In this document: piece by piece, positions 1 to 64,000 of the stretch
Numbering within the stretch: the first letter of the stretch is position 1
How the letters are laid out: every line of letters starts with the position of its first letter
Assembly: GCA_043812195.1 (NCBI GenBank)
Contig: JBDRML010000029.1
Span: 1-64,000 of the forward strand
Source of the DNA: Candidatus Woesearchaeota archaeon
GTDB lineage: Archaea; Nanobdellota; Nanobdellia; SCGC-AAA011-G17; PNOQ01
Direction of reading: 5' to 3'
Length of the DNA: 64,000 nt
Program-made: the position numbers and the translations under genes
The notes under the pieces: generated by a model
The model's input: only the letters and a program-made list of their open reading frames with translations
What the model was told of the DNA's origin: nothing
Databases searched by the model: none

Positions 1-202
1 CATCCATATTTATTCACCTGCCAAAGTTTTTATTACATTTCCAGTTACTTCCACAGTCGCATCAGAATGATACAAAGCAAAAGTAAACAAACTTATTATA
101 ACTAAAAAAACTAGAGAAATCACTACTTTTTTACAAAATAAGATTTTAATAAACGAATTCATTGAATATTGATAAACAAAGAATTCTATATAAAAGTTTC
201 TA

Positions 203-679
203 TTATTTCTTAATATATTTATCCCAAATTTTTTCTTTTCCTAAATAGCTAATTTCTAATAAAAAAGTCCCTAATGGTTTTTTAGTTATTGAAGCATAAC
301 TTAATCTAACACTTGCATCAATAAAAGAGTAAACTCCAACATATTTTAAAATATCAAAAGCTGTATTTATCCAACTAGGAACATTAACATTAAAAACATC
401 ATCTATATTTGTTCCTCCTAAACCAACACCATATTTAACAATTCCCAATCCAACACCAACACCAGCAGAATACAAAGTTTGTGTAGCAGGTTTCATACCA
501 GCTTCTTCAGCAGTTCTATATTGTATTTTATGTGGAACCATCCCGGGATTAAAAATAGGAAATCCACATATAGCTGTTTTTTCACCAATCTTTATACTTT
601 TTTCTAATAAATTCTTCTCATCAAAATCTTTAATACTATGTTTTAAAGCCCTTACAACTAATCTTTCTAATTTATTCAT
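203..679 (-). CDS. hypothetical protein, possibly membrane-associated
   Basis: 158-aa ORF overlapping the lgt stop; Gly-rich hydrophobic segments; no recognised motif. Confidence 0.55.
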   Translation of the reverse strand: MNKLERLVVRALKHSIKDFDEKNLLEKSIKIGEKTAICGFPIFNPGMVPHKIQYRTAEEAGMKPATQTLYSAGVGVGLGIVKYGVGLGGTNIDDVFNVNVPSWINTAFDILKYVGVYSFIDASVRLSYASITKKPLGTFLLEISYLGKEKIWDKYIKK

Positions 680-1421
680 GTTTTACTTTTTTCCTATTTA
701 TAAAATACAAAAACACAACAGATAAAATAAATAAAGGAACACTCCATAATTGACCCCATGTTAATCCAAAAAATAAATCAGGTAGATCTTTATAAAATTC
801 CACAAAAAATCTAAACAAAGAATACAAAAACACAAAACTCCAGAAAATATTTCCACTTTTTATTTTTCTTACTTTATATAAATTATATAATATTAAAAAT
901 ATAACAAAATTTTTTATAGTTTCATATATCTGACTTGGATGTCTTTTTCCTTCCACATTATCAAAATAAATACCCCAAGGTAAATTTGTGGGTTTTCCAT
1001 AAAATTCTTGATTAATAAAATTACCAATTCTTCCCACAGATAAACCTAAAGCCAAAGGAATTACCAAAATATCAAGAACATCATAAGTTTTAATTTTTCT
1101 AGCTCTACAGAATATATAAATAGCTAAAAAAGCACCAATAAATCCACCATGAAATGCTATTCCACCTTGCCAAATATACAACATTTTAATAGGGTCAGCA
1201 GAATAATAGCTCCATTGTGAAACAATATGGAAAATTCTTGCACCAATCAATATAGCTGGTATTAAATAAACAAATAAGTCATAAATATCTTCTTTTTTAA
1301 TATTTCTTTGAGGAGCTAACTTACCAGAAAACCAAAAAGAAAACAAAAAACCAGCAGCCAGAATAATACCATACCATCTTACAGAAATACCAGCAATTGT
1401 AAATGCTATCGGATCTATCAT
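672..1421 (-). CDS. lgt: prolipoprotein diacylglyceryl transferase (Lgt family)
   Basis: Multi-TM protein with the Lgt motifs VRWYG, WQGGIAFHGG, GRIGNFINQEFYG, RHPSQIYE and RFFVEF. Confidence 0.92.
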   Translation of the reverse strand: MIDPIAFTIAGISVRWYGIILAAGFLFSFWFSGKLAPQRNIKKEDIYDLFVYLIPAILIGARIFHIVSQWSYYSADPIKMLYIWQGGIAFHGGFIGAFLAIYIFCRARKIKTYDVLDILVIPLALGLSVGRIGNFINQEFYGKPTNLPWGIYFDNVEGKRHPSQIYETIKNFVIFLILYNLYKVRKIKSGNIFWSFVFLYSLFRFFVEFYKDLPDLFFGLTWGQLWSVPLFILSVVFLYFINRKKVKHE

Positions 1422-1465
1422 TGTATTTCGAAATTAGAAAGTCAATTATAAAGCTTTTGATTAGT

Positions 1466-1552
1466 GGCTCTGGTGAAACCCTGCTAGGTATAGTGGATGA
1501 AAGTCTATTCAAATACAAAATATAATTGTTAAAAAAGGGTTTCACCAGAGCC
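1466..1552. repeat. perfect 17-bp GC-rich inverted repeat enclosing 53 nt
   Basis: GGCTCTGGTGAAACCCT (1466-1482) and AGGGTTTCACCAGAGCC (1536-1552) are exact reverse complements, lying between two divergent TATA boxes. Confidence 0.9.
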
Positions 1553-1598
1553 GTAAATAGAAGGATTTATAAGAAAGTTAATTTTCATCATTCTGCAA

Positions 1599-2276
1599 AT
1601 GCCAGAAAATGAATTAATAAAAGACAGAAGAAATTTCATTTATGTCCCACAAACAAACAGGTTTGTAAATTATAATCAAGCCTTTAACGATTTAACTCTT
1701 GAAGAATCAATAAGAAAAGCTAAAAACCTTGGTTTTTCTATATTACAGCTTTCTACCCTAATTCCCCACTTAATAAATTTAAGAGATGCAACAGAAGGAA
1801 AAATTACATTGTATGATGGATTGGGCACATCGATACCAAAATCAAAATCTAAAGAAATATTCGATAAATATTTCCCATTTTGTGGAAAGGGATTAGATAT
1901 AATTCTGGATGTTTATTTCCAAAAAGGCACAGGTTTTAAAAATTTAGAATTAGTTGCGAATTCAAGGCCGATATTTACTGAGAAAAGAAATGGGTTTCAA
2001 AGAGATGTAATTCCATTAGAGGAATGCTTAATGGAAAACAATATTTTAGTTGATTTAACTCCAGAATCATTCAATTCACAGGGTTTTCCGATAAAGAAAT
2101 CAAAAATTAAAACATACGAAAGAGGAAAAAATGTATATTATTGGCACCCAATTGAAAACAGCAGTGTTTGGTTTTCTACTGAAGTAGGGGGATCCAGTAT
2201 CAATTGTGAAAGAGATATTAATACTTCTGATTCAATACTTGGTGTACTTTTATGTATAAACCATATAAAAAAATAA
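1599..2276 (+). CDS. hypothetical protein, possible CLec-fold relative of DPANN DGR-target proteins
   Basis: C-terminus YWHPIENSSVWF...INCERDINTSDSILGVLLC resembles the ends of CLec/FGE-like proteins; recognised by eye only. Confidence 0.5.
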   Translation: MPENELIKDRRNFIYVPQTNRFVNYNQAFNDLTLEESIRKAKNLGFSILQLSTLIPHLINLRDATEGKITLYDGLGTSIPKSKSKEIFDKYFPFCGKGLDIILDVYFQKGTGFKNLELVANSRPIFTEKRNGFQRDVIPLEECLMENNILVDLTPESFNSQGFPIKKSKIKTYERGKNVYYWHPIENSSVWFSTEVGGSSINCERDINTSDSILGVLLCINHIKK

Positions 2277-2331
2277 ACCAATTTAAAACTATAGAAATCT
2301 TTTTATAATAGTCAAAGCTAGTTTAATTCTT

Positions 2332-2784
2332 ATGATATGTTTAATCGTAATGATAATTTTTGGCATTTTAGGAATATTTTCAGCTTCCCATAGAAAAATA
2401 GCTGGAGAGGCTTTTAGATGTGTATTTAGGCAAGCAACTCTAAGAAAGTGTGATTCAGGCATGGATATTAATATTAAAAGCAACATAGTTGGAAAACTAA
2501 TGAAAAGAAGCCCAAAATCAGCCAAATTAGTATACAAAAACTTTGAATTTTTATCCTGGATATTTACAATATTAATGATTGGCAGTTTAATCTGGTCAGG
2601 TATATCTGTTTACAACTTAGTAGTTTATGATAATTGTAATGGTCAAAATTCAGAAGATATATGCATATTAGATAATGGAATACATGATGGAAATGTAGTA
2701 AATTGCGAAGATCCTTTATGTAAAGATGGCAAATGTACAGAATGCGAAGACGATTGTGACTGCCAAGAATGTGAAGATACCTAA
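2332..2784 (+). CDS. membrane protein with Cys-rich acidic C-terminus
   Basis: Two hydrophobic segments; tail CEDPLCKDGKCTECEDDCDCQECEDT. Confidence 0.65.
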   Translation: MICLIVMIIFGILGIFSASHRKIAGEAFRCVFRQATLRKCDSGMDINIKSNIVGKLMKRSPKSAKLVYKNFEFLSWIFTILMIGSLIWSGISVYNLVVYDNCNGQNSEDICILDNGIHDGNVVNCEDPLCKDGKCTECEDDCDCQECEDT

Positions 2785-2785
2785 T

Positions 2786-4477
2786 TTATAATTCTTCCCT
2801 TATACTATCTTTTATTGATTTTTTCATTTCAAGATGAAATTCTTGATTATATCTGGACACAGGTCCATCAACACCATCATATTTCTTTATTCTTTTACAG
2901 AATTCAGTATCAGGACAAAAACCAACATAATGGCATTTTGGAGCAATTAATTGTTTAACACTTTCAGAAATATTAGAATTCCTAATTAATTCTCTTTCCA
3001 TCTCTGTTATTTTTCTCATTTCAGGCTCAGCAGTTTTACAAAGCCTCAAAGACATATATCCTAAACTTAAATTATATAATCCATATTCTTTTACAACACC
3101 AAGTTTAAGTCCTCTTGGTATAACAGCAATTGCATCACTTTTAGGAATTCCCATTTCAAGAAGTTTTTCATAAGCTGAAACTGAATCTGAAAATCTATTT
3201 AACCAATATTCACGATTTTCACGATTATTTCTTACAGAATCAGGTATAGAAACAACACTATCAAAATCTTCAAAATTCGTTTGGATAAATGTTCTATTAA
3301 CAACCCTACTAGCCCTTTCAAGCGCATGATATACAGATTCAACTGTCTGAGGCAAAGTTCTATGCCTTTTTACTTCCCCCCAAACTCTCCAAGGTGTATT
3401 CACTAATGTAACTGCATGAACAGAAGTATCATAATCATGTACAATTAGATCTAATTCTTTTAATAAGCTAGTAGAATTTGTTTTTATACGATCTAAATTG
3501 TGAAAAACAGCATTTCTCCTTCTATAATATTCATAAATTCTTGCATCCATTTTTTCAGAACAAAAATTACTCACAGACATTAAGACAGGATTAAATTGTG
3601 AATTATCATAATTCTTTTCTATTAATTCATGTGCTAAATTTGTTTTATTAGTAAATATGTTAGGATTTGGTACACCTGTTCTTGGTGCGTTTCTTCTTGC
3701 ATTATGTGTAACTTTAATTCCATGTTCATTTATGAATTGTTCTAATTGTAATATTATTTCTCTACCTTCAGCAGGCACTTCATCTACATTATTTCTAAAA
3801 CTAGCAGAAAAATTAATTATACTTTCTAATGGCATACAAATAAATCCACCGCCACGATGACCATATTGCACTATTTTGCTTGCTTCTTGTTTTGTAACTC
3901 CTCTTTCTTGAAGTTCTTCATAAGCAAGAATATTAGCCTCAGAAGTTCTCAAATATAATTTTAAAGCCTCGCCACCAGCATTATTAATACTTTTAGGAAC
4001 AACAATTTGATCTCTATTAATTGGAACCCTTCTTCCAGAAGGCATTAGAAAACTTCCAAATCTTGATCCTGTAAACATAGAATCAACCAATTTAGAACAA
4101 GTTCCTTCAAGCATAGCCCATATACCAGGAGTAGTAGCCATAGAAGCATGTCCTGCCCCTGCACTTTTAATAAGGCTCGTAGTAATTTTGCTGCTAAGAT
4201 CAACTTCTCTTGATTTAAGATCTCTAAGCTCATCAATAGCTCCAATATCCTTATATGTAATTCCTGCAGCTCCCCACACAAATTCATCAGGAGTTATAAC
4301 ATTATGCTCCCTAAACATTTCTTCAGGAAAAATTAATTTACCATCTTTCAAATATTCTCTAGAAATAATAACATCACCCTTTTCATTTACATCATATTTA
4401 ACATCTAATTCTCTTTCTAGAACTTTTTTAGGTCCGTAATCAAAAACATTAACCTTAGGATCTATAACATTAACCAT
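2786..4477 (-). CDS. thyX: FAD-dependent thymidylate synthase, tandem-domain form
   Basis: EVKRHRT and LRLCKTAEPEMR motifs in the C-half; AGHAS and SGRR in the N-half; 563 aa is about twice a single ThyX domain. Confidence 0.75.
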   Translation of the reverse strand: MVNVIDPKVNVFDYGPKKVLERELDVKYDVNEKGDVIISREYLKDGKLIFPEEMFREHNVITPDEFVWGAAGITYKDIGAIDELRDLKSREVDLSSKITTSLIKSAGAGHASMATTPGIWAMLEGTCSKLVDSMFTGSRFGSFLMPSGRRVPINRDQIVVPKSINNAGGEALKLYLRTSEANILAYEELQERGVTKQEASKIVQYGHRGGGFICMPLESIINFSASFRNNVDEVPAEGREIILQLEQFINEHGIKVTHNARRNAPRTGVPNPNIFTNKTNLAHELIEKNYDNSQFNPVLMSVSNFCSEKMDARIYEYYRRRNAVFHNLDRIKTNSTSLLKELDLIVHDYDTSVHAVTLVNTPWRVWGEVKRHRTLPQTVESVYHALERASRVVNRTFIQTNFEDFDSVVSIPDSVRNNRENREYWLNRFSDSVSAYEKLLEMGIPKSDAIAVIPRGLKLGVVKEYGLYNLSLGYMSLRLCKTAEPEMRKITEMERELIRNSNISESVKQLIAPKCHYVGFCPDTEFCKRIKKYDGVDGPVSRYNQEFHLEMKKSIKDSIREEL

Positions 4478-4563
4478 GCAAGAAAAGCAAATCCCATTTA
4501 ATTTATAAATTTATGTGAATCAAAAGATATATAAACAAGACCAGATAGCAACAAAAAATAAAT

Positions 4564-4881
4564 ATGACTAATAAAGAAGCACCCAGATATCTTGATCAAA
4601 GAGTAGAAGAAATTACAAGAGAAATAATGAAATTAGAAGATAAATTCTATTCTAATAGACAAAAAGCCATTAATGGAAATGGAACTATTAATTGCCTTAT
4701 AACAAGAAAATTAGCAGAAAAAAGAAAATTAATAAGAGAAAAAAAAAGAGAAGGATATATCTTCTGTCATCAATGTGAACTCTTTTACAAAGAATCAAAT
4801 CTAAATTATAAAAATATTGGAGATTATGAAGAATATCATTGTCCTTGCGAGCATTTAATAAAAGCAAAATTGTTAATATGA
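4564..4881 (+). CDS. small putative zinc-finger protein
   Basis: CHQC...CPCEH motif. Confidence 0.55.
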   Translation: MTNKEAPRYLDQRVEEITREIMKLEDKFYSNRQKAINGNGTINCLITRKLAEKRKLIREKKREGYIFCHQCELFYKESNLNYKNIGDYEEYHCPCEHLIKAKLLI

Positions 4882-5105
4882 ATATGAAAAAACGCAAAAC
4901 ATTCCAACTTGATGAAAGAACAACAAATGACTTAGAAAGATTGGCTAATGATTTTGATCAATCAGATACCAAAACACTTAAAGACGCAATTAATTTATTA
5001 AAAGCATATACTGAAAAATTAGAAAAAGGCTACAAGCTAATATACTTTAATCCAGAAAATAAAAAATCACAAGTAGAAGTTGTATTATTAGGATATGATT
5101 TATAA
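4878..5105 (+). CDS. ribbon-helix-helix (CopG-like) DNA-binding protein
   Basis: KRKTFQLDERTTNDLERLA...SDTKTLKDAI pattern; ATG overlaps the upstream stop. Confidence 0.55.
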   Translation: MNMKKRKTFQLDERTTNDLERLANDFDQSDTKTLKDAINLLKAYTEKLEKGYKLIYFNPENKKSQVEVVLLGYDL

Positions 5106-5147
5106 TAACAAAACATTTATTAATACTCCAATTTTACAACAAATGCT

Positions 5148-6290
5148 ATGTTAAACCCAAATATAAAAGAAGATTTTCCAGTAATAGAAAATATAGGAAT
5201 TTATCTAGATTCGTCTTGCATGTCTCTAAAACCTAAACAGGTAATTAACAAAATAAACGAATATTACAATGAATATCCTGCATGTGGAGAAAGAAGCATG
5301 CATAAATTAGGAAATAAAGTAACAAAAGAAGTAGAAAAAGCCAGAGAAACAATAAAGAAATTCATAAACGCAAAACACACAGAAGAAATCATATTCACAA
5401 AAAACACAACAGAGGCAATAAATTTAGTAGCAAACTCATTCAAATTCAACAAAGTCTTAATAACTGATAGAGAACACAATTCAAATTTTTTACCTTGGAC
5501 CAAACACAACTTTGAAGTTCTAGATTCAAAAGAAGATTTTACATTCGACTTAGAAAAATTCAAAGAAAAAGTAAAAGAAGTAGACCTAGTTAGTTTTGTT
5601 TACACATCAAACTTAGATGGATACACTCTACCAGTAAAAGAAATAATAGAAATTGCACATAAAAATAATGTAAAAGTAATGTTAGACGCAGCTCAAGCAG
5701 CTCCACACAGAAAAATTGATGTTAAAGAATTAGATGTAGATTTTTTAGCATTCTCAGGACATAAAATGTTAGGTCCAACAGGTACAGGAGTTTTATATGC
5801 TAAAAAAGAAATATTAGAAAAAATGAAGCCATTTATTCTTGGTGGAGGCACAATATTCGATGCAGATTATAAAAGCTACAAATTAGAAAAATTACCCCAT
5901 AGATTTGAAGCAGGTCTTCAAGACTATGCAGGAATAATTGGTTTAGGAGAAGCAGCAAAATATCTTATGAAAATTGGCTTAAAGAATATAGAAGAACACG
6001 AAATTTCACTTTCAAAATTAATAAATAAAGATGGATTGAATCAGATTGGTTATAAAGGAGATACAGGAATTTTTAGTTTTGAAATTCCAGGAATGGACGT
6101 ACATGAAACAGCATCTATATTAGCAGAAACAAAAAATATAGCAATAAGAAGTGGAGCACATTGCATGCATCCTTGGTTTAATAAAAACAATTTAAAAGGA
6201 AGTGCAAGAGCCAGTATTTATTTATATAACACAAAAGAAGAAATACAAATTCTAAATAATGAACTAGAAAAGTTAAAGAAATTAGTTTAA
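5148..6290 (+). CDS. cysteine desulfurase (SufS-like, class V aminotransferase)
   Basis: PLP lysine motif FSGHKMLGPTG, DAAQ, and catalytic RSGAHC. Confidence 0.9.
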   Translation: MLNPNIKEDFPVIENIGIYLDSSCMSLKPKQVINKINEYYNEYPACGERSMHKLGNKVTKEVEKARETIKKFINAKHTEEIIFTKNTTEAINLVANSFKFNKVLITDREHNSNFLPWTKHNFEVLDSKEDFTFDLEKFKEKVKEVDLVSFVYTSNLDGYTLPVKEIIEIAHKNNVKVMLDAAQAAPHRKIDVKELDVDFLAFSGHKMLGPTGTGVLYAKKEILEKMKPFILGGGTIFDADYKSYKLEKLPHRFEAGLQDYAGIIGLGEAAKYLMKIGLKNIEEHEISLSKLINKDGLNQIGYKGDTGIFSFEIPGMDVHETASILAETKNIAIRSGAHCMHPWFNKNNLKGSARASIYLYNTKEEIQILNNELEKLKKLV

Positions 6291-6841
6291 GCAACCTCTT
6301 TTAAAATACTTTCCTTCTTCAAAAACTCAATAACTTTATCAACAACTTCTTCAAAGCTTAAATAATCTGTATTAATAATTAAATCATATTGTAACTCATT
6401 ATTACAATCAATTTCATAATATTTCTTAAATCTATACTGATCAGATTTTTCTCTTCCAATCAAAGCAGCAATAGCATCCCCCAAATCTCTAAATTCTTCC
6501 ATCTTCTTTTCATCAATATAAGCTTTCTCAGCACGAATTCTCAAATGAGATTTCAAAAATATTTTAACAGATTCAGGAATAAAATGATATACTAATCTTC
6601 CATCAATAACAAAATTAGCTTCCTCTTTTCCCAGCTTAAAACATTTATCATCTGCTTGTTTATCAGTAAATTTTTGATGCTCACCAACATCATTCAATCT
6701 TTTTAAAGTAATATTTCTTTCAATAGCCATATTTCTTCTTATATCACCAATAGAATAATGTTTCATTCCTAGTTTTTCAGCCAGCAATTTAGCAACATTA
6801 CTTTTGCCAGAGCCAGACATTCCACAAATACTAATTATCAT
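6287..6841 (-). CDS. cmk: archaeal cytidylate kinase
   Basis: GMSGSGKS P-loop, IDGRL, RFKKYYEID, YDLIINT. Confidence 0.8.
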   Translation of the reverse strand: MIISICGMSGSGKSNVAKLLAEKLGMKHYSIGDIRRNMAIERNITLKRLNDVGEHQKFTDKQADDKCFKLGKEEANFVIDGRLVYHFIPESVKIFLKSHLRIRAEKAYIDEKKMEEFRDLGDAIAALIGREKSDQYRFKKYYEIDCNNELQYDLIINTDYLSFEEVVDKVIEFLKKESILKEVA

Positions 6842-6894
6842 CTTAACCTCTTTTGATAAAAATCAAATTGCTAATTAGTTTAAAAAGATTTGTA

Positions 6895-7410
6895 TTAAAA
6901 ATATTCTACATCACTAGGAACCCATAACCCTTTATACTTCCAACGACCAAAATTAAGTTCACAATCCCAACTAAATAATGATACAAGATTAACAGGAAAA
7001 TTTATATCATAACTATAAACCAAACCACCAATCTCCACAAAATTTATGGAAACATTATTCTTGGATTTTGGATTGTCAGGATTGCATTTAAAAAATAATT
7101 TGAAATGTCCTCTTTTATATCTATCATTTTCAGCAATTAGAGATATCGCCGATATTTTTTCGTTTTCTAATTCATCAGAATAACATTTTTTCCATTTACC
7201 CTTATCACAAAAAGATACGCTATCACAAAATTGATTGTCTAAAAAATCACTCAATAAAGAATCATAATTAGGATATATTAATGGGTCTAAAATCCTTAAT
7301 TTAGCATATATGGTGCTATTAACATTATCACCAAAAGGATACCAAAAAGAATACATATCACTAAATTCTTCATCTTTAATTTCTTCAAGCAATATTTCTG
7401 AAAGCAACAT
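6895..7410 (-). CDS. hypothetical protein
   Basis: 171-aa ORF with a TATA-like element upstream. Confidence 0.5.
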   Translation of the reverse strand: MLLSEILLEEIKDEEFSDMYSFWYPFGDNVNSTIYAKLRILDPLIYPNYDSLLSDFLDNQFCDSVSFCDKGKWKKCYSDELENEKISAISLIAENDRYKRGHFKLFFKCNPDNPKSKNNVSINFVEIGGLVYSYDINFPVNLVSLFSWDCELNFGRWKYKGLWVPSDVEYF

Positions 7411-7507
7411 TAGTATAGTGGTTTTTACTTTATTATAAAAACCTTATTAATTATCAGCTATTTTACTATTTAGTTAATTTTAAATATTTATCCGTTATTA
7501 CCCAGAT

Positions 7508-7795
7508 ATGTTAAAAAAAGAAAAAGTAGAATATTATTTCTCTTTAACAGAGAAGGCTTTTAAAAAATTAAAAATCAAATCTCCGCAAAATCCAAATATA
7601 AAGAAAATAACAGAAGATTATTTAAGGCTCTCAAAATGCTATTACGAAGATGCAAAACATTTCTTAAAAAATAATGATTTAGTAAATGCTTTCGCAGCAA
7701 TTAATTATGCACATGCCTTTTTAGATGCAGGTGCAATTCTTGGCGTTTTTGATATAGGGAAAAAAGATTCAAAATTACTAATGGTAGACAAATAA
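7508..7795 (+). CDS. DUF357 family protein
   Basis: CYYEDAKHF...DLVNAFAAINYAHAFLDAGAILG. Confidence 0.85.
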   Translation: MLKKEKVEYYFSLTEKAFKKLKIKSPQNPNIKKITEDYLRLSKCYYEDAKHFLKNNDLVNAFAAINYAHAFLDAGAILGVFDIGKKDSKLLMVDK

Positions 7796-7796
7796 A

Positions 7797-8285
7797 ATGA
7801 AAATAAGAAAGGGCATTATATATGATATTGGAATTCTTGGATTCTCTATAATTTTAGGTAGCACAGGACTTTTTATGTATTATACATCTTATTCAATACC
7901 AAAAGTACATCAAGAAGAATTTTCAATGCTAAAATCAGAAAAATCAAAAAGAGATGTATATGAAAGAACAAAATCAAATTTAGATGATTTACTAAAAAGT
8001 AATCCAAACAATTCAGAATTAAGAGAATCTCTTTCAGGGAGTAAATCAATTATACAAGAAAAAATTAATGATTTATCAGCAAAAATTGACAGCTTAGAAA
8101 ATCTACCAGAAGTAATAGAAGTAAAACAAACAATGAGAGAGAAAAAGACAAAGGGAATGAATTGTGTATATAGTACTCTTATTGGATTCGGAATAGTATT
8201 AGGTTCTGCATACAAAATTATTCAAAATATCACACCGTTTCCATATTTTAGAAGAAAGAAAGAATCAAAAACCAAACCTAATTAA
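7797..8285 (+). CDS. hypothetical two-TM coiled-coil protein
   Basis: N- and C-terminal hydrophobic helices and a basic tail. Confidence 0.55.
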   Translation: MKIRKGIIYDIGILGFSIILGSTGLFMYYTSYSIPKVHQEEFSMLKSEKSKRDVYERTKSNLDDLLKSNPNNSELRESLSGSKSIIQEKINDLSAKIDSLENLPEVIEVKQTMREKKTKGMNCVYSTLIGFGIVLGSAYKIIQNITPFPYFRRKKESKTKPN

Positions 8286-8500
8286 CCAATAAAAATGTAT
8301 TATAAAAACGCAATATGAACAGTAATAATAAATGGTGGTATTACATTAGGCGGAGTGGGTGTTGGTGGTGCCTATAGTTATGATAAAAGCATGGGACTTG
8401 ATATTTTCAATAGAAGAAGGAAAAAACCAAGCCAGAAAAGAAATCTGAATCAAAATCTTAACTAGTAAATTTTAAAAACCCCAGAATTAAATTTTAATTA

Positions 8501-9155
8501 ATGAAAAAAGTAGTGATAAGCTTAGGTGGTTCTGTTATAGTCCCAGATGAAGTAGATTATAAATATCTAAAGAAGTTCTCAAAATTAATATCTAAATTCT
8601 CTAAAAAAAATAAAGTAGTCATAATTACGGGCGGAGGATCAACAGCAAGGGAATATATAGAACCTCTAACAAAGGCAAAATTAGGAAATTATATTTATAG
8701 TTTAGTAGGAATTGCAGCCACAAAATTAAATGCTAGATTAGTTTCAGGATTTTTCAAAGAAACTAAAAAAATACCAGAAAACATTAAAGAAATCAAATTT
8801 AGTAATATCCGGAGCATTGGGCGTTCAACCAAATATGACCTCTGATGGCAATGCAGCTCAGATAGCAGAAGCAATAAAAGCAGATATTTTCATAAACATT
8901 ACAAATGTACAAGGATTATACAATAAAAATCCAAAAATAAGAGGAGCCAAACTTATTACAGAGATTTCTTACACAGATTTTTCAAAAATGGTAAATAAAA
9001 TAAAATATAAAGCAGGCCAGCATTTTGTTTTAGATAAACCAGCAGCAGATATTATTAAAAAAGCAAAAATAAAAACAGTTATAATAAATAAAGATTTAAA
9101 AAATCTTAAAAATGTGTTAAAAGAAAAAAACTTTGTAGGGACACTAATAAATTAA
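8501..9155 (+). pseudogene. pyrH: UMP kinase split by a frameshift near 8795
   Basis: 5' ORF has VISLGGS and ITGGGSTAR; the +1 frame continues NLVISGALGVQPNMTSDGNAA...TNVQGLYNKNP...VGTLI; about 6 residues appear to be missing at the junction. Confidence 0.8.
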
Positions 9156-9751
9156 TATCTTCTTTTAGGTTTAGGATTTCTTTCTTCAATAGTTCTAACA
9201 ACAGCCCCCTTTATCAAATCTTCAAGACTAAAAGAACTACGTGCTATTGCTCTCTCATCAGATTTGTTTGGATTTCCATAACCCATAGCCATATCGCTTG
9301 TTAATGCATTATGAACTTTTTTCCCTAAATTACAATAAAAATCCCGTATATCTTCAAGAGAAGTTGGCAGATTATTTAAAATCATTGTAGAAACAGCACT
9401 GCCTGGTAAAGGATAACCATTTTTTGATGCTGATTCACTAATTTGGTTGATTAAATCTTTATCAAGCTCTTCTTCGAATTTAACTAAATCATTCAAAATA
9501 TCTTCATTCAAAATATCTCCAAATTTTTGAGCTTCATAGGCCTGTGCAGATATTCTACTGCTAACCATTTGTAAATAGTCTAGCTCTTCTTTTTCTACCT
9601 CTTTACGAAAATGTAAAGAACTTGCTAAAAGTGCCTTTCCAATAATTCTATAAAAAATCTCAGAATTATTATATTTACTCTTAAAGAAACTTGAACGAAT
9701 TCTTTTTATCCCTTCTGTAGGTAAATTCTTAATCAAATAAGTATAATCCAT
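9152..9751 (-). CDS. hypothetical protein
   Basis: 199-aa ORF with no recognised motif. Confidence 0.55.
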   Translation of the reverse strand: MDYTYLIKNLPTEGIKRIRSSFFKSKYNNSEIFYRIIGKALLASSLHFRKEVEKEELDYLQMVSSRISAQAYEAQKFGDILNEDILNDLVKFEEELDKDLINQISESASKNGYPLPGSAVSTMILNNLPTSLEDIRDFYCNLGKKVHNALTSDMAMGYGNPNKSDERAIARSSFSLEDLIKGAVVRTIEERNPKPKRRY

Positions 9752-9809
9752 GTGCTTTTAGGAATCAAGAAAACTATTTAAATCTAACTTTTAACTAAAA
9801 ATACAGAAA

Positions 9810-10292
9810 ATGACAATAATAATCACAGGATCAGTAGCTACTGGCAAATCAATTATAGCCAAAAAACTAGCAAAAGAACTAAAGCACAAATATCTAGATG
9901 TAAATAAACTAATCATAAAAGAAAAACTAAGAGAAAAATACAGTAAAAAATTAGAATCTTATCCAGTTGATATAAAAAAACTAAACAAATCACTAATTAA
10001 AAAAATAAAAGAAAATAAAAAAATAATCATAGATTCACATTTATCACATTATTTACCAAAAAAATACGTGGATTTATGCATAGTAACAATTTGTGATATT
10101 AAAGAACTTAAAAAAAGACTTAAAAAAAGAAAATACTCAGAAAAAAAGATAAAGGAAAACTTAGAAACAGAAATATTCAACACAATTTTAATAGAAGCAA
10201 AAGAAAATAAACATAATATTTTAGTAATAGATACAACAAAAGGATATAATATAAAACAAATAGCAAGTTACATAAAAAAATGCAAGACTTAA
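9810..10292 (+). CDS. adenylate kinase 6 / Fap7-like
   Basis: ITGSVATGKS, IIDSHLSH, RLKKRKYSEKKIKENLETE. Confidence 0.85.
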   Translation: MTIIITGSVATGKSIIAKKLAKELKHKYLDVNKLIIKEKLREKYSKKLESYPVDIKKLNKSLIKKIKENKKIIIDSHLSHYLPKKYVDLCIVTICDIKELKKRLKKRKYSEKKIKENLETEIFNTILIEAKENKHNILVIDTTKGYNIKQIASYIKKCKT

Positions 10293-10771
10293 CATTAACA
10301 AAAGATAAGGGATTTGAGAATAAATTAAACATAGAAACTAAATTAGTAACAATAATAGATACTTCTATTCCCAAATTAAGAAATATAATCCAAAAAGCAG
10401 AATCTCCAGTTATAATCCAAGGTGGAGATGAAAAAATAAATAGATTAGCACTAGAAAATAAAAAAGTAGATATTCTCTTAAGTCCAGAAAAAAATAATAA
10501 GAAAGATTCTCTATTTTTTAGGAATTCAGGATTAAATCAAGTATTATGTAAACTAGCAAAAAAAAATGATATATCAATTGGTTTCAACTTCTCAGATTTA
10601 TTAAACACAGAATCAAAAGAAAGAACCAAAATTTTAGGAAGAATGTTTCAAAACGCCAGATTATGTAAAAAATACAAGGTTAATATGGTATTTACAACTC
10701 TTGCCAAAAACAAATATGAACTAAGATCAAAAGCAATTTTGGACTCATTTAAAAGAGTTATAACACTCTAA
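10280..10771 (+). CDS. rnp3: RNase P protein Rpp30
   Basis: INRLALENKKVDIL, SGLNQVLCKLAKKNDISIGF, YELRS. Confidence 0.85.
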   Translation: MQDLTLTKDKGFENKLNIETKLVTIIDTSIPKLRNIIQKAESPVIIQGGDEKINRLALENKKVDILLSPEKNNKKDSLFFRNSGLNQVLCKLAKKNDISIGFNFSDLLNTESKERTKILGRMFQNARLCKKYKVNMVFTTLAKNKYELRSKAILDSFKRVITL

Positions 10772-10852
10772 GCACCCAATAATTTAGCCATCCATTTAAA
10801 AAGCTTTCTAATTACATTTATATATAACCTTTACCAAGAAATAACAAGTAAG

Positions 10853-11359
10853 ATGGAAGAAGAGATAAAAATAAATTTTTCAAGACCAATGCTGGTTCTA
10901 AAGATTAGAGATGTTTACAAAGCCCCCTATCATAAAAATAAATATGTAATCATAAAACAAAAAGACTGTGAATCTGTAGTAGATTTCAAGAAAAAATTAC
11001 ATGAGTATACAGGAAATTGGTCAAGCGGTCTATATGATCTTCAATTTGTTTTGAAAGAAGGCACATACTTACAGCCAACAATATATTCAACACTAATTAG
11101 AATAGAGATAAGAAGTGGAAGAGTAGCAAAAGTATGGAAAGCATCACCATATTCAAAAAAAGAATACCCAATTTGGTTACATTTAAAAAAATATCACAAG
11201 AAGAAACCAAAAGTCACTAAAAAGGCCAAACCTAAAAAGAAGAAAAAACCCAAAAAACCCAAACTAGCTAAAAAGCTAGCAAATAAACCAAAAAAATCCA
11301 AAAAGAAAAAAGTGATTTCTAAGAAAAACTTACCAAAAAAACACAAAAAAGAAAATTAA
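10853..11359 (+). CDS. hypothetical protein with a very Lys/Pro-rich C-terminal tail
   Basis: Last ~55 aa are dominated by K, P and A. Confidence 0.6.
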   Translation: MEEEIKINFSRPMLVLKIRDVYKAPYHKNKYVIIKQKDCESVVDFKKKLHEYTGNWSSGLYDLQFVLKEGTYLQPTIYSTLIRIEIRSGRVAKVWKASPYSKKEYPIWLHLKKYHKKKPKVTKKAKPKKKKKPKKPKLAKKLANKPKKSKKKKVISKKNLPKKHKKEN

Positions 11360-11421
11360 GAAAAAGAAAAGATAGTCTATAGTTCAATAATCTTTATAAA
11401 AAAAATAGCAATCTAAATAAC

Positions 11422-11676
11422 ATGAATTTAAGATATATCATCACCTATGATAATGGAGAAGAAGACCAATTTTTCAAAATAGAGTTACCAGACAGAAATA
11501 ATAACATAGCTCCAATGCAAAATGATATTCTAGACGCAGTTCTTAAAAAAGAAGAAATTAGAGGATACTATAGAGAATATCCAAATGGCTTCAATTCAAT
11601 GAAAGAACACTATAAATCAATAGTACCAACAAAAATAAGAAATGTAGAAGTAATATTATCAGACAAACTAAGCTAA
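11422..11676 (+). CDS. hypothetical protein
   Basis: 84-aa ORF with a TTTATAAA box about 22 nt upstream. Confidence 0.5.
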   Translation: MNLRYIITYDNGEEDQFFKIELPDRNNNIAPMQNDILDAVLKKEEIRGYYREYPNGFNSMKEHYKSIVPTKIRNVEVILSDKLS

Positions 11677-12021
11677 AAAATCCACAGCTTCAATAGCAGT
11701 ATTTTCAACAAACTTTTTAAATTCAGATTTACTCATACTTACCCAAGTTCTATATTCTGAATTAGAAATTAAATCAAAATCAGAAGGTTTTTGAATTATA
11801 GCCATAAGTAAATTCACACCGCTAACCCTTGCAGCTTCAAGCCTTTTATGTCCATCTAATAGTAAATAATTAATATGATCATTAGGTAATTCAAATCCCA
11901 AAATAGGTCCCAATTTATACAAATTTCCAGCTTTAGTAATTTCAACTAATTCATCTGTTGTATTTCTGTGTTCCCATGGCAATACTCTACTAGGGTCAAT
12001 ATAAATTTCATACATGGTCAC
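11668..12021 (-). CDS. stand-alone ParB/sulfiredoxin-like N-terminal domain protein
   Basis: GPI...YLLLDGHKRLEAA motif. Confidence 0.65.
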   Translation of the reverse strand: MTMYEIYIDPSRVLPWEHRNTTDELVEITKAGNLYKLGPILGFELPNDHINYLLLDGHKRLEAARVSGVNLLMAIIQKPSDFDLISNSEYRTWVSMSKSEFKKFVENTAIEAVDFLA

Positions 12022-12109
12022 AAAACAAATGCCGAAACCTTTATAAAGAATTCTATACTCAAAATAAAATAGAGAGAAGAAAAAGATATCTTCTCAAAAA
12101 GGTTGTACT

Positions 12110-12430
12110 ATGAAACCTTTGTTACCAAGTTTAAAAGAAAAAAAGCGATATATTGTGTATAAAATAATATCAGAGAATAATATAGACACAAAGCTAGCAC
12201 AAACTGAAATAAAAAATCAATGTCTTAAATTTCTTGGAGAGCTTGGCTATTCAAAAGCAGGTATTCAGACAATAGACCAAAATATAATAAAAGTAAACAC
12301 AAAATACCTAAATGAAACAAAAATGGCACTAGGATTAATAAAAAAGATAAATGATAAAAAAGCCATAGTAGACGTAACTGGCGTATCAGGCATAATCAAA
12401 AAAGCAAAATCTAAATTCGGAGGTAGATAA
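12110..12430 (+). CDS. rnp2: RNase P protein Pop5
   Basis: LLPSLKEKKRYIVY, FLGELGYSKAG, GVSGIIKKA; lies upstream of psmA. Confidence 0.88.
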   Translation: MKPLLPSLKEKKRYIVYKIISENNIDTKLAQTEIKNQCLKFLGELGYSKAGIQTIDQNIIKVNTKYLNETKMALGLIKKINDKKAIVDVTGVSGIIKKAKSKFGGR

Positions 12431-12432
12431 TA

Positions 12433-13149
12433 ATGCAAGAAACAGTACAACATCAAATGATGGGATATGATAGAGCAAGTACTTTATTCAGTCCAGATGG
12501 AAGATTATTACAAGTAGAATATGCTAAAAAAACTATAAAACAAGGTACATCCGCAATAGGAATAGTATGTAAAGATGGAGTAGTTTTAGTAGCAGATAAA
12601 AGGGTAGTAGACAAATTAATAGTAGCAAAATCAATAGAAAAAACATTCCAAGTAGACCAACATATTGCAGCTGCAGCATCAGGTATAATGAGTGATGGAA
12701 GAATATTAATTGAAAAAGCACAATTATTAGCTCAGCAACATAGAGTATCTTATGATGAATCAATAGAATTGCATATATTAGTTAAAGAAATTTGCAATAT
12801 AATTCAATCTTACACACAATATGCTGGCGCAAGACCATTCGGAGTTTCATTACTATTTACAGGAATAAACTCTGAACCAAGATTATTCTTAGCAGATCCA
12901 ACTGGAATACACTTTGAATATAAAGCAACAGCTATTGGAGAAGCAGAAGATGAAATCAAAGATATATTATCAAAAGAATATAGAGAAAGCATGACAGTTG
13001 AAGAAGGAACTAAATTAGCAATCTCAATCTTAAGAAGAGTCCTAAAAAAAGAATTCAACATAGAAAGATTAGACGGTAGTTACATAAAAACTTCAGACAA
13101 AAAATACCACAAACTATCAAAAGATTTCATAAAGAAATGCGTAAAATGA
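12433..13149 (+). CDS. psmA: proteasome alpha subunit
   Basis: [29 protein letters not shown]. Confidence 0.97.
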
Positions 13150-13835
13150 CAGATATAGAGAAAGGTGTAATAGCCAGATTAAATAAACAAGGCAAACATT
13201 TTGAAGTTCTTGTTGATTGTGAAAAAGCCTTAGACTTTAGATCAGGAAAAGCATCTATAGATGACGCTTTAATCACAACAGATATCTTCAAAGATGTAAA
13301 AAAAGGCGAACATGCTTCTGAAAACGAGATGAAATCTCTATTTAACACAGAAAATAAAAAGGAAATAGCTGAGATTATAATAAAAAAAGGAGAAATCCAG
13401 TTAACAACAGAATACAAAGGTAAATTAAGAGAAGAAAAAAAGAAGCAAATCATAGCTCTAATCTCAAGGAATGCAGTAGACCCAAAATCAAACATACCTC
13501 ATCCACCACAAAGAATAGAAAACGCTATGGAAGAAGCTAAAGTTAAGGTAGAAGAATTCAAATCAGCAGAAGAACAAGTTCAAAACATAGTGAAAAGTAT
13601 AAGTAGCATAATTCCAATAAGTTATGAAATTAAAAAAGTACAGATAGGAATACCTGCAAATGTAGCAGCAAGAAGTTATTCTATTATAAAACACTATGCT
13701 ATAATTAAACATGAAACTTGGCTTGCAGATGGAACTTTAAGTGTTGAATTAGAAGTGCCAGCAGGCTTACAAAATGATTTATTCGATGAACTAAATAAAT
13801 TAGCTCACGGAAGAATAGAATCAAAAGAATTATAA
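13146..13835 (+). CDS. ribosome maturation protein SBDS/Sdo1
   Basis: [31 protein letters not shown]. Confidence 0.95.
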
Positions 13836-13838
13836 AAA

Positions 13839-14105
13839 ATGGAACACAAAGATTTGACACTGGACAAAATACTTACAAAACAGGAAAATGAAAATATTCA
13901 ATGGGAAATGGAAGAGCCAAGGAAAAGACAATGGATACCATTAATAGGGGCATTTATTGCTAACAGAGATGAAGCATATGGAAAGAAATCAATATTCAAA
14001 GATGTTTCTAAATTTAAAAGAATAGTAGCAAAAACTTATCATGGAACTTGTATGGGTCTTGTAGGATATAGTCTTGGTCAAGGAGTAAACAATCTTTTAT
14101 ATTAA
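13839..14105 (+). CDS. hypothetical protein inserted in the exosome cluster
   Basis: 88-aa ORF filling the SBDS-rrp4 gap. Confidence 0.55.
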   Translation: MEHKDLTLDKILTKQENENIQWEMEEPRKRQWIPLIGAFIANRDEAYGKKSIFKDVSKFKRIVAKTYHGTCMGLVGYSLGQGVNNLLY

Positions 14106-14120
14106 AATTAGGAGGAAAAA

Positions 14121-14810
14121 ATGGGAAAATTATTAGTAAAAGAAAGAGAACTTGTCGTACCAGGTCAAGAAATAGCTGAAGGCATTGATTACTTACCAGG
14201 AGACGGTTCATATAGAGAAGAAAATAAACTAATATCCTTAAGATTAGGATTATTTAATTTAGATGGTAGATTAACAAAAATCATACCATTGAGAGGAAAA
14301 TACATACCAAAATCCAACGATATGGTTATTGGTAGAATAAAAGACGTAGGAATATCAAATTGGAGAATAAATATAGGTTGGGCATTCGATGCTACTTTAT
14401 TTCTAAAAGAAGGAAGTAAAGATTACATTCCAAATGGAGCAGATCTAGGAAAATATTATGACATAGGAGAAGTAATAGTTGCAAAAATAACAAATGTTTT
14501 CAGCTCAAAGGCAATAGACTTGTCAATGAAAGCTCCAGGTTGTAGAAAATTAACAGGTGGAAGAGTAATAGAAGTCGAACCTTCAAAAGTTCCAAGAATT
14601 ATTGGAAAACAAGGAAGTATGATATCAATGATTAAAGACGCAACAGAATGTTATATTACTGTAGGCCAAAATGGTTTAGTTTGGATTTCAGGACCAAGTT
14701 TTGAAAAAGAAAAACTAGCCACAGATGCAATCAAAAAGGTTGAACAATTGGCACATTCAGAAGGATTAACAGACAAGATTAGCGAATTCCTAAAGGAGAA
14801 TAAAAAATGA
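14121..14810 (+). CDS. rrp4: exosome RNA-binding subunit Rrp4
   Basis: VVPGQ, YIPKSNDMVIG, KH motif KVPRIIGKQGSMI, VGQNG. Confidence 0.95.
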   Translation: MGKLLVKERELVVPGQEIAEGIDYLPGDGSYREENKLISLRLGLFNLDGRLTKIIPLRGKYIPKSNDMVIGRIKDVGISNWRINIGWAFDATLFLKEGSKDYIPNGADLGKYYDIGEVIVAKITNVFSSKAIDLSMKAPGCRKLTGGRVIEVEPSKVPRIIGKQGSMISMIKDATECYITVGQNGLVWISGPSFEKEKLATDAIKKVEQLAHSEGLTDKISEFLKENKK

Positions 14811-15511
14811 CATACGCAAAAAGATTTGACGGAAGAAAACCTGATCAAATAAGAGAAATGGAAGCTAAAATTGGAATAATTAAAAGAGCAGATGGAAGCG
14901 CAATGTTTAGAATGGGAAAAACAATAGCAATTGCAGCTGTTTATGGACCAAGAGAATTGTTTCCAGCATTCTTACAAGAACCAGCAAGAGGAAGATTAAA
15001 AGTTATTTATGACTTATTAAGTTTTTCAGTTACTGAAAGAAAAAAACCTGGTCCTTCAAGAAGAAGTACTGAAGTGTCTATGGTTACAGAAAACTCACTT
15101 GAACCAGCTTTGAATCTAACCAAATTCGGATATACAGGATTAGATATTTATATTTATATAACACAAGCAGATGCTGGGACAAGATGTGCAGGTATAAATG
15201 CAGCTACATTAGCATTAGTAGATGCTGGAATTCCAATGAAAGATTTAGTAGCAGCAGTAGCAGTAGGAAAGGTTTCTGATAAAATAGTTGTAGACCTTAA
15301 TAAAGAAGAAGAAGATCATCCTGATGGTGCTACAGATATGCCAGTTGCTATGATGCCAAGAACAGGAAAAATAACTTTATTACAATTAGATGGAAGTATG
15401 ACCAAAGACGAAATAAAACAAGCACTTGAAATGGCAAAAAAAGCTTGTCAAGAAATAAATAAGGTACAAATAAAAGCACTTAAAGAAAAGTATATGGAGG
15501 CAGAAAAATGA
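14807..15511 (+). CDS. rrp41: exosome subunit Rrp41
   Basis: RFDGRKPDQIR, ADGSA, PSRRSTE, QADAGTRCAGINAA. Confidence 0.96.
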   Translation: MTYAKRFDGRKPDQIREMEAKIGIIKRADGSAMFRMGKTIAIAAVYGPRELFPAFLQEPARGRLKVIYDLLSFSVTERKKPGPSRRSTEVSMVTENSLEPALNLTKFGYTGLDIYIYITQADAGTRCAGINAATLALVDAGIPMKDLVAAVAVGKVSDKIVVDLNKEEEDHPDGATDMPVAMMPRTGKITLLQLDGSMTKDEIKQALEMAKKACQEINKVQIKALKEKYMEAEK

Positions 15512-16275
15512 ATGACTACATAAAATCAATATTAGAAAAAGGCCTCAGATTAGACGGAAGAAAACTAGATGAAATAAGAAAACCTATTACAGTAGAATTA
15601 GGAGTTTCTGATAAAGCTGAAGGTTCAGCTAGAGTTAAGATAGGAGATACAGAAGTTATAGCTGGTATTAAAATGGATGTTGGTAAACCATATACAGACA
15701 GTCCAGACAAAGGAGTTTTAATAACAACTGCAGAGCTTCTACCTTTATCATCTCCAGATTTCTTTCCTGGACCACCTGATCAAAGAGCAATTGAATTAGC
15801 TAGAGTAATAGACAGAGGGATAAGAGAATCCAAAATGATAGATTTCAAAAAACTTTGTATTAAAGAAGGAGAATTAGTATGGATAATATTTTTAGATATC
15901 TATACAATAAATAATGCAGGAAATCTATTAGATGCCTCAGCTTTAGCAGCAATAGCAGCACTAAAGTCAGCTGTCTTACCGAAACTAGAAGAAAACAAAG
16001 TAAAGTTCGGAGAATTCACCAAGAAATCGTTGCCTTTAACAGAAATTCCATTAACAACAACAGTTACAAAAATAGGAAACAATTTAATTGTAGATTCCAG
16101 CTTAGAAGAAGAACAAGCAATGGAAGCAAGATTATCAATAGGAATATCTGAGAAAGGGAATATTCATGCACTACAGAAAGGTGGAGAGACAGGAATGACA
16201 GTAGAAGAAATAGACAAAGCAATTGAAATGGCAACAAAAGCATTTAAAACCTTAAATCAGGCTTTACCAAAATGA
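15508..16275 (+). CDS. rrp42: exosome subunit Rrp42
   Basis: RLDGRKLDEIR, AEGSARVKIG, ELARVIDRGIRES. Confidence 0.96.
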   Translation: MNDYIKSILEKGLRLDGRKLDEIRKPITVELGVSDKAEGSARVKIGDTEVIAGIKMDVGKPYTDSPDKGVLITTAELLPLSSPDFFPGPPDQRAIELARVIDRGIRESKMIDFKKLCIKEGELVWIIFLDIYTINNAGNLLDASALAAIAALKSAVLPKLEENKVKFGEFTKKSLPLTEIPLTTTVTKIGNNLIVDSSLEEEQAMEARLSIGISEKGNIHALQKGGETGMTVEEIDKAIEMATKAFKTLNQALPK

Positions 16276-16463
16276 AAATAACAAAATATGAAAAAGCAAG
16301 ATTAGTAGGAGCAAGAGCTCTTCAATTAGCAATGGGTGCACCAATTTTACTAAAGTTATCTAAAGAAGATTTTGAAAAATTAAGTTACGACCCAATAAAA
16401 ATTGCAGAAAAAGAAATGACAGAAGAAGTGCTCCCAATAACAATTAAAAGGCCTATGCCTTAA
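16272..16463 (+). CDS. rpoK: RNA polymerase subunit K (Rpo6)
   Basis: TKYEKARLVGARALQLAMGAP. Confidence 0.97.
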   Translation: MKITKYEKARLVGARALQLAMGAPILLKLSKEDFEKLSYDPIKIAEKEMTEEVLPITIKRPMP

Positions 16464-16473
16464 TTTTTTCTTT

Positions 16474-17364
16474 TTAAATTATTTTTAATAAACTATCTTC
16501 AATTGATTTTTTAACTGAATTTATTGTTTTAATTCTTTCATCAGAAAATTCATCTATACATTCATTATTATCAAAAGTTTCAACTGCAATGCCTACTTTA
16601 TTATTTTTAGAAATCAAATAAGGTTGAATCGGATTTCTGCAAAGTTTTTCTAAAACTTTACATCCACAGCGATTTTCTAAAGAACAATATTCTTTTACTT
16701 TCAATAAAATAATTGGAATATCTGAATCTGTAGAGATTATAGCAGTATTTTTATTATCAACTATTGACAAATAAAGTGCACTAGCAACTAATTGTTCATC
16801 AGTAAAAAATTTGCCCATCTCTCCATATACAGAAAAAGACTCTCTTTTAATTCCAGAATTATTAACAACATTCATTACCATTTTCTCAATTTCATTATAT
16901 TTATTCCTATCATCTGGATTAAAAATTTTTTTTAAAGCATCCTTATGGAATTTATGTAAAGAAAAGCAAACATCAGCTAAAGAATTTGCTTTTAATGCAG
17001 TATAAAAATCATAATCATCTTGTCTCATTTTATCTTTTCTAGATCGTAATTTTTCTCTCTGGCGTAACCAGGAAAGCTTGTCTTTTGCAATTTTACCATG
17101 ATTAGCAATTTCATAAGCAACTCCCTCAGTTGTAACAATTTTAGGATTTAAAAATAACCTTTTAGCAGTTTCAACATTTTCACAGACTTCTGATAATAGA
17201 TTACTATCTAATTGAGAAAAATATTTTGCATAAAAAACATGGTCTTCATACCAAGAATGAGTATTTCTAGAAGTAGTTACACCCGTATCCAATAAAACAA
17301 TATCATGTTTCTCCAAAATTTCATCTATGCAATAATTTCCACAAGATTCTATATGTATTCTCAT
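16474..17364 (-). CDS. PIN-domain-like protein
   Basis: Acidic motifs VLLDTG, VAYEI, TDEQLVASA, ISTDSDI; start placed at MRIHIESC behind a TATA box. Confidence 0.55.
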   Translation of the reverse strand: MRIHIESCGNYCIDEILEKHDIVLLDTGVTTSRNTHSWYEDHVFYAKYFSQLDSNLLSEVCENVETAKRLFLNPKIVTTEGVAYEIANHGKIAKDKLSWLRQREKLRSRKDKMRQDDYDFYTALKANSLADVCFSLHKFHKDALKKIFNPDDRNKYNEIEKMVMNVVNNSGIKRESFSVYGEMGKFFTDEQLVASALYLSIVDNKNTAIISTDSDIPIILLKVKEYCSLENRCGCKVLEKLCRNPIQPYLISKNNKVGIAVETFDNNECIDEFSDERIKTINSVKKSIEDSLLKII

Positions 17365-17458
17365 CAAACAAGCAGATATAAGAAGATATTTAAAAATTGC
17401 TATTTCTAAAGTTTTAAATAACAAAATTTATATAATCGTAAAAAGATAGCATAAATCA

Positions 17459-18655
17459 ATGATAATTAAAAAAATCAAAGCCAATAAAATAAAAAATTCT
17501 AGGGGCGAAGATGCAATAAAAGTAGAAATCAAATCAGATAAGACAAAGGCAGAGGCATCAGCGCCAAGTGGAGCAAGCACAGGAAAGCACGAAATTAAAG
17601 CTTTTACGTCTACTCCAAAAGAAGCAGCAGACCAAATAAACAAAAATAAAAAATTAATAGGACTAGAAATAAATTCTTACCAAGATCTTAAAAAAATAGA
17701 AGATGAATTATCTTATTTAGGTGGAAACTCTGTAATAGCAACAGAATATGCAGCTTTAAAATGTATAGGGCCTATCTGGGAACAAATTAATCCAAATACA
17801 AGAAAATTACCAAAACCATTAGGAAATGTAATTGGTGGTGGAAGACATTTCAAAGGAAACTGCACAGAATTTCAAGAATTCTTACTATTGCCCTTCACAA
17901 GCAAAAAACTAGATGATTCAATATTAGCAAATAACAAAATACATGAATTAGTAAAAAAGAATTTGAAAAAAGTAGACCATAACTTCGATGACCAAATGAA
18001 TGACGAAGGAGGATGGGTAACATCATTAACTAATGAAGATACTCTTAAATTCCTAAAAGAAACAATAAAAGATGCAGACTTAAAAGTAAAAGTTAAATTA
18101 GGAGTAGATGTTGCAGCTTCATCTTTCTGGAACGGCAAGTATTATATCTACAAAGATAAAAAATTAACACAAGAAGAACAAATAGAATTCATCTCAGAAT
18201 TAATTGAAAAATATGATTTGCAATATGTAGAAGATCCTTTACATGAAGAAGACTTTGAAGGTTTTTCAAAATTAACTGAACGATTTAGAAATAAATGTAT
18301 GATTGTAGGAGATGACTTAACCACAACAAATGTAGAAAGACTAAAAAAAGCTATAAAATTAAAATCAATAAATGCAGTTATAATAAAACCAAATCAAATA
18401 GGTTCTTTAATAAAAACAAGAGAAGTCATAAACTTAGCAAAAGAAAACAAAATAACATGTATAATGTCTCATAGATCAGGGGAAACTCTAGACGCTTCAA
18501 TATCACAATTAGCAACTGGATTTGAAATTCCAATAATCAAATGTGGCATTTATGGTAAAGAAAGAGTAGCAAAATTAAAAGAACTCAAAAAAATAGAGCA
18601 AGAAATGAAATTAAAGAATATAAAAAAAATAAATCAGCGAAATATTTATATATAA
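17459..18655 (+). CDS. eno: enolase
   Basis: NSRG, APSGASTGKHE, VEDP, VGDDL, KPNQIG, SHRSGET. Confidence 0.96.
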   Translation: MIIKKIKANKIKNSRGEDAIKVEIKSDKTKAEASAPSGASTGKHEIKAFTSTPKEAADQINKNKKLIGLEINSYQDLKKIEDELSYLGGNSVIATEYAALKCIGPIWEQINPNTRKLPKPLGNVIGGGRHFKGNCTEFQEFLLLPFTSKKLDDSILANNKIHELVKKNLKKVDHNFDDQMNDEGGWVTSLTNEDTLKFLKETIKDADLKVKVKLGVDVAASSFWNGKYYIYKDKKLTQEEQIEFISELIEKYDLQYVEDPLHEEDFEGFSKLTERFRNKCMIVGDDLTTTNVERLKKAIKLKSINAVIIKPNQIGSLIKTREVINLAKENKITCIMSHRSGETLDASISQLATGFEIPIIKCGIYGKERVAKLKELKKIEQEMKLKNIKKINQRNIYI

Positions 18656-18685
18656 TATTAATTTATCCAAAAGATACAATGTAAA

Positions 18686-19024
18686 ATGACACAATATAGT
18701 TTACAGGGTAATGTAATTGTAGAAGACACAAAAAATTTACCAAAAATAGGTAATCTTTTATTTGATGATTTAGGAAAAGAAGTTATTGCTAAATTTAATA
18801 AGAGATTTGAAGGTGTTGATGGAATAGAATACACACAAAAATACGAGACAAATGAACCAGTTTCTTATTCAAATATACCAAGAGATCAATCTGGTCTCAG
18901 GTGGCTTTACCGGGATAGGGATATCGGCCTGAGTGCCAGGGGAGACTATTTGCTGAATGCCAACGATACTTGTCGGGTGCAAATTTATCCGGACCAAAAG
19001 GGTCTTGCGCAAAAATTGGAGTGA
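18686..19024 (+). pseudogene. probable internally deleted DGR-target-like gene with a variable-region-like 3' segment
   Basis: Abrupt GC-rich segment at 18884-18980 encoding DQSGLRWLYRDRDIGLSARGDYLLNANDTCRV, followed by a small hairpin GACC-AAAAG-GGTC (18992-19004). Confidence 0.5.
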
Positions 19025-19026
19025 AT

Positions 19027-20130
19027 ATGTTAAAAAAAATAGAGCGTGCAAAAATAGAATTGATGACTTATGGAATGAATGTTTCTGAAACTGCAAGAAG
19101 ATCCATAAGTGGTGACGAAGGAAGACCATTAACATTGGCAGATTATGCATCAACATCTGGTATCTCTATGGTTTTGGGAGATAATATTTGGGTGAATGCA
19201 CCAATTAGAGATTATAACCCAAACTTTGTAAATGAAACATATTATACTCTTGATTTCAGAGATGAAGGATTTTTTGTTGATTCTGATGGTATACAGTTCA
19301 AAACAATACCTGTTCCTGTGCCTGCTTATCATAAGGAAAAAGCACCTAGTGGTGATCCCTATATTTATCTTGCAATTACCCATACTGATAGAGTAAGAAT
19401 TTCTCCTATTGGTGGATGTGCAATAGCTTGTCATTTTTGTGATATGTCTTATACATCTAAATATAGAAAAAAAGATATTGAAGATTTAGTTGACTCTGTA
19501 AGAGTTGCTTTGGAAGACCCAATTCAAGAAGCACACCATGTTCTTATTTCTGGAGGAACTCCAAAACCAAAAGATTATGAATACGAGCGAGAAGTTTATA
19601 GGGCTGTCGCTTCAGTATTTCCAGAAATTGATGTAGATGTCATGATGGTTCCTATGCCAGGATTACTAGATGCACAAGAGTTAAAAGAGATAGGTATACA
19701 TGGGTTATCAATAAATCTTGAGTTATACAATCAAGATATGGCCAAAAAAATCATGAAAGGTAAATGGAAGGCTTCAAGACAAATGTATTTAGATTTTATT
19801 GAAGATTCTATTCCTATTTTTGGAGTGGGAAATGTTCGTTCTTTATTAATGGTTGGTATAGAACCACTAGAAGATACTTTAAGAGGAGTAGAAGCTTTAG
19901 CAGAAAGAGGTTGTGATCCTGTATTGAGTCCTTTTAGGCCAGACCAGTCTACTCCAATGATGAGTGAAAAACCACCTAGTGTTAATTTTTTAATAGAAAC
20001 ATACGAGAGAGCTAGAGAAATTGTTGAGAAATTTGAAGGAGTAAAACTTGGACCAAGATGTATTCCTTGCCATCACAATACACTTACCTTTCCAGATGAC
20101 TCTGGTCTTTACTACAACTCAGGAGAATAA
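19027..20130 (+). CDS. radical SAM protein (BioB-like/MSMEG_0568-like architecture)
   Basis: CAIACHFC (CxxxCxxC), ISGGT, SINLE, C-terminal CIPCHH. Confidence 0.88.
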   Translation: MLKKIERAKIELMTYGMNVSETARRSISGDEGRPLTLADYASTSGISMVLGDNIWVNAPIRDYNPNFVNETYYTLDFRDEGFFVDSDGIQFKTIPVPVPAYHKEKAPSGDPYIYLAITHTDRVRISPIGGCAIACHFCDMSYTSKYRKKDIEDLVDSVRVALEDPIQEAHHVLISGGTPKPKDYEYEREVYRAVASVFPEIDVDVMMVPMPGLLDAQELKEIGIHGLSINLELYNQDMAKKIMKGKWKASRQMYLDFIEDSIPIFGVGNVRSLLMVGIEPLEDTLRGVEALAERGCDPVLSPFRPDQSTPMMSEKPPSVNFLIETYERAREIVEKFEGVKLGPRCIPCHHNTLTFPDDSGLYYNSGE

Positions 20131-20131
20131 T

Positions 20132-21025
20132 ATGAATAATTTAATAGGAATTGAACAATTAAATAAGGAAGAGATTATCGAATTATTGGAATTAACTAAG
20201 GATATTGAAGACAATCCAAAAAAATATTTGAAAAAACTGGAAGACAAAAGTTTAGCAACACTTTTTTTTCAAGATTCAACAAGAACAAGATTAAGTTCAT
20301 CTTTGGCTATGCAAAAATTAGGGGGGAAGGTTATAGAATTAGATAAAGCAAAATTTAATGAAGAAATGGGTGAGGAAGAAAGTTTTGAAGATATTATAAA
20401 AGTTGTTGGAGATTATGTAGACATAATATGTTTGAGACACAGCGATGAAAAATCACCAAATCATGCAGGAAGCTTAACAAAAGCAAAGATTATTAATTGT
20501 GGAAATGGAAGAGATCAACATCCCACCCAAGCACTCTTAGATTTATATACAATTTGGAAAGAATTCAAAAGATTGCATAATCTAAATATTGTGATAGTTG
20601 GAGATTTAAAACATTCGCGATCTGCACACTCCTTATTTATTGCCTTGTCATTTTTTGAAAAGAATAAAATTAAACTAATTTCTCCAAATATTTTCAAAAT
20701 GCCAAAAAGATATTTTAGTTTAATTAGAAATGAAATAGATATAAACAAAACTGAAAAATTTGAATTAGAAAATGAAGATATTATTTACATGGCCGGATTT
20801 CCTATAGTAGAGAAATATGATAATTATTTTTTATACGATCTTTCGATAGACAAAGTTAAAAATTTAAAAGAAACTTCAATAATCATGTGTCCTTTGCCAC
20901 GAATAGGTGAAATTAAAAAAGAAGTAGATGCATTACCGCAGGCAAGATATTTTCAACAAAGTAAAAATGGAATTTTTGTCAGAATGGCTATCTTTATAAA
21001 ATTATTAGAGGGATTAAATGAATGA
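20132..21025 (+). CDS. aspartate carbamoyltransferase-like protein with an altered acceptor site
   Basis: FFQDSTRT, HPTQALLD, GDLKHSR, MCPLPR, YFQQSKNG; lacks the PyrB KGE and TRxQ motifs. Confidence 0.85.
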   Translation: MNNLIGIEQLNKEEIIELLELTKDIEDNPKKYLKKLEDKSLATLFFQDSTRTRLSSSLAMQKLGGKVIELDKAKFNEEMGEEESFEDIIKVVGDYVDIICLRHSDEKSPNHAGSLTKAKIINCGNGRDQHPTQALLDLYTIWKEFKRLHNLNIVIVGDLKHSRSAHSLFIALSFFEKNKIKLISPNIFKMPKRYFSLIRNEIDINKTEKFELENEDIIYMAGFPIVEKYDNYFLYDLSIDKVKNLKETSIIMCPLPRIGEIKKEVDALPQARYFQQSKNGIFVRMAIFIKLLEGLNE

Positions 21026-22190
21026 TAAAGAACTAATCACTGATGGAAAAAAAGTATTATCTAAAGTTATGAGGATACTTAGAAAAGACTCATTGAAAAA
21101 CCTTGAACCCAAGTCAGGATACTTTATGATTCCCTCAGATGTTGGAGGACCTGAACAACCTTTATTTTGGATTCCAACACAGGGATGTTCCTATGCTAAA
21201 TCAGATTCTGGTGGATGTACTATGTGTAATTTTGGGGGATCTCTTGAACGTTTTACAGATGAATTTTTGTTAGAGCAATTTATTGATATGCTTGAAAATC
21301 CTATTATAAAAAGTTCTACTGTCTTAAATTATGGGGGACAGGGATCTTTTTTTGATGAAAAAGAGCATTCTAGATGGTTAAGAGAAAAAATATTAGAAGA
21401 AGTCGCTAAAAGGGATTGGGTAAATGTTTTTGTCTGTGAATCCAGACCTGAATATGCGACAAGAGATAAAATAAGGCATATGAGGGAAGTTTTAGAAGAT
21501 AAAATAATCGAAGTTGGAGTAGGAGTCGAAAGTACAAACCAATTGGTAAGAGAAGGAATAATCAACAAAAATTTTAATGAGAATACCTACAATAGTCTTT
21601 TAGATTATGCAAGAGGATATGATATAGAGGTTTCACTAAATGTGATGTTTAAACCAAATCTTTTAACTGAATCAGAAGCAATAAGTGATAGCGTAAATAC
21701 TATAAGACAACTTCTTGAAGGAGTTTCTGAAGATGATCCGATTAAAAGAATTGTTTTAATGATGATCAACATTAAGCCAGGCACTTTAGTTGAATGGGCT
21801 TATAGAAAAGGATATTACGAATCCCCATTGCTTTGGTCTGGCATAGAAGTATTAAGTAGGTTGACACAAAGAGAAAGAGAATTTGTTAAGGTTCTCGGTT
21901 TTGATACAGGTGTTAGTCCTTTAGGTTATATAAGTAATAATGATAAGACAACAGAAGAAGTCAGAGAAGCATTAAAAGATTTTAGTAGGAATCATGAAAT
22001 TAAACCATTGCTAAAATTAAGGGAAATATATGGGGACTCTCCATCTTATCTTTTGTGGGAGAACAAAATGAGTCGACCTCAATTTAATGGAGAATTCCCT
22101 GGCCAAGAGATGGAACCTTTGAAAAGAAGACTAGTCAATTTTTATCGTCTTCTAGAAAAAGAATTTAACTTAAAACCTTATATATTCTAA
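21018..22190 (+). CDS. radical SAM protein, RaSEA/TIGR01210-like
   Basis: GCSYAKSDSGGCTMCNF, GSFFD, ESRPEY, GVGVES, MFKP, PLLWS. Confidence 0.8.
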   Translation: MNDKELITDGKKVLSKVMRILRKDSLKNLEPKSGYFMIPSDVGGPEQPLFWIPTQGCSYAKSDSGGCTMCNFGGSLERFTDEFLLEQFIDMLENPIIKSSTVLNYGGQGSFFDEKEHSRWLREKILEEVAKRDWVNVFVCESRPEYATRDKIRHMREVLEDKIIEVGVGVESTNQLVREGIINKNFNENTYNSLLDYARGYDIEVSLNVMFKPNLLTESEAISDSVNTIRQLLEGVSEDDPIKRIVLMMINIKPGTLVEWAYRKGYYESPLLWSGIEVLSRLTQREREFVKVLGFDTGVSPLGYISNNDKTTEEVREALKDFSRNHEIKPLLKLREIYGDSPSYLLWENKMSRPQFNGEFPGQEMEPLKRRLVNFYRLLEKEFNLKPYIF

Positions 22191-22213
22191 TTTTATTGTA
22201 ATATTTAGTTTAC

Positions 22214-22852
22214 TTAAGAAGAGGATAATATTTCAAACTTTTTCTTCCTTTTTTTAGGTTTGGGGTCTTCGTTCGGAAATCCTATACATACTGTAGTAAA
22301 ATAATCTCTATCCGGCTGATTATAAATTTTTTTTATTGTTTCTGAGATACAGGTTGGATCAATACACCAAAACCCTCCCAAACCAAATGAGTGAGAAGCT
22401 AGGAGCATGTTTTCAACGCAGGCTGATAAGCTAGCAATTTCAACGCTATAAGATACTATATGTCTTCTATGTTCCTGATTAGCATGAAGTTCACTTATTA
22501 AATCAATCCCACCTGAAAATGGATGATCTGAAAAAACTTGTATTGCTAAAGGTGCTTCTCTCATACCACTAGAAGAAATTAACCTTGAATTATTTGTTCC
22601 ATTAAAAAGGCCTTTTGTTGGGTGAAGTGGATTCCAATCAGAAGGATCTTCATGTTCTTCCATCGCACTGGCAACAAGATTTTTTCTATTGGTAGTATCT
22701 GCAATAATATACCAGGGTTGAATATGTTTTGAAGAGGGTGCATGAATCCCTGCATAAAGTATTTTTTCAATATACTCTATTGGAATCGGCTCATTAGTAA
22801 ATCTTCTAATACTTCTGCGAGTAACCAAACATTCATATGCATCCATTTTCAT
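22214..22852 (-). CDS. nitroreductase family flavoprotein
   Basis: RRSIRRF, APSSKHIQPW, ENMLLASHSFGLGG. Confidence 0.9.
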   Translation of the reverse strand: MKMDAYECLVTRRSIRRFTNEPIPIEYIEKILYAGIHAPSSKHIQPWYIIADTTNRKNLVASAMEEHEDPSDWNPLHPTKGLFNGTNNSRLISSSGMREAPLAIQVFSDHPFSGGIDLISELHANQEHRRHIVSYSVEIASLSACVENMLLASHSFGLGGFWCIDPTCISETIKKIYNQPDRDYFTTVCIGFPNEDPKPKKRKKKFEILSSS

Positions 22853-22899
22853 AGGTAAAACTAGTTAATTTAAGTATTTTTCTATCACAAAATACTATT

Positions 22900-24267
22900 T
22901 CATATAGTATAAAGATTAAAACATTCCGATATAATTGTTTCACTCTCAGACAAAATACACTTTAAAACTTCTTTATAAGAATCACCACTTTTTATTAAGT
23001 AACCAACACAACCCCCAAAAAATATGCTATCTGTTGGATAGTATAGTACTTTAAAAATAGAACCTTTATTAGTAAATGGTAGAGTAACATTACCCTCATC
23101 AAAATCGCTATTAATAGTAGTAAAATCATAATAAGGCTTTAGCTTAACATGCCCCCATATATAATCAACCTGAAAATCTTCATAAGATGGCAGAGATAAT
23201 TCTTCACCGAGAGCAATTTTTAATTCTAACTCAATCAGATTAATTTTATTAGACATTAGGACATTACATAAATATCCGCCCTGCCTTCTAGGATTAAGAT
23301 CTACAGTATAAAGATTATTTTTACTATCTACAATAAAATCAAGTCCGAAAACTCCTCTAAAACTAGAAAAAGACATATAATTTCCAATTTTTTTTGAAAC
23401 TTCAATTATTTTATCTTTTATTTCATCACTTAGAATAGAAGGATAAATATTTCCAAGATATTTATGCTGTCTCAATATTTGATCAGTTATACAAATAATT
23501 TGAGTTTTATTTTCACCAAGAACTATACAACTAACATTTGGCGAATGTTTAACATCTTTTATTAATTTAGACACAACAAATTTATTATATTTATTATTTA
23601 ATCTAAGATTAGAATTAAATTTTTCAAGATCCTGTTTACTAAAAATTGGTCCATTCTCAAATCCTCCAGAACTATAAGTAGCAGAGATAAAAAAAGGATA
23701 TCTCTCTTTTTCTTCTATATCTGTTATATTCTCATAAATCTTCGATTCATTTCTAGGAAGATTTAATTCTTTAAAGACATTGATTTGTTCAACCTTACTA
23801 TCAAATCTAAACACAATTTCTGGTTTTGGGCCCAAAAAGATTATTTTGGGATTATCAAAACTAAAGAAAACATTAGTCCAACTAAGGATAAAAATTCTAT
23901 CTTGCTTCTCTGCTAATCGATCAATTATATTCTTTACAGTCTTAGAATTAGAAAACAATCTATTTAAATCGTCTGGCTCCTCCTGAATACACAGATTGTT
24001 CCCCCTATTTTTTAAATCACTAAACTTTTCTTCAATGAGAGTATTAATTATAATATAATTTTCTTTATCTTTCATAAGACTTTCTTTTTGTTTCGTAGAC
24101 AATACCCATATTGGCTTAAATTTCTTATTAAACCTTTTTTCTAGCTCATTAATCCAAAGTCCTACCATAGCCTCAAACCTATCTGTCAAAAATGAGAAAA
24201 AATATTCATAATCATCGGAAAATATGCCTTCTTTTAGCTTTTTTTCTATTATTCCTTCCATATTCAT
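22900..24267 (-). CDS. ATP-grasp domain protein
   Basis: FDSKVEQ, YSSGG, TDQIL, FRGVFGLDFIVD, VDLNPRRQG. Confidence 0.8.
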   Translation of the reverse strand: MNMEGIIEKKLKEGIFSDDYEYFFSFLTDRFEAMVGLWINELEKRFNKKFKPIWVLSTKQKESLMKDKENYIIINTLIEEKFSDLKNRGNNLCIQEEPDDLNRLFSNSKTVKNIIDRLAEKQDRIFILSWTNVFFSFDNPKIIFLGPKPEIVFRFDSKVEQINVFKELNLPRNESKIYENITDIEEKERYPFFISATYSSGGFENGPIFSKQDLEKFNSNLRLNNKYNKFVVSKLIKDVKHSPNVSCIVLGENKTQIICITDQILRQHKYLGNIYPSILSDEIKDKIIEVSKKIGNYMSFSSFRGVFGLDFIVDSKNNLYTVDLNPRRQGGYLCNVLMSNKINLIELELKIALGEELSLPSYEDFQVDYIWGHVKLKPYYDFTTINSDFDEGNVTLPFTNKGSIFKVLYYPTDSIFFGGCVGYLIKSGDSYKEVLKCILSESETIISECFNLYTI

Positions 24268-24505
24268 AATCTTAAATTTATATTAATTTATAAATTTATA
24301 TGAACCCTAAAATCTAATTAACAATTCCATCAACCTTGCCAACCACCATATTTAGTTACTGACAAAAGTAAGTTATATTAATATATCTTAGAAATAGCTT
24401 AAGGTGTTAAATAATGGAAAAATCTTTAATAGTTTTTATATTTTATTTATGTCGTAAACTAATTAATAGAAACTTTTATAAAAGCCTCATATCCTCAATC
24501 TCACT

Positions 24506-25105
24506 ATGACAGAACAAAAATTACTAATGCAATTGGATGATTATCTTAAAGCTGGAATTCACATTGGAACTAGATTTAGAACTAAATTCATGTCAAAATT
24601 TATATATAAAATAAAACCAGATGGATTATCAGTTTTAAACGTAGAACAAATTAATATCAGATTAATACTAGCAGCCAATTTACTAAGCCAATACGAACCA
24701 AAAGACATATTAGTTGTATCAAGAAGAGAAAATGGTTGGAAGCCTGTAAAATTGTTCTCAAAGGTAACAGGAATTAAAAATTTCACAGGTAGATATCCAC
24801 CAGGAATTTTAACTAATGTCCAACTAGAAGACTTTGTGGAAACAAAATTAATTCTAGTAATAGATCCGATTCCAGATAAAAATGTAATTAAAGACGCAGA
24901 AAAGCTAAGTATTCCAGTAATGGCTTTATGTGACACAAATAACGAGCAAACAAGCATAGACTTAGTTATTCCTTGCAATAATAAAGGCAAAAAAAGTCTA
25001 GCATTAATTCTATATGTTTTAGCAAGAGAATATGCAAAATCAAAAGGGATTATAAAATCAGATAAAGACTTCAAATATACAGTTGATGATTTTACATCAG
25101 AATAA
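24506..25105 (+). CDS. rps2: 30S ribosomal protein S2
   Basis: YLKAGIHIGT, GRYPPGILTN, ALCDTNN, IPCNNKG. Confidence 0.97.
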   Translation: MTEQKLLMQLDDYLKAGIHIGTRFRTKFMSKFIYKIKPDGLSVLNVEQINIRLILAANLLSQYEPKDILVVSRRENGWKPVKLFSKVTGIKNFTGRYPPGILTNVQLEDFVETKLILVIDPIPDKNVIKDAEKLSIPVMALCDTNNEQTSIDLVIPCNNKGKKSLALILYVLAREYAKSKGIIKSDKDFKYTVDDFTSE

Positions 25106-25163
25106 AATTAAAAATTAGCCAAAAATCCCCTATTAAAATCTCGTACATACTTTTCTTTAGTGG

Positions 25164-25361
25164 TCAGTCTTCTTCTCTACGTCTTTTTCTGTTAAATGAT
25201 GTCTCTTCATTATACCCCTGCATAAAACCTTCTTCTTCAGGGGAGATTGAGTCGTCATTAATTGCTTCTTCGACACCATCTTCACCATATACATCAAAGT
25301 CACTAGTCTCAAAGTCACTAAATTTTTCGTCCTCTTCATAAAATTCGTTTGGCTTAGCCAT
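25164..25361 (-). CDS. small acidic protein
   Basis: DVYGEDG...DDSISPEEEGFMQGY; TATA box upstream. Confidence 0.6.
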   Translation of the reverse strand: MAKPNEFYEEDEKFSDFETSDFDVYGEDGVEEAINDDSISPEEEGFMQGYNEETSFNRKRRREED

Positions 25362-25446
25362 TTCTGAATGTGGTATGAAGTCATATATAAAGTTTATGAA
25401 AAAACAATAATCTTTATAAAGGAAATCAGATTTTATCTATTTTAAA

Positions 25447-26256
25447 ATGAGATATTCAGCTTACAGTGATATATTATATAATAAATCTTTCGATGATTTA
25501 GATAAACAGATTAAAGAGTGTTTTTATACAGATTTAGGACCTGGTGACTTACCATCAAAGAGAGAAAACAGAAAAGTTTTTGGCATTATATCTCCAAATT
25601 CAGAATATAAATACTCTGGCGCTTGTGCAGCATGGGCATTTAAGGAATTAGCAGAATCAGAATTTCAAGATACCTACATAATCTTAGGAACAGACAAAAA
25701 CAATACCTCATGTTATATCTCAACAGAAGACTGGGAAACCCCATTAGGAAAAGTTCAGATAGACAAAGAACTAGCAAATGTTTTAATGAGTAATTTAAAT
25801 TTTATAAAAGAAAATAATGATATACACAAAGATAAACATGAAATAGAAGTTCAATTACCTTTTTTACAATTTGTTTCAAAAGATAAACTACATGAACTAA
25901 AAATACTTCCAATAACAATAGGAAAAATAACAATAGAACAAATGAAAGAATTTGCAGATCTGCTAGAAAGTTTAGACAGACAAATATGTGTAATAGCTAG
26001 TACAAATTTAACAAGAAAAGAAGAATCCAACAAAAAAATAATAGCAGCAATAAAAGAAATGGACTCAAAAGAAGTTTTAGCAGCACTAGACGAAGAAAGA
26101 CAAAGCATAGATAGCATAAACTCAATACTAACTTGCATAGAAATTTCAAAAAGTTTCGGATCAAAATGGGCAAGATTATTAAGAGAGTATCATTCTTCAA
26201 AAGTAAAAAAAGATTTTAATAGTGCAACAGGCTACGCTGCAATAAGTTTTGAATAA
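25447..26256 (+). CDS. MEMO1/AmmeMemoRadiSam protein B family, divergent
   Basis: YSGACAAWAF, WETPLG, HEIEVQLPFLQ, TGYAAI; usual position near rps2. Confidence 0.85.
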   Translation: MRYSAYSDILYNKSFDDLDKQIKECFYTDLGPGDLPSKRENRKVFGIISPNSEYKYSGACAAWAFKELAESEFQDTYIILGTDKNNTSCYISTEDWETPLGKVQIDKELANVLMSNLNFIKENNDIHKDKHEIEVQLPFLQFVSKDKLHELKILPITIGKITIEQMKEFADLLESLDRQICVIASTNLTRKEESNKKIIAAIKEMDSKEVLAALDEERQSIDSINSILTCIEISKSFGSKWARLLREYHSSKVKKDFNSATGYAAISFE

Positions 26257-26261
26257 AAAAG

Positions 26262-26669
26262 ATGAAAATAATTCATAAAGAAGAAGTGATAATAGACAAT
26301 GCAAAAATATCCTCGGCCCTGAATGGATTAATGTTCTCAAAAAAATTAAAAATCAATCAAGCTATAATAATTAAAAGAAAAAGAGAATCAATATTAGATT
26401 CAGCAATCCATATGTTATTTGTTTTTCAAAAATTAAAAATTATATGGCTAAATGAAAATAAAGAAGTAGTTGACGTCAAAACTGCACACCCATTTATTTC
26501 TTTCTTAAAACCAAAAAAGCCAGCAAAGTATATCATAGAAATGTGTCCAGAAAATAAATTAGTTGACAATCTAATAGGAGAAAAACTTGAATTCACAGTA
26601 AATGGGAAAAATAATGAAGCTGTTATTGAATTGATTAAAAACGCATTAGAAAATGAAAGAAATGCATAA
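26262..26669 (+). CDS. DUF192 family protein
   Basis: GLMFS, IHMLFV, PAKYIIEM. Confidence 0.8.
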   Translation: MKIIHKEEVIIDNAKISSALNGLMFSKKLKINQAIIIKRKRESILDSAIHMLFVFQKLKIIWLNENKEVVDVKTAHPFISFLKPKKPAKYIIEMCPENKLVDNLIGEKLEFTVNGKNNEAVIELIKNALENERNA

Positions 26670-26756
26670 ATGATGAATTCCTTATTTCATAGTGATATCA
26701 CAAATTATTTATAAAATAAAAAATTGTTTATATTCAAATTGGGGAGGTGCTTGTAA

Positions 26757-29700
26757 TTGTTTACAAAAAAGTGGACTAAATTACTAATCCTTGTTGTAGC
26801 AACTTTATTCACAACTTTTATAGGCTCCGGTACTGATACGGGTGCTTTTGATATTAATTTTATACTTGGTAAAGATATCACAATCAATAATATAAATGCA
26901 GGTTCTGATAATGTGATAATAAGCTCAAAAGAAATTAAAAACATAGATGATTCTAATGCCTTAGATAAATTTACACATTTAAAAGGGTTTAAGGATATAA
27001 GTTTTGATGTTTCTTCTTCTAAGGGTTTTAATGTTGATGAAATTAAGGAAGTTTATGTTTCTTCTGAAGATAAAGTTGAAAGTACCTTTAAATTGAATAA
27101 TTTAGAAATAATTACGAAATACAAAGAAATAGATACTAGTTTTTTTAATAGAGCACAAAAACCAATAAAACAAACCTATATTATAAAAAATTTATTAAAT
27201 GAACCCAGAAACATAAAATTAAATATAAAATATGAGATCGATTCTGATGTTGTAACTTGGAATAATATAGAATATGAAATTACTAAAGAATCTAAATATT
27301 TTAAAGCCTTTTATGCTGAAGGGTCCTTTCCTGAAATAGATGAACCTTCCTTAACTGGTCATATTTTATATTTTGATCATAATTATTACGATTTTAAAGA
27401 TATTGTCAATTTAGATTATAAAATCTCTGTTTACTCCAGTAATAAAAAAAATTATATTTATTTAGAAATTAATTTTAATATTGATAGATTAGAAGAATTT
27501 GTATTAGATCCAGAAATAGGATGGACAACTAGAGTAATAGATAACTCTGCTTATGGCACAGAATATGTTTATGCTATAGATATAAATAATGATGTAGATG
27601 TTGATGTAGTGGCTAATATATGGGATGATGACAAGATAGTTTGGTATGAAAATGATGGTTCTAATCCCCCGACTTGGACTAAAAGAGATGTAGGTGCAAT
27701 TGATTCTCCATCTTCTGTTTATGCAGAAGATTTGGATGAAGATACTAACGTTGATGTTTTAAGCACTGCCCATTTTGATAATGTTTTGTATTGGTATGAA
27801 AATGATGGTTCTAATCCCCCTAGCTGGACAAGGTATACAATTGGTAGTGGATTAGATCACCCACGCTCTGTTTACGCAACATACATAGATGGAGATGAAT
27901 ATATAGATATTGTAGTAGGAGATGGTTATGATTCCCCTAGTACTGGGAATGTATATTGGTATGAGAACAATGAAGATTCGCCTCCGACTTGGACTCGCTA
28001 TACTATTGATAGCTCTCTAGACGTAATTACTTCTGTTTATGCAATAGATATAAATGGTGATAATGATATTGATGTTGTAGCAGGATCCTGGATGGATGAT
28101 ACAGTAAGATGGTATGAGAACCCGACTTGGACCCCTAGGGACATAACTACCTTAGCAAATGGGGTACGTTCAATTTATGCAATAGATATAAATGGGGATG
28201 AGGATATAGATGTTCTCTCTGCAGATCAATATAATGATGATATAGCTTGGTATAAGAATGACGGTTCTGATCCACCAAGCTGGACAAGATATATAATTAA
28301 CTCTTCTATTGATTCTCCTCTTTGGGTTTTTGCAAAAGATTTAGATAAAGATGGAGATGCAGATGTAATTGCTTCCAGCCAAACAGAAGATGTGGTAGTG
28401 TGGTATGAAAATGATGGTTCAAGCACTCCGACTTGGACTGCACATACAATAACGAGTTCTGCTGATGGTGTACGTGGAGTTTATGCAATAGACTTGGATG
28501 AAGATAGTGATGTTGATGTTGTGAGTGCTTCTTATTTTGATGATACAGTGAGATGGTATAAAAGCGATTTTATTAATTGTGGAGATGGTCTTTGTAACAG
28601 TGGTGGTGGAGAAAATCCAGAAAATTGTCCAGATGATTGTGATTATAAGTATACTTATTTATGGATTCCTTTTGGGAATTGGAGTTCACAAGAAGAATTT
28701 GAAAATGCTGTTGAAGCAAGAGCAGATTTCTTTATGGATATCTCTCCATTAGGAGATTGTAAGAAGTTTATTAATAATATTCCAGTTCCTGTTTCGTGGG
28801 TCAACAATTGGTGTCCATATGTTAAGGAAGAGTCTAAAGCTTCTTTACTGACCGATACTTATTTATGTGCAGAAACATATAGGCTTCTTTCCAATCCTAT
28901 TTTTTATGAGAAAGCAATAGGTCTTTCTAAAGATCATTTTTGTTTTGATGGTGGAGGACACTGTAGAGGGATATCTAGAAGGGGGTCAAGATATGCTTAT
29001 GCTGAAACACCATACTGGCTAAATCGTTTAGAAGTTCCTGCCCATGAATTAGGTCATGCTTATTCTTTATGTGATGAATATAATTATGCAAACTGGAGTA
29101 GCCAAAATAGTAGCTGGTTAAGTGGGATATGCCCTAATCTTTGGGAGGACACATATGATGAAGATAATCCAATTAACCACCCATGTTCTACTTCTGATGA
29201 CGGAAAATGTATAGATAGTGGTTGGTGTTGTGGCTCTCGTTCTTATAGTAATTATTCTGGAATTTATACTGCTAGTGGAAATAATTGTAGTGATGGAGGA
29301 GATTTGTATAACGTTATGGGTTATGGTGCTACAAAAAGAAGGTGTGGGTATAGTTATGGTTCTTATAATAAGTTAGGGGAATTCTTAGATTGTTCTGGAG
29401 CAAGGGATGAAGAAGAAACAAATATAGTTCATTTAACATTTGAATTTAATATATCCAATCCAACACAGGAAAATGTGTCTTTAGATGAAATTTATACTTA
29501 TTATGATTATCTTCCTGCTGTATCTACTGAAGAATCTCTTTACGAATTAAAAATTTTAGATGGAAGCGAAATAATGGTGCACTCCGAGAACTTACAAGTA
29601 TTTTATTTTGAATTTGTTGATTATGATTATGAATTTTTCAATTCAACAGGAGGTTCAATCAATGAAAAAAATGATACTTTCACAACAGTGGAGTTAGAAT

Positions 29701-30203
29701 ATAATTCATCTTACGAAATATTGCAAGTATTTAAGAATGATACTCTTATTTATGAAGAGAATATTTCTACCTTGCTCTGTAATGAAAATGATGTTTGTGA
29801 TGGAAAGGAAAATTATTTTAGCTGTTCTCAAGATTGTTCTTCTGGTAGTCAAGATGGAATATGCGATAGACAAGATGATGGAATATGCGATCCAGACTGT
29901 TCCGAAGGTGCAGATTTAGACTGTCAAATATATGGTTTTGAGTTAAAATATCAAAATTTAACTGAAACAATTTTTTCATTTAATTTATTAAATAACCTTA
30001 CTAATCAGTTAAATATATCTTGGAATTTAACAATAGGAGATGGCAATAAAATATCTTCTAATCTTATTGGATTAGAATCGGATGAAACAATATTTAATTA
30101 TGTAAATTATAATTATTCAAGTGCTGGAAATTATTTGGTTAATTTATTTACATATAATTCAACTACTATAATTGATAATAAAACTATTAATATTACAATA
30201 TAG
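26757..30203 (+). CDS. large secreted protein: FG-GAP/VCBS-type repeats, zincin metallopeptidase, Cys-rich modules and PKD-like end
   Basis: Signal peptide; ~7 repeats of DINGDxDIDV...WYENDGSxPPTWT; HELGHAYSLCDEY; CGDGLC...ENPENCPDDC and DGICDPDC modules. Confidence 0.85.
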   Translation: MFTKKWTKLLILVVATLFTTFIGSGTDTGAFDINFILGKDITINNINAGSDNVIISSKEIKNIDDSNALDKFTHLKGFKDISFDVSSSKGFNVDEIKEVYVSSEDKVESTFKLNNLEIITKYKEIDTSFFNRAQKPIKQTYIIKNLLNEPRNIKLNIKYEIDSDVVTWNNIEYEITKESKYFKAFYAEGSFPEIDEPSLTGHILYFDHNYYDFKDIVNLDYKISVYSSNKKNYIYLEINFNIDRLEEFVLDPEIGWTTRVIDNSAYGTEYVYAIDINNDVDVDVVANIWDDDKIVWYENDGSNPPTWTKRDVGAIDSPSSVYAEDLDEDTNVDVLSTAHFDNVLYWYENDGSNPPSWTRYTIGSGLDHPRSVYATYIDGDEYIDIVVGDGYDSPSTGNVYWYENNEDSPPTWTRYTIDSSLDVITSVYAIDINGDNDIDVVAGSWMDDTVRWYENPTWTPRDITTLANGVRSIYAIDINGDEDIDVLSADQYNDDIAWYKNDGSDPPSWTRYIINSSIDSPLWVFAKDLDKDGDADVIASSQTEDVVVWYENDGSSTPTWTAHTITSSADGVRGVYAIDLDEDSDVDVVSASYFDDTVRWYKSDFINCGDGLCNSGGGENPENCPDDCDYKYTYLWIPFGNWSSQEEFENAVEARADFFMDISPLGDCKKFINNIPVPVSWVNNWCPYVKEESKASLLTDTYLCAETYRLLSNPIFYEKAIGLSKDHFCFDGGGHCRGISRRGSRYAYAETPYWLNRLEVPAHELGHAYSLCDEYNYANWSSQNSSWLSGICPNLWEDTYDEDNPINHPCSTSDDGKCIDSGWCCGSRSYSNYSGIYTASGNNCSDGGDLYNVMGYGATKRRCGYSYGSYNKLGEFLDCSGARDEEETNIVHLTFEFNISNPTQENVSLDEIYTYYDYLPAVSTEESLYELKILDGSEIMVHSENLQVFYFEFVDYDYEFFNSTGGSINEKNDTFTTVELEYNSSYEILQVFKNDTLIYEENISTLLCNENDVCDGKENYFSCSQDCSSGSQDGICDRQDDGICDPDCSEGADLDCQIYGFELKYQNLTETIFSFNLLNNLTNQLNISWNLTIGDGNKISSNLIGLESDETIFNYVNYNYSSAGNYLVNLFTYNSTTIIDNKTINITI
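27641..27820 (+). repeat. 30-bp exact intragenic direct repeat, 150 bp apart
   Basis: TTGGTATGAAAATGATGGTTCTAATCCCCC at 27641-27670 and 27791-27820; a weaker copy lies near 28400. Confidence 0.9.
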
Positions 30204-30215
30204 GGGTGATAATAA

Positions 30216-30497
30216 ATGAAGAAGAAGAAAAATTATTGGGTATGGATTTTTTTAGTTTTAGTAATAATGGTGGTGATAATTGGTGTTGTATCATATTTTG
30301 ACGCTATAAACATAACGCCTCCCCCACCGAGTGTTATTGATGCAGGAATAATATGTTCTGAGCTAGAACCAAATTCTGCCAAAGAAGAATATTGCCATCA
30401 ATTTTGTATTGAAAGGGGTTCAGGTCCTCATGGTGGTTATGATTGTAATGGTGACAATGGAACGTTAAGATGTCATTGTCCAATATACTTAGACTAA
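30216..30497 (+). CDS. small membrane-anchored six-Cys protein
   Basis: Basic N-terminus, TM helix, PPPP linker, six-Cys domain ending CHC. Confidence 0.7.
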   Translation: MKKKKNYWVWIFLVLVIMVVIIGVVSYFDAINITPPPPSVIDAGIICSELEPNSAKEEYCHQFCIERGSGPHGGYDCNGDNGTLRCHCPIYLD

Positions 30498-32317
30498 TGA
30501 AGAAATATAAGATAAAAGGAAAGAGAACATCTTTAGTAATTATTTCTCTATTCCTAATTATATTTTCTTTAGCTTTCTCAACCATATCAGCAGATAGCCA
30601 AATAGGCTACGAACACACAGACAACTTCCTACACACATGGAATCAAAATCCTTTAGGAGAGGCAGAAGCTAATATCTGGCAGAATGTAAATTCTAATTAC
30701 ATGCAATTCTTTAATGGTAAGAATATAACAGATGCAATAGAGAGGTCAGGTTGGGTTAATTTTGTTTTTGGATTAGGATATTATCAAGGTGGAAGTTTCA
30801 AAACATTTGAAAGTGATGTATTAAGTAATCCAATCGTTATAATTGAATCTGATAATTCTACATACTGGAATCAATCTGTATATAAATCTGAGGCATTATG
30901 GGGTGCTGGTTGGAATAGAGAACAATCATTAAATGATTTGTTTATGGAAAATACTTTCTGGTGGGATACTAATTTTGAATCACCACACCAGCTTTACTAT
31001 GTCTGGAAATTTAAAGATATAAATATCCTTAATGATAATTCAGACGACATATTTAGATACTGTTATGATGAAATAATATCTAATGAATCAGTAACGAGAC
31101 ATTGCCCAGAAGTAGCAATAGACTCTACTTCTTCATTTGAAGAAAATATAGTAGACAGCTTCCAGATAATAGACAGTAAAACAAAAGTAGGACATTACAT
31201 CACTTGGGATGAAAATGATAACATAATTTTAAGATATGATGGTGATGGTGAGCCTATGCTATTAAGGAAAATAGAAAATCTACAGGGTTATGATGAGATT
31301 AAATATAATTGGATAGACGCGGGTCAGCCAATATGTGAAAATGGTCTTGACGCTGATGGAAGTGCTATTATGTGCAATTATCATAATGAATCAGGCTCAG
31401 GTTATATTTATTACTATGCGACTTTAATGAGTTCTGGTTATTTAGCTTACATAGATGTTAATTTAAAGATTGGAGAGAGAAGAGTTGTATCTAATTCTAC
31501 TGAATACAGAGGTTATTATTTATTTGATACTAATACAAGTGGCATTCCTGAAGGATCTAATATTACAGCTGTTTCTATATGGCATGGAGTTCCACCAGTT
31601 CCTTTTGCTACTGGTACTGTTTCAGATTGGAGAAGTGGGTTTTATACTTGTGGTGATGATTGTATAATGGATGATGGAGGAATAAATAATACTGAAACTG
31701 AATTTAATGATGGTAATTATACTACTTTAATTGATTGGGACGACGATACAGGAAAACATAGTCCTATATGTGGAGGAAATGAACCTTGTGAAAGTTTAAT
31801 AATGCTGGGTGATGATGTAAATGACATAGCAGTGAAAGATTTTCAAGAAGCATTTGATAATAATAGGTTTTACTCAGTTGTTATAAGAGACGCGTCCTTA
31901 TGGTCTTCTGACGAAGAGTGGTGGCATTTATCTGACGGAGTTGATAGTAATGGAGCAGATTCTACGAATATGACTTATTTAAAAATTAATTTTACAGCCC
32001 CAGATTATGTTTATAATGAAACAGAAGCAAGAGACGCTATATCAGAAGGAATTAATAATACAATACCAACAGCAACCCAATATCAGGACCAGCAGATTTA
32101 TACAGTTACATTAAACAATACTCAGACTACAGGATATTTTGATTTTATAGCTATTTTAAACAATCAGACATGGGCATTTAATTATTTAACTGGAAGCGAT
32201 TCTTATACTAATGTTAATTCTTTAAGTTATATTGTCAATGTCTGGGAAAACGAAAAATTAAACTATGATGAAATTGTTACTCAAGTAGAGAGTTTGATAA
32301 ATGATACAAAAATTTGA
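30497..32317 (+). CDS. secreted acidic protein, possible DNRLRE-type domain
   Basis: Signal peptide from MKKYKIKG; YRGYYLFDTNTSGIPEGSNI motif; many NxS/T sequons. Confidence 0.7.
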   Translation: MKKYKIKGKRTSLVIISLFLIIFSLAFSTISADSQIGYEHTDNFLHTWNQNPLGEAEANIWQNVNSNYMQFFNGKNITDAIERSGWVNFVFGLGYYQGGSFKTFESDVLSNPIVIIESDNSTYWNQSVYKSEALWGAGWNREQSLNDLFMENTFWWDTNFESPHQLYYVWKFKDINILNDNSDDIFRYCYDEIISNESVTRHCPEVAIDSTSSFEENIVDSFQIIDSKTKVGHYITWDENDNIILRYDGDGEPMLLRKIENLQGYDEIKYNWIDAGQPICENGLDADGSAIMCNYHNESGSGYIYYYATLMSSGYLAYIDVNLKIGERRVVSNSTEYRGYYLFDTNTSGIPEGSNITAVSIWHGVPPVPFATGTVSDWRSGFYTCGDDCIMDDGGINNTETEFNDGNYTTLIDWDDDTGKHSPICGGNEPCESLIMLGDDVNDIAVKDFQEAFDNNRFYSVVIRDASLWSSDEEWWHLSDGVDSNGADSTNMTYLKINFTAPDYVYNETEARDAISEGINNTIPTATQYQDQQIYTVTLNNTQTTGYFDFIAILNNQTWAFNYLTGSDSYTNVNSLSYIVNVWENEKLNYDEIVTQVESLINDTKI

Positions 32318-32326
32318 AGTTTTTAT

Positions 32327-32800
32327 TTAATATTTGAGTCCTTTCCTCTTTTGTTTATACTTAAATAAGATATAAAGAAGATAAATTCCAACTATACCAA
32401 ATAAAATAACAAATATTATGTCAATTGGATCTTTATCTGCTAACACTTTTACAAATGGATGTGCTGCAATAAGAATTAAAATAACTGTAAGAGTAGAAAT
32501 TGTTTCAGAGTGAAAAGAACTTTTTATGTTGAATCTATCAATATTCTTATCTAACCTATTAATGGATCTGCCAAATCTTACTTGATTAATGAATTCGTAG
32601 CCTTCTATACTAATCTTAACTTTTTCATCTTTTTCGTGCAGAAATCTTTTGCCTTGAACCCCATCTTTTAAAGAAGACCAAAAATCATCGCTAATCTTAA
32701 ATCCAATATTTTCAAGAGCTGTGCGACTATTAGAATTAGAATTTTTGTCAATTTCGTCTAAGATTTTAAATATTTGTTCTGTCTTTGAATTATTTTCCAT
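32327..32800 (-). CDS. hypothetical membrane protein
   Basis: Two C-terminal TM helices. Confidence 0.55.
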   Translation of the reverse strand: MENNSKTEQIFKILDEIDKNSNSNSRTALENIGFKISDDFWSSLKDGVQGKRFLHEKDEKVKISIEGYEFINQVRFGRSINRLDKNIDRFNIKSSFHSETISTLTVILILIAAHPFVKVLADKDPIDIIFVILFGIVGIYLLYILFKYKQKRKGLKY

Positions 32801-32930
32801 AGAAAAAGAATTCTCAAAGTATTAAAAAATTTTTCTATATTATACTATTTAAACTGCTTATACAAATTTATACTTTCTAAAATAAACCACACAGAAACCT
32901 ATATAAACAAACAAAACTCAGATTTTTATA

Positions 32931-34274
32931 ATGACATTAGAATTAATGGCCGTTGGCGGTTATTCAGAAGTTGGAAAGAATATGACCGCAATAAAATACA
33001 ATGATGAAGTAGTAATTTGCGATATAGGTTACTTTATACCAAAATTAATAGATTATGAAGAACTAGAAGGAACTAACAAAAGAACTTCAATGGGACTAAA
33101 AAGAATAGGAGCAGTTCCAGATGACAGAGTTCTAAAACCATGGCAAAACAAAGTAAAAGCCATAGTTTCAACACATGCTCATTTAGATCATATAGGAGCC
33201 ATTCCATTCTTAGCAGATAAATACAACAGCTGTCCAATAATAGCTACACCATTTACCATAGAAGTTCTAAAAGGAGAACTCAAAAACGAAAAAATTAAAA
33301 TTTCAAATCCTCTAAAAGTTCTAAATGCAGGTTCTATATTAAAAATTTCAAAAAATATTCAAATAGAATTCATTAATTCAACACATTCTACACCTCAAAC
33401 AGTTATAATAGCAATTCACACACCAGACGGCACAGTAATTTACACAAACGATTTCAAATTAGATAATAATCCTACTCTAGGAAAAAAACCAGATTATGAT
33501 AGAATGAAAAAGATTGCAAGTGAAAAAGAAGTGGTAGCTTTGATTACAGATTCATTATATGCAGATACAGAAGGCAAAACACCTTCAGAAGCAATAGCAA
33601 AACAAATGCTTAAAGATGTTTTATTGGGGATTGATAACGAAAAAAATGCTATAATAGTCACAACATTTGCGAGCCATATTGCAAGACTAAAAAGTATTGT
33701 AGAATTAGGAAAAAGAATGCATAGAAAAGTAGTATTCTTAGGCAGAAGTTTAGCAAAATACTCAGCAGCAGCTGAAAATATTGGATTAGTTAATTTTACT
33801 CAAGATGTAGAAATAGCAGGTTATTCAAGACAAATTCAAAAGAAACTACAACAAATAGAAAAAAAAGACAGACATAAATATCTAATAGTATGTACAGGAA
33901 ATCAAGCAGAAGAAGGAAGTGTTTTAGTAAGATTATCAACTGGAAAATTACATTTCAAATTCATCAATGGTGATCATGTAATATTCTCATGCAGAACAAT
34001 ACCAGCAGAAGACAATATATTAAACAGAGCTAAGTTAGAAACAAGATTAAAACAAAAAAAAGTAAGAATTTTCAAAGATATTCATGTTTCAGGTCACGGC
34101 CATAGAGAAGATATCGTAGAACTAATCAACCTATTCAAACCAAAAATATTAATTCCATCACACGCAGGACACGATAAAGCAAAACACACTTTAGATATAG
34201 GAAAAGATTTAGGATATAAGAATAATAAAACAATGTTTATGCTTTCTGACGGAAGAACATTAAAGCTAAAATGA
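32931..34274 (+). CDS. rnj: ribonuclease J (beta-CASP)
   Basis: VGGYSEVGKNM, THAHLDHIGA, HSTPQ, TFASHIARL, HVSGHG. Confidence 0.95.
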   Translation: MTLELMAVGGYSEVGKNMTAIKYNDEVVICDIGYFIPKLIDYEELEGTNKRTSMGLKRIGAVPDDRVLKPWQNKVKAIVSTHAHLDHIGAIPFLADKYNSCPIIATPFTIEVLKGELKNEKIKISNPLKVLNAGSILKISKNIQIEFINSTHSTPQTVIIAIHTPDGTVIYTNDFKLDNNPTLGKKPDYDRMKKIASEKEVVALITDSLYADTEGKTPSEAIAKQMLKDVLLGIDNEKNAIIVTTFASHIARLKSIVELGKRMHRKVVFLGRSLAKYSAAAENIGLVNFTQDVEIAGYSRQIQKKLQQIEKKDRHKYLIVCTGNQAEEGSVLVRLSTGKLHFKFINGDHVIFSCRTIPAEDNILNRAKLETRLKQKKVRIFKDIHVSGHGHREDIVELINLFKPKILIPSHAGHDKAKHTLDIGKDLGYKNNKTMFMLSDGRTLKLK

Positions 34275-34453
34275 AACTTAAACCAATATTAGCAATAATA
34301 ATCATAATAGTATTAATTTTAAATATAATTCTCTATGTTTTAAGCACAATATCAACCTTATTATTTTGGATAATTTTATTAATAGCTTTCGGTATAAGTT
34401 ATTATATAAAAAAGGGAAATAAAAATGTCAGGTCCAGCTCACGGAAAAAATAA
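34271..34453 (+). CDS. small two-TM protein
   Basis: Hydrophobic 60-aa ORF translationally coupled to rnj. Confidence 0.6.
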   Translation: MKLKPILAIIIIIVLILNIILYVLSTISTLLFWIILLIAFGISYYIKKGNKNVRSSSRKK

Positions 34454-34649
34454 AATAAAAGTAGAAGTATATATTCATGAAAAAGGTAAAGCTGGAGCAA
34501 GAATCACACATTTAGACATAGAAGGCGAACAAATTTCTAAAATAATTAAACCAGGAGAAATAACATTCATTAAAGGCAAACCAGGCGGAGCATTCATAGC
34601 TCTAAAAAAAGATATGATTAAAAGAGCTGAAAAATTAATAAAAAAATAA
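34425..34649 (+). CDS. small hypothetical protein
   Basis: Compact 74-aa ORF with host-like codon usage. Confidence 0.6.
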   Translation: MSGPAHGKNKIKVEVYIHEKGKAGARITHLDIEGEQISKIIKPGEITFIKGKPGGAFIALKKDMIKRAEKLIKK

Positions 34650-34662
34650 ATTATTAAATTTG

Positions 34663-35007
34663 TTACCTTTTCCTTCTAAAACGTGGAACATAAAATACTC
34701 GTTCATCAAATGGGGTTCCTGGTAATTTTGCTTTTTCATATTCAATGTAACGTAATGGATCTAAAACAGTATTTCTTATAATAGAACCATCAAATTCAAA
34801 ATTGTTATACCTTAAAGAATACCAATCTATAAACCCCTGATCGTATAAAAATAGTAAAGAATTTTTCACTTCATCTTCAGGATACATAGTCTCAACAATA
34901 ATATCAGAATGAACCATATTAAATTGATTTAGAATAAGCAATACTTTAAATGCTATTCCATCTTTCGGTAATTCAGACACATCTCTTAGTTTTTCTTTTT
35001 TGTCCAT
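34663..35007 (-). CDS. hypothetical protein
   Basis: 114-aa ORF, possible winged-helix segment; TATA box upstream. Confidence 0.5.
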   Translation of the reverse strand: MDKKEKLRDVSELPKDGIAFKVLLILNQFNMVHSDIIVETMYPEDEVKNSLLFLYDQGFIDWYSLRYNNFEFDGSIIRNTVLDPLRYIEYEKAKLPGTPFDERVFYVPRFRRKR

Positions 35008-35083
35008 ATTTTATAAATATTATAATCAGAAATATAAACTTTTCTAAAAAGGTTTAAAAACAACAACAGATTCTCTTTCTTAA

Positions 35084-35737
35084 ATGACATTTATCGCAAT
35101 AGCAGGAAACATAGCCGCAGGAAAAACTACATTAGGCAGAATAATAGGAAAAAAATTAGAATTCAAATTACATGAAGAGCCAATTAACCCCGAAACATTA
35201 AGCGCATTCTATAAAGATATAGAAAATAATGTCAAACCATCAGAAAGAGCATTCCTATTTCAAAAAAGTTTTCTAGGATTAAGAACTGCAGTAATGGCAG
35301 ACGCTCAAATGACTGGAAGAAACTGCATACAAGACAGAACTGTTTTTGAGGATAGATATGTATTTGCCGAATCATTGCATAATCAAGGATTTATTTCTGA
35401 TGAAAAATTTAATATATATTGTAGCCTTTATACGCTACAGATGACTGATTTAAAACACCCAGATTTATTAGTTTATTTAGATGCTCCCATAGAAAAACTA
35501 AGAGAAAGAATAAATAAAAGAGGAAGAATAAGTGAAATATCATTAATAGATCCAAACAATAAATATTTAGAACATCTAGATGAATTATATAAAAAAATGA
35601 TGAGTAAATATGAAGGAACATCAATTCATATAGACACAAAAGAACTCGATTTAGAATCTAATTTTAGTGATCAAGAATATGTATCAAACCTTATAAGTGG
35701 TTTTTTGAAATACAGATTACAAAACGTTAAAAAATAA
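35084..35737 (+). CDS. deoxynucleoside kinase
   Basis: IAGNIAAGKTT, EEP, QDRTVFEDRYVF, RINKRGRISE. Confidence 0.92.
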   Translation: MTFIAIAGNIAAGKTTLGRIIGKKLEFKLHEEPINPETLSAFYKDIENNVKPSERAFLFQKSFLGLRTAVMADAQMTGRNCIQDRTVFEDRYVFAESLHNQGFISDEKFNIYCSLYTLQMTDLKHPDLLVYLDAPIEKLRERINKRGRISEISLIDPNNKYLEHLDELYKKMMSKYEGTSIHIDTKELDLESNFSDQEYVSNLISGFLKYRLQNVKK

Positions 35738-35860
35738 GTAAAATATATAAATAAGTAAAATAAAATAAAGGTATAAAATGGGCGCAGATTCAAACGGTTA
35801 AGGATAAAGTATATCATTTAGTATAACTATATTTTTTAAATAAGGTTAATTCTCTTTATT

Positions 35861-37045
35861 ATGAAATTCGCTCACATGGCTGACTGTCATATTGGTGGTT
35901 GGTCAGAACCAGAACTTGAAAAATTAGGTATTAAATCATTTGAAAAAGCTATAGACATTTGTATTAAAAAACACGTAGCTTTTGTAATAATAGCTGGAGA
36001 TTTATTCAATACTTCATTACCCCCAATAGACTTAATCAAAGAAACAACAAGAATCCTAAACAAATTAAAAGAACAAGAGATCTCATGCTACATAATTCCT
36101 GGCTCACACGATTATTCTCCATCTGGAAAAACAATGATAGATGTATTAGAAAAAGCTACTTTAGTTGAAAATGTAGCAAAATATAACGAAACAGATGGGA
36201 AAATTAAACTAAAATTCACCACAGACAAAACAGGAGTCAAATTAACAGGGATATTCGGTAAAAAACAAGGTCTAGAAACAGAATTCTATAAATCATTAGA
36301 CAGAACAAACTTAGAACAAGAAAAAGGAACAAAAATATTTCTATTCCACACCCTATTATCTGAACTAAAAACAAAAGAACTAGAAATGGTAAATTCAGAA
36401 TCTTTAGCAATTTTACCTAAAAACTTCAATTATTATGCTGGTGGACATCCACATATAGTAAAATCAACAAATAAAGAAGGCTATGGTCTAATCGCTTATC
36501 CTGGCCCAATATTCCCAAATAATTTTGCAGAACTAGAAAAATTAAAACACGGTGGTTTTAATATCCTTAATGATAATTTTGAAATAGAACACATCCCAAT
36601 TGAATTAAAAGAAGTAATTAGTTTAAAAGTAGATGTTAATGATAAATCACCTCAAGAAGCTCAAGAAATAATAATAAAAGAAATCAGAAATAATGACATA
36701 AAAGACAAAATACTAATTTTAAGAATATTCGGAGCATTAAATTCAGGAAAAATATCAGATATCAACTTCAAAGACATATTAAGCGAAACAAAAGAATCAT
36801 ACATCACACTAAAAAACACAAATAAATTAACAACAAAAGAATTTGAAGAAATTAAAGTAGAGACAGGCAACGTGACTGATGTAGAAGACAAAATTATAAC
36901 AGAAAATATTAAAGAAGACTCAATTCTTAATAAAGAAAAAATAGTTGCTTTAATGGATATTTTATCCTTGGAAAAACAAGAAGGCGAAACAAACTCAACT
37001 TTTGAAGAAAGATTAATTAAAAACATTGAAGAAACTCTAAAATAA
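35861..37045 (+). CDS. mre11: DNA repair nuclease Mre11
   Basis: HMADCHIG, AGDLF, PGSHD, LFH, AGGHPH. Confidence 0.92.
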   Translation: MKFAHMADCHIGGWSEPELEKLGIKSFEKAIDICIKKHVAFVIIAGDLFNTSLPPIDLIKETTRILNKLKEQEISCYIIPGSHDYSPSGKTMIDVLEKATLVENVAKYNETDGKIKLKFTTDKTGVKLTGIFGKKQGLETEFYKSLDRTNLEQEKGTKIFLFHTLLSELKTKELEMVNSESLAILPKNFNYYAGGHPHIVKSTNKEGYGLIAYPGPIFPNNFAELEKLKHGGFNILNDNFEIEHIPIELKEVISLKVDVNDKSPQEAQEIIIKEIRNNDIKDKILILRIFGALNSGKISDINFKDILSETKESYITLKNTNKLTTKEFEEIKVETGNVTDVEDKIITENIKEDSILNKEKIVALMDILSLEKQEGETNSTFEERLIKNIEETLK

Positions 37046-37079
37046 TAAGATTTATAAATAAATTCAGATTAGCAAATTT

Positions 37080-37535
37080 ATGCCATTAATAAAAAAATTA
37101 AAATATAGACTTCCAAAAGAAGAAGAACCAAAACCAGAATATATTTTAAAAGTTTTAAAAGATGTTCAAACTTCTATAAACTCAAATATTCCATATCCAA
37201 TAAAAACCTTAACTAGAATTTTAGACATAATTGAACCAGGCATATACACTGTGCTAGAAAAAACAGGCAGTTTAGAAATGGACTTTAGAGCAGTAAGAAA
37301 ACTAATTGAAGATTATAAGCTGCAATCAACACCAGGTTGTCGTTCTTGTACTCATGTTGGAAAAACATTAGAGATGACATTTTGTTCATTAAAAGAATCA
37401 GAAAAAACAGCTAGAAGAAGTGGCAATCTTTACGAATATGGATCATCACCTACTGTTGATCAGCATTTATTCAAACCATGTGAAGATTGGCAGGAAAAAT
37501 ACCCTACAATAGAAAAAATTATAGAAAATTCATAA
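37080..37535 (+). CDS. hypothetical Cys-containing protein between mre11 and rad50
   Basis: CRSC...C...C pattern; own TATA box. Confidence 0.55.
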   Translation: MPLIKKLKYRLPKEEEPKPEYILKVLKDVQTSINSNIPYPIKTLTRILDIIEPGIYTVLEKTGSLEMDFRAVRKLIEDYKLQSTPGCRSCTHVGKTLEMTFCSLKESEKTARRSGNLYEYGSSPTVDQHLFKPCEDWQEKYPTIEKIIENS

Positions 37536-37579
37536 TTAAACACAATAATTCTTAATAAATAATACACATTCTACTTTTT

Positions 37580-39637
37580 ATGTTACTAAAAAAAATAAAA
37601 CTAGAGAATATTAGATCATATCTAAATCATGAGATAAACTTTCCAGAAGGTTCTACATTATTATCAGGAAATATAGGCTCAGGTAAATCAACTATCTTAT
37701 TAGCAATAGATTTCGCTTTATTCGGATTAAGAAAAGGAGAATTATCCGGATCAGCATTACTAAGAAATGGGACCCAAAATGGATCAGTAGAATTGCATTT
37801 CAAAATAGAAAATAAAGACATAGTAATAAAAAGAACTCTAAAAAAAGATTCAAAATCAATATCACAAGCAGAAGGTTTTATGTTAATAGATGACGCAAAA
37901 CAAATTTTATCAGCACAAGAATTAAAACAAAGAATATTAGAATTATTCAATTACCCAAAAGAACTTCTAACAAAAACTAAATCTTTAATATATAAATACA
38001 CAATATACACACCACAAGAAGAAATGAAACAAATTCTATTAGGAGATAAAGACTTTAGACTAGATACTCTAAGAAAAGTTTTCGGAATAGATAAATACAA
38101 AAGAATAAATGAAAATTTAATAATATATGTAAAATATCTAAAAGACCAGAAAAAATTTCTAAAAATAAAAACAGATGATCTATATCAAAAACAAGAAGAA
38201 AAAGAAAAAGAACTTCTTAAAGAAAAAGAAATCCAATCACAATTAACAATTTTAAACAGTCAAATCATAAATTCAGAAACTCAATTAAAAGAAAAAAAAC
38301 AAACTCTTGAAACCACAGAATCTAAAATAAAAGAATTAACAGAAATAAAACAGAGAATAGCTCTTAATGAAAATAATTTATTACATTTTATCAACCAAAA
38401 AGAGGTAAACTCAAAGAAATTAGAAGAAATAAAAATAGAAATCCAGCAAACAAAAATATCTCAAGAACCTATAAATTTAGAATCAATAAGACAAAGAATA
38501 AAAGACAAAGAAAAAGATATAACAAACATAGAAGCTAAAAATAAAAACACATTATTCAAAACTCATGAAGCTGAAATTAAAATAACAAATTCTGAAAATA
38601 TTAAAACAAACATAAATAAATTAGATCATTGTCCAACATGCAAACAAAAAGTCACAGAGCAACATAAACACAAAATAGAAGAAATAGAAGATTTAGAAAT
38701 CAAACAATATAAAGAAATTCTAGAACAAGAGAATAAACAAAAACAAAAAAACGAATCTCAAGTTAAAGAAATAAAAATAGAAATAGAAGAATTAAGAAAA
38801 AAAGAATCCGAATTAACTCTATTAAAACTAAAAGTAGAAAGGTTAGAAGATAAAAACAAACAACTTCAAATATTAACTCAAGAACAAGAAGAATTAAAGA
38901 AAAAAATAGGAGAAATAAACATAAAAAAAATAGAACTAAATGAAAAGCTAGAAAATTACAAAGGAATAGAAGAAATAAATAAAGAAATAAAAGAACAATT
39001 AGAAACAATACAACAAGAACACAGAAAATTAGAAATTCAAAATGCATCTTTAAACAACGAATTCAAAAATATCTCAAAAAACATAGAAAATTTAGAAAAA
39101 GAAATCATAGAGAAAAAACAAACACAAAATAAAATAATACAAATCACAAAACTGCAAGACTTTTTAGAAATACATTTCTCAAATTTAATGCAAACTATGG
39201 AAAGACAAATCATGCTAAGAGTCCATCAAGACTTTGATTCTCTATTCCAAAAATGGTTCTCCCTATTAATAAACAATGAACAATTACAAATCAAACTAGA
39301 TTATGAATTCTCACCACAAATAATACAAAATGGCCATGATATAGAATACACTAATTTATCTGGGGGAGAAAAAACAGCAGCAGCATTAGCATACAGATTA
39401 TCTTTAAATCAAACCATAAACAAATTAATGTCAAAAATTAAAACAAAAGATATAATTATATTAGACGAACCAACAGACGGTTTCTCAGCAGAGCAAATAG
39501 ACAGAATGAGATTAGTTTTAGACGAACTAGAAGTAAAACAATTAATTATAGTAAGTCACGATGCAAAGATAGAAAGTTTTGTAGATAACGTAATAAGATT
39601 AAATAAACAAGAACATATTAGTTCTATTCTTAACTAA
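37580..39637 (+). CDS. rad50: DNA repair ATPase Rad50
   Basis: GNIGSGKS, coiled coil with CPTC zinc hook, LSGGE, ILDEPT, VSH. Confidence 0.95.
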   Translation: MLLKKIKLENIRSYLNHEINFPEGSTLLSGNIGSGKSTILLAIDFALFGLRKGELSGSALLRNGTQNGSVELHFKIENKDIVIKRTLKKDSKSISQAEGFMLIDDAKQILSAQELKQRILELFNYPKELLTKTKSLIYKYTIYTPQEEMKQILLGDKDFRLDTLRKVFGIDKYKRINENLIIYVKYLKDQKKFLKIKTDDLYQKQEEKEKELLKEKEIQSQLTILNSQIINSETQLKEKKQTLETTESKIKELTEIKQRIALNENNLLHFINQKEVNSKKLEEIKIEIQQTKISQEPINLESIRQRIKDKEKDITNIEAKNKNTLFKTHEAEIKITNSENIKTNINKLDHCPTCKQKVTEQHKHKIEEIEDLEIKQYKEILEQENKQKQKNESQVKEIKIEIEELRKKESELTLLKLKVERLEDKNKQLQILTQEQEELKKKIGEINIKKIELNEKLENYKGIEEINKEIKEQLETIQQEHRKLEIQNASLNNEFKNISKNIENLEKEIIEKKQTQNKIIQITKLQDFLEIHFSNLMQTMERQIMLRVHQDFDSLFQKWFSLLINNEQLQIKLDYEFSPQIIQNGHDIEYTNLSGGEKTAAALAYRLSLNQTINKLMSKIKTKDIIILDEPTDGFSAEQIDRMRLVLDELEVKQLIIVSHDAKIESFVDNVIRLNKQEHISSILN

Positions 39638-39671
39638 AAAACCTTATAAAATCAATCATCCTACCTAAACT

Positions 39672-40238
39672 ATGCCAGAAATCATAGATTTTAAGGATAT
39701 CAATAAAAATGATATTATAAAAAGAATAAAGGCTGGAGAAATTTTCATATATCCAACAGATACTATATATGGAATAGGATGTAATGCTCTAAAACCAGCT
39801 TCAGTTCAACTAATAAAAGATATAAAAAAAAGAGAAGATAGACCTTTCTCAATAATAGCACCATCTAAAGAATGGATCAATAAAAACCTAAAAGTTCCTA
39901 ATAAGTCCTACATACAAAAATTACCAGGCCCTTACACATACATCTTAGAAATAAAAAAAAGAGCAACAGCAAGAAATGTCAATCCAGGTTACAAGACGTT
40001 AGGAGTAAGAATACCAAACCATCCATTCACAAACTTAGTAAAATCAGCAAATGTACCTTTCATAACAACATCAGTCAATTTATCAGAACAAAAACCAATT
40101 AGAAGCATAAAAGAGATTCCAAGATCAATAAAGAAAAAAGTAGATATTATCATAGATAATGGCTATTTACCAAATTATCCTTCTACCATAATAGATTTAA
40201 CACATACACCACCAAAACTCATAACAAGAAGGCTATAA
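39672..40238 (+). CDS. sua5: threonylcarbamoyl-AMP synthase (Sua5/TsaC)
   Basis: YPTDTIYGIGC, LPGPYT, GVRIP, TTSVN, PSTIID. Confidence 0.92.
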   Translation: MPEIIDFKDINKNDIIKRIKAGEIFIYPTDTIYGIGCNALKPASVQLIKDIKKREDRPFSIIAPSKEWINKNLKVPNKSYIQKLPGPYTYILEIKKRATARNVNPGYKTLGVRIPNHPFTNLVKSANVPFITTSVNLSEQKPIRSIKEIPRSIKKKVDIIIDNGYLPNYPSTIIDLTHTPPKLITRRL

Positions 40239-40290
40239 CTACTAAAAAATAACATTTATATACTAAAAAATAAAGTCAAATATATCCAAA

Positions 40291-40665
40291 ATGGACCAAG
40301 ATAAGATATATGAACATAGTATATAAAGACAATTAAGAGAAAATTCTGAAGCATATCACCAATTAGACTATTTTTTAAGAGAAACAATGAAATTAAATAG
40401 AAAATTACCAGAAGGTCCAAGATATGCATTAATAGACACTAAAAATACAAATGGTATCTCTAGCGAAGGATATGGGTTATTATTAGAAGCCAATAGGGCA
40501 TTAAGAGCTCGTAATGGATATTTAGTTTTACACAGTTTTAACAAAACAATTGAAAATAAACTAAGAATAACTAAATTAAACACCATATTTACTATATTCA
40601 ATACAAGAGAAGAAGCTCTGGAATTTCTAGCAGAAGAATCAGAGAACCCATTCGCCAGGTTCTAA
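40291..40665 (+). pseudogene. STAS (anti-sigma antagonist-like) domain gene with an in-frame TAA at 40324
   Basis: ISSEGYGLLL...LRITKLNTIFTIFNTREEAL is STAS-like; the ATG at 40291 behind a TATA box is in frame but hits TAA at codon 12; restart at 40387 is possible. Confidence 0.55.
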
Positions 40666-40709
40666 AACTACAAAAAGCTTATAAATTTGCACGCATTCTC
40701 CCAAACCTA

Positions 40710-42116
40710 ATGAAAAAAAGAGTCTTATTCTGGATACTATTAATTCTCATAATTATACCAATTTCATACTCAGCAGATATATTGCTAATGGAATCTCCTT
40801 TACAAGATATTATTGTAGGAGATAATGGAGAAGTTCAATACACAGTTCTAATTACAAACAATCAAGAAGTAAAAGACAGCTTCAGATTTGTACTCCCATC
40901 AGTATATACAGGTTGGAGAATAGAAAATGTACCAGCCCAAATAACAATACAATCACTAGAATCAGAAGATGTTTTATTAAAGATTATACCAACAAAACTT
41001 CCTTTACCAGATGATTACGGACTAGGCATTAAGGTAGTTTCAAATGCAAATGAAAGCCAGTTCATAGAACATACATTTACATTCAAAGTTGTAACATATA
41101 AAGATGCAATCAAAACCAAATTAATAGCACCAGAAAATATAAACCCAAATCAAGAAAATCTAATAAGAGTACAATTAGAAAATAAATATGATGTAACAAT
41201 TAAAGATATCAAACTAATTTTAGAAAATGAATATTTTACAGAAGAAATGTTAATAGCTTTAAGACCATACGAAACTGTAACAAAGGATTTTGTAATTAAT
41301 TTTGAACCTCCAGTAGAAAAGGGATTAACTGATGTTAAAATAAAAATCCAAAAAACAAAAGATGATCAAATAGTAATAGAAAAAACAGAAACAATAGAAG
41401 TAGGTGATTTCGATATAATAGAAAGTATAACAAGTCCTCTAAGTGAATTCTTACTAAAAAAAGAGGTTATAACAAAAACAAATAATGGCAACACAATATC
41501 CACAGAAACTTTCACAAAAAGAATCGGTTTTTTTGAAAAATTATTCACAAAAACAAATATAGATCCAAACCAAGTAACAAAAGATGGAAATTCTTATTTA
41601 TTAACTTGGGAATTTAAATTAGAACCTAATGAAACTAGATTAATAGAAATAGAAACAAACTACAGATATTTTATATTAGCACTTATAGTTTTAGCATTTT
41701 TAATTTATTTAATTTACAGAATGAGAAGAAGAGATTTATCAATTTCAAAAAAATTAACATACTTAACAAGATCTAAAGAAGGAATATCTTCAATGAATAT
41801 TCAATTATCAGTTAGAAACATTTCAGGAAAAACTCTTAATAACATAAAAGTTATGGACGCAACAATAAGAACCACAGAAAAACCAGATAATTTCGGTTCT
41901 TTAAAACCAAAAACAATACAGATAGGAGAATTTTCAACAAGAATGATGTGGGAAATTCCAGTTATTAGAAAAAATGAAGAAATCATAATATCATATACAG
42001 CTAAATCTAAAATCCCTTTAATGTTAGATGTTAAATTACCACCAGCAATGTTAAAATATATATCAGGAAAAAGAAGATTTATAATAAAATCAAATACTAT
42101 TAAATTATTCAGTTAA
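40710..42116 (+). CDS. membrane-anchored protein with Ig-like/beta-sandwich domains
   Basis: Signal peptide, beta-rich domains, internal TM helix YFILALIVLAFLIYLIY. Confidence 0.7.
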   Translation: MKKRVLFWILLILIIIPISYSADILLMESPLQDIIVGDNGEVQYTVLITNNQEVKDSFRFVLPSVYTGWRIENVPAQITIQSLESEDVLLKIIPTKLPLPDDYGLGIKVVSNANESQFIEHTFTFKVVTYKDAIKTKLIAPENINPNQENLIRVQLENKYDVTIKDIKLILENEYFTEEMLIALRPYETVTKDFVINFEPPVEKGLTDVKIKIQKTKDDQIVIEKTETIEVGDFDIIESITSPLSEFLLKKEVITKTNNGNTISTETFTKRIGFFEKLFTKTNIDPNQVTKDGNSYLLTWEFKLEPNETRLIEIETNYRYFILALIVLAFLIYLIYRMRRRDLSISKKLTYLTRSKEGISSMNIQLSVRNISGKTLNNIKVMDATIRTTEKPDNFGSLKPKTIQIGEFSTRMMWEIPVIRKNEEIIISYTAKSKIPLMLDVKLPPAMLKYISGKRRFIIKSNTIKLFS

Positions 42117-42149
42117 CTTTATAAATAAAATACATACTTTTAATTCTAT

Positions 42150-42270
42150 CTCGCGGTAGCTCAATGGCAGAGTACTCGGCTGTAGATGCTATTCGACTAG
42201 GCGCTTAGCTTTGAATGAAAAATAGCCAGCCGATCCCGAGAGGTTGTGGGTTCAAATCCCACCCGCGAGA
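42150..42270 (+). tRNA. tRNA-Tyr(GUA) with a ~49-nt anticodon-loop intron
   Basis: Acceptor CTCGCGG/CCGCGAG (C1-G72), anticodon stem CTCGG/CCGAG, CT-GTA, T arm GTGGG-TTCAAAT-CCCAC; intron stem GCTATT/AATAGC; junction 37/38 or 38/39 is uncertain. Confidence 0.92.
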
Positions 42271-42333
42271 TATTTTTTTATCTTGCCATACACCACCAAA
42301 AATGATTTATAAATAAAAATTAATGTACAATTA

Positions 42334-42993
42334 ATGAGAATCACCAAGAAGTTAGCAGAGTTATGTGGTATCATAGTTGGAGATGGTTGTATAACTTATT
42401 ATAAAAAGAATGGTGATTATAAGGTAGAAATTTTTGGAGATTATAAAGAATTAGAATATCATAGTTACATAAAAACTCTTTTCAAAGAAATATTCAATAA
42501 AGAGCCAAAAACAAAATTGAATAAAGATGGAATTTCTCTTTGCTTACATTCAAAAGAAGTCTTAGACAAATTGATAGGATTAGGTATTCCAATAGGAAAG
42601 AAAAAAGATGTAATTAGAATTCCTCCCAAAATAATGTCAAACAAAGGATTAACAAAATGTTTTATTAGAGGATTAGCCGATACAGATTTCAGTGTTTGTT
42701 TTAAAAAAGGAGGAAGAATCAAAAACTCTTATCCTAGAATTACTGTAGAAATGCATTCTAAAAAACTGATAAAAGATATAAAACTAAGTTTGGAATCTTT
42801 AGGAATTACATGCTACTACTATGAAAGAACCAGAAATACACCTTTTGGTATATTTCAATCATATAGTTTAGATATAAATGGAAACAAAAAATTTGAAAAA
42901 TGGATGAGATTAATAGGATTTAAAAATAAAAAACATCTATCAAAAATAGAATTCTGGAAGAAAAACGGATATTATCAAAAGAATTGTTCTTAA
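42334..42993 (+). CDS. free-standing two-motif LAGLIDADG endonuclease-family protein
   Basis: LAELCGIIVGDG and FIRGLADTDFS motifs, YPRI, KWMRLIGFKN; own TATA box. Confidence 0.88.
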   Translation: MRITKKLAELCGIIVGDGCITYYKKNGDYKVEIFGDYKELEYHSYIKTLFKEIFNKEPKTKLNKDGISLCLHSKEVLDKLIGLGIPIGKKKDVIRIPPKIMSNKGLTKCFIRGLADTDFSVCFKKGGRIKNSYPRITVEMHSKKLIKDIKLSLESLGITCYYYERTRNTPFGIFQSYSLDINGNKKFEKWMRLIGFKNKKHLSKIEFWKKNGYYQKNCS

Positions 42994-43080
42994 TTCCTGT
43001 TAAGTACGTCAAATTTAAAATCTTTCAGCAACATTTTTATTTATTCTAGAAATAATTTTTTCATTAAATCATTCAAATTT

Positions 43081-43698
43081 TTACTGTCTTAATAATTCAA
43101 TTGCCTTTTTTGCTCGCAGGTAAGAACTTCCTTCTAAATAAGAATCTCGTCCAAATAATACAATGCCTAATCTTTCCAAACTTGTTTTTCCTGCTAAATG
43201 CTTTTCAAATTCGCCAGTCATTGCTTCAACTGCTTCTTCTAGTGGAACTTGATATAATCCTGTTCCCAAAGCCGGAAATCCAATTGATGTTAATCCATGT
43301 TCTTTTCCAAGTTCCAATACATTTCTTGTACTCTCAGCAATGACATCTTTATTGCAATATAATCCAGATTCAGGATCATAATTTAAAGCAACAGAATGAA
43401 TAACATGTTTTGCAGGCAATTTTCCACCAGTTGTCAAATGGGCTGAATATAATGGTACTTTTCCTCGCATCCCATGAATATCCAATTCTCCATGTTCTTA
43501 AGCGTATCTGTCTGCAACTCTGGATGCTTCGTCAAAAATTTCAATTCCACCATCTCTTGCTACAAATCCTTGAACGCCCATACCTGCAAAATCTAAATCT
43601 GGATTCGCAGAAATAACAATTGCGTCGGCATTGTATCTTGTGATGCTTCCTTCAGCAAGTTCTATTTTTCCCTTACCTGCTCGATATTCTGTTTTCAT
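43081..43698 (-). pseudogene. macro domain protein with a single in-frame TAA at 43498-43500
   Basis: EGSITRYNADAIVISAN...GMGVQG, then TAA, then in frame TTGGKLPAKHVIH...SIGFPALGTG. Confidence 0.85.
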
Positions 43699-43803
43699 AC
43701 TATAGAGAATAAAATTAATCTTTATAAATCTTTCGGTTTTTGACTATTTCTTAGTAGTTACAAAAATCATAAAATTGCCAAATTTAAAAGCTCGCAACAA
43801 CTT

Positions 43804-44217
43804 TTATCTAATATCACCCACATTAATCAAATATTCAATATTCGGAGCAACTTTATACTTTCCAGCTTTAATCTCTTCAATATCCAACCACTTAACTTCA
43901 ACAGTTGGTGCCATAGCTTTCAAATCCTCTCTATTAGAAATCAACTTAGCCAAATAATGTATCAAAACAATAGTCATCTTCTCTTTCGTAGTAGGATTTT
44001 CCCATAAAATCATCGGATGCAATGGTTTAATTATTTCAATTTCTCCACCAACTTCTTCTTTAAACTCTCTTCTGCATGCCTCTTCCAAACTTTCAACATT
44101 TTCCTCAACAGCACCACCGGGTATTTTATAGAAATCATCCTTAGTATCTTTATTAACTAATAACTTTCCATCTTCAATAATCACAGGTCCAGAAGCAATT
44201 ATGTATTTTCCTTCCAT
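43804..44217 (-). CDS. NUDIX hydrolase
   Basis: PGGAVEENVESLEEACRREFKEEVG Nudix box. Confidence 0.9.
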   Translation of the reverse strand: MEGKYIIASGPVIIEDGKLLVNKDTKDDFYKIPGGAVEENVESLEEACRREFKEEVGGEIEIIKPLHPMILWENPTTKEKMTIVLIHYLAKLISNREDLKAMAPTVEVKWLDIEEIKAGKYKVAPNIEYLINVGDIR

Positions 44218-44308
44218 AATACCAATAACATATAACAATTTAAAAATCTTCGTTTTAAAACAAATCCATCCAAAAGCCTTAAAAATACAGTAACATTACC
44301 TAAAACAC

Positions 44309-45046
44309 ATGGAACATATAAAAGAAGAGGTACCCAGATTAGTTGATGAATATTCTAAAGAAGATAATAACGAATTCAGGCATGTAATACCATCAATTCT
44401 CAAAAAAGGGTTAGATAAGGTAAATTTATCAATGTTTGATGAAGAAACCAAAAAAAGACTTCTTATAGCAGTAGGAGATGAATATTTAAAAAGAGGAAGT
44501 ATAACAGAAGCATTCAATATTTTTAAACAATTAAACTACAAAGAAAAACTAGCAGAAGTAGGTGACGAACAATACAAACTAGGCCTATACAATCAAGCAA
44601 TAGAATCTTACAGATTATCAGAAAATCATTCAAAATTAAGAAATATAGGTGAAAATTTATTAAGAAATGGTCACTTAAATGAAGCAATAAAATCATTCAC
44701 AATCCTAAAAGACACAGAACAACTAAAAGAAGTAGGACAAATTTGTTTAGAAAAAAACAAATATCCACAAGCAATAGAAATTTTTAAAGCATTAGAAGAC
44801 ACCACAAAAATAATAGAGTTAGGAGAACACTGCCTAAAAGATAATCAACTAGACTTAGCACTAAGAGCATTTGAAATAATACAAGACAAAGAAAGATTAA
44901 ACAAAGTAGCAGATAAATTTTTAAAATTCGGTTCAGTATCAAAAGCAGTAAAAGCATATGAGTTAGCAGGAAATCATTCCATGATAACATTTATAAAAGA
45001 AAATTTCAGTGAAAGCACAATAAAAAGAGATAGTTCTTACATATAA
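44309..45046 (+). CDS. TPR-like alpha-helical repeat protein
   Basis: ~29-aa repeats of the form L.EVG...L.......AI..F. Confidence 0.75.
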   Translation: MEHIKEEVPRLVDEYSKEDNNEFRHVIPSILKKGLDKVNLSMFDEETKKRLLIAVGDEYLKRGSITEAFNIFKQLNYKEKLAEVGDEQYKLGLYNQAIESYRLSENHSKLRNIGENLLRNGHLNEAIKSFTILKDTEQLKEVGQICLEKNKYPQAIEIFKALEDTTKIIELGEHCLKDNQLDLALRAFEIIQDKERLNKVADKFLKFGSVSKAVKAYELAGNHSMITFIKENFSESTIKRDSSYI

Positions 45047-45086
45047 TCTACAAATCTTTATATAATTCCTATAACTTCATAAATAT

Positions 45087-45920
45087 ATGAAGAAGATTCA
45101 AGAAATTTTAGGTATAGCAGTAACAAGGATAGCAAGAGAAATCGAAGCTAATATTATTGTTTCTATAGATTCTATTCCAGATATAGAATACGAAGATACT
45201 GATGATTTTCAGGTAAAGATAATAATATTCAAAAAAATAAAAGAGGAGGTCTACAGAAAAACTGAATATGTCATAAAAATAAAAAACTTAGAATATGGAT
45301 CAATTACACCAGTAAAAGAAATAATAATGGATGCAATTACAAAAGGTCACATTAATAAAGGCGATACAGTAATATGCACCCAAGACAGCAAATTAGGATT
45401 TGGCTATAAAGGAGTTATTTTTATATTTGAAATAGACGATACTTTCTTCCAAATAAGCAGACATAAATTATCTGAAAAAATAGGATCAGAAGTTATAGAA
45501 GCAACATTAAATATATCAAAAGAAATAGCACAAGAAGGCAGAGAAGGAAAAAGAGTTGGAACAGCTTTTATAATAGGAAATATATCAGAACTATCAAAAT
45601 ATATGAAACAATTAATTATTAACCCATTTCAAAACCTAGAAGAAAGACCTAAAGTTACAGACCCAAAAATGAGAGAATCAATAAAAGAGTTTGCGCAGTT
45701 AGACGGAGTGTTTATACTAGATGAAGAAGGCCATATAATAAGTGCAGGAACATATATAAATATAGATCATTCAGATATAAATTTGCCAGAGGGTTTTGGG
45801 ACAAAACATAGATCAGCTATAGCTTTAACAAGTAAAACAGATTCATTAGCTATTGTTATTTCAGAATCAGGTGGAAAAATAAGAGTCATAAAAGCAGGAA
45901 AAATTATACTTAAAATCTAA
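45087..45920 (+). CDS. diadenylate cyclase (DisA_N domain, DacZ-like)
   Basis: EGREGKRVGTAFIIG, KEFAQLDGVF, GFGTKHRSA, ISESGG. Confidence 0.88.
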   Translation: MKKIQEILGIAVTRIAREIEANIIVSIDSIPDIEYEDTDDFQVKIIIFKKIKEEVYRKTEYVIKIKNLEYGSITPVKEIIMDAITKGHINKGDTVICTQDSKLGFGYKGVIFIFEIDDTFFQISRHKLSEKIGSEVIEATLNISKEIAQEGREGKRVGTAFIIGNISELSKYMKQLIINPFQNLEERPKVTDPKMRESIKEFAQLDGVFILDEEGHIISAGTYINIDHSDINLPEGFGTKHRSAIALTSKTDSLAIVISESGGKIRVIKAGKIILKI

Positions 45921-45956
45921 ATATAACGTCTTATTTAAATACTCATCGTCTTAAAA

Positions 45957-45972
45957 ACAAAAGCTTTATATA
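45957..45972 (+). promoter_or_regulatory. BRE-TATA promoter of the tRNA-Asp/tRNA-Lys/rpoH region
   Basis: AAAAGCTTTATATA, the motif class found before most transcription units in this window. Confidence 0.6.
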
Positions 45973-46077
45973 TTACCTCTTTTCCCAGAATATATTACAA
46001 AGCAAAGGTACCTCTCTACAATGTCCAACCATGATTACTAAAAGTCATATTTACTAACGACCTAGAGAGTGCTATGT

Positions 46078-46180
46078 GCCCTGATGGTGTAGTTGGCTAT
46101 CATACGGCCCTGTCGAGGCCGTGACCCGGGTTCAAATTTCCCATAGCCTAAAAAAAGGATTGAAAGTCCCGGTCAGGGCG
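46078..46180 (+). tRNA. tRNA-Asp(GUC) with a 30-nt intron in the T loop (59/60; 46137-46166)
   Basis: Acceptor GCCCTGA/TCAGGGC, anticodon arm CGGCC-CTGTCGA-GGCCG, T stem CCGGG/CCCGG; central helix TTCA/TGAA with bulges AA^T and AG^T. Confidence 0.93.
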
Positions 46181-46228
46181 TATCTTTGCAAAAAGATGGA
46201 CTGGTAGCTCAGCTTGGTAGAGCACTTG

Positions 46229-46880
46229 AGGAGATAAGCAAAAATGAAAGTACAAATTCCAAATGAACCAACAATCAATTTAGCAGAAGAGTTCGGAATA
46301 CATATTGGTGATGGGAGTATGAACTTTTATAAAGAAAAGGGATTGGTATCTATAGCAATAAATCCAAACGAAAAAAAATATATGGATTTCATTAAAAGAC
46401 TTTATTGGAGTCTATATAAAGTAAGTGTTAACTTAAGAAATTGGAGTAGGGCATATGGATTTCAACTAAGCTCTAACGAATTGGTTGAATTCAAATATAA
46501 ACAAGGTCTCCCATTAGGAAAAAAGGAAAATATAAATATTCCTCATTGGATAAAGAAAAACGAACAATATCAAAAAGCATGTCTAAGAGGAATATTTGAC
46601 ACAGATGGTACACTGTATATTGAAAAAAAGTACAATAAACCCTATCCAAGAATACAAATTTCGAGTATATCTCAAAATTTAATTAAAGATATACATGAAA
46701 TATTAGTCAATTTGGATTTTAAAGTTAGTCTATGGAAAGAAAATTTTAGAAATAAGAACTGGAAAACAAGACATGTAATTGCCTTAAGAGGATATAAACA
46801 AGTTCAAAAATGGATGGATGAAATAGGCACTAATAATCCCAAAAATTTAGAAAAATATAATAAGCTTATCTTCAGGTGAA
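46229..46880 (+). mobile_element. BHB/BHL-type tRNA intron encoding a homing endonuclease
   Basis: Terminal stem GGAGATAAGC/GCTTATCTTC, central helix CACT/GGTG, bulges TG^A and AA^G, outer helix AGAG/CTTT. Confidence 0.88.
46244..46879 (+). CDS. intron-encoded two-motif LAGLIDADG endonuclease
   Basis: LAEEFGIHIGDG and CLRGIFDTDG motifs; ORF lies wholly inside the tRNA-Lys intron. Confidence 0.9.
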   Translation: MKVQIPNEPTINLAEEFGIHIGDGSMNFYKEKGLVSIAINPNEKKYMDFIKRLYWSLYKVSVNLRNWSRAYGFQLSSNELVEFKYKQGLPLGKKENINIPHWIKKNEQYQKACLRGIFDTDGTLYIEKKYNKPYPRIQISSISQNLIKDIHEILVNLDFKVSLWKENFRNKNWKTRHVIALRGYKQVQKWMDEIGTNNPKNLEKYNKLIFR

Positions 46881-46944
46881 GCTTTTAACCAAGGGGTCGC
46901 GGGTTCAAATCCCGTCCGGTCCACTTTTAAATTACGAGAAAAAA

Positions 46945-47184
46945 ATGGAAGAATTTGACATAAAAAAACATAGCTTAGCCACAGTACATACAAAGCTAAC
47001 AGAGGAAGAAAAACAAGAGCTTCTTAAAAAATTCAACATCACAATAGATCAATTACCAATGATTCAAAAAAAAGATCCTGCTATTCAACATTTAGAACCA
47101 AGAATCGGAGATATCATTAAAGTCATAAGAGATACTCCAACTAATAAAGATAGTCCATTCTTTAGGGTTATTGTACATGGTTAA
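46945..47184 (+). CDS. rpoH: RNA polymerase subunit H (Rpo5)
   Basis: FDIKKHSL, QLPMIQKKDPAI, GDIIKVIRDTPT, FRVIV; start is the ATG after the tRNA. Confidence 0.95.
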   Translation: MEEFDIKKHSLATVHTKLTEEEKQELLKKFNITIDQLPMIQKKDPAIQHLEPRIGDIIKVIRDTPTNKDSPFFRVIVHG

Positions 47185-48664
47185 AAATTACAAAAAAATT
47201 ATAGGGAACTATTTCAAAGAACATTCTTTTATAGAGCATGATATAGATTCATTCAATTTATTCTTAGAAAAAAACTTACAAAGTGTTATAGATGAAGTAA
47301 AAGAAATTGTACCAACTATAATTCCACAAGAATATGAAAACTTTAAAATTAAATTAAGTAGAATTAGAGTAGAGAAACCAGAAATTGTAGACGCAGATGG
47401 ATCTAAAAGAGCAATATATCCTACAGAAGCAAGATTAAGAAAGTTAACATATTCAGCTCCAGTATATCTAGAAATAAGTGCATATATAAATGATATTCAA
47501 AGGGATTCTTTCACAACACAAATAGGAAAGCTACCAATAATGTTAAAATCAAAATTCTGTCATTTATATGGTTTAAATAAAGAAGAACTAATAAAACACG
47601 GAGAAGATCCTGATGACCCTGGTGGATATTTTATACTAAACGGAAATGAAAGAGTTTTAGTAACAATTGAAGACTTAGCATCAAACAAAATATTTGTATC
47701 ACCAGCAGCAACAGGACCAAGTAAATTTGTAGGTAAAATGTATTCTGAAAAAGAAAATTACAGAATTCCACACACACTAGAACACACTAAAGATGGAATA
47801 TATTACTTAAGTTTTGCAAGATTCAAACGTGTGCCTGCTATTGCAATAATCAAGGCACTTGGTCTTTTAAAAGACCAAGAAATTATGCAATCTATTTCTC
47901 CTGACAAAATTTACGATGATGTTCTAATAAACCTTTACAATTCTATTGAGCTAAAAACAAAAGAAGAAGCATTAGAATTTTTAGCCAAAAAAATAGGTCT
48001 AACACAAAAGGATTTGAGAGAAGAAAAAACAATGGAACAATTAGATAGATACTTACTTCCTCATTTAGGAACTACACCAAAAGACAGAACATTAAAAGCC
48101 CATAATCTATGTAAATTCATAAGAAAATTCATACTAGTTTCTCAAGAAGGAATAAAACTTCCACCAAAAGATCATTACATGAATAAAAGACTTAAATTAA
48201 GTGGAGATTTATTATCAGATTTATTCAGGGTAAATATTAGATCGTTAATTCAAGATATATTATACAATTTCCAGAGACTTGTTAAGAGAGGAAAATTTAC
48301 ATCAATAAGAACAGTCATAAGAGAACAACTTCTAACTTCAAGAATTAAAAGTGCTATGGCAACAGGAACATGGCCAGGTGGTAGATCAGGAGTAAGTCAA
48401 AATATGGCAAGAACCAACTCAATAGATACAATGTCTAATTTACAAAGAATTGTTAGTTTATTAACATCCAGTCAAGAAAATTTTGAAGCTAGAGCATTAC
48501 ATGCAACACATTGGGGAAGGTTGTGTCCAGTTGAAACTCCAGAAGGTACTCCAATTGGACTAAGAAAGAACTTATCTTTAATGGCAACTATAACAAAAGT
48601 AGATTCAAGTGAAGAAAAAATAAAAAAAAGTATGGAAAACATAGGTCTAACCATAATAAAATGA
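47177..48664 (+). CDS. rpoB2: RNA polymerase subunit B''
   Basis: PTEARLRKLTYSAP, DPGGYFILNGNERV, HWGRLCPVETPEG. Confidence 0.96.
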   Translation: MVKNYKKIIGNYFKEHSFIEHDIDSFNLFLEKNLQSVIDEVKEIVPTIIPQEYENFKIKLSRIRVEKPEIVDADGSKRAIYPTEARLRKLTYSAPVYLEISAYINDIQRDSFTTQIGKLPIMLKSKFCHLYGLNKEELIKHGEDPDDPGGYFILNGNERVLVTIEDLASNKIFVSPAATGPSKFVGKMYSEKENYRIPHTLEHTKDGIYYLSFARFKRVPAIAIIKALGLLKDQEIMQSISPDKIYDDVLINLYNSIELKTKEEALEFLAKKIGLTQKDLREEKTMEQLDRYLLPHLGTTPKDRTLKAHNLCKFIRKFILVSQEGIKLPPKDHYMNKRLKLSGDLLSDLFRVNIRSLIQDILYNFQRLVKRGKFTSIRTVIREQLLTSRIKSAMATGTWPGGRSGVSQNMARTNSIDTMSNLQRIVSLLTSSQENFEARALHATHWGRLCPVETPEGTPIGLRKNLSLMATITKVDSSEEKIKKSMENIGLTIIK

Positions 48665-50460
48665 TAGATGTATACCTAAACGATAAATTTATAGGAACTG
48701 TAGAAAACAAACAGTTTATTGAGGACTTCAAAATTAAGAGAAGAAAGGGAGAAATTAGTAAAGAATCTAATATAAATTACAATGAAGATCTCAATGAGAT
48801 TCATATTGATATAGATAAAGGAAGATGTAGAAGACCCTTAATCATAGTAGATAATGGAGTATCAAGACTAACAGATAAACACCTAGAATTAATAGAACAT
48901 GACAAATTAAAATGGGACGAGATGGTTGAACAAGGAATTATCGAATATTTAGATGCCTCTGAAGAAGAAAATGCTTATGTTGCGTTATATCCTGAAAATT
49001 TAACAAAAGAACATACTCATTTAGAAATAAGCCCTGTGACAATTTTAGGATTATGTACTTCATTAGTTCCATATTCAAACTTCGGAAGTTCATCAAGATT
49101 GATAAGAGGTTCAAAAATTCAGAAGCAATCTATAGGAATCTACTCTAAAAATTACCAAATAAGATTAGATACAGATGTAAGCACATCTTATTATCCACAA
49201 AGACCAATAGTTAAAACTTTCATGCATGATGTATTCAAATATGATGAATATCCTTCAGGACAAAATTTAACAATTGCAGTTATGAGTTATGAAGGTTACA
49301 ACATGCAAGACGCTATCATACTAAATAAAGGAAGTATTCAAAGAGGTCTAGCAAGATCAACATTCTATAAACCATATTCAATTGAAGAATTAAGATACTC
49401 GGGTGGATTAACAGATGAAATAAGCATACCTGACAAAGAAGTTAAAGGTTATAGATCAGAAAAAGATTATAGATTATTAGAAGAGGATGGTATAATTTAT
49501 CCAGGAGCATCAACAAAAGAAGAAGATGTAATCATAGGTAAAACAAGTCCACCAAGGTTCCTAAGCAGCTTAGAAGAATTCAGTGTTGCTGCAAGCACAA
49601 GAAGAGAAAGTTCTTCAGCATTAGGAGAAGGAGAATCTGGAATCATAGACACAATTATACTAACAGAAAATGAAGAAGGTAATAGATTAGTACAAGTAAA
49701 AATAAGAAAAGAAAGAATTCCTGAACTAGGAGATAAATTCGCATCAAGACATGGTCAAAAAGGTGTAATTGGTTTACTAGTACCACATTATGATATGCCC
49801 TACAGTTCATCTGGTATAGTTCCAGATCTAATTTTTTCGCCTCATAGTATACCAGGCAGAATGACAGTATCACACTTATTAGAAATATTAGCAGGCAAGG
49901 TTGGTGCAATAACAGGAAAATGTATAGATGCAACAGCATTTGATACACCACCAGAAGAAGACTTAAGAAAAACATTATCAGACGCAGGATTTAGAGAAGA
50001 TGGAACTGAAACATTTTATAATGGTATAACAGGACAAAGATTCAAAGCTAAAATCTACGTTGGTAACATTTATTATCTAAAACTTAAACACATGGCTGCA
50101 AACAAACTACATGCAAGAGCTTCTGGAAGAGTTCAATTATTAACAAGACAACCTGTAGAAGGTAGAGCAATGGGTGGAGGTTTAAGATTAGGAGAAATGG
50201 AAAAAGATTGTTTAGTAGCACATGGAACATCTTTATTACTTAAAGAAAGATTCGATTCAGATAAAACAATATTCCATATTTGTGAAAGCTGTGGTATGTT
50301 TGCAATGTATGATAATTACAAAAACAAAGCAACATGTTCAAGATGTGGAACAAATCCAAAAATAAGCACAGTAGAAATGAGCTACGCTTTCAAGTTACTA
50401 TTAGATGAAATAAGAGCTTTAGGAATAAATTCAAAAATAAACTTAAAAGATAAATTTTAA
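48661..50460 (+). CDS. rpoB1: RNA polymerase subunit B'
   Basis: GYNMQDA, GDKFASRHGQKG, GGLRLGEMEKD, C-terminal zinc ribbon. Confidence 0.97.
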   Translation: MIDVYLNDKFIGTVENKQFIEDFKIKRRKGEISKESNINYNEDLNEIHIDIDKGRCRRPLIIVDNGVSRLTDKHLELIEHDKLKWDEMVEQGIIEYLDASEEENAYVALYPENLTKEHTHLEISPVTILGLCTSLVPYSNFGSSSRLIRGSKIQKQSIGIYSKNYQIRLDTDVSTSYYPQRPIVKTFMHDVFKYDEYPSGQNLTIAVMSYEGYNMQDAIILNKGSIQRGLARSTFYKPYSIEELRYSGGLTDEISIPDKEVKGYRSEKDYRLLEEDGIIYPGASTKEEDVIIGKTSPPRFLSSLEEFSVAASTRRESSSALGEGESGIIDTIILTENEEGNRLVQVKIRKERIPELGDKFASRHGQKGVIGLLVPHYDMPYSSSGIVPDLIFSPHSIPGRMTVSHLLEILAGKVGAITGKCIDATAFDTPPEEDLRKTLSDAGFREDGTETFYNGITGQRFKAKIYVGNIYYLKLKHMAANKLHARASGRVQLLTRQPVEGRAMGGGLRLGEMEKDCLVAHGTSLLLKERFDSDKTIFHICESCGMFAMYDNYKNKATCSRCGTNPKISTVEMSYAFKLLLDEIRALGINSKINLKDKF

Positions 50461-50463
50461 AAA

Positions 50464-53040
50464 ATGAAAGAAGAACATGTAACAAAAAAGATAGATTCAA
50501 TTGATTTTGAAGTACTATCACCATCTGAAATTAAAAAAATAGCTGTAGCTAAAGTTGTTACTCCAGAACTTTATGATAGAGAAGGTTATCCAGTAGATGG
50601 TGGATTAATGGATATTAGAATGGGAGTTATCGACCCAGGTCTAAGATGTAAAACCTGTGGAGGAAAATTAAAAGAATGTATAGGCCATTTTGGATTTATA
50701 GATTTAGCAAGACCAGTTTATCATATTAAATACATAAGTCACATTTTAACACTATTAAGATCAACATGTAATTCTTGTGGAAAAATTTTAGCTTCTAAAG
50801 AAAAGATAGATGAACACTTAAAACTAAAAAAAATTCTAAGGAGAACTAAGAAAACAAGAGAATATAATAGAGAAATCAAACTATTTATCGATAGTATAAA
50901 AGGAACTAAAAAATGTCCACACTGTTTGATAAAACAAAAGAAAATAATGCTAGAAAAACCATCAACATTTCTAGAAGACAGCAAGAAAATCACACCAACA
51001 CAAGTAAGAGCAAGATTAGAAAAGATTCAAAATGAAGACTTAATAATCTTAAATATTAATCCAAAAGCATTCAGACCAGAATGGGTTGTATTAAATTTAC
51101 TTCCAGTTCCACCAGTAACAATCAGACCAAGTATCACACTAGAAAGTGGAGAAAGAAGTGAAGATGATCTAACTCACAAATTAAGTGATATAGTAAGAAT
51201 CAACCAAAGACTATTTGAAAATATAAATGCTGGGGCACCAGAAATAATTATAGAAGACCTTTGGGATCTATTACAATATCACATAACAACATTCTTTGAT
51301 AATGATATATCACAATTACCAACTGCAAGACATAGGTCAGGACAACCCCTAAAAACAATAACAGAAAGAATAAAAAGTAAAGAAGGAAGATTTAGACACA
51401 ATCTAGCAGGTAAAAGAGTAAACTTCTCATCAAGAGCTGTTATTAGTCCAGATCCTAAAATAAAATTCAATGAAGTTGGTATTCCATTAGAAGTTGCAAA
51501 AGAACTTACAATTCCAGAAAAGGTTACAGAATGGAATTTAGAATGGTTGACAGAACTTGTTAAGAAAGCTCCAGAAGAATATCCAACTGCAAACTATGTA
51601 ATAAGACCAGATGGAAAAAAGAAAAGAATTACAGATGAAACTAAAGAAGCACTTTTAGAAGAATTAGAACCCGGATATATAGTTGAAAGGCATATTATAG
51701 ATGGTGACATTTCAATTTTCAACAGACAGCCAAGTCTTCACAGAATGAGTATTATGTGTCATAGAATTAAAGTTTTACCTGGTAAAAGTTTCAGATTAAA
51801 TCCAGCAGTATGTACTCCTTATAACGCAGATTTCGATGGTGATGAAATGAATCTACACATCCCACAAACAGAAGAAGCAAGAGCAGAAGCAAAAATATTA
51901 ATGAGTGTCCAATATCATATTATTACTCCTAAAAATGGATTAAACGTAATTGGTTCAATTGAAGATGCAGTTTCAGGAACTTATCTATTAACTAAAGAAT
52001 TAGAATTTTCAAAACAAGAAGCCATTGCTTTACTAATATCTGCAGGAATCTCAAATAGAGAAGTTATGAATAAATTCAGTAATAATGTATCTGGCAAAGA
52101 AATATTCAGTGCACTTTTACCTAATGATTTCAATTTCATAGCACAATCAAAAGATGGAAGCCCAGTTAAAATTAAAAATGGTAGATTAATAGAAGGTATA
52201 ATAGACAAAGCCACAATAGGTGAAGATAACGGTTCTTTAATAAGAGCAATATATGCAAAGTATAATGAAGATGTTGGTATTGAATTATTAAGTAAAATTT
52301 TAAAATTAGGAATTGCAGTTTTACTAAAAACTGGATTTACAACAGGAATCTCAGACAGTGATATTCCAGAACATATTAAGAAAAAAAACAAAGAACTAAT
52401 TCAAGAAGCAAGAGATAAAGTAGACCAATTAATAATCCAATATAATAATGGAAAATTAGAAACCTTGCCTGGAAATACTCTAACAGAAACATTAGAAATA
52501 AAAATTTCTGAAGTTCTGAACAAAGTAAGAGATAAAATAAGCAATCATGTTGCACAAACTATAGACAAAAGCAATCACACAATAATTATGGCAGAATCAG
52601 GAGCAAAAGGTAGCTTACTAAACCTAGCTATGATGGCTGCTTGTGTAGGCCAGCAAGCCATAGGTGGAAGAAGAATAAGAGAAGGTTACAATAAAAGAAC
52701 ATTATCAATGTTTAAGAAAAATGAATTGAGCCCAGAGTCTGGTGGATTTGTAGAAGTTGGATATAAACAAGGTCTAAATCCTTCAGGATATTTTTTCAGT
52801 GCTATGACTGGTAGGGATGGATTAATGGATACTGCTTTAAGAACTCCAAAATCTGGATACTTTTATAGAAGAATGTCTAGTGCTCTACAAGATCTAAAAA
52901 TAGAGTACGATCAAACCGTAAGAGATGCAGAAAAGAGAATAGTACAATTCAAATATGGAGAAGATGGAATAGATGTTTCAAAGAGTGACGGTGGTACAAT
53001 CAACGTTAAAAAAATCATAAAGCAAATAAGAGGAAAATAA
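50464..53040 (+). CDS. rpoA1: RNA polymerase subunit A'
   Basis: Catalytic YNADFDGDEMN motif, FNRQPSLH. Confidence 0.98.
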   Translation: MKEEHVTKKIDSIDFEVLSPSEIKKIAVAKVVTPELYDREGYPVDGGLMDIRMGVIDPGLRCKTCGGKLKECIGHFGFIDLARPVYHIKYISHILTLLRSTCNSCGKILASKEKIDEHLKLKKILRRTKKTREYNREIKLFIDSIKGTKKCPHCLIKQKKIMLEKPSTFLEDSKKITPTQVRARLEKIQNEDLIILNINPKAFRPEWVVLNLLPVPPVTIRPSITLESGERSEDDLTHKLSDIVRINQRLFENINAGAPEIIIEDLWDLLQYHITTFFDNDISQLPTARHRSGQPLKTITERIKSKEGRFRHNLAGKRVNFSSRAVISPDPKIKFNEVGIPLEVAKELTIPEKVTEWNLEWLTELVKKAPEEYPTANYVIRPDGKKKRITDETKEALLEELEPGYIVERHIIDGDISIFNRQPSLHRMSIMCHRIKVLPGKSFRLNPAVCTPYNADFDGDEMNLHIPQTEEARAEAKILMSVQYHIITPKNGLNVIGSIEDAVSGTYLLTKELEFSKQEAIALLISAGISNREVMNKFSNNVSGKEIFSALLPNDFNFIAQSKDGSPVKIKNGRLIEGIIDKATIGEDNGSLIRAIYAKYNEDVGIELLSKILKLGIAVLLKTGFTTGISDSDIPEHIKKKNKELIQEARDKVDQLIIQYNNGKLETLPGNTLTETLEIKISEVLNKVRDKISNHVAQTIDKSNHTIIMAESGAKGSLLNLAMMAACVGQQAIGGRRIREGYNKRTLSMFKKNELSPESGGFVEVGYKQGLNPSGYFFSAMTGRDGLMDTALRTPKSGYFYRRMSSALQDLKIEYDQTVRDAEKRIVQFKYGEDGIDVSKSDGGTINVKKIIKQIRGK

Positions 53041-53041
53041 A

Positions 53042-54196
53042 ATGGCAAATATATTCGAAAAAAACAAAGAAAATTTACCAAGCGCAATCTTAGATAATAT
53101 AAAGAAAGAAAGCGAAGAACAAAAACTATCCCAATCAGAATTATCAAAATTAATAGATCAATCAATTGAAGAATATAGAGAAGCATTAATTAGCCCCGGA
53201 GAAGCAATTGGAATTATAACAGCAGAAAGCATTGGTGAACCAAGTACCCAAATGGCCCTGGATGTATTCCATCTTGCAGGAGTTGCAGAAGTACAAGTTA
53301 CAAGAGGCCTGCCAAGACTTATAGAAATCTTTGATGCTAGGAAAGAAACAAGCACACCATCCATGACTATAGCAATAAAACCAGAATATACAAAAGACGA
53401 AAAAACAATAAAAAGAGTTGCTTCGCACATAAAAGAAATGACACTAAAAGAAATAACAGAAGAATTCGCAATCAACGCATTAAAGGGATGTATAGAAGTA
53501 ACACTAGACAATTCAAAGATGAAATTATTTGGTTTTACAATTAAACAAGTAGCAGATACACTAAAAGAAAACTTAAAAACATTAAACATAAAAGAAACTA
53601 AAAAAGGTTTGATAATAGAACCCCCATCAGAAAATCAAAATATTATAGAATTATATAAAGTAAAAGTAAAAGTAAAAGATTCAAAAATAAGAGGAATAGA
53701 AGGGATTACACAAGTATTGCCAATTAAAAAATTAGGAAAATATATAATTTTATGTGCTGGTTCAAATTTAAAAGAAGTTCTTAATATGAAAGAAGTAGAT
53801 GCAAAAAATACTACTACAAATAATATTTTCGAAATATCTAAAGTATTAGGTATAGAAGCTGCAAGGCAAGCAATAATAAATGAAGCCGTAGCTGTTCTAG
53901 AACATCAAGGATTAGATATTGATATAAGACATATGATGCTTTTAGCAGACATAATGACACACACAGGAGCAATTAAAGGGGTAACAAGAGGAGGAATTAC
54001 AGGAGAAAAGCAAAGTGTTTTTGCAAGAGCAAGTTTTGAAACTCCAATCGATCAATTTATAAAAGCAAGTATGGAAGGAGAAAGAGACCATCTAAGAAGT
54101 GTTATTGAAAACGTTATTGTCAATCAACCAATCCCATTGGGTACAGGATTACCTGGTTTAGTAACAAAAATGAAAAAGAAAGGCGCAAAAAAATGA
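53042..54196 (+). CDS. rpoA2: RNA polymerase subunit A''
   Basis: PGEAIGIITAESIGEPSTQM, GLPRLIE, ARASFE, PLGTG. Confidence 0.97.
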   Translation: MANIFEKNKENLPSAILDNIKKESEEQKLSQSELSKLIDQSIEEYREALISPGEAIGIITAESIGEPSTQMALDVFHLAGVAEVQVTRGLPRLIEIFDARKETSTPSMTIAIKPEYTKDEKTIKRVASHIKEMTLKEITEEFAINALKGCIEVTLDNSKMKLFGFTIKQVADTLKENLKTLNIKETKKGLIIEPPSENQNIIELYKVKVKVKDSKIRGIEGITQVLPIKKLGKYIILCAGSNLKEVLNMKEVDAKNTTTNNIFEISKVLGIEAARQAIINEAVAVLEHQGLDIDIRHMMLLADIMTHTGAIKGVTRGGITGEKQSVFARASFETPIDQFIKASMEGERDHLRSVIENVIVNQPIPLGTGLPGLVTKMKKKGAKK

Positions 54197-54447
54197 CAAT
54201 AAAAGAATTAAAAGCAGCAATAAAGGAAAATAAAGTAATCATGGGAACTGAAAGAACAATAAAAGACATTAAAAGGGGAAAGCCAAAAGAAGTCTTCATA
54301 GCAAAAAATTGTCAAGAAGATTTAAAAAAGCAGATCAAACACTATTGCAAGTTATCAAAGATAACATTGACAGAACTAGATGAAACAAATGAAGAACTAG
54401 GAACTTTATGTAAAAAACCTTTTTCTATAAATATGTGCTATTGTTAA
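54193..54447 (+). CDS. rpl30e: 50S ribosomal protein L30e
   Basis: ELGTLCKKPF motif; position after rpoA2. Confidence 0.92.
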   Translation: MTIKELKAAIKENKVIMGTERTIKDIKRGKPKEVFIAKNCQEDLKKQIKHYCKLSKITLTELDETNEELGTLCKKPFSINMCYC

Positions 54448-54448
54448 A

Positions 54449-54859
54449 ATGAAATATGATTTAGAAACAATTCAATTCATAAATCTTTTTGAGAAAAAAA
54501 CTCAGACTAATGTTAAAGATTGCTTTTTTGAAAATGGATTATTAATTTTTATAGTAATGCCAGGTCAAGCAAGCAAAGCAGTTGGAAAACAAGGTATTAA
54601 CGTTAAACAACTAGCAAGTTTAATAAATAAAAAAATAAAAATAGTAGAATTCAATGAAAATCCTATCAGATTCATAAAAAGTTATATAGCTCCAATTACA
54701 GCAGAAGATATAACAGCAGAAAATGATGTAATTTTTATAAAAGCAAGCTCAACTAAAGATAAAGGTATGTTAATTGGTAGAGATGCTAACAGATTAAATC
54801 ATCTTAAAAAAATAACACAAAAATACTATCCAAATGTAAAAGACATCAAGATAGTTTAA
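54449..54859 (+). CDS. nusA: archaeal NusA
   Basis: KH motifs AVGKQGINV and LIGRD; operon position. Confidence 0.92.
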   Translation: MKYDLETIQFINLFEKKTQTNVKDCFFENGLLIFIVMPGQASKAVGKQGINVKQLASLINKKIKIVEFNENPIRFIKSYIAPITAEDITAENDVIFIKASSTKDKGMLIGRDANRLNHLKKITQKYYPNVKDIKIV

Positions 54860-54929
54860 TTTATAACCAGATATTCAATAAATCAAACAAAAACTTTATA
54901 AACCGCCCTACTTCTCGAAATCATAGAAA

Positions 54930-55367
54930 ATGGCTAAAAAAAGCAAAGGACTAAACGCTGGAAAGAAACTTCTGAAAAGGAGAAAACAATCCAGATGGCA
55001 AGATCAATATTATATTAGAAAAAAATTAGGTCTTAAAAAGAAATCAGATCCTCTTAAAGCTAGTCCTCAAGCTAAAGCAATAGTTTTAGAAAAAGTAGAA
55101 AAAGAAGCTAAACAACCAAATTCAGCACTGAGAAAGTGTGTAAAATGCCAATTAGTTAAAAATGCTAAGAAAGTTACAGCTTTCGTTCCAGGATATAACG
55201 CTATTAAAATGATTGATGAACACGATGAAGTAATTATAGAATGTATCGGTGGATCAAAAGGAAGATCAAAAGGAGATATTCCTTCCATTAGATGGCAAGT
55301 TATAAAAGTTAATGATCAAAGTCTTAATGCTTTAATAAGAGGTAAGATAGAGAAGGGTAGAAGATGA
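54930..55367 (+). CDS. rps12: 30S ribosomal protein S12
   Basis: [23 protein letters not shown]. Confidence 0.97.
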
Positions 55368-55963
55368 TAAAATTATTCGACAAATGGGATATTTCAGGTA
55401 TAAAAGTAAAAGAAATAGCTCTAGAACCCTACATAAATCTTACACCAGTTTTAGTTCCAAGAACTGCAGGTAGAGCAGCTCAAGGTCAGAGAATCTGGAT
55501 ACAGAAAAATAACATTGTTGAAAGATTAATAAATAAATTAATGGTTCCAGGTCATAAAGGTAAGAAACATAAAATAAGTTCTGGACATTGCTCAGGAAAA
55601 GCTTCAACAACATATAAAATAGCAAAAGAAGCTTTGGAAATCATAGAAAAAGAAACTAAACAAAACCCAGTAGAAGTTTTCGTAAGAGCTATAGAAAACG
55701 CAGCTCCTAGAGAAGAAGTTGCAAGTATTGAATATGGTGGAGCAAGATATTCAAAAGCAGTTGAAGTAGCTCCTCAAAGAAGAGTAGACATAACTTTAAA
55801 ATTAATGGTTCAAGGTGCATATCAAAAAGCATTTAATTCTAAGAAAAAAATGGCAAGAGCTTTAGCAGAAGAAATTTTAGCTGCATATAAATTAGATCAA
55901 CAGGGTAGTGCTGCATTAGGTAAGAAATTAGAACTTGAAAGACAAGCAGACTCAAGTAGATAA
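55364..55963 (+). CDS. rps7: 30S ribosomal protein S7
   Basis: [37 protein letters not shown]. Confidence 0.97.
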
Positions 55964-56231
55964 AATTAATTTTTTTCTAAGAACTTATCAATATAATACA
56001 TTATTTTTTCTTTCATTTTAGAATTTACTGAGATTTCTTCTCCATAATGTGTTGGTTTACTAAACAATATATTTTCTTTTTTTAATTCTTCAGCCATCGT
56101 TTTAACTCTTTTTCTAATATCTAAAGGAAATCCCTTTGGTAGATTATCTATAGATGTATGTCTATGTTTAAATTTTCCTAAACGAGTTAATTTATGTAAA
56201 ACTTGCCTTTTATTTCTTCATCTGTCCACAT
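55953..56231 (-). pseudogene. frameshifted small basic protein, putative partner of the adjacent HTH protein
   Basis: MWTDEEIKGK, then a 1-nt frameshift into LHKLTRLGKFKHRHTSIDNLPKGFP...SKPTHYGEEISVN; not in the ORF track. Confidence 0.65.
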
Positions 56232-56282
56232 AAACAGACTTTGAATAAGTTTTATATACTTTTTTAAACTATAAAGTATACT

Positions 56283-56600
56283 ATGGAAAAATCATTATTG
56301 ATAAAATTCTTAGGAGAAAACCCACTATTTGAAATTATAGATTTTTTAATAGAAAATAAGGGTATGGATGTAACTAAAAAAGATATTATTGAAGGAGCAA
56401 GTATTTCAAGAGCATCTTTATTTAAGTATTGGAATCAAATTGAAGAACAAGAAATAGTAAAGATTACAAGACAATTTGGAAAAACAAAACTTTATACTTT
56501 GAATTCAGGAAACCCAATAGTTAAAAAATTACTTGAGTTGGAAAGTATTTTAATAGAAAAGGCTTTAAATAAGCATAAATTAGTTGAAGTTACAACTTAA
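56283..56600 (+). CDS. winged helix-turn-helix protein
   Basis: IIDFLIE...TKKDIIEGASISRASLF...TRQFGKTKLYTLN. Confidence 0.8.
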   Translation: MEKSLLIKFLGENPLFEIIDFLIENKGMDVTKKDIIEGASISRASLFKYWNQIEEQEIVKITRQFGKTKLYTLNSGNPIVKKLLELESILIEKALNKHKLVEVTT

Positions 56601-56725
56601 AACAATATAAAAAATTAGAACTTGAAAGACAAGCAGACTCAACCAAGTAAGAATATATCAAAAATTATTTATTACAGAAAATTCTAAACAATAACTTATT
56701 TAAACCAATAGACTAAAATAAATTT

Positions 56726-58120
56726 ATGAATAAAAGAGGAATTTCGCCACTGATTGCGACTGTCCTAATTATTGGTTTCACAATAGTATTAGCAGTTTTA
56801 GTAATTGTATGGTTATCTGGAGTATTTGAAGGAGAACTAGATAAATCACAATGTGGAATTAAAGGACAAGATTTTTGTGCAAGCCTTAGTGGTATCGGCG
56901 GACTATTAGACGTGACAGCAACACAAGCAGGTACTGATGCTGCTGTTGATATAACAGCTGTTTGGGCAGGAGACATAGCAGAAGCTCCAGATCTAAGAAT
57001 ATCTGTAATGGATAACACAGGAAATGTTGTTACAATAGTAAATATCGGTCCAGACACTACTGATGATGCAAATTATAATGCAAATGGAATAGCTACATAC
57101 CAAATACCAACATTCACTGGAACAGCAGAAAATGCAAAAGTAAGAGCATTACATACCCCAGATGTTTCAGGCGTTGTATGTGAAGAAATGATGTGTACAC
57201 CAATCACAGAATCTGTAAAGCAAGGAGAAGTAGTAACTCCACCTCCAGGAGTTCCCCCAACCATAATTCACACAGCAATAACAGAAACAATGGAAGGCAC
57301 AACAGATTTAACAATTACAGCAGAAATTACAGATGATGGAACGGTTTCATCAGCTACACTTTATTATGGAGACAGATCAGGAGATCCAACTTCTCAAATT
57401 CCTATGATTCCTGTAGTAGGAGAAGAAGATGATTGGCAAACACAAACCCCAATACCCTCGGGAGAAGTATCCTATGAATATGGTCTACAATATTATATAT
57501 ACGCTGAAGATGATGAAGAAAATGGAGCCAGAACAGAGGGTACATATCAAGTTAATGTTATGACAGAAGCTCAAATAACACCAATTATAGATAAAGACGT
57601 ATATTGGTATACTGGTAATAATTATGGTATTACTGACGATCCTTTAAGATTGCGTTTTGGATTTAGACTTAGTGGAAGTTTAGACTTCATATATAGATCC
57701 TTCATAGACTTTGATACATCGGGAATCCCAGAAGAAAATGAGATCAATAATATAAAACTTAAGATTTATTCACTTGAATATCATCATTTAGATCAAGGTT
57801 TATTTATCATAAGATTCTCGGACGATACAAAAGGAAATGATTACACTTCAAATCAACTACTTTATGAAGATATTGGTAACGGAGATGATTATTATGTAAA
57901 TAACCCCCCATTTTATTTTCAAAGCACAATGGACTATCCTGAAATAGATTTAGGAGGATCAGCAGTTAATGATATTGATACATTACATCCTTCTTGGTTT
58001 AGTGTTGGTCTATTAGCATATGATGAGAGCACTATTGAAGATAATTACGGGGCTATTGCACCAATGGGGTCAGCATACCCTCCAACTTTAATAGTAAATC
58101 ACTATAAATTATTCTCTTAA
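56726..58120 (+). CDS. large type IV pilin-like protein (class III signal peptide) with added extracellular domains
   Basis: KRG^ISPLIATVLIIGFTIVLAVLV; PPTIIH...YYIYAED Ig-like module; YRSFIDFDTSGIPE motif. Confidence 0.8.
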   Translation: MNKRGISPLIATVLIIGFTIVLAVLVIVWLSGVFEGELDKSQCGIKGQDFCASLSGIGGLLDVTATQAGTDAAVDITAVWAGDIAEAPDLRISVMDNTGNVVTIVNIGPDTTDDANYNANGIATYQIPTFTGTAENAKVRALHTPDVSGVVCEEMMCTPITESVKQGEVVTPPPGVPPTIIHTAITETMEGTTDLTITAEITDDGTVSSATLYYGDRSGDPTSQIPMIPVVGEEDDWQTQTPIPSGEVSYEYGLQYYIYAEDDEENGARTEGTYQVNVMTEAQITPIIDKDVYWYTGNNYGITDDPLRLRFGFRLSGSLDFIYRSFIDFDTSGIPEENEINNIKLKIYSLEYHHLDQGLFIIRFSDDTKGNDYTSNQLLYEDIGNGDDYYVNNPPFYFQSTMDYPEIDLGGSAVNDIDTLHPSWFSVGLLAYDESTIEDNYGAIAPMGSAYPPTLIVNHYKLFS

Positions 58121-58692
58121 ATATATCCATAACCCAAAACTAAAAGTATCACACTAATTCCCAAAGCAACAAAATAAATAGCTTTATTCCATCTCAAAAC
58201 TTTCGCACCATCAAAATTCCATACAGGTATTAAATTAAAAGCAGCTATTAAACTATTAATAAAAAATCCAATTGTAGTAAATATATTAACAAACCCAATT
58301 AAGATAGCACCAAAAAATCCTAAAGCTAAAACAATATTCACAATAGGACCAGCAATACTTATTTTTCCATTTCTTTCAGTATCAACCCAACCTCTAATCA
58401 TCACAGCTCCAGGTGCAGCAAATATAAAACCAAAAAAACTCATAGCAATAGCTAATAATAACATTTTATTAGAAGCCCTAAACTCAGCATAGCAACGATA
58501 TTTTTGAGCAACATATTTATGGGCTATTTCATGCAATAAAAATCCAATTCCCACTGTAAAAGCAGAAACCAAAAGCATAATCAAAAACCCAGAAGACATA
58601 AAATTACCATTACTTAATAAGATACCAAAAGCTAAAGAAATCGCTATCCAAGCTCTAAATAAATGCTTTTTTTCTATATCACTAAATTTCAT
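58117..58692 (-). CDS. site-2 protease (M50) family membrane metalloprotease
   Basis: HEIAH, SIAGP, FNLIPVWNFDG. Confidence 0.92.
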   Translation of the reverse strand: MKFSDIEKKHLFRAWIAISLAFGILLSNGNFMSSGFLIMLLVSAFTVGIGFLLHEIAHKYVAQKYRCYAEFRASNKMLLLAIAMSFFGFIFAAPGAVMIRGWVDTERNGKISIAGPIVNIVLALGFFGAILIGFVNIFTTIGFFINSLIAAFNLIPVWNFDGAKVLRWNKAIYFVALGISVILLVLGYGYI

Positions 58693-58732
58693 ATTTATTC
58701 AAAACTCTGAAGCACTTATAAAACTTATTAAT

Positions 58733-59200
58733 TTAAAAAAATTCTAATACTTTCCCTGAAAAGAGATAATCATCAACAAAACCCATTTGATTTATAATCA
58801 TAGTAGTCATGTTAGATGAATTTACTATATCAATTAATTTTCGCCTGTCATCTTCTCTCGCATTATCAAATCTTATTTTTCTAAAAAACTTGATCATACC
58901 ATGTGCAGAATCACAAAGTTCAATTATTAGATTGGATTCGGGAATGTATCCTTTAATATATTCCAGCAGCTTTCCTGCTTCAATTTCGTTTTTCACAAGC
59001 CTAAATGAACCGTATTCGAGAGGTACCCATTCAGCACCTTCAGCAGCACGATCTACGCTTTCAATTACACGTTGCATAGCTAAATTATATCTCCTTCTTG
59101 AATATTCATGAATTTTATCTTTATTTAATATGCCTTCTCCGACACAACCACCACTACAAAGTCCAAAATATAATTTTAATTCAGCATATCTTTCCAACAT
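58733..59200 (-). CDS. hypothetical protein
   Basis: 155-aa ORF with a TTTATAAA box upstream. Confidence 0.5.
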   Translation of the reverse strand: MLERYAELKLYFGLCSGGCVGEGILNKDKIHEYSRRRYNLAMQRVIESVDRAAEGAEWVPLEYGSFRLVKNEIEAGKLLEYIKGYIPESNLIIELCDSAHGMIKFFRKIRFDNAREDDRRKLIDIVNSSNMTTMIINQMGFVDDYLFSGKVLEFF

Positions 59201-59365
59201 TTTACAAAAAGCAGTTTAGTTTCATTTATAAAATTTCTTAATATAATTTAAATACTATCTTTTCCTGATATTCTAGTTCTTGTGGGATTTCATATGACAT
59301 TTTAGGGACCTCCACTAGATTTTAAAAAAAGTAAGTTTTAAAAATAAACTAATAAATTGGTTAAT

Positions 59366-60259
59366 ATGCATAAACTTACAAGGGGAAAAAGAATTCTATG
59401 TGTTTGCGCAGTGGGAACAAACAGAAGTAGATATCTCGCTAGTTACTTAAAAAAGAAAGGATATTCAACTAAATTCGGTGGTGTTGATTATAGAGAAGAA
59501 GGATATTATAATCCATTAAAACAAGAGGATGTAGATTGGGCTAACACAATAATTATTACTAGAAAGAGATTGAAACCAATATTTGATAAAAAATTCAAAT
59601 TTAAGAACAAAAGAGTAATTGTTTTGGATGTTACTGATTCAAAGAGGTTGATACCTGAGAAACTTGCTCATTTGAGAGATCTAGATTTTGAAACATTTCA
59701 AAAAAAGTGGACAAGACCCCAATTAAGGAAGGCTATTAAAAAGTACTTGCAAAATACTAAGGGATATTTTATAATTTTAAGAGGTCCACTTGGAATTGGA
59801 AAAACTACAGTGGCAAAAGAGTTAGTAAAGATTTTAAAAGCTGGATATGTTTCAATAGATAAGGTTCTTGAAAAATACAAATTGGATAGGGTTAAAGGTA
59901 GCAAGGGAATACCATTAAAAAATTTTATTAAAGGAGATAAAATAGTTATCCAGAAAGTAAAAAATAAATTAAAAAGGAGTAAGATAATAATAATTGATGG
60001 CTGCTTTTATCATAAAGAGCAAATTAAAAATTTAATTGAAAATCTACCATTCCCTTATTATGTGTTTACTCTCAAAGCGTCCTTAAAAACTTGTATAGAA
60101 AGAGATAGGGAAAGGAAAGAAGCATATGGTATAGATGCAACTAATGCTGTCTATAAGATGGTATCAAAGTTTGACTATGGAGAAGTAATAGATACAGAAA
60201 ATAAAAATGTTAATAAAACCGTAAATAAGATTCTTTCTTATTTGCCTAATGACCTATAA
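59366..60259 (+). CDS. fusion of an LMW-PTP-like phosphatase domain and a P-loop kinase domain
   Basis: ILCVCAVGTNRS (CX5R) at the N-terminus; ILRGPLGIGKTT, IIDG and CIERDRER in the C-half. Confidence 0.75.
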   Translation: MHKLTRGKRILCVCAVGTNRSRYLASYLKKKGYSTKFGGVDYREEGYYNPLKQEDVDWANTIIITRKRLKPIFDKKFKFKNKRVIVLDVTDSKRLIPEKLAHLRDLDFETFQKKWTRPQLRKAIKKYLQNTKGYFIILRGPLGIGKTTVAKELVKILKAGYVSIDKVLEKYKLDRVKGSKGIPLKNFIKGDKIVIQKVKNKLKRSKIIIIDGCFYHKEQIKNLIENLPFPYYVFTLKASLKTCIERDRERKEAYGIDATNAVYKMVSKFDYGEVIDTENKNVNKTVNKILSYLPNDL

Positions 60260-60262
60260 AAG

Positions 60263-61195
60263 ATGAAACTTAAAACAAATCAAATCAAAATAATTTGTAA
60301 TAAACTTAAATGTGACTTAATTAGCGGGCGTTTGCTGGCTCGCGGAAGCCATAATGAAAGTTATTTAATTAAAACGAAAAAGAAGAATTACATACTTAAA
60401 GTAGAGAATAATCCAGGTTACGTTAAGAGAGAATACAAGATGCTTGCTGGTTTAAAAGAAGGTCTTGCTCCAAAAGTTTATTTCTTTGATTCTTCTAGGA
60501 AGATAATACCAAAGCCATATCTAATTGAAGAATTTTTAAAAGGAAAAAATCCACCAAAGAAAGCAAATAAAGGTTTTATAATTCAAATGGCGAAATGGTA
60601 TAAAAAGCTTCATTCAATCAAATCCTTAAAAATACCCAATGATGAGAAGAAAAGAATATATTCATTATTCTACTGGTTTGAATCAAATTATAAAAAATTT
60701 GAAAAAAATAAAACCATGTTGGATAAAAAATTAGGCAAAGAAATATCTGATAAATTTAAACGAGCTTTGGAAATTTGTAAACAAAATGATAAAATATTTT
60801 CAAACATAATTAATTTCTCATTAAATCACAATGATCCCTCTAAAGAAAATGTATTTATTAATAAAAAAAAGATTAGACTGATAGATTGGGAATTTTCTGG
60901 ATTTGGAATTCCAGAAAGAGATATTCTCACTTTTTTTAGGCAATATAAACTAAATAAGAATCAGAAGAATCTATTCCTTAAATCCTACAAATATCCAACC
61001 AAGAGCATTAAAAAGCTTAATGTGTTATTCTTAATACTATTAGCTTCAGATATTAATTATCTGATAAACCGCTTAAATTCTGTAAAAGAAGGAAAAATTA
61101 GTTCTAAACAGCAAAACACAAATGAAAGTTCCCTAAATAAAAGGATTTTGGAGATTTTTTGTATGTTTAAGATAGCTTTAAAAGAAATTGATTAG
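60263..61195 (+). CDS. aminoglycoside phosphotransferase/choline kinase family protein
   Basis: GSHNESY, YILK, REY, HNDPSKENV, LIDWEFS. Confidence 0.88.
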   Translation: MKLKTNQIKIICNKLKCDLISGRLLARGSHNESYLIKTKKKNYILKVENNPGYVKREYKMLAGLKEGLAPKVYFFDSSRKIIPKPYLIEEFLKGKNPPKKANKGFIIQMAKWYKKLHSIKSLKIPNDEKKRIYSLFYWFESNYKKFEKNKTMLDKKLGKEISDKFKRALEICKQNDKIFSNIINFSLNHNDPSKENVFINKKKIRLIDWEFSGFGIPERDILTFFRQYKLNKNQKNLFLKSYKYPTKSIKKLNVLFLILLASDINYLINRLNSVKEGKISSKQQNTNESSLNKRILEIFCMFKIALKEID

Positions 61196-61286
61196 TGTTA
61201 TCAATAATCTTCGGAACTATTATCCAATTTTCTTATAATGCAAGTTTCCCCCTTTACATTACGCATTTAAATACAAAAAAATAAGC

Positions 61287-61300
61287 AAAAACTTTATAAA
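61287..61300 (+). promoter_or_regulatory. BRE-TATA promoter of EF-2, probably a leaderless transcript
   Basis: AAAAACTTTATAAA ends 24 nt before the ATG at 61325; similar motifs precede rps12 (~54891), rps2 (~24471) and tRNA-Tyr (~42115). Confidence 0.7.
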
Positions 61301-61324
61301 CAATTCCAATTCTCAAATTCTGTA

Positions 61325-64000
61325 ATGGCAGAAAAATCAGTAGAACAAATAAAAAAAGTAATGAATAACCCAAGCCATATAAGAAACATCGCTATCGCAG
61401 CCCATATCGATTTTTTTTGAGATAAATTCTCAAAAGACGAGTGCATGGGAAATGCATAGCACCAGATTCAAGGCTCATTCTAAGAGATGGAACTATGTTA
61501 ACTGCTAAAAAATTATTTAACTTAGCAGAGAAAAAAGGAACAAAATTTGAAGAAACGAAAGACCATATAATTTATGATACTAACTCATTAAATTTAGAAG
61601 CATTTTCCCTAAACAAAACTAATGGAAAATTAGAAAAAAAACCAATACAACTAGCCTGGAAATTAAAAGGTGGGGACTTAATAAATATTAAATTAAGAAA
61701 CAATTTCAACATTTCCACAACACCAGAACACAAATATTTAGTCTTAGAAAATTTAGAGTTTACAGAAAAAGAAGCTAAAGATATAAAATTAGGAGATAGA
61801 ATAATCTGCCCAAGAAAGCTTGAAACTAATTCAAATATTAACATAAAACGCACAATTCTACTAAAATTAGCTGAAAAAAGATTTTACGTTAAAGTAAACA
61901 AAATCTTAGGAGAAAAAATAAAAAAATTCGTTCTGAAAGAAAAAGAAACAATAAAAAAAATAAACAAAGAAATAAAGTATAAATCATTTTATCATGGTTC
62001 ATGGCAAAATAGATATTTATTAAAAGACTTAATAGAAATTTCAAGTTTAATAAATATAAACTTGGAGTATTTGTATAACAATATAGAAACAATAATTTAT
62101 AGAAGCGGAGCTCAAAGAGGAAAAAGCTCGCTGCCAACAAAATTACCACAAAACTTTCAAAACTTTTATTATCTAGCAGGATTGTTTGTAGGAGATGGAC
62201 ATCATAAAAAATTCATAGTCGGAAAAAATGAGTTAAAATCTAAATTTGTAGAAATTTGCAATGAATTAGGAATAAATGTAACATATAGAAATTATGAATA
62301 CAGAACAGAAGAAATAGTAACAAACGCTACCTTATTAGAAATATTAAACTCATTATTTGATTATCCAAAAGTCAAAAAAAGCCATAATGTAAAAATATCA
62401 GAATTTCTTCTACTATCTCCAAAAAAATATTCTTCAAAATTCTTAAGAGGATACTTCGATACTGATGGATGTGTAGAAAAAAGCAGAAGAGCAGTAACAA
62501 TATCGTCTGCCAGTGATAAAATGATAGCAGATTTAAGTATGTTTTTATTAAGATTCGGTTGCATACCAATCATAGAAAAAGACAACACAATAACAATTAG
62601 TGGACAATCCATGATAAATTTTATAGCAGAAATAGGATTTGAAATTAAAGCAAAAATAGCCAAAGCAAACTCCATAAAACAAACAATAATCGGAAGCATG
62701 GTTTCAGATGTTATACCAGTAACACATAGTAACGGAATGATTTCACTACAAAAAAACTTCACCAATTCAGAAAAATTAATTAATTTTTGTGAAAAAAATG
62801 ATATCAGCATAGAAAATATAAGTAAAATATTAAGTAAAGATATCTCATACATAGAAGTAAAAGCTATAGAAACAAAAAATGAAGAATTTGTATATGACTT
62901 CACAGTAAAAGACAACCATAACTTTGCTGCAGAAGGTATGATTATTCATAATACCACATTTTCAGACAATCTTTTAGCAGGTGCAGGCATGATTTCTAAA
63001 GAACTAGCAGGTAAACAATTAGCCTTAGATTTTCACGAAGATGAGGCAACAAGAGGTATTACAATAGATTCAGCTAGCGTATCTATGCTTCACACAGTAA
63101 AGGGAGAAGATTACTTAATCAATTTAATAGACACACCAGGTCACGTAGATTTTGGTGGAGATGTTACTAGGGCTATGAGAGCAGTTGACGGTGCAATTGT
63201 ATTAGTAGATGCAGTTGAAGGAATAATGCCTCAAACAGAAACAGTTCTAAAACAAGCTCTAAGAGAAATGGTAAAACCAGTTCTTTTCATAAATAAAGTT
63301 GACCGTTTAATCAAAGAAGTTAAACTAACACCACAAGCAATGCAAGAAAGATTCATTAAAATTATATCAGACGCTAATGGGTTCATTGAAACTTTTGCAC
63401 CAGACGAATTCAAAAAGAAATGGCAATCAAACGTACAAGACGGAAGCGTAGCTTTTGGTTCAGCATTTCATAATTGGGCATTAAGTTTCCCATACATGCA
63501 AGAAAAAGGAATAAGCTTCAAAGATATTATAGATGCTTATGAAAAAGAAGATTGGAAAATTTTAGCAAAGAAAGCACCATTACATGAGGTTGTTTTGGGT
63601 ATGATAATTAAACACCACGTAAATCCAATCACAGCACAAGCATACAGAATTCCAAAAATATGGAAAGGAGATTTAGATACAGAAATAGGAAAATCTTTAT
63701 TAAATTGTGATCCAAAAGGACCTGTAGCATTTATAGTAACAAAAATAGTAATAGATAAACATGCAGGAGAAGTATCTGCAGGAAGATTATTCTCAGGAAC
63801 ATTAAAACAAGGTGATGAAGTTTGGCTTAACATGGGTAAAAAGAAAGTTAGGTTACAACAGGTATCAATTTACAAAGGCGCACAAAGAACTGCTTTTAAT
63901 GAAATTCCAGCAGGAAACATAGCAGGTTTAGTAGGATTAAAAGATACATTCGCAGGTGAAACTATATCTTCAGAACCAATGGAACCTTTCGAAGCAATTA
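61325..64000 (+). CDS. fusA: translation elongation factor EF-2, 5' part, interrupted by a 32-nt intron and a 500-aa intein; runs off the window
   Basis: Exon 1 (61325-61411) MAEK...IRNIAIAAHID; exon 2 from 61444 HGK-[intein]-TTFSDNLLAGAGMIS...RGITI...LIDTPGHVDFGGDVTRAMRAVDGA...FINKVDR. Confidence 0.96.
61412..61443 (+). other. candidate BHB pre-mRNA intron (32 nt) in EF-2
   Basis: Exon helix CCCAT/ATGGG, central helix ATCG/CGAG, bulges AT^T and TG^C, 10-bp intron stem with TAAAT loop; removal restores AHID-HGK in frame. Confidence 0.85.
61453..62952 (+). mobile_element. intein with LAGLIDADG homing endonuclease domain in the EF-2 P-loop
   Basis: Starts CIAPDS after HGK; block B TTPEHK; YYLAGLFVGDG and FLRGYFDTDG; ends VYDFTV..NHNFAAEGMIIHN followed by Thr; 1500 nt, with both ends in the same frame. 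Confidence 0.95.

What the first reader, a model, noticed from the sequence alone, without database searches (positions are those of the whole stretch)
46198..46923. tRNA-Lys gene split by a 652-nt intron that encodes a complete LAGLIDADG endonuclease
Seen: two tRNA halves that assemble into a full tRNA-Lys(UUU) flank a 211-aa LAGLIDADG ORF. The junctions form a BHL motif: 10-bp stem GGAGAUAAGC/GCUUAUCUUC, central helix CACU/GGUG, bulges UG^A and AA^G, and one extra A. The predicted cuts give an intron at the non-canonical position 30/31. The ORF stop codon lies within the splice motif, and an SD-like GGAG is sequestered in the intron stem just upstream of the ATG. Established: archaeal tRNA introns are normally short, while endonuclease-encoding BHB introns are known mainly from crenarchaeal rRNA genes. 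Inference: a mobile, homing tRNA intron whose protein may be translated from the excised, possibly circular, RNA. Standard tRNA finders would probably miss this gene.
Basis: partly seen in the sequence, partly recalled or inferred. Interest (0 to 1): 0.92.

Follow-up and report, generated by a model that had tools for sequence, protein, structure and literature searches.

The report
Homing-endonuclease intron inside archaeal tRNA-Lys gene
The only tRNA-Lys(UUU) gene of a small-genome groundwater archaeon is split in its anticodon stem by a 652-base protein-spliced intron that carries an intact homing endonuclease gene, which suggests one way that archaeal tRNA genes could acquire introns.

Summary
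Exon 1 is 46198-46228, the intron 46229-46880 (652 nt) and exon 2 46881-46923. The ORF at 46244-46879 encodes a 211-aa two-motif LAGLIDADG enzyme. Joining the exons gives a 74-nt tRNA-Lys(UUU). That tRNA occurs, letter for letter and uninterrupted, at the same tRNA-Asp/tRNA-Lys/rpoH locus in two relatives.

Of 24 same-family genomes, 23 have the 30/31 site empty and one has a 16-nt mini-intron there. The intron ends pair into a relaxed bulge-helix-bulge. The genome has one EndA gene and one RtcB gene, and no second tRNA-Lys(UUU) was found. AAA makes up 81% of Lys codons.

One metatranscriptome contig joins 46228 to 46167, which are two predicted splice sites. This fits a 62-nt circular by-product of EndA cutting.

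Related endonuclease genes sit in 30/31 introns of tRNA-Lys(CUU), tRNA-Asn and tRNA-Thr in three other DPANN genomes. Most other family members are free-standing next to tRNA genes.

Endonuclease activity, actual homing and the RNA form that is translated are all untested. Nine full-text searches found no report of an endonuclease-coding archaeal tRNA intron. I rate this a new variant of a known kind, of high interest.

The parts
46084..46136 (+). tRNA-Asp(GUC) exon 1 (upstream gene of the same transcription unit)
   Evidence: Partial Rfam tRNA hit at 46084-46144, 19.2 bits. The anticodon loop CTGTCGA was read by eye. Relatives have an uninterrupted tRNA-Asp at this place.
46137..46166 (+). 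30-nt intron in the T-loop (59/60) of tRNA-Asp
   Evidence: Relatives read GGGTTCGATTCCCGG without it. By eye the central helix is TTCA/TGAA with bulges AA^T and AG^T. The RNA contig junction falls at its 3' border. ARAGORN did not call my joined tRNA-Asp.
46167..46180 (+). tRNA-Asp exon 2
46181..46197 (+). 17-nt spacer between the two tRNA genes
   Evidence: It lies inside the RNA contig with 0 differences, so the two genes share a transcript.
46167..46228 (+). 62-nt piece (Asp exon 2 + spacer + Lys exon 1) seen in RNA with its two ends joined; probably a circular by-product of EndA and RtcB
   Evidence: run X9. One 92-nt contig with 0 other letters has record 1-38 = 46190-46227 and record 39-92 = 46166-46219. 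It 'goes back 62' with 1 ambiguous letter, so a junction 46228|46167 fits. 92 = 62 + 30 is what a 31-mer graph would give for a 62-nt circle (my inference).
46198..46228 (+). tRNA-Lys(UUU) exon 1 (positions 1-30)
   Evidence: It is identical to the 5' part of uninterrupted genes in L118 and L131.
46223..46226 (+). Exon strand (CACT) of the 4-bp central helix; it pairs with 46875-46878
   Evidence: Pair probabilities 0.26, 0.97, 0.99, 0.98.
46229..46880 (+). 652-nt bulge-helix-bulge-type intron at tRNA position 30/31
   Evidence: The borders are fixed without ambiguity by the empty alleles. DNA contigs in runs X5 and X6 skip exactly 46229-46880. No group I or II match in Rfam at E up to 1.
46230..46239 (+). 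5' strand of the 10-bp terminal intron stem; GGAG at 46230-46233 is Shine-Dalgarno-like at -14
   Evidence: The 16S 3' end reads GGATCACCTCCT, and -14 is the modal position of such cores (23 of the counted cores; 96 of 504 ORFs have one at -18..-5, against 27 of 504 in a control window).
46244..46879 (+). LAGLIDADG homing endonuclease ORF, 211 aa, two motifs
   Evidence: Pfam PF14528 at E 1.3e-9. 158 homologues were found. G22-D23-G24 is conserved in at least 90% of 33 aligned sequences, and D119-T120-D121-G122 is invariant in them. The AlphaFold2 model has pLDDT 94. Foldseek matches I-Tsp061I and I-DmoI.
46864..46873 (+). 3' strand of the terminal stem; it also encodes the last residues (K)LIF of the protein
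46875..46878 (+). Intron strand (GGTG) of the central helix; it overlaps the TGA stop at 46877-46879
46881..46923 (+). tRNA-Lys(UUU) exon 2 (positions 31-73)

Best explanation
This is the organism's single, working tRNA-Lys(UUU) gene, invaded at position 30/31 by a composite mobile element. The element is a protein-spliced (bulge-helix-bulge) archaeal intron that carries its own two-motif LAGLIDADG homing endonuclease gene.

Proposed path:
1. tRNA-Asp and tRNA-Lys are transcribed together (shown by one RNA contig).
2. The intron's two ends pair with each other and with exon bases 24-27. This presents two 3-nt bulges separated by a 4-bp helix.
3. The cell's single-subunit splicing endonuclease EndA cuts after the second base of each bulge (46228|46229 and 46880|46881). 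The cut at the 5' site fits the RNA contig; the 3' cut is inferred from the empty alleles.
4. RtcB joins the exons into a 74-nt tRNA-Lys(UUU) (inferred).
5. The released intron, linear or circular, or the precursor itself, serves as mRNA through the GGAG at -14 (inferred).
6. The enzyme cuts intron-less tRNA-Lys DNA across the 30/31 site, and repair copies the intron in (inferred from the distribution of empty, occupied and mini-intron alleles).
For: Borders and identity:
- The joined exons are called tRNA-Lys(ttt). They occur exactly and uninterrupted in L118 (G021) and L131 (G012).
- The order tRNA-Asp, tRNA-Lys, rpoH is kept in relatives.
- 23 of 24 family genomes are empty at 30/31 and 1 of 24 has a 16-nt intron there. 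Of the 9 same-order genomes where the gene was found, 8 are empty (one judged by eye) and 1 has a 47-nt intron.

The gene is needed:
- No other UUU anticodon arm or 3' half was found in G000, which is 90.4% complete.
- AAA is 11900 of 14664 Lys codons in ORFs of at least 300 aa.

Splicing:
- Pair probabilities of 0.88-0.99 for 6 of the 7 central and outer junction pairs (0.26 for C46223-G46878).
- A terminal helix this long arose in 5 of 20000 shuffles.
- The three other endonuclease-bearing introns fold the same way with different stem sequences.
- One EndA gene (181 aa, both Pfam domains) and one RtcB gene are present.
- The RNA contig joins 46228 to 46167.

Enzyme. Both differences in the ORF in an independent metagenome contig leave the protein unchanged.

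Mobility:
- Related endonuclease genes lie in 30/31 introns of tRNA-Lys(CUU) (L032), tRNA-Asn(GUU) (L001) and tRNA-Thr(UGU) (L003).
- The tail of P0003 (72% identical) is the translation of GGTGAA plus tRNA-Lys(UUU) exon 2.

Not an assembly artefact: L156 and L157 come from two other metagenomes, and four DNA runs from four studies hold at least 84% of the sampled words.
Against: - No RNA shows the mature junction, the excised intron or its circle. The RNA evidence is a single contig of depth 3.7.
- The junction is not a strict bulge-helix-bulge. A46874 faces the 5' bulge, and the minimum-energy fold prefers a shifted pairing around the 5' site.
- No same-species empty allele was seen. The empty alleles belong to other species or genera, so recent mobility is not shown. 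The closest endonuclease among the 60 relatives is only 45% identical.
- The near-identical target in the genome's own tRNA-Lys(CUU) gene (1 difference within -11..+11) is unoccupied. That would fit an inactive or very specific enzyme.
- The four intron-borne endonucleases do not form one clade. The tree needs 4 changes, which is no better than shuffled labels.
- The assembly is 90% complete, so a second gene cannot be fully excluded.
Confidence: 0.85

Rival explanations
1. The intron came first. A short, ORF-less 30/31 intron already sat in the gene, and a free-standing tRNA-associated LAGLIDADG gene later inserted into its loop. On this view the element is a recent chimera, and the short introns at this site are ancestors, not relics.
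For: Most of the family is free-standing beside tRNA genes: in 51 of 80 loci a tRNA starts a median 26 nt after the stop. Short 30/31 introns with the same first bases and the same GTGAA end exist in G006 and G026, and in tRNA-Asn of L070. The ORF fills the intron from just after the stem to inside the splice motif.
Against: In the midpoint-rooted tree the intron-borne genes lie outside a well-supported crown clade (99% SH-aLRT) of 61 rows, none of them intron-borne (45 upstream of a tRNA gene, 14 in other contexts, 2 of unknown context). This fits intron-borne forms being the older state at least as well. The root is not established. The shared intron ends are forced by pairing with the exon, so they do not show direction.
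Confidence: 0.3
2. The intron is fixed and immobile. It is still spliced, but the endonuclease no longer homes. It is kept by chance, or because it has gained a host-side role such as helping the large intron fold (a maturase-like role).
For: The near-cognate tRNA-Lys(CUU) site in the same genome is empty. No same-species polymorphism was seen. LAGLIDADG maturases exist; bI3 maturase is among the fold matches.
Against: Both catalytic-motif aspartates (D23, D121) are present in the window's protein (D121 invariant, D23 in at least 90% of the 33 aligned sequences), and the fold is complete at pLDDT 94. The two differences in strain variants are silent. The patchy distribution (1 of 25 in the family) argues for recent gain.
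Confidence: 0.25
3. The gene is disrupted and dead. The insertion destroyed it, and the working tRNA-Lys(UUU) lies in the unassembled 10% of the genome.
For: The assembly is 90.4% complete in 45 contigs.
Against: This is the conserved locus where all 24 family relatives keep their tRNA-Lys(UUU). The exons are 100% identical to working genes of relatives. The junction keeps splice geometry. The RNA junction sits exactly at the 5' splice site. This genome and its relatives carry many other non-canonical tRNA introns.
Confidence: 0.04
4. It is a self-splicing group I or II intron, or an assembly chimera.
For: Group I introns with LAGLIDADG genes do occur in archaeal rRNA genes (PMC6125680, passages read).
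Against: Rfam gives no intron match at E up to 1. The ORF takes 636 of the 652 bases, leaving no room for a ribozyme core. The same structure was assembled in L156 and L157 and is held by four DNA runs.
Confidence: 0.01

Closest known systems
LAGLIDADG-encoding bulge-helix-bulge introns of crenarchaeal rRNA genes (I-DmoI, I-Tsp061I, I-ApeI and relatives)
   Same: Spliced by the tRNA splicing endonuclease at a bulge-helix-bulge junction. They carry a monomeric two-motif LAGLIDADG gene, and the excised ORF-bearing intron is stable as a circle (PMC4496867 and PMC3326292, passages read). The model here matches I-Tsp061I (TM 0.71/0.73) and I-DmoI (target-normalised TM 0.74).
   Different: The host gene here is a tRNA, at position 30/31 of the anticodon stem, in a mesophilic DPANN archaeon. 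Sequence identity to those enzymes is only 16-18%. The closest structures by sequence profile are intein endonuclease domains.
Short non-canonical archaeal tRNA introns (Thermoproteales, ARMAN, other DPANN)
   Same: Relaxed bulge-helix-bulge junctions at positions outside 37/38, several introns per gene, and an EndA with broad specificity (PMC5829648, passages read). This genome and its relatives have many of them.
   Different: In the passages I read, those introns are not described as carrying an ORF, and the way they spread is called unknown (PMC4090602, passage read). That they are only tens of bases long is my recollection. This intron is 652 nt and brings its own DNA endonuclease.
Bacterial group I introns in tRNA genes, some with homing endonuclease genes
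   Same: A mobile intron with an endonuclease gene in the anticodon region of a tRNA gene (PMC3984707, passages read; the Synechocystis tRNA-fMet example is recalled, not seen).
   Different: Those are self-splicing ribozymes. This intron has no ribozyme and depends on host EndA and RtcB.
Chloroplast trnK(UUU) group II intron encoding MatK (recalled, no call)
   Same: The same tRNA species is split by a large ORF-bearing intron.
   Different: That is a group II ribozyme intron at another position, the protein is a maturase, and there is no relation by descent.
Free-standing homing endonuclease genes
   Same: Most relatives of this ORF stand alone next to tRNA genes.
   Different: This copy has no promoter of its own. 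It lies wholly inside the intron.

Membership tests
Archaeal bulge-helix-bulge (EndA-spliced) intron | Two 3-nt bulges on opposite strands separated by a 4-bp helix, flanked by helices | tested here: met
   Central helix 46223-46226 / 46875-46878; bulges TG^A and AA^G; outer helix GAG/CTT; 10-bp inner stem. It is a relaxed form: A46874 is an extra base opposite the 5' bulge, and the first central pair has probability 0.26.
Archaeal bulge-helix-bulge (EndA-spliced) intron | Cuts after the second bulge base reproduce the exact uninterrupted gene | tested here: met
   The joined exons equal the uninterrupted genes in L118 and L131. 23 of 24 family genomes are empty at this point.
Archaeal bulge-helix-bulge (EndA-spliced) intron | Splicing endonuclease and RtcB ligase encoded by the host | tested here: met
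   EndA at C3:1706-1966, a 181-aa ORF with PF02778 and PF01974. RtcB at C8:182-1417, E 1.2e-144.
Archaeal bulge-helix-bulge (EndA-spliced) intron | Cleavage and ligation seen in RNA | tested here: inconclusive
   One RNA contig joins 46228 to 46167, which fits cuts at the Lys 5' site and the Asp 3' site. Neither the mature Lys junction nor the intron circle was covered.
Archaeal bulge-helix-bulge (EndA-spliced) intron | Structure kept through sequence change in homologous introns | tested here: met
   L001, L003 and L032 fold with central helices CGAC/GTCG or CACT/GGTG and with inner stems of unrelated sequence. There are too few sequences for a formal covariation test.
LAGLIDADG homing endonuclease (monomeric, two-motif) | Two LAGLIDADG motifs, each ending in an acidic residue | tested here: met
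   HIGDGS (D23) and IFDTDG (D121). D119-T120-D121-G122 is invariant and G22-D23-G24 is kept in at least 90% of 33 sequences.
LAGLIDADG homing endonuclease (monomeric, two-motif) | Family profile match | tested here: met
   PF14528 at 38.6 bits against a cut-off of 22.5. PDB profile hits to intein endonuclease domains and to 2dch.
LAGLIDADG homing endonuclease (monomeric, two-motif) | Two pseudo-symmetric alpha-beta-beta-alpha-beta-beta-alpha domains | tested here: met
   The model has pLDDT 94 and pTM 0.91, with the expected order of helices and strands twice. Foldseek finds 47 matches at E up to 0.001, and the rows listed are LAGLIDADG-fold proteins.
LAGLIDADG homing endonuclease (monomeric, two-motif) | Site-specific DNA cleavage of the intron-less allele | not testable with these tools
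   Needs purified protein.
Mobile (homing) intron | Occupied and empty alleles of the same site among relatives | tested here: met
   DNA contigs in runs X5 and X6 skip exactly 652 bases. All of these come from other species, not the same population.
Mobile (homing) intron | Related endonuclease at the homologous site in other hosts or genes | tested here: met
   L001 (Asn), L003 (Thr) and L032 (Lys CUU), all at 30/31. P0003 tail.
Group I / group II self-splicing intron | Ribozyme core | tested here: not met
   No Rfam match at E up to 1. Only 16 non-coding bases remain in the intron.

The most novel reading that the evidence does not exclude
Homing by intron-borne LAGLIDADG endonucleases is a general way in which archaeal tRNA genes gain non-canonical introns. 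On this reading the many short ORF-less introns of DPANN tRNA genes are what remains after the endonuclease gene decays, as in the 16-nt and 47-nt introns at the same 30/31 site. By extension this could also apply to the 'transposing' introns of Thermoproteales.

In addition, a DPANN-wide family of about 220-aa LAGLIDADG genes appears to be specialised on tRNA genes in three ways: inside introns, inside or duplicating tRNA promoters, and overlapping tRNA 3' ends.
Probability: 0.35. Interest if true: 0.9.

Novelty: new variant of a known kind. Interest (0 to 1): 0.78.

Why it matters
How archaeal tRNA introns arise and move between genes is an open question. A 2014 review calls the mechanism of intron transposition "still unknown" (PMC4090602, passage read). 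A 2023 meeting report still treats such introns as transposable elements without naming a mechanism (PMC10714607, passage read).

An intact homing endonuclease gene inside a protein-spliced tRNA intron makes that question testable with ordinary biochemistry, because empty, occupied and mini-intron alleles of the same site are all in hand.

There is a practical side as well. Default tRNA finders miss the only tRNA for the commonest codon of this genome. tRNA counts and completeness estimates for DPANN genomes are therefore too low where such introns occur.

Tried and rejected
- Default ARAGORN on the window: 0 genes.
- Rfam at gathering and at E up to 1: no tRNA or intron family on 46198-46923. 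The only hit there was a chance tmRNA match to the 3' half at 13.9 bits.
- Group I/II intron reading: rejected (no room for a ribozyme).
- Second tRNA-Lys(UUU) in G000: none by a pattern with 3 mismatches or by my own regular expressions. The two other regex hits are AT-rich chance matches without a tRNA body.
- Close orthologues among 60 relatives: none; the best is 45% identical.
- Metagenome scan: only two contigs of the same organism.
- Viral contigs: 20 distant relatives at 36% identity or less, nothing informative.
- RNA: no RNA holder listed. The RNA run that was laid covers only 46135-46228, so it says nothing about the mature junction, the intron, its circle or expression of the ORF.
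- Tree: the four intron-borne genes are not one clade and the root is unknown, so the order of events stays open. 16 loci whose best match lay on the minus strand of the stored locus, 3 duplicate loci and the short or truncated ORFs were left out.
- ARAGORN did not call my joined tRNA-Asp. I keep that gene on the strength of the Rfam partial hit, the anticodon loop and the relatives' uninterrupted copies.
Only P0003's site could be inferred, from its protein tail.
- Supplements of papers were not opened. The supplementary tables of PMC6125680 and PMC5829648 might list DPANN tRNA genes relevant to the novelty claim.
- Literature: nine full-text searches found no paper describing an endonuclease-coding archaeal tRNA intron. 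Subscription journals are largely outside that library.
Full report
**What is there.** The window is contig C29 (bases 1-64000) of a 938-kb, 45-contig assembly with 29% G+C, rated 90.4% complete and 1.4% contaminated. Homologues of its proteins are labelled Pace-, Woese- and Nanoarchaeota, so it is a DPANN archaeon. The runs that hold the stretch are groundwater metagenomes.

Read directly, the finding is exact:
- 46198-46228 is the 5' part of a tRNA up to position 30.
- 46881-46923 is the rest, with anticodon loop CTTTTAA.
- Between them lie 652 bases.
- The ORF at 46244-46879 (211 aa) takes 636 of those 652 bases.

Joined in a script, the exons are called tRNA-Lys(ttt), 74 nt. Default ARAGORN finds nothing in the whole window. 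The Rfam tRNA model misses the gene (31 tRNA hits in the genome, 26 above cut-off, none on this gene). ARAGORN with long introns allowed finds the shell but misplaces the intron.

**The borders are fixed by comparison, not only by folding.** A 32-base pattern from exon 2 found a tRNA-Lys(UUU) in all 24 same-family genomes and in 9 of 36 same-order genomes. The other 27 had no match to this pattern and were not examined.

In the family genomes the gene sits in the same order as here: tRNA-Asp, tRNA-Lys, rpoH. The state of the 30/31 site is as follows:
- 23 of 24 family genomes run straight through it.
- One (G006) has a 16-nt intron there.
- Of the nine same-order genomes, eight are empty (one judged by eye because my pattern missed it) and one (G026) has a 47-nt intron.

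Two relatives (L118/G021, L131/G012) contain the window's spliced tRNA letter for letter. The bases on either side of each border differ, so the intron is 46229-46880 without ambiguity. The genome's own tRNA-Lys(CUU) at C1:13680-13754 has the same body.

**The splice structure.** Folding the 726-nt precursor brings the intron ends together.
- Central helix 46223-46226 with 46875-46878: probabilities 0.26, 0.97, 0.99, 0.98.
- Outer helix: 0.88-0.94.
- Terminal stem: 46230-46239 with 46864-46873.

The canonical reading gives bulges TG^A and AA^G with cuts after the second base, which is exactly where the empty alleles place the borders. The motif is relaxed. A46874 lies opposite the 5' bulge, and the minimum-energy fold shifts a few pairs there. 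A terminal helix this long arose in 5 of 20000 shuffles and in 0 of 572 internal windows.

The genome encodes one splicing endonuclease and one RtcB. The endonuclease is 181 aa with both Pfam domains. By size it is the single-subunit type, which a paper links with disrupted tRNA genes in DPANN lineages (PMC5829648, passages read).

**The gene must work.** No other tRNA-Lys(UUU) was found. AAA is 81% of Lys codons and 78 per 1000 codons in long ORFs.

**RNA.** No RNA run is listed as a holder. One metatranscriptome run from the same study as the best DNA holder gave a single 92-nt contig with no differences. Its bases 1-38 match 46190-46227 and its bases 39-92 match 46166-46219. One letter is ambiguous, so the junction can be 46228|46167.

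46228 is the last base of Lys exon 1. 46167 is the first base of Asp exon 2, just after a 30-nt T-loop intron (46137-46166) that I had placed independently from the relatives' uninterrupted tRNA-Asp. The piece between is 62 nt, and 62 + 30 = 92 is what a 31-mer graph returns for a circle (my inference).

I read this as a ligated by-product. It supports co-transcription of the two genes and EndA cutting at the predicted 5' splice site. It is one contig at depth 3.7. The mature junction and the intron were not covered.

**DNA runs.** Contigs in two runs skip exactly 46229-46880. They carry about 5 differences per flank, so they belong to other species. An abundant organism in the best holder (depth 242) carries the 16-nt mini-intron form.

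Two other metagenome contigs carry the same element. One has two base changes in the ORF that leave the protein unchanged, plus a 1-base deletion in the Asp intron. The other is identical over the part it covers.

**The protein.**
- Pfam LAGLIDADG_3 at E 1.3e-9.
- 158 homologues, mostly about 221 aa.
- Two motifs with conserved aspartates D23 and D121.
- A profile hit to intein endonuclease domains and to I-Tsp061I.
- A confident model, pLDDT 94 and pTM 0.91, whose best fold matches are a VMA intein endonuclease domain, I-Tsp061I, PI-PfuI and I-DmoI.

GGAG at 46230-46233 is 14 bases before the ATG. The 16S rRNA ends in the matching CCTCC. In this genome such cores peak at -14.

**Relatives of the element.** A scan of one genome per species found 375 relatives of the protein, and the best 80 were kept. 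Their settings were as follows:
- 3 of 80 have a tRNA shell spanning the ORF.
- 51 of 80 have a same-strand tRNA starting a median 26 nt after the stop.
- 26 of 80 have neither. Several of these overlap the 3' end of a tRNA on the other strand.

The three spanning cases resolve to tRNA-Asn(GUU), tRNA-Thr(UGU) and tRNA-Lys(CUU). Each has the endonuclease intron at 30/31 and a second small intron at 38/39. Their precursors fold with the same kind of junction but with different stem sequences.

P0003 is 72% identical to the window's protein. It ends in a tail that is the translation of GGTGAA plus tRNA-Lys(UUU) exon 2, so it sits at the same site. In a quick maximum-likelihood tree of 101 proteins the intron-borne genes fall outside a well-supported crown clade (99% SH-aLRT) of 61 rows, none of them intron-borne (45 upstream of a tRNA gene, 14 in other contexts, 2 of unknown context). 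They are not one clade, and the root is only a midpoint.

**Mechanism and rivals.**
- Shown: the gene, the borders, the junction geometry, the host enzymes, the enzyme fold, the allele series, and one RNA junction.
- Inferred: exon ligation, translation of the ORF, DNA cleavage and homing.
- The main open alternative concerns history, that is, whether the endonuclease gene entered an older short intron. The other is present activity: the near-cognate tRNA-Lys(CUU) site in the same genome is empty.
- A dead gene, a ribozyme intron and an assembly artefact are each contradicted by several results.

**Comparison with what is known.** Protein-spliced archaeal introns with LAGLIDADG genes are known from rRNA genes (PMC4496867, PMC3326292 and PMC6125680, passages read). 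Short ORF-less non-canonical tRNA introns are known, and their mode of spread is described as unknown (PMC4090602 and PMC10714607, passages read). Endonuclease genes in tRNA introns are known for bacterial group I introns (PMC3984707, passages read).

Nine full-text searches found no report of an endonuclease-coding archaeal tRNA intron. The library lacks most subscription journals, and supplements were closed, so prior mention cannot be excluded.

**Verdict.** This is a real feature and a new variant of a known kind. Confidence is 0.85 that it is a spliced, endonuclease-bearing tRNA intron. That it is mobile now is inferred, and I put it at about even odds. Interest is 0.78.

Noticed in passing
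window 46084-46180: tRNA-Asp(GUC) with a 30-nt intron in the T-loop (46137-46166, position 59/60). It is missed by ARAGORN and scores only 19 bits with Rfam. 15 of 24 family relatives instead carry a T-loop intron in tRNA-Lys(UUU).
   Followed up: partly
window 46167-46228: RNA contig with the two ends of this 62-nt inter-intron piece joined. It is probably a circular by-product of splicing a two-tRNA precursor.
   Followed up: partly
L006, L010, L022, L026-L031, L034, L039, L040, L044, L052, L057, L061, L064 and others (about 1501-2200 in each): Free-standing members of the same endonuclease family end a median 26 nt before a tRNA gene. Their last codons spell a TATA-like AAAACTTATAA, and a similar TTTATAAA lies about 25 nt before their ATG. 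The cassette therefore looks as if it sits in the tRNA promoter and duplicates it.
   Followed up: partly
L009, L037, L054, L056, L062, L078, L079, L099: Other family members converge on a tRNA gene of the opposite strand, and their last codons overlap its 3' end.
   Followed up: no
G000 C29:98755-99495, C29:75472-76179, C29:110252-109590, C25:1364-567, C26:3723-4802, C45:66572-65664, C1:25694-24543, C17:35984-34701: At least eight LAGLIDADG ORFs of this genome are preceded by a conserved element of the form GGTCGACAAGGTCGACAACCACC ... TTTATAAA. Three of them (the three C29 ORFs listed) read into the 5' end of a tRNA gene. The genome has 29 LAGLIDADG_3 matches in all, many of them inside inteins.
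   Followed up: partly
window 42150-42993: An intron-bearing tRNA (42150-42270, 58 bits) is followed after 63 nt by a second LAGLIDADG ORF (42334-42993, 219 aa, PF14528 at 4.7e-9).
   Followed up: partly
window 61441-63999: A long ORF that runs off the window holds a LAGLIDADG_3 match at 62434-62637. It is probably an intein.
   Followed up: no
L070 about 2150-2310: tRNA-Asn of an Aenigmarchaeota genome has several introns, including a 28-nt intron at 30/31 with central helix CGAC/GTCG. An endonuclease ORF reads into its 5' end.
   Followed up: partly
G000 C1:13680-13754: The tRNA-Lys(CUU) gene differs from the empty UUU target by one base within 11 bp either side of the insertion point, yet it has no intron.
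   Followed up: no
G000 whole genome: Only 26 tRNA hits score above the Rfam cut-off in a 90%-complete genome. Many genes carry one to three introns at non-canonical positions, for example a 3/4 intron read by eye in C25:371-567.
   Followed up: no

Follow-up and report, generated by a model that had tools for sequence, protein, structure and literature searches.

A probable bulge-helix-bulge mini-intron and an intein nine nucleotides apart in the P-loop of an archaeal EF-2 gene

The window, a 64,000-nucleotide stretch, comes from a groundwater archaeon of the DPANN type whose assembly (0.94 Mb, 29% G+C) consists of 45 contigs and is 90% complete. The EF-2 gene (fusA) starts close to the end of the window (Table 1). 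In the list of open reading frames it appears as two pieces, 61325..61420 (31 aa, ending in AHIDFF before the stop) and 61441..63999 (beginning with MHGKC and open at the 3' end). The first exon aligns with the N-termini of the intact EF-2 genes of relatives. The G1 motif, or P-loop, is interrupted between the Asp codon GAT (61409-61411) and the His codon CAT (61444-61446) by 32 nucleotides that bring in a TGA and shift the frame, a split for which the sequence-only reading of this DNA had every coordinate right. That reading gave the motif as AHIDHGKT. Removal of the insert does rejoin AHID to HGK, but the Thr does not adjoin them; it lies at 62953, behind a 500-codon intein that starts 9 nt downstream of the insert and had been overlooked.

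The intein is in frame and is recognized by Pfam as Intein_splicing (2.7e-28) and LAGLIDADG_3 (7.1e-15). All of the intein features examined are present, namely an N-terminal nucleophile (Cys1), block B (TTPEH, residue 90), a C-terminal His-Asn (IIHN), a +1 residue (Thr) and an endonuclease domain with the motif LAGLFVGDG (residue 243). The C-extein that follows matches GTP_EFTU (6e-44), GTP_EFTU_D2 and EF-G_D2. It remains open for 689 codons with a dN/dS of 0.08-0.17 against four relatives, and by these sequence measures the EF-2 gene appears to be live and under purifying selection. A genome-wide search found EF-2 in single copy in the assembly. No second fusA, a refuting condition named by the sequence-only reading, was found there, and the missing tenth of the genome could hide one. 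The insert itself is real in the DNA, as the sequence-only reading required: contigs of runs X1, X2 and X3, which represent three studies and may include the source sample in one case, run through 61412-61443 uninterrupted by any gap, indel or joint. No RNA run is listed as containing 61000-63000, and the one metatranscriptome compared with the locus (X11) gave 0 contigs. The position of a predicted TATA-like box suggests that the EF-2 mRNA is leaderless or nearly so.

Table 1. Features of the EF-2 locus and of the predicted RNA fold (positions in the window)
Feature	Position	Strand	Description
TATA-like box TTTATAA	61293..61299	+	about 26 nt upstream of the start codon; predicted from sequence
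EF-2 exon 1	61325..61411	+	29 codons, Met ... Ala-His-Ile-Asp, first half of G1/P-loop
Outer exon-exon helix h	61401..61405 (CCCAU) with 61445-61449	+	5 bp, MFE
Central helix H, exon strand	61406..61409 (AUCG) with 61438-61441	+	MFE
Bulge 1 (AU^U)	61410..61412	+	predicted 5' cut 61411/61412
Mini-intron (probable)	61412..61443	+	32 nt; in-frame TGA 61418-61420
Intron hairpin h'	61413..61437	+	10 bp (61413-22 with 61428-37), loop UAAAU 61423-27
Central helix H, intron strand	61438..61441 (CGAG)	+	MFE
Bulge 2 (UG^C)	61442..61444	+	predicted 3' cut 61443/61444
EF-2 exon 2 start	61444..61452	+	His-Gly-Lys, last three N-extein codons
Intein with LAGLIDADG homing endonuclease	61453..62952	+	in frame, 500 aa, between Lys and Thr of the P-loop
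EF-2 C-extein	62953..64000	+	starts Thr-Thr-Phe-Ser-Asp; 689 aa in total, extends beyond the window on contig C29

The unconstrained minimum free energy (MFE) structure of 61396-61454 in RNAfold is a strict hBHBh' motif (-16.1 kcal/mol, z -2.72), a stability matched by 2 of 200 shuffles. The motif persists in a 129-nt context (-27.4 kcal/mol, z -2.50, with 3 of 200 shuffles as good). This structure is identical to the bulge-helix-bulge (BHB) fold proposed earlier, with its 5-bp outer helix, two 3-nt bulges and 10-bp stem. In the MFE three pairs form in the central helix (61407-09 with 61438-40), and A61406 and G61441 are unpaired. The cutting rule of the splicing endonuclease EndA, a cut after the second base of each bulge, takes out exactly 61412-61443 and regains the frame. 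The same frame-restoring removal is the single best strict BHB among 11,400 candidates (start, length) around this site. Rfam gave no match within 61250-61550 at E values up to 1. The sequence features that define an archaeal hBHBh' intron are found together here: two opposed 3-nt bulges, flanking helices on both sides, an RNA predicted to be functional once joined, compensatory changes in relatives, and EndA and RtcB encoded by the host.

Of 240 genomes of the order to which this archaeon belongs, 39 have inserts in the EF-2 P-loop. The count includes G209 and G069, which agree without a difference over 651 nt and may be a single sequence assigned to two bins. The inserts measure 30-38 nt, as a rule not a multiple of three, and occupy five positions within 14 nt. 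Two DNA patterns define this census, and they overlook inserts where an allele differs in its residues or codons. The first pattern, with the insert placed between Ala-His and His-Gly-Lys, was matched by 32 genomes, and the second, with the insert between His-Gly and Thr-Thr, by 7 more; the reversed-pattern controls gave no match. Outside the order, among 172 genomes sampled from the class, the first pattern had one match, which was not EF-2-like. Among the matches listed, most close relatives have no insert. Intron similarity does not follow taxonomy, and the nearest neighbor belongs to the same family in 1 of 20 cases. Some of the inserts in relatives interrupt a codon, after its first base (Lys A/AA) or its second (Ile AT/N).

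The RNA geometry was scored on 35 insert-bearing EF-2 loci in which removals had to restore the pattern IRN....H..HGK; the fetched loci L064 (G037), L068 (at a contig end), L072, L075, L077, L081 and L083 lie outside this set. At the splice site all four central-helix pairs form in 17 loci, three of four in 16, and fewer in 2. When candidates were ranked blind to coding, the listed removal was the unique best strict BHB of 11,400 in 16 of the 35 loci, the window included, and in 15 of the 22 with the Asp/His site. There are deviants. G153 needs a 4-nt 3' bulge, G053 (an insert in the Lys codon) has just two of four central pairs, and in the six introns that interrupt the Ile codon the outer helix is weak.

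Covarying stems in related genomes, which the sequence-only reading had named as a check, are seen in an alignment of 20 Asp/His introns. The genomes compared are kin, and both the shuffle statistics and the codon contrasts given here overstate independence. Paired cells amount to 82.1% against 68.0% in shuffles (0 of 500 reach the observed value). For covariation the introns score 0.451 and the shuffles 0.169 (0 of 500), and slid controls do not exceed 0.229. Nine of 19 pairs have changed on both sides, the five outer pairs of the intron stem show four to five pair types each across relatives, and the outer helix is kept, with 88% of cells paired. The wobble base of the Ile codon and its partner in the intron (pair 11-48) are C-G in 14 introns and U-A in 6, with no exception and none unpaired. 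Flanking synonymous sites are skewed in intron alleles to the bases that pair: Ala is GCC in 16/20 intron alleles vs 2/23 plain alleles, Ile is ATC in 14/20 vs 3/23, the second His is CAT in 19/20 vs 11/23, and Gly is GGG in 11/20 vs 3/23. Gene-conversion tracts left by homing could also yield such an exon codon skew.

The machinery for removal is encoded in the genome. EndA is present in one copy of 181 aa and of the alpha type on contig C3, with an N-terminal PF02778 and a catalytic PF01974 domain (4.7e-27), and RtcB is also present in one copy, on contig C8 (1.2e-144). Introns were called by aragorn in 9 of the 29 tRNA genes. A genome-wide scan for strict BHB motifs that join ORFs reduced 4,255 raw motifs to 115 after the ORF filter and recovered the EF-2 site. 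Twenty-one of the 115, those of 28-38 nt, were inspected by eye at the junction. The EF-2 site has the longest intron stem among them, and the others resemble normal boundaries between genes or a tRNA-like stretch. Under relaxed criteria, scanning up to 3 kb from each of 13 small LAGLIDADG frames produced only noise; the genome has 25 other LAGLIDADG matches.

We conclude that 61412-61443 is very probably an archaeal BHB intron in the EF-2 pre-mRNA that is removed by EndA and RtcB. The earlier proposal that this mRNA is spliced by the tRNA machinery gains support from the geometry, the exactness of the removal, the covariation, the single intact gene and the presence of both enzymes; cleavage and ligation of the transcript are inferred from sequence. 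In the proposed pathway, pairing of exon CCCAU with AUGGG and of exon AUCG with intron CGAG would clamp the 10-bp intron hairpin and present two 3-nt bulges on opposite strands, four positions apart. The single alpha-type EndA would cut after the second base of each bulge. RtcB would then ligate the exons in frame (His-Ile-Asp/His-Gly-Lys), and the 32-mer would presumably be circularized. The translated precursor would still contain the 500-aa intein, which would self-splice from the same P-loop. An unspliced message would give a 31-aa peptide only. Because the RNA insert and the intein lie in one loop, the P-loop would be restored by two splicing events 9 nt apart, one at the RNA level and one at the protein level.

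The interrupted frame could also be read as a broken gene, either because this fusA copy is decaying or because 32 nt were added by mistake during sequencing or assembly, in an assembly that is after all fragmented and incomplete. This reading is largely refuted and is very improbable, given the same 32 nt in contigs of three runs from three studies (one perhaps the source sample), the lack of any other EF-2 copy in the assembly, the 689 further open codons with their low dN/dS, and the inserts at or near this site in 38 other genomes with the same RNA geometry and compensatory changes. Ribosomes are known to hop over gaps in phage T4 gene 60 and the yeast mitochondrial byp elements, and the stop soon after the last sense codon and the stable hairpin in the gap bear a superficial likeness to these, with the hairpin as a bypass signal for a 32-nt hop. 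We find bypassing scarcely credible here. The take-off and landing codons do not match, since no Asp codon directly precedes the resume codon CAT; the codon-splitting inserts of relatives cannot be mended by a codon-to-codon hop; and the covarying pairs belong to the BHB central helix and bulge spacing, for which a bypass has no need.

An alternative that accepts splicing holds that the intron was co-opted for control, with EF-2 synthesis throttled by EndA/RtcB activity or by a contest of ribosomes with the splicing of a leaderless message. This is the tie between EF-2 output and EndA/RtcB that the sequence-only reading drew. Were splicing obligatory, the supply of EF-2 would by logic depend on EndA and RtcB. 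The intron lies just 87 nt from the start codon, and the short peptide expected from unspliced RNA would fit such a throttle. In Haloferax, removal of a BHB intron from a 5'-UTR is tied to HVO_1309 expression (PMC7714728). The spread of the EF-2 inserts speaks against control: they are patchy (39/240 genomes), use five insertion points within 14 nt, resemble one another across taxonomy (same-family nearest neighbor in 1/20) and have homing-endonuclease genes attached. Such traits are typical of a selfish element and not of a conserved regulator, and a control function seems unlikely. The EF-2 intron may instead be a selfish passenger, or an immunity patch, of homing endonucleases that target the P-loop, a view that we hold tentatively.

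An endonuclease gene abutting EF-2 in relatives hints at a selfish, homing-linked origin of the intron. Among 22 loci that have the intron but no intein, 8 have a LAGLIDADG ORF immediately upstream of EF-2 on the same strand, vs 1 of 22 loci with no intron. An example of a free-standing LAGLIDADG gene in a relative is the ORF at L020:335-1324. In the window the gene upstream of EF-2 is a kinase-like ORF, and the endonuclease is carried by the intein. Intron and intein are both present in five verified cases (G000, G006, G032, G038 and G113) and the intein alone in 13, counts that are confined to verified cases and carry no claim of association. It is conceivable, at somewhat less than even confidence, that the roughly 32-nt BHB mini-introns of this DPANN order are the RNA-level half of a homing system. 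LAGLIDADG endonucleases, free-standing upstream or borne by the intein, would cut the P-loop DNA of naive alleles. A mini-intron at most 15 bp from the intein site would destroy the endonuclease target, and the protein would be unharmed because the tRNA-splicing enzymes of the host remove the mini-intron. Repair would copy mini-intron and endonuclease together into new genomes.

A possible counterpart to this arrangement is collaborative homing at psbA of cyanophages, in which a free-standing endonuclease, F-CphI, is paired with an ORF-less group I intron that blocks self-cleavage and is carried along as F-CphI homes (PMC6083498). Both cases have an ORF-less intron in a conserved gene; a free-standing endonuclease gene adjoins psbA and, in 8 of the 22 relatives, EF-2. 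The phage psbA intron splices itself as a group I ribozyme, whereas the EF-2 intron would need host EndA and RtcB and lies in an essential cellular gene. Archaeal rRNA introns with BHB motifs may themselves carry LAGLIDADG homing endonuclease ORFs (PMC2738675). The BHB introns of tRNA and rRNA share with the EF-2 intron the RNA motif, the enzymes and the association of BHB with LAGLIDADG. Unlike in the rRNA introns, the endonuclease of the EF-2 system is outside the intron, in the intein 9 nt downstream or in a separate upstream gene.

The pre-mRNA of cbf5 in Crenarchaeota reportedly contains a BHB intron, described by Watanabe in 2002. This intron occurs in Desulfurococcales and Sulfolobales, is 16-44 bp long and is too short to encode a homing endonuclease, and the account mentions no endonuclease link (Yokobori 2009, PMC2738675). 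Like the EF-2 intron it is short, ORF-less, within coding sequence and bounded by BHB splice sites; the tRNA splicing endonuclease and the ligase act on it, as is predicted for EF-2; and it is patchily distributed, with gain and loss (PMC2738675). The EF-2 intron is not a member of the cbf5 locus family. Its host gene is EF-2, where it lies in the P-loop, and its host lineage is a DPANN order rather than Crenarchaeota. The genome encodes a single alpha-type EndA, and the motif is strict. Insertion points number at least five within 14 nt, the intein is 9 nt away, and homing-endonuclease genes are attached in relatives. Among published archaeal mRNA BHB introns, a 2020 survey counts a single case in coding sequence, that of cbf5, and a single case in a 5'-UTR (PMC7714728), in keeping with the citation of cbf5 by the sequence-only reading as the documented precedent. 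The 5'-UTR case is the 46-nt intron of HVO_1309 in Haloferax volcanii, established as an EndA substrate by circular-RNA sequencing and in vitro cleavage (PMC7714728). It is likewise an archaeal mRNA BHB intron and similar in size to the EF-2 intron, a predicted EndA substrate. The HVO_1309 intron lies in an untranslated leader and the frame is independent of it, whereas the coding frame of an essential gene depends on removal of the EF-2 intron. A search of full-text literature, covering main texts outside subscription journals, turned up no BHB intron described in EF-2 or in any protein gene of DPANN archaea.

In eukaryotes IRE1 excises a small frame-shifting intron from the XBP1 mRNA by cutting at stem-loops, and the exons are ligated by RtcB. 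The role of RtcB in XBP-1 splicing is documented (PMC8718801). Both XBP1 and EF-2 have small frame-shifting introns that would be handled by a protein endonuclease and RtcB, but the endonuclease and the RNA motif differ. XBP1 splicing is a stress switch, and the likeness of the EF-2 intron stops at the predicted mode of splicing.

The predicted dependence on tRNA splicing concerns an essential, universally conserved translation GTPase in about one sixth of the sampled genomes of this order. Gene callers will split or drop fusA at such sites, which skews completeness estimates and metabolic calls for DPANN archaea. The link to homing endonucleases offers a testable route for the spread of BHB introns into protein genes. 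It touches the question of intron gain in archaea and bears on ideas about early intron evolution. If the homing model is true, it would be the first mechanism put forward on the basis of data for the entry of BHB introns into protein genes, and the five neighboring insertion points would be explained as an arms race over one target. EF-2 in this archaeon would then rely on the removal of a stacked pair of selfish elements, the first from the RNA and the second from the protein.

The P-loop of EF-2 in the window is interrupted first by a short insert and, three codons further on, by an intein. A sequence-only reading had the motif AHIDHGKT in two pieces. Its coordinates were all correct when the sequence was read again and the split between AHID and HGK stands. 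The rejoined HGKT does not, because an intein that the reading missed separates HGK from T, so the P-loop is really in three pieces (AHID / HGK / T). In the ORF listing the two halves of the gene are separate frames of 31 aa and 853 aa, the latter open at the window end. The long frame matches GTP_EFTU, GTP_EFTU_D2 and EF-G_D2 (Pfam), split by Intein_splicing (2.7e-28) and LAGLIDADG_3 (7.1e-15). The intein has the hallmarks Cys1, a TxxH block, a LAGLIDADG motif, a terminal His-Asn and Thr at +1. The predicted mature EF-2 is 32 + 689 = 721 aa long; the frames of relatives have 718-749 aa.

Coordinates of the EF-2 gene parts, the preceding gene and other LAGLIDADG_3 matches in the window
Feature	Position	Strand	Remarks
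LAGLIDADG_3 matches	42661-42918 and 46568-46828	+	Pfam domain; 24 further places in genome
Gene preceding EF-2	60263-61195	+	310-aa APH/choline-kinase-like phosphotransferase (Pfam 1.4e-12)
EF-2 start codon	61325	+	read from sequence
EF-2 exon 1	61325..61411	+	29 codons, last four Ala-His-Ile-Asp (GAT, 61409-11)
Insert, 32 nt	61412-61443	+	in-frame TGA at 61418-20
His-Gly-Lys codons	61444-52	+	directly 3' of insert
In-frame insert, 500 codons (intein)	61453 (Cys) to 62952 (His-Asn end)	+	sequence and Pfam
Resumed EF-2 frame after intein	from 62953	+	begins Thr-Thr-Phe-Ser-Asp

The bulge-helix-bulge (BHB) fold drawn in that reading was recovered by RNAfold without constraints, as a strict helix-bulge-helix-bulge-helix motif for 61396-61454 (-16.1 kcal/mol, z -2.72; 2 of 200 shuffles fold as well). 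The motif is retained when folded within 129 nt. The 5' side runs outer helix, central helix, bulge, intron helix and the 3' side intron helix, central helix, bulge, outer helix, the strand order known from pre-tRNAs that carry a 37/38 intron. If each bulge is cut after its second base, as the rule invoked for EndA prescribes, exactly 61412-61443 is removed. The insert and its BHB geometry are thus confirmed on sequence and fold.

The insert is also present in metagenomic contigs. Three runs, each from a different study labelled groundwater metagenome and one possibly the source sample, have contigs that bridge it with 0-6 differences from the window and no indel or joint. Contigs from two of these runs (X1 and X2) match the window from 61326 on (4-6 differences) and carry unlike sequence upstream. 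The divergence falls right at the EF-2 start codon, so in close strains another gene precedes EF-2. The genome (938,338 bases, 45 contigs including the window's C29, 90.4% complete, 29% G+C) yielded one EF-2 gene and no second intact fusA; the next matches (1e-6 and 1e-4) are other GTPases. The C-extein has 689 open codons, 77-80% identity to four relatives and dN/dS of 0.08-0.17 against them, with dS near saturation. There is one RtcB and one EndA of 181 aa with an N-terminal and a catalytic domain, presumably the size of the homotetramer type. Aragorn called 29 tRNA genes, 9 with introns. This count is low; introns at unusual positions probably hid some tRNAs from the search.

Among 61 close genomes most EF-2 genes are uninterrupted, and several carry an insert at this point, some with and some without the intein. 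A DNA pattern for 28-42 nt between Ala-His and His-Gly-Lys matched 32 of 240 genomes of the order (29 of 132 genera), and a second for an insert between His-Gly and Thr-Thr added 7 genomes; reversed-pattern controls gave 0 matches for both. Outside the order, the first pattern gave nothing EF-2-like in 172 sampled genomes of the class. In the 35 insert-bearing loci compared, window included, the inserts measure 30-38 nt and occupy five positions inside a 14-nt stretch. In 22 loci, the window among them, the insert follows Asp; in 6 it splits the Ile codon, in 2 it follows His, and in the rest it splits the Lys codon, after base 1 in 4 loci and after base 2 in 1. In 33 of the 35 the splice site has a central helix with 3 or 4 of its 4 pairs formed and 3-nt bulges in canonical register. 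Genome G153 instead needs a 4-nt 3' bulge, and G053 has 2 of 4 pairs; the outer helix is weak in the Ile-codon class. In a blind scan of 11,400 (start, length) candidates at each locus, the removal that restores the frame came out as the one best strict BHB in 16 of the 35 loci. Among these are the window and 15 of the 22 loci in the Asp|His class. Two loci placed in different families, L058 (G209:C25) and L059 (G069:C37), share an identical 651-nt EF-2 start region, intron included, which may be one sequence binned twice or a very recent transfer. At L064 (G037:C15:14677-15327; genome 74% complete) EF-2 appears to lack about 10 nt over the Ala-Ala-His P-loop codons, with a frame shift. An intron lost imprecisely, a pseudogene and an assembly error could each account for this.

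The stems covary in related genomes. Across 20 aligned Asp|His introns, 82.1% of cells are paired (68.0% in shuffles) and the covariation score is 0.451 (0.169 in shuffles; best slid control 0.229), values reached by 0 of 500 shuffles in each case. Each of the five outer pairs of the intron stem occurs as 4-5 pair types, and the exon Ile wobble base pairs with the intron as C-G (14) or U-A (6) and no other. Synonymous exon positions that take part in the helices show a codon skew in the intron alleles when compared with 23 plain alleles (Ala GCC 16/20 vs 2/23, first His CAT 20/20 vs 16/23, Ile ATC 14/20 vs 3/23, second His CAT 19/20 vs 11/23, Gly GGG 11/20 vs 3/23). Owing to shared descent, and because most plain alleles come from a single family, these counts and the covariation figures overstate independence, and co-conversion in the course of homing may have contributed to the codon skew. 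Despite this kinship, the aligned sequences show the pattern expected of a BHB under selection, and neither a pseudogene nor a faulty assembly would be expected to show it. Translational bypassing does not predict it either: a matching landing codon is absent, and in several loci the insert interrupts a codon.

Structure, exactness, covariation and context strongly support the proposal that 61412-61443 is a BHB intron, and its splicing by EndA/RtcB is predicted with high confidence. A regulatory role for the intron is possible but unsupported. Within coding sequences the precedent in print is the cbf5 intron of Crenarchaeota, which at 16-44 bp has no room for an endonuclease (PMC2738675). A 46-nt BHB intron lies in a Haloferax 5' UTR, and that study names cbf5 as the only other mRNA BHB case reported (PMC7714728). 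The openly accessible full texts searched held no report of BHB introns in EF-2 or in DPANN protein genes. New here are the host gene, the lineage, the several neighbouring insertion sites, the tandem position with an intein and the homing-endonuclease link.

This link has several sides. In genome G007 the ORF immediately upstream of EF-2 encodes a LAGLIDADG protein. Homologues of it occupy that place, in the same orientation, in 8 of the 22 loci with an intron but no intein, versus 1 of 22 intron-less loci. The single intron-less case is G012, of the same genus as G007 (locus L026; ORF 2696-3625, minus strand); there Ser, not Ala, precedes the Ala-His of EF-2. In the window a kinase-like gene is upstream, and the endonuclease instead belongs to the intein, with 9 nt between intein and intron. 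Each of the five intron positions is within 15 bp of the point where the intein is inserted. LAGLIDADG enzymes usually read a span of about 14-40 bp, and the intron positions fall inside it. The window's nearest intron (84% identical) comes from another family, and only 1 of 20 introns has its nearest neighbour in the same family, a weak signal from short sequences that intron similarity may be independent of taxonomy.

The 26 LAGLIDADG_3 matches in the 0.94-Mb genome are a heavy load for a genome so small. About half are in open frames >1000 aa, likely inteins in large proteins, and about half in frames of 213-430 aa, which probably encode free-standing homing endonucleases. Translations resembling tRNA T-arms adjoin small LAGLIDADG frames on contigs C25 (about 337-407), C26 (about 4939-4969) and C45 (about 65612-65679), so endonuclease genes may also adjoin (possibly intron-bearing) tRNA genes. 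A strong 33-nt BHB adjoins a tRNA-like stretch on contig C13 (8252-8284, minus strand). The psbA group I intron and F-CphI offer a likeness in 'collaborative homing', described as an intron that travels with or protects against an endonuclease (PMC6083498). Together, the upstream LAGLIDADG genes, the proximity to the intein, the non-taxonomic similarity and the LAGLIDADG load suggest that these mini-introns may likewise travel with LAGLIDADG endonucleases or protect against them.

Follow-up and report, generated by a model that had tools for sequence, protein, structure and literature searches.

Some archaeal rRNA BHB introns carry LAGLIDADG endonucleases, of which I-DmoI is one example. In a coding region, a BHB intron was reportedly described by Watanabe in 2002, in the cbf5 pre-mRNA of Crenarchaeota. 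This crenarchaeal cbf5 intron is also the subject of the excerpted text of Yokobori 2009 (PMC2738675), and according to a later excerpted paper it was, besides a 5′UTR intron of Haloferax, the sole coding-region case reported by 2020 (PMC7714728). At the protein level, the excerpted text of Novikova 2016 places P-loop inteins in MCM (site a), DnaB (site b), RFC and aIF2 (PMC4760082). A further relevant arrangement is collaborative homing, in which a group I intron with no ORF is paired with a free-standing endonuclease, as for psbA/F-CphI (review excerpted from PMC3984707). Here we analysed a 64,000-nt stretch of DNA (the window; positions 1 to 64,000 of contig JBDRML010000029.1, assembly GCA_043812195.1) from a Candidatus Woesearchaeota archaeon, a small groundwater archaeon whose genome we call G000. 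In this window the aEF-2 P-loop codons are probably interrupted by two unrelated self-removing elements, a BHB intron and a LAGLIDADG intein, which would have converged on a single, highly conserved stretch and would not constitute a linked unit, because their co-occurrence is about what chance predicts. Searches of the literature outside subscription journals turned up no intron described in either aEF-2 or aIF2-gamma.

Genome G000 holds a single aEF-2 copy, with its start codon ATG at 61325 (all features given here lie on the + strand). A TATA-like box, TTTATAAA, read from the sequence at 61293..61300, lies 24 nt before this ATG, suggesting that the aEF-2 mRNA is leaderless or near-leaderless. 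Exon 1 (61325..61411) translates through 29 codons as MAEKSVEQIKKVMNNPSHIRNIAIAAHID, contributes the first half of the G1/P-loop motif, ends with the AHID codons at 61411 and aligns with uninterrupted orthologues that read ...IRNIAIAAHIDHGKTTFSD. The predicted BHB mini-intron, placed by fold, BHB register and covariation, follows between the Asp and His codons as a 32-nt insert (61412..61443), which is not a multiple of three and breaks the aEF-2 frame. Past 61411 the exon 1 frame reads FF and then runs into the stop TGA at 61418-61420; a TAA at 61423-61425 shuts the downstream frame. Exon 2 starts with the codons HGK (61444..61452, from sequence and translation), the sole N-extein residues that separate the intron from the intein, giving an intron-to-intein spacing of exactly 9 nt (CATGGGAAA). 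On the far side of the intein, the C-extein translates as TTFSDNLLAGAG..., begins TTFSDNLL with Thr+1 at 62953, and extends beyond the window (62953..64000 within it). The aEF-2 open frame amounts to 1198 aa, ends near C29:65020, and matches Pfam GTP_EFTU at 6e-44, above cut-off. The preliminary description had set the intron end at 61443 and the intein start at 61453, 9 nt apart, which sequence and translation bear out, and its view that AHID-HGK-T needs both RNA and protein splicing agrees with the frame logic and the intein motifs. It had left the intron type unnamed; we would class it as a BHB intron.

The insert is predicted to be an archaeal BHB intron and a substrate of the tRNA-splicing endonuclease. 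The region 61385-61470 folds at -25 kcal/mol (z -4.1), with 0 of 200 shuffles equally stable. The predicted fold, together with a register check, places a BHB motif at 61401..61449, in which an exon helix would pair 61401-61405 with 61445-61449, a central helix would pair 61407-61409 with 61438-61440 alongside an A61406/G61441 mismatch, and an intron hairpin would pair 61413-61422 with 61428-37. Fold and register further give two opposite-strand 3-nt bulges, AUU at 61410-61412 and UGC at 61442-61444. BHB substrates are cut after the second base of each 3-nt bulge. The cuts thus predicted, after 61411 and after 61443, fall on the sole pair of positions whose joining restores AHID-HGK in G000, and the same is true across relatives. 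The usual 4-bp central helix is present in G000 as 3 pairs plus the A/G mismatch, and this fourth position does count against the preferred reading. Among the 34 alleles with a single intron, 17 have all four central-helix pairs, 15 have three and 2 have fewer; 32 of these 34 regain their frame at the predicted cuts with the standard register, and a larger 3′ bulge is needed in G053 and G153.

Comparison among relatives argues for the same structure. Across 20 orthologous introns at the D|H position, 85.9% of cells are paired, as against 68.5% after shuffling, and 0 of 500 shuffles reach the observed value; the covariation score is 0.507 versus 0.172 for shuffled alignments, again with 0 of 500 reaching it, and slid registers are only 29-45% paired. 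In these 20 introns, all 8 intron-hairpin pairs have changed on both sides, and the exon Ile codon is ATC where the intron has G (12 introns) and ATT where it has A (7 introns), with 1 exception. Compensatory change is accordingly found in the helices flanking the bulges. The introns at positions 13, 15 and 2 have no clear exon-exon helix. Rfam models matched nothing in 61200-61600 with E values allowed up to 1. An insert of this kind is far beyond chance, because like inserts with compensatory base changes occur in 34 further aEF-2 alleles.

These results bear directly on whether RNA splicing is involved at all, the gene instead being broken (a pseudogene or an assembly error) or read by ribosomal frameshifting or bypassing. 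An 8-T run (61411-61418) does precede the stop, yet no single frameshift can join the two frames, because the upstream one stops at 61418-61420 and the downstream one is closed until 61426. Similarly, the stops at 61418-61420 and 61423-61425 leave no overlap between the frames, and no take-off and landing codon pair suited to bypassing was seen by eye. The gene is also the sole aEF-2 copy in the genome, and the covariation backs an RNA fold that, when cut, would bring the exons back into frame. Moreover, the junction is gap-free in contigs of two studies, X1 record 2 (61331-61523, 0 differences) and X3 record 9 (61326-61782, 4 differences), one of which may be the window's own source sample. 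Because contigs of two studies cover it, the intron/intein arrangement is not an assembly accident. An explanation without splicing is extremely unlikely. Among sequencing reads, four DNA runs aligned at the locus gave no joint across intron or intein; no RNA run was found to contain 61200-62400, and two metatranscriptome runs from one study matched next to none of its sequence words.

The second element is a class-1 intein of 500 aa (1500 nt; 61453..62952; Pfam Intein_splicing 2.7e-28, above cut-off). Its motifs are in frame, from Cys1 at 61453 (CIAPDS...) through block B TTPEH to the C-terminal ...MIIHN, with HN at 62947-62952 and Thr+1, and therefore comprise the class-1 residues Cys/Ser1, TxxH, HN and Cys/Ser/Thr+1. 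An endonuclease domain lies within it (62434..62637; Pfam LAGLIDADG_3 7.1e-15, above cut-off), and both LAGLIDADG motifs, read from the translation as LAGLFVGDG and RGYFDTDG, retain the acidic residue, so the intein appears to encode a two-motif LAGLIDADG homing endonuclease. There are 24 homologous inteins in relatives at the same K|T site; among the 156 alleles surveyed, 25 carry the intein at this same point and 130 lack it, providing natural empty sites. It is plausible, as the preliminary description held, that the endonuclease is made only after mRNA splicing, since the unspliced frame stops at 61418-61420 and no Shine-Dalgarno-like sequence was seen by eye before the GTG at 61441.

On the preferred reading of two independent elements, exon bases 61401-61409 of the pre-mRNA would pair with exon 61445-61449 and the 3′ end of the intron, leaving two 3-nt bulges around the short central helix. 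EndA would then cut after 61411 and after 61443, and RtcB would join the exons. Finally the precursor would be translated and the 500-aa LAGLIDADG intein after Lys would, judging from its motifs, self-splice to join HGK to TTFSD. Indeed, G000 encodes both EndA (PF01974, 93.8 bits; a 181-aa ORF of the alpha-type unit) and an RtcB-type ligase (PF01139, 480.7 bits). Genome-wide in G000, BHB motifs joining two open frames showed no bulk excess, numbering 120, 25 and 15 at three stringencies versus 104, 21 and 13 for a mirror-image decoy; a scan allowing no central-helix mismatch misses the aEF-2 intron, and a looser one recovers it. The other P-loop inteins of G000 (on contigs C1, C31 and C3) have no adjoining intron, their N-exteins being in the same frame.

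Dependence on this machinery could in principle be regulatory, with the aEF-2 and aIF2-gamma introns tying translation-factor synthesis to tRNA-splicing capacity. Both host genes are translational GTPases, unspliced aEF-2 mRNA would yield only a peptide of about 31 aa, and the genome relies on tRNA introns, which are predicted in 9 of the 19 tRNAs found by aragorn. Such coupling is nevertheless distinctly improbable, given that the introns are patchily distributed (35 of 156 alleles) and occupy multiple positions that differ between close relatives, a pattern that looks like neutral or selfish turnover and not like a conserved control device.

To place the locus among its relatives, we surveyed aEF-2 in the same order, in records whose titles name Woesearchaeota or Nanoarchaeota; 156 alleles were read among 220 genomes with aEF-2, about 64 being left out. 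Neither element was present in 102 alleles, 28 had an intron alone, 18 had the intein alone, 7 had both, and 1 was odd. BHB introns thus occur in 35 of the 156 alleles, about a quarter of those read across one order, and total 36, one gene having two introns that flank an 11-nt micro-exon. They are 30-39 nt long, 24 of the 34 in single-intron alleles not being multiples of three, and they occupy five positions upstream of the intein site, at distances of 1, 2, 9, 13 or 15 nt. P-loop mini-introns were also present in records titled with the names of further DPANN groups. Introns at the same position in different families are clearly alike in only some pairs (0.73-0.92). As a side line, an origin of the central helix by target-site duplication was considered and set aside, the palindrome ATCGAT fitting D|H and, by eye, not the other positions.

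The preliminary description had proposed that the endonuclease-less intron, lying 9 nt from the intein, could spread by co-conversion during intein homing. Flanking DNA is indeed co-converted during homing; G038, G174 and G175, related genomes from a single family, have an intron plus a mini-intein in common; and when only D|H introns are counted, the odds ratio with the intein is 2.4 (p 0.11). However, when presence and absence were tabulated across the 156 alleles, as that description had suggested for fusA relatives, the outcome was the independent distribution it had listed among refuting outcomes: both elements occur together in 7 alleles, where chance would give 5.65 (Fisher p 0.45 and odds ratio 1.42, computed from uncorrected counts over related genomes), and 28 alleles have the intron only. 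Four of the 7 alleles with both elements contain mini-inteins without endonuclease, and the inteins most closely related to those of G006 (G067 and G043) and G113 (G160) are in intron-less alleles. Mapped onto the intein tree, the intron label takes 5 changes, a figure that 72 of 500 shuffles achieve too, so no co-inheritance of a linked homing unit is seen. Half of the 14 families that the introns span have no intein seen. Obligate hitchhiking is therefore not supported, and because the distribution is independent, the intein tree unclustered and there are four intron-only alleles for every one with both elements, hitchhiking is neither needed for nor an explanation of the spread of the introns; as an account of the pair in the window it is improbable. 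Based on the survey, this pairing is best read as a coincidence of two common elements and not as a linked device.

There are hints that the two elements may not be fully unrelated, since the only genes in which introns were found, two GTPase genes, have P-loop inteins as well. In addition to aEF-2, aIF2-gamma has P-loop introns at two positions as well as P-loop inteins, the G000 copy included, and EF-1alpha showed neither at its P-loop. The introns of the two genes are no more similar than chance (best 0.52-0.68 versus shuffled maxima of 0.58-0.70), and for this reason we claim no common intron origin across genes or positions. The association raises the possibility of anti-homing or collaborative homing, in which the mini-introns would be spliceable breaks in a P-loop target of LAGLIDADG endonucleases, either protecting intron alleles, as the preliminary description had also proposed, or marking the endonuclease's own allele as immune. 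Several observations point this way. Each of the 36 aEF-2 introns is 1-15 nt away from the point where the intein is inserted, and none was found in the following 349 residues of the listed genes. Allele states turn over fast inside genera, more than one state being present in 17 of 93, and in family f13 there are 7 intron alleles, 1 intein allele and 0 empty ones. An ORF of about 430 aa with a LAGLIDADG_3 match lies directly upstream of, and in frame with, the intron-bearing exon 1 of aIF2-gamma in G000, G041 and G154, and the pairing of a free-standing endonuclease with an ORF-less intron offers a precedent in the excerpted review (PMC3984707). Against this, alleles with both elements show no deficit relative to expectation, 0 of the 36 introns lie downstream of the intein site although an endonuclease target should reach both sides, the other P-loop inteins of G000 do without an adjoining intron, and the match of the upstream ORF is marginal, at 22-23 bits, with 0 families matched in G041. 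We consider site protection possible but doubtful. In its broader form, also only tentatively entertained, the P-loop mini-introns would act at the RNA level, as countermeasures or as partners, in an arms race with homing endonucleases of the LAGLIDADG kind directed at translational-GTPase P-loop DNA. In aEF-2 and aIF2-gamma an intein would carry these enzymes, and at aIF2-gamma in the three genomes named the fused upstream ORF would supply them; each new intron position would break the DNA target, and the tRNA-splicing machinery would mend the message. Such an arms race, if true, would explain both the crowding of five positions into 15 nt and the turnover within genera.

Whatever their history, these alleles form a natural series (without either element, with just an intron at one of four or five positions, with just the intein, or with the two together) that suits testing whether an RNA intron spliced by the host can stop a homing endonuclease. 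They also have a practical consequence, as gene callers will mis-annotate such essential genes as truncated or frameshifted.

The locus thus shares features with several known systems and coincides with none of them. BHB introns and LAGLIDADG homing enzymes are tied together in archaeal rRNA genes as well, but there the endonuclease is encoded by the intron, whereas the intron described here is far too short to encode anything. Like the cbf5 intron, as excerpted, the aEF-2 intron is a short coding-region BHB intron, one that would be removed by tRNA-splicing endonuclease and ligase and that is gained and lost among relatives. In the literature searched, as far as its excerpts extend, archaeal coding-region BHB introns amount to that single case; here the hosts are instead two essential translation GTPases, aEF-2 and aIF2-gamma, in the DPANN-type Woesearchaeota/Nanoarchaeota lineage, and several insertion positions fall within 15-17 nt, without exception in P-loop codons, one gene having two introns and the 11-nt micro-exon. 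The intein resembles the P-loop inteins in the excerpted text of Novikova 2016, being class-1, equipped with a LAGLIDADG endonuclease and inserted after the Lys of GK[ST]; in that main text 'Elongation factor' and 'EF-2' occur 0 times, the supplements may list aEF-2, and the excerpt describes no neighbouring RNA intron (PMC4760082). As in psbA/F-CphI, an endonuclease-less intron lies at or in the target site, here putative, of a separately encoded homing endonuclease, but the excerpted review describes a self-splicing group I ribozyme in phage (PMC3984707), whereas the present 30-39-nt BHB introns would depend on host enzymes, and intron-intein co-inheritance, tested here, was not found. Finally, in haloarchaeal MCM, according to the excerpted account, two neighbouring elements likewise occupy one conserved motif, which prompts the question of joint homing, and phylogeny likewise gives co-homing no support, but both are inteins with endonucleases of their own (PMC10643990), whereas in aEF-2 one of the two is an RNA intron that lacks an endonuclease.

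The aEF-2 (fusA) gene of the window begins with an ATG at 61325, and the TATA-like sequence TTTATAAA at 61293-61300, 24 nt 5′ of this codon, is spaced in a manner that suggests a leaderless mRNA. Exon 1 (61325-61411) translates as MAEKSVEQIKKVMNNPSHIRNIAIAAHID. Beyond 61411 its frame reads FF and then a TGA stop (61418-61420), and the frame downstream of the insert is closed in translation by TAA (61423-61425). Because these stops leave no overlap, the two frames cannot be connected by a simple frameshift, a candidate that was therefore rejected. The HGK codons (61444-61452) lie between the 32-nt insert (61412-61443) and a 500-aa insert, the intein, which runs from Cys at 61453 to His-Asn at 62947-62952; aEF-2 resumes from 62953 with TTFSDNLLAGAG. 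Our reading of sequence and translation therefore confirmed the coordinates and the 9-nt intron-intein spacing of the preliminary description as exact. Pfam matches on the translation were GTP_EFTU (6e-44), Intein_splicing (2.7e-28) and LAGLIDADG_3 (7.1e-15). The genome carries one aEF-2 copy, and the junction from exon 1 through insert, HGK and intein is reproduced gap-free in DNA contigs of two studies, one of which may be the source sample of the window.

Folding of 61385-61470 as RNA gave -25 kcal/mol (z -4.1), and none of 200 shuffles was equally stable. In the predicted fold an exon-exon helix joins CCCAU (61401-61405) to AUGGG (61445-61449), a central helix joins UCG (61407-61409) to CGA (61438-61440) with an A/G mismatch as its fourth pair, the bulges are AUU on the 5′ strand (61410-61412) and UGC on the 3′ strand (61442-61444), and the intron forms a 10-bp hairpin. 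As modeled, this represents a motif of the bulge-helix-bulge (BHB) kind, the substrate type of the archaeal tRNA-splicing endonuclease, which cleaves both 3-nt bulges between their second and third bases. The predicted cuts, after 61411 and 61443, are the sole two junctions that restore AHID-HGK. Both EndA (93.8 bits, 181-aa ORF) and RtcB (480.7 bits) were found in the genome, and an Rfam search of the intron region returned no match. The reading that best fits these sequence features takes the 32-nt insert for a BHB mini-intron spliced by the host, and the one following the P-loop Lys for an ordinary LAGLIDADG intein. In the same genome aragorn called only 19 tRNA genes and predicted introns in 9; unusual introns probably conceal many more.

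Twenty aEF-2 introns placed, as here, between the Asp and His codons (D|H) were fitted to the BHB model. Paired cells made up 85.9%, as compared to 68.5% after shuffling, with 0/500 shuffles reaching the observed value; the covariation score was 0.507 versus 0.172 for shuffled introns, and slid registers paired at only 29-45%. At its synonymous third base, the exon Ile codon changes in step with the intron (C-G in 12, U-A in 7, one exception). A pattern scan of 240 genomes of the same order recovered all 21 known D|H introns (including that of G209) plus three more (G163, G200 and G204), which stand outside the intron-versus-intein counts; its 21 further hits are presumed to be chance since the reversed pattern yields 23. 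Against ~185,000 species genomes a narrow D|H pattern found 82 loci. All 26 with archaeal titles (Woesearchaeota, Nanoarchaeota or Nanoarchaeia, two Aenigmatarchaeota and one ‘Methanosarcinales’) are true aEF-2 D|H introns, and the other 56, bacterial, are presumed chance matches. At the ‘Methanosarcinales’ locus (L211) aEF-2 is Woesearchaeota-like, and that genome is probably mis-binned.

aEF-2 was present in 220 of the 240 genomes, and the P-loop region was read for 156 alleles from 155 genomes; the ~64 genomes outside this sample belong mostly to a divergent AHIHHGK clade. One pair, G069 and G209 (loci L142 and L139), is filed under different families and shares 100% identity over 2570 nt, seemingly one contig binned twice through a MAG binning error, and was entered once. 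Empty alleles numbered 102, intron-only 28, intein-only 18 and those with both elements 7, and more than one state occurred within 17 of 93 genera. The one odd allele, of G037 (L035, near position 2586), has lost 10 nt of the P-loop, roughly the xAAH codons, with its frame broken; the loss terminates at the H|I intron position, and an imprecisely lost intron, a pseudogene or a faulty assembly could account for it. Introns are 30-39 nt long, and in 24/34 the length is not a multiple of 3. Measured in nt from the 3′ splice site to the intein insertion point, they occupy five positions: 1 (one allele), 2 (six), 9, which is D|H (20, six also with the intein), 13 (five, one also with the intein) and 15 (two). 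A further allele (G178, L130) combines positions 13 and 2 as two 31-nt introns, both BHB, ~60-120 nt upstream of position 2600, around the 11-nt micro-exon AGATCATGGAA. Among single-intron alleles the central helix has 4/4 pairs in 17/34, 3/4 in 15/34 and fewer in two (G053 and G153).

The preliminary description had proposed that the intron could hitchhike on intein homing, a proposal that an independent distribution of the two elements would contradict. Such independence is what tabulation of 155 alleles revealed: with 35 bearing introns and 25 inteins, both were present in 7 versus 5.65 expected (odds ratio 1.42, Fisher p 0.45), these being raw counts of related genomes with kinship ignored. 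For D|H introns alone the odds ratio was 2.4 (p 0.11), and introns at positions 1-2 accompanied the intein in 0/7 (p 0.59). All 25 inteins are homologous, 16 at full length (475-523 aa) and 9 as mini-inteins (183-213 aa); the 513-aa intein of G106 (L101) carries a single in-frame stop at a position occupied by Glu in a relative, the gene being otherwise intact. On the intein tree the intron label is scattered, requiring 5 changes (at least 3 of them dictated by starred branches), and 72/500 shuffles did as well. For example, the inteins of G067 and G043 cluster with that of G006, and the G160 intein with that of G113, all three partner alleles being intron-less; only the mini-inteins of a family-f15 trio (G038, G174 and G175) form a single clade. 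Across 28 families introns occur in 14, inteins in 14 and both in 7. Hitchhiking is thus not needed to explain the intron distribution, and the best reading of the adjacency is that two elements, each favoring the P-loop stretch, met there by chance.

This preference is not confined to aEF-2. Order-wide scans with GHVD|HGK and GH|VDHGK, together with 20 regions picked by short or long open frames, revealed BHB introns in aIF2-gamma at D|H in four genomes (G123, G125, G150 and G172) and within the His codon in 13, with the UUGG/CCAA central helix fully paired (4/4) in all 13; the counts are minima. The window's genome itself bears a second P-loop mini-intron (30 nt, GGAC|...CCAAAG|AC; contig C17:34659-34709, minus strand, locus L311), a His-codon intron common to twelve relatives. 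Inteins interrupt aIF2-gamma after the same Lys (K|T) in G043, G039, G134 and G170, the last with the His-codon intron; their loci (L283, L284, L286 and L285, respectively) read HGK|CL...HN|TTL. EF-1alpha uses the same GHVDHGK codons as aIF2-gamma, and the order-wide scans gave it no intron hit, nor was an intein-sized frame seen in the 150 listed. The window's genome is rich in inteins, with 23 Intein_splicing matches falling in ~10 genes, and the N-extein is contiguous at its other P-loop inteins. Genome-wide, BHB motifs joining two open frames were not enriched relative to a mirror-image decoy (120 vs 104, 25 vs 21, 15 vs 13).

One idea is that P-loop introns break the target DNA of homing endonucleases. 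The crowding of introns around the intein insertion site would fit it, as would the gene-level pattern, in which aEF-2 and aIF2-gamma have both elements and EF-1alpha neither; yet the negative intron-intein association is absent, and every intron lies upstream of the intein site. Possibly the P-loop sequence is structurally predisposed to introns. GCC CAT ATC GAT CAT GGG is nearly palindromic and is the source of the exon helix at D|H, but the palindrome argument fails at the other intron positions.

Exon 1 of aIF2-gamma is preceded in frame by a 428-451-aa ORF in three families (L311:1546-2829, minus strand, in the window's genome; also L305:1380-2732 and L309:1545-2885 in G041 and G154). LAGLIDADG_3 matches it at borderline strength (22.0 and 23.2 bits, the cut-off being 22.5; none in G041), and judged by sequence the ORF may encode a homing endonuclease located next to its own target. 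The window's genome holds 26 LAGLIDADG_3 matches in 0.94 Mb. Free-standing ones, in open frames of 213-254 aa, lie on the plus strand of the window at 42661-42918 and 46568-46828, and further along its contig at C29:75874, 99130 and 109662.

Our literature search found no report of an intron in aEF-2 or aIF2-gamma. P-loop inteins, including an aIF2 entry, are catalogued in PMC4760082, whose main text, in its available portion, makes no mention of elongation factors. Collaborative homing is described in PMC3984707. For neighboring inteins co-homing was not found, according to the abstract of PMC10643990. In the portion of PMC7714728 available, the sole mRNA BHB intron reported is that of cbf5, plus a 5′UTR case in Haloferax.
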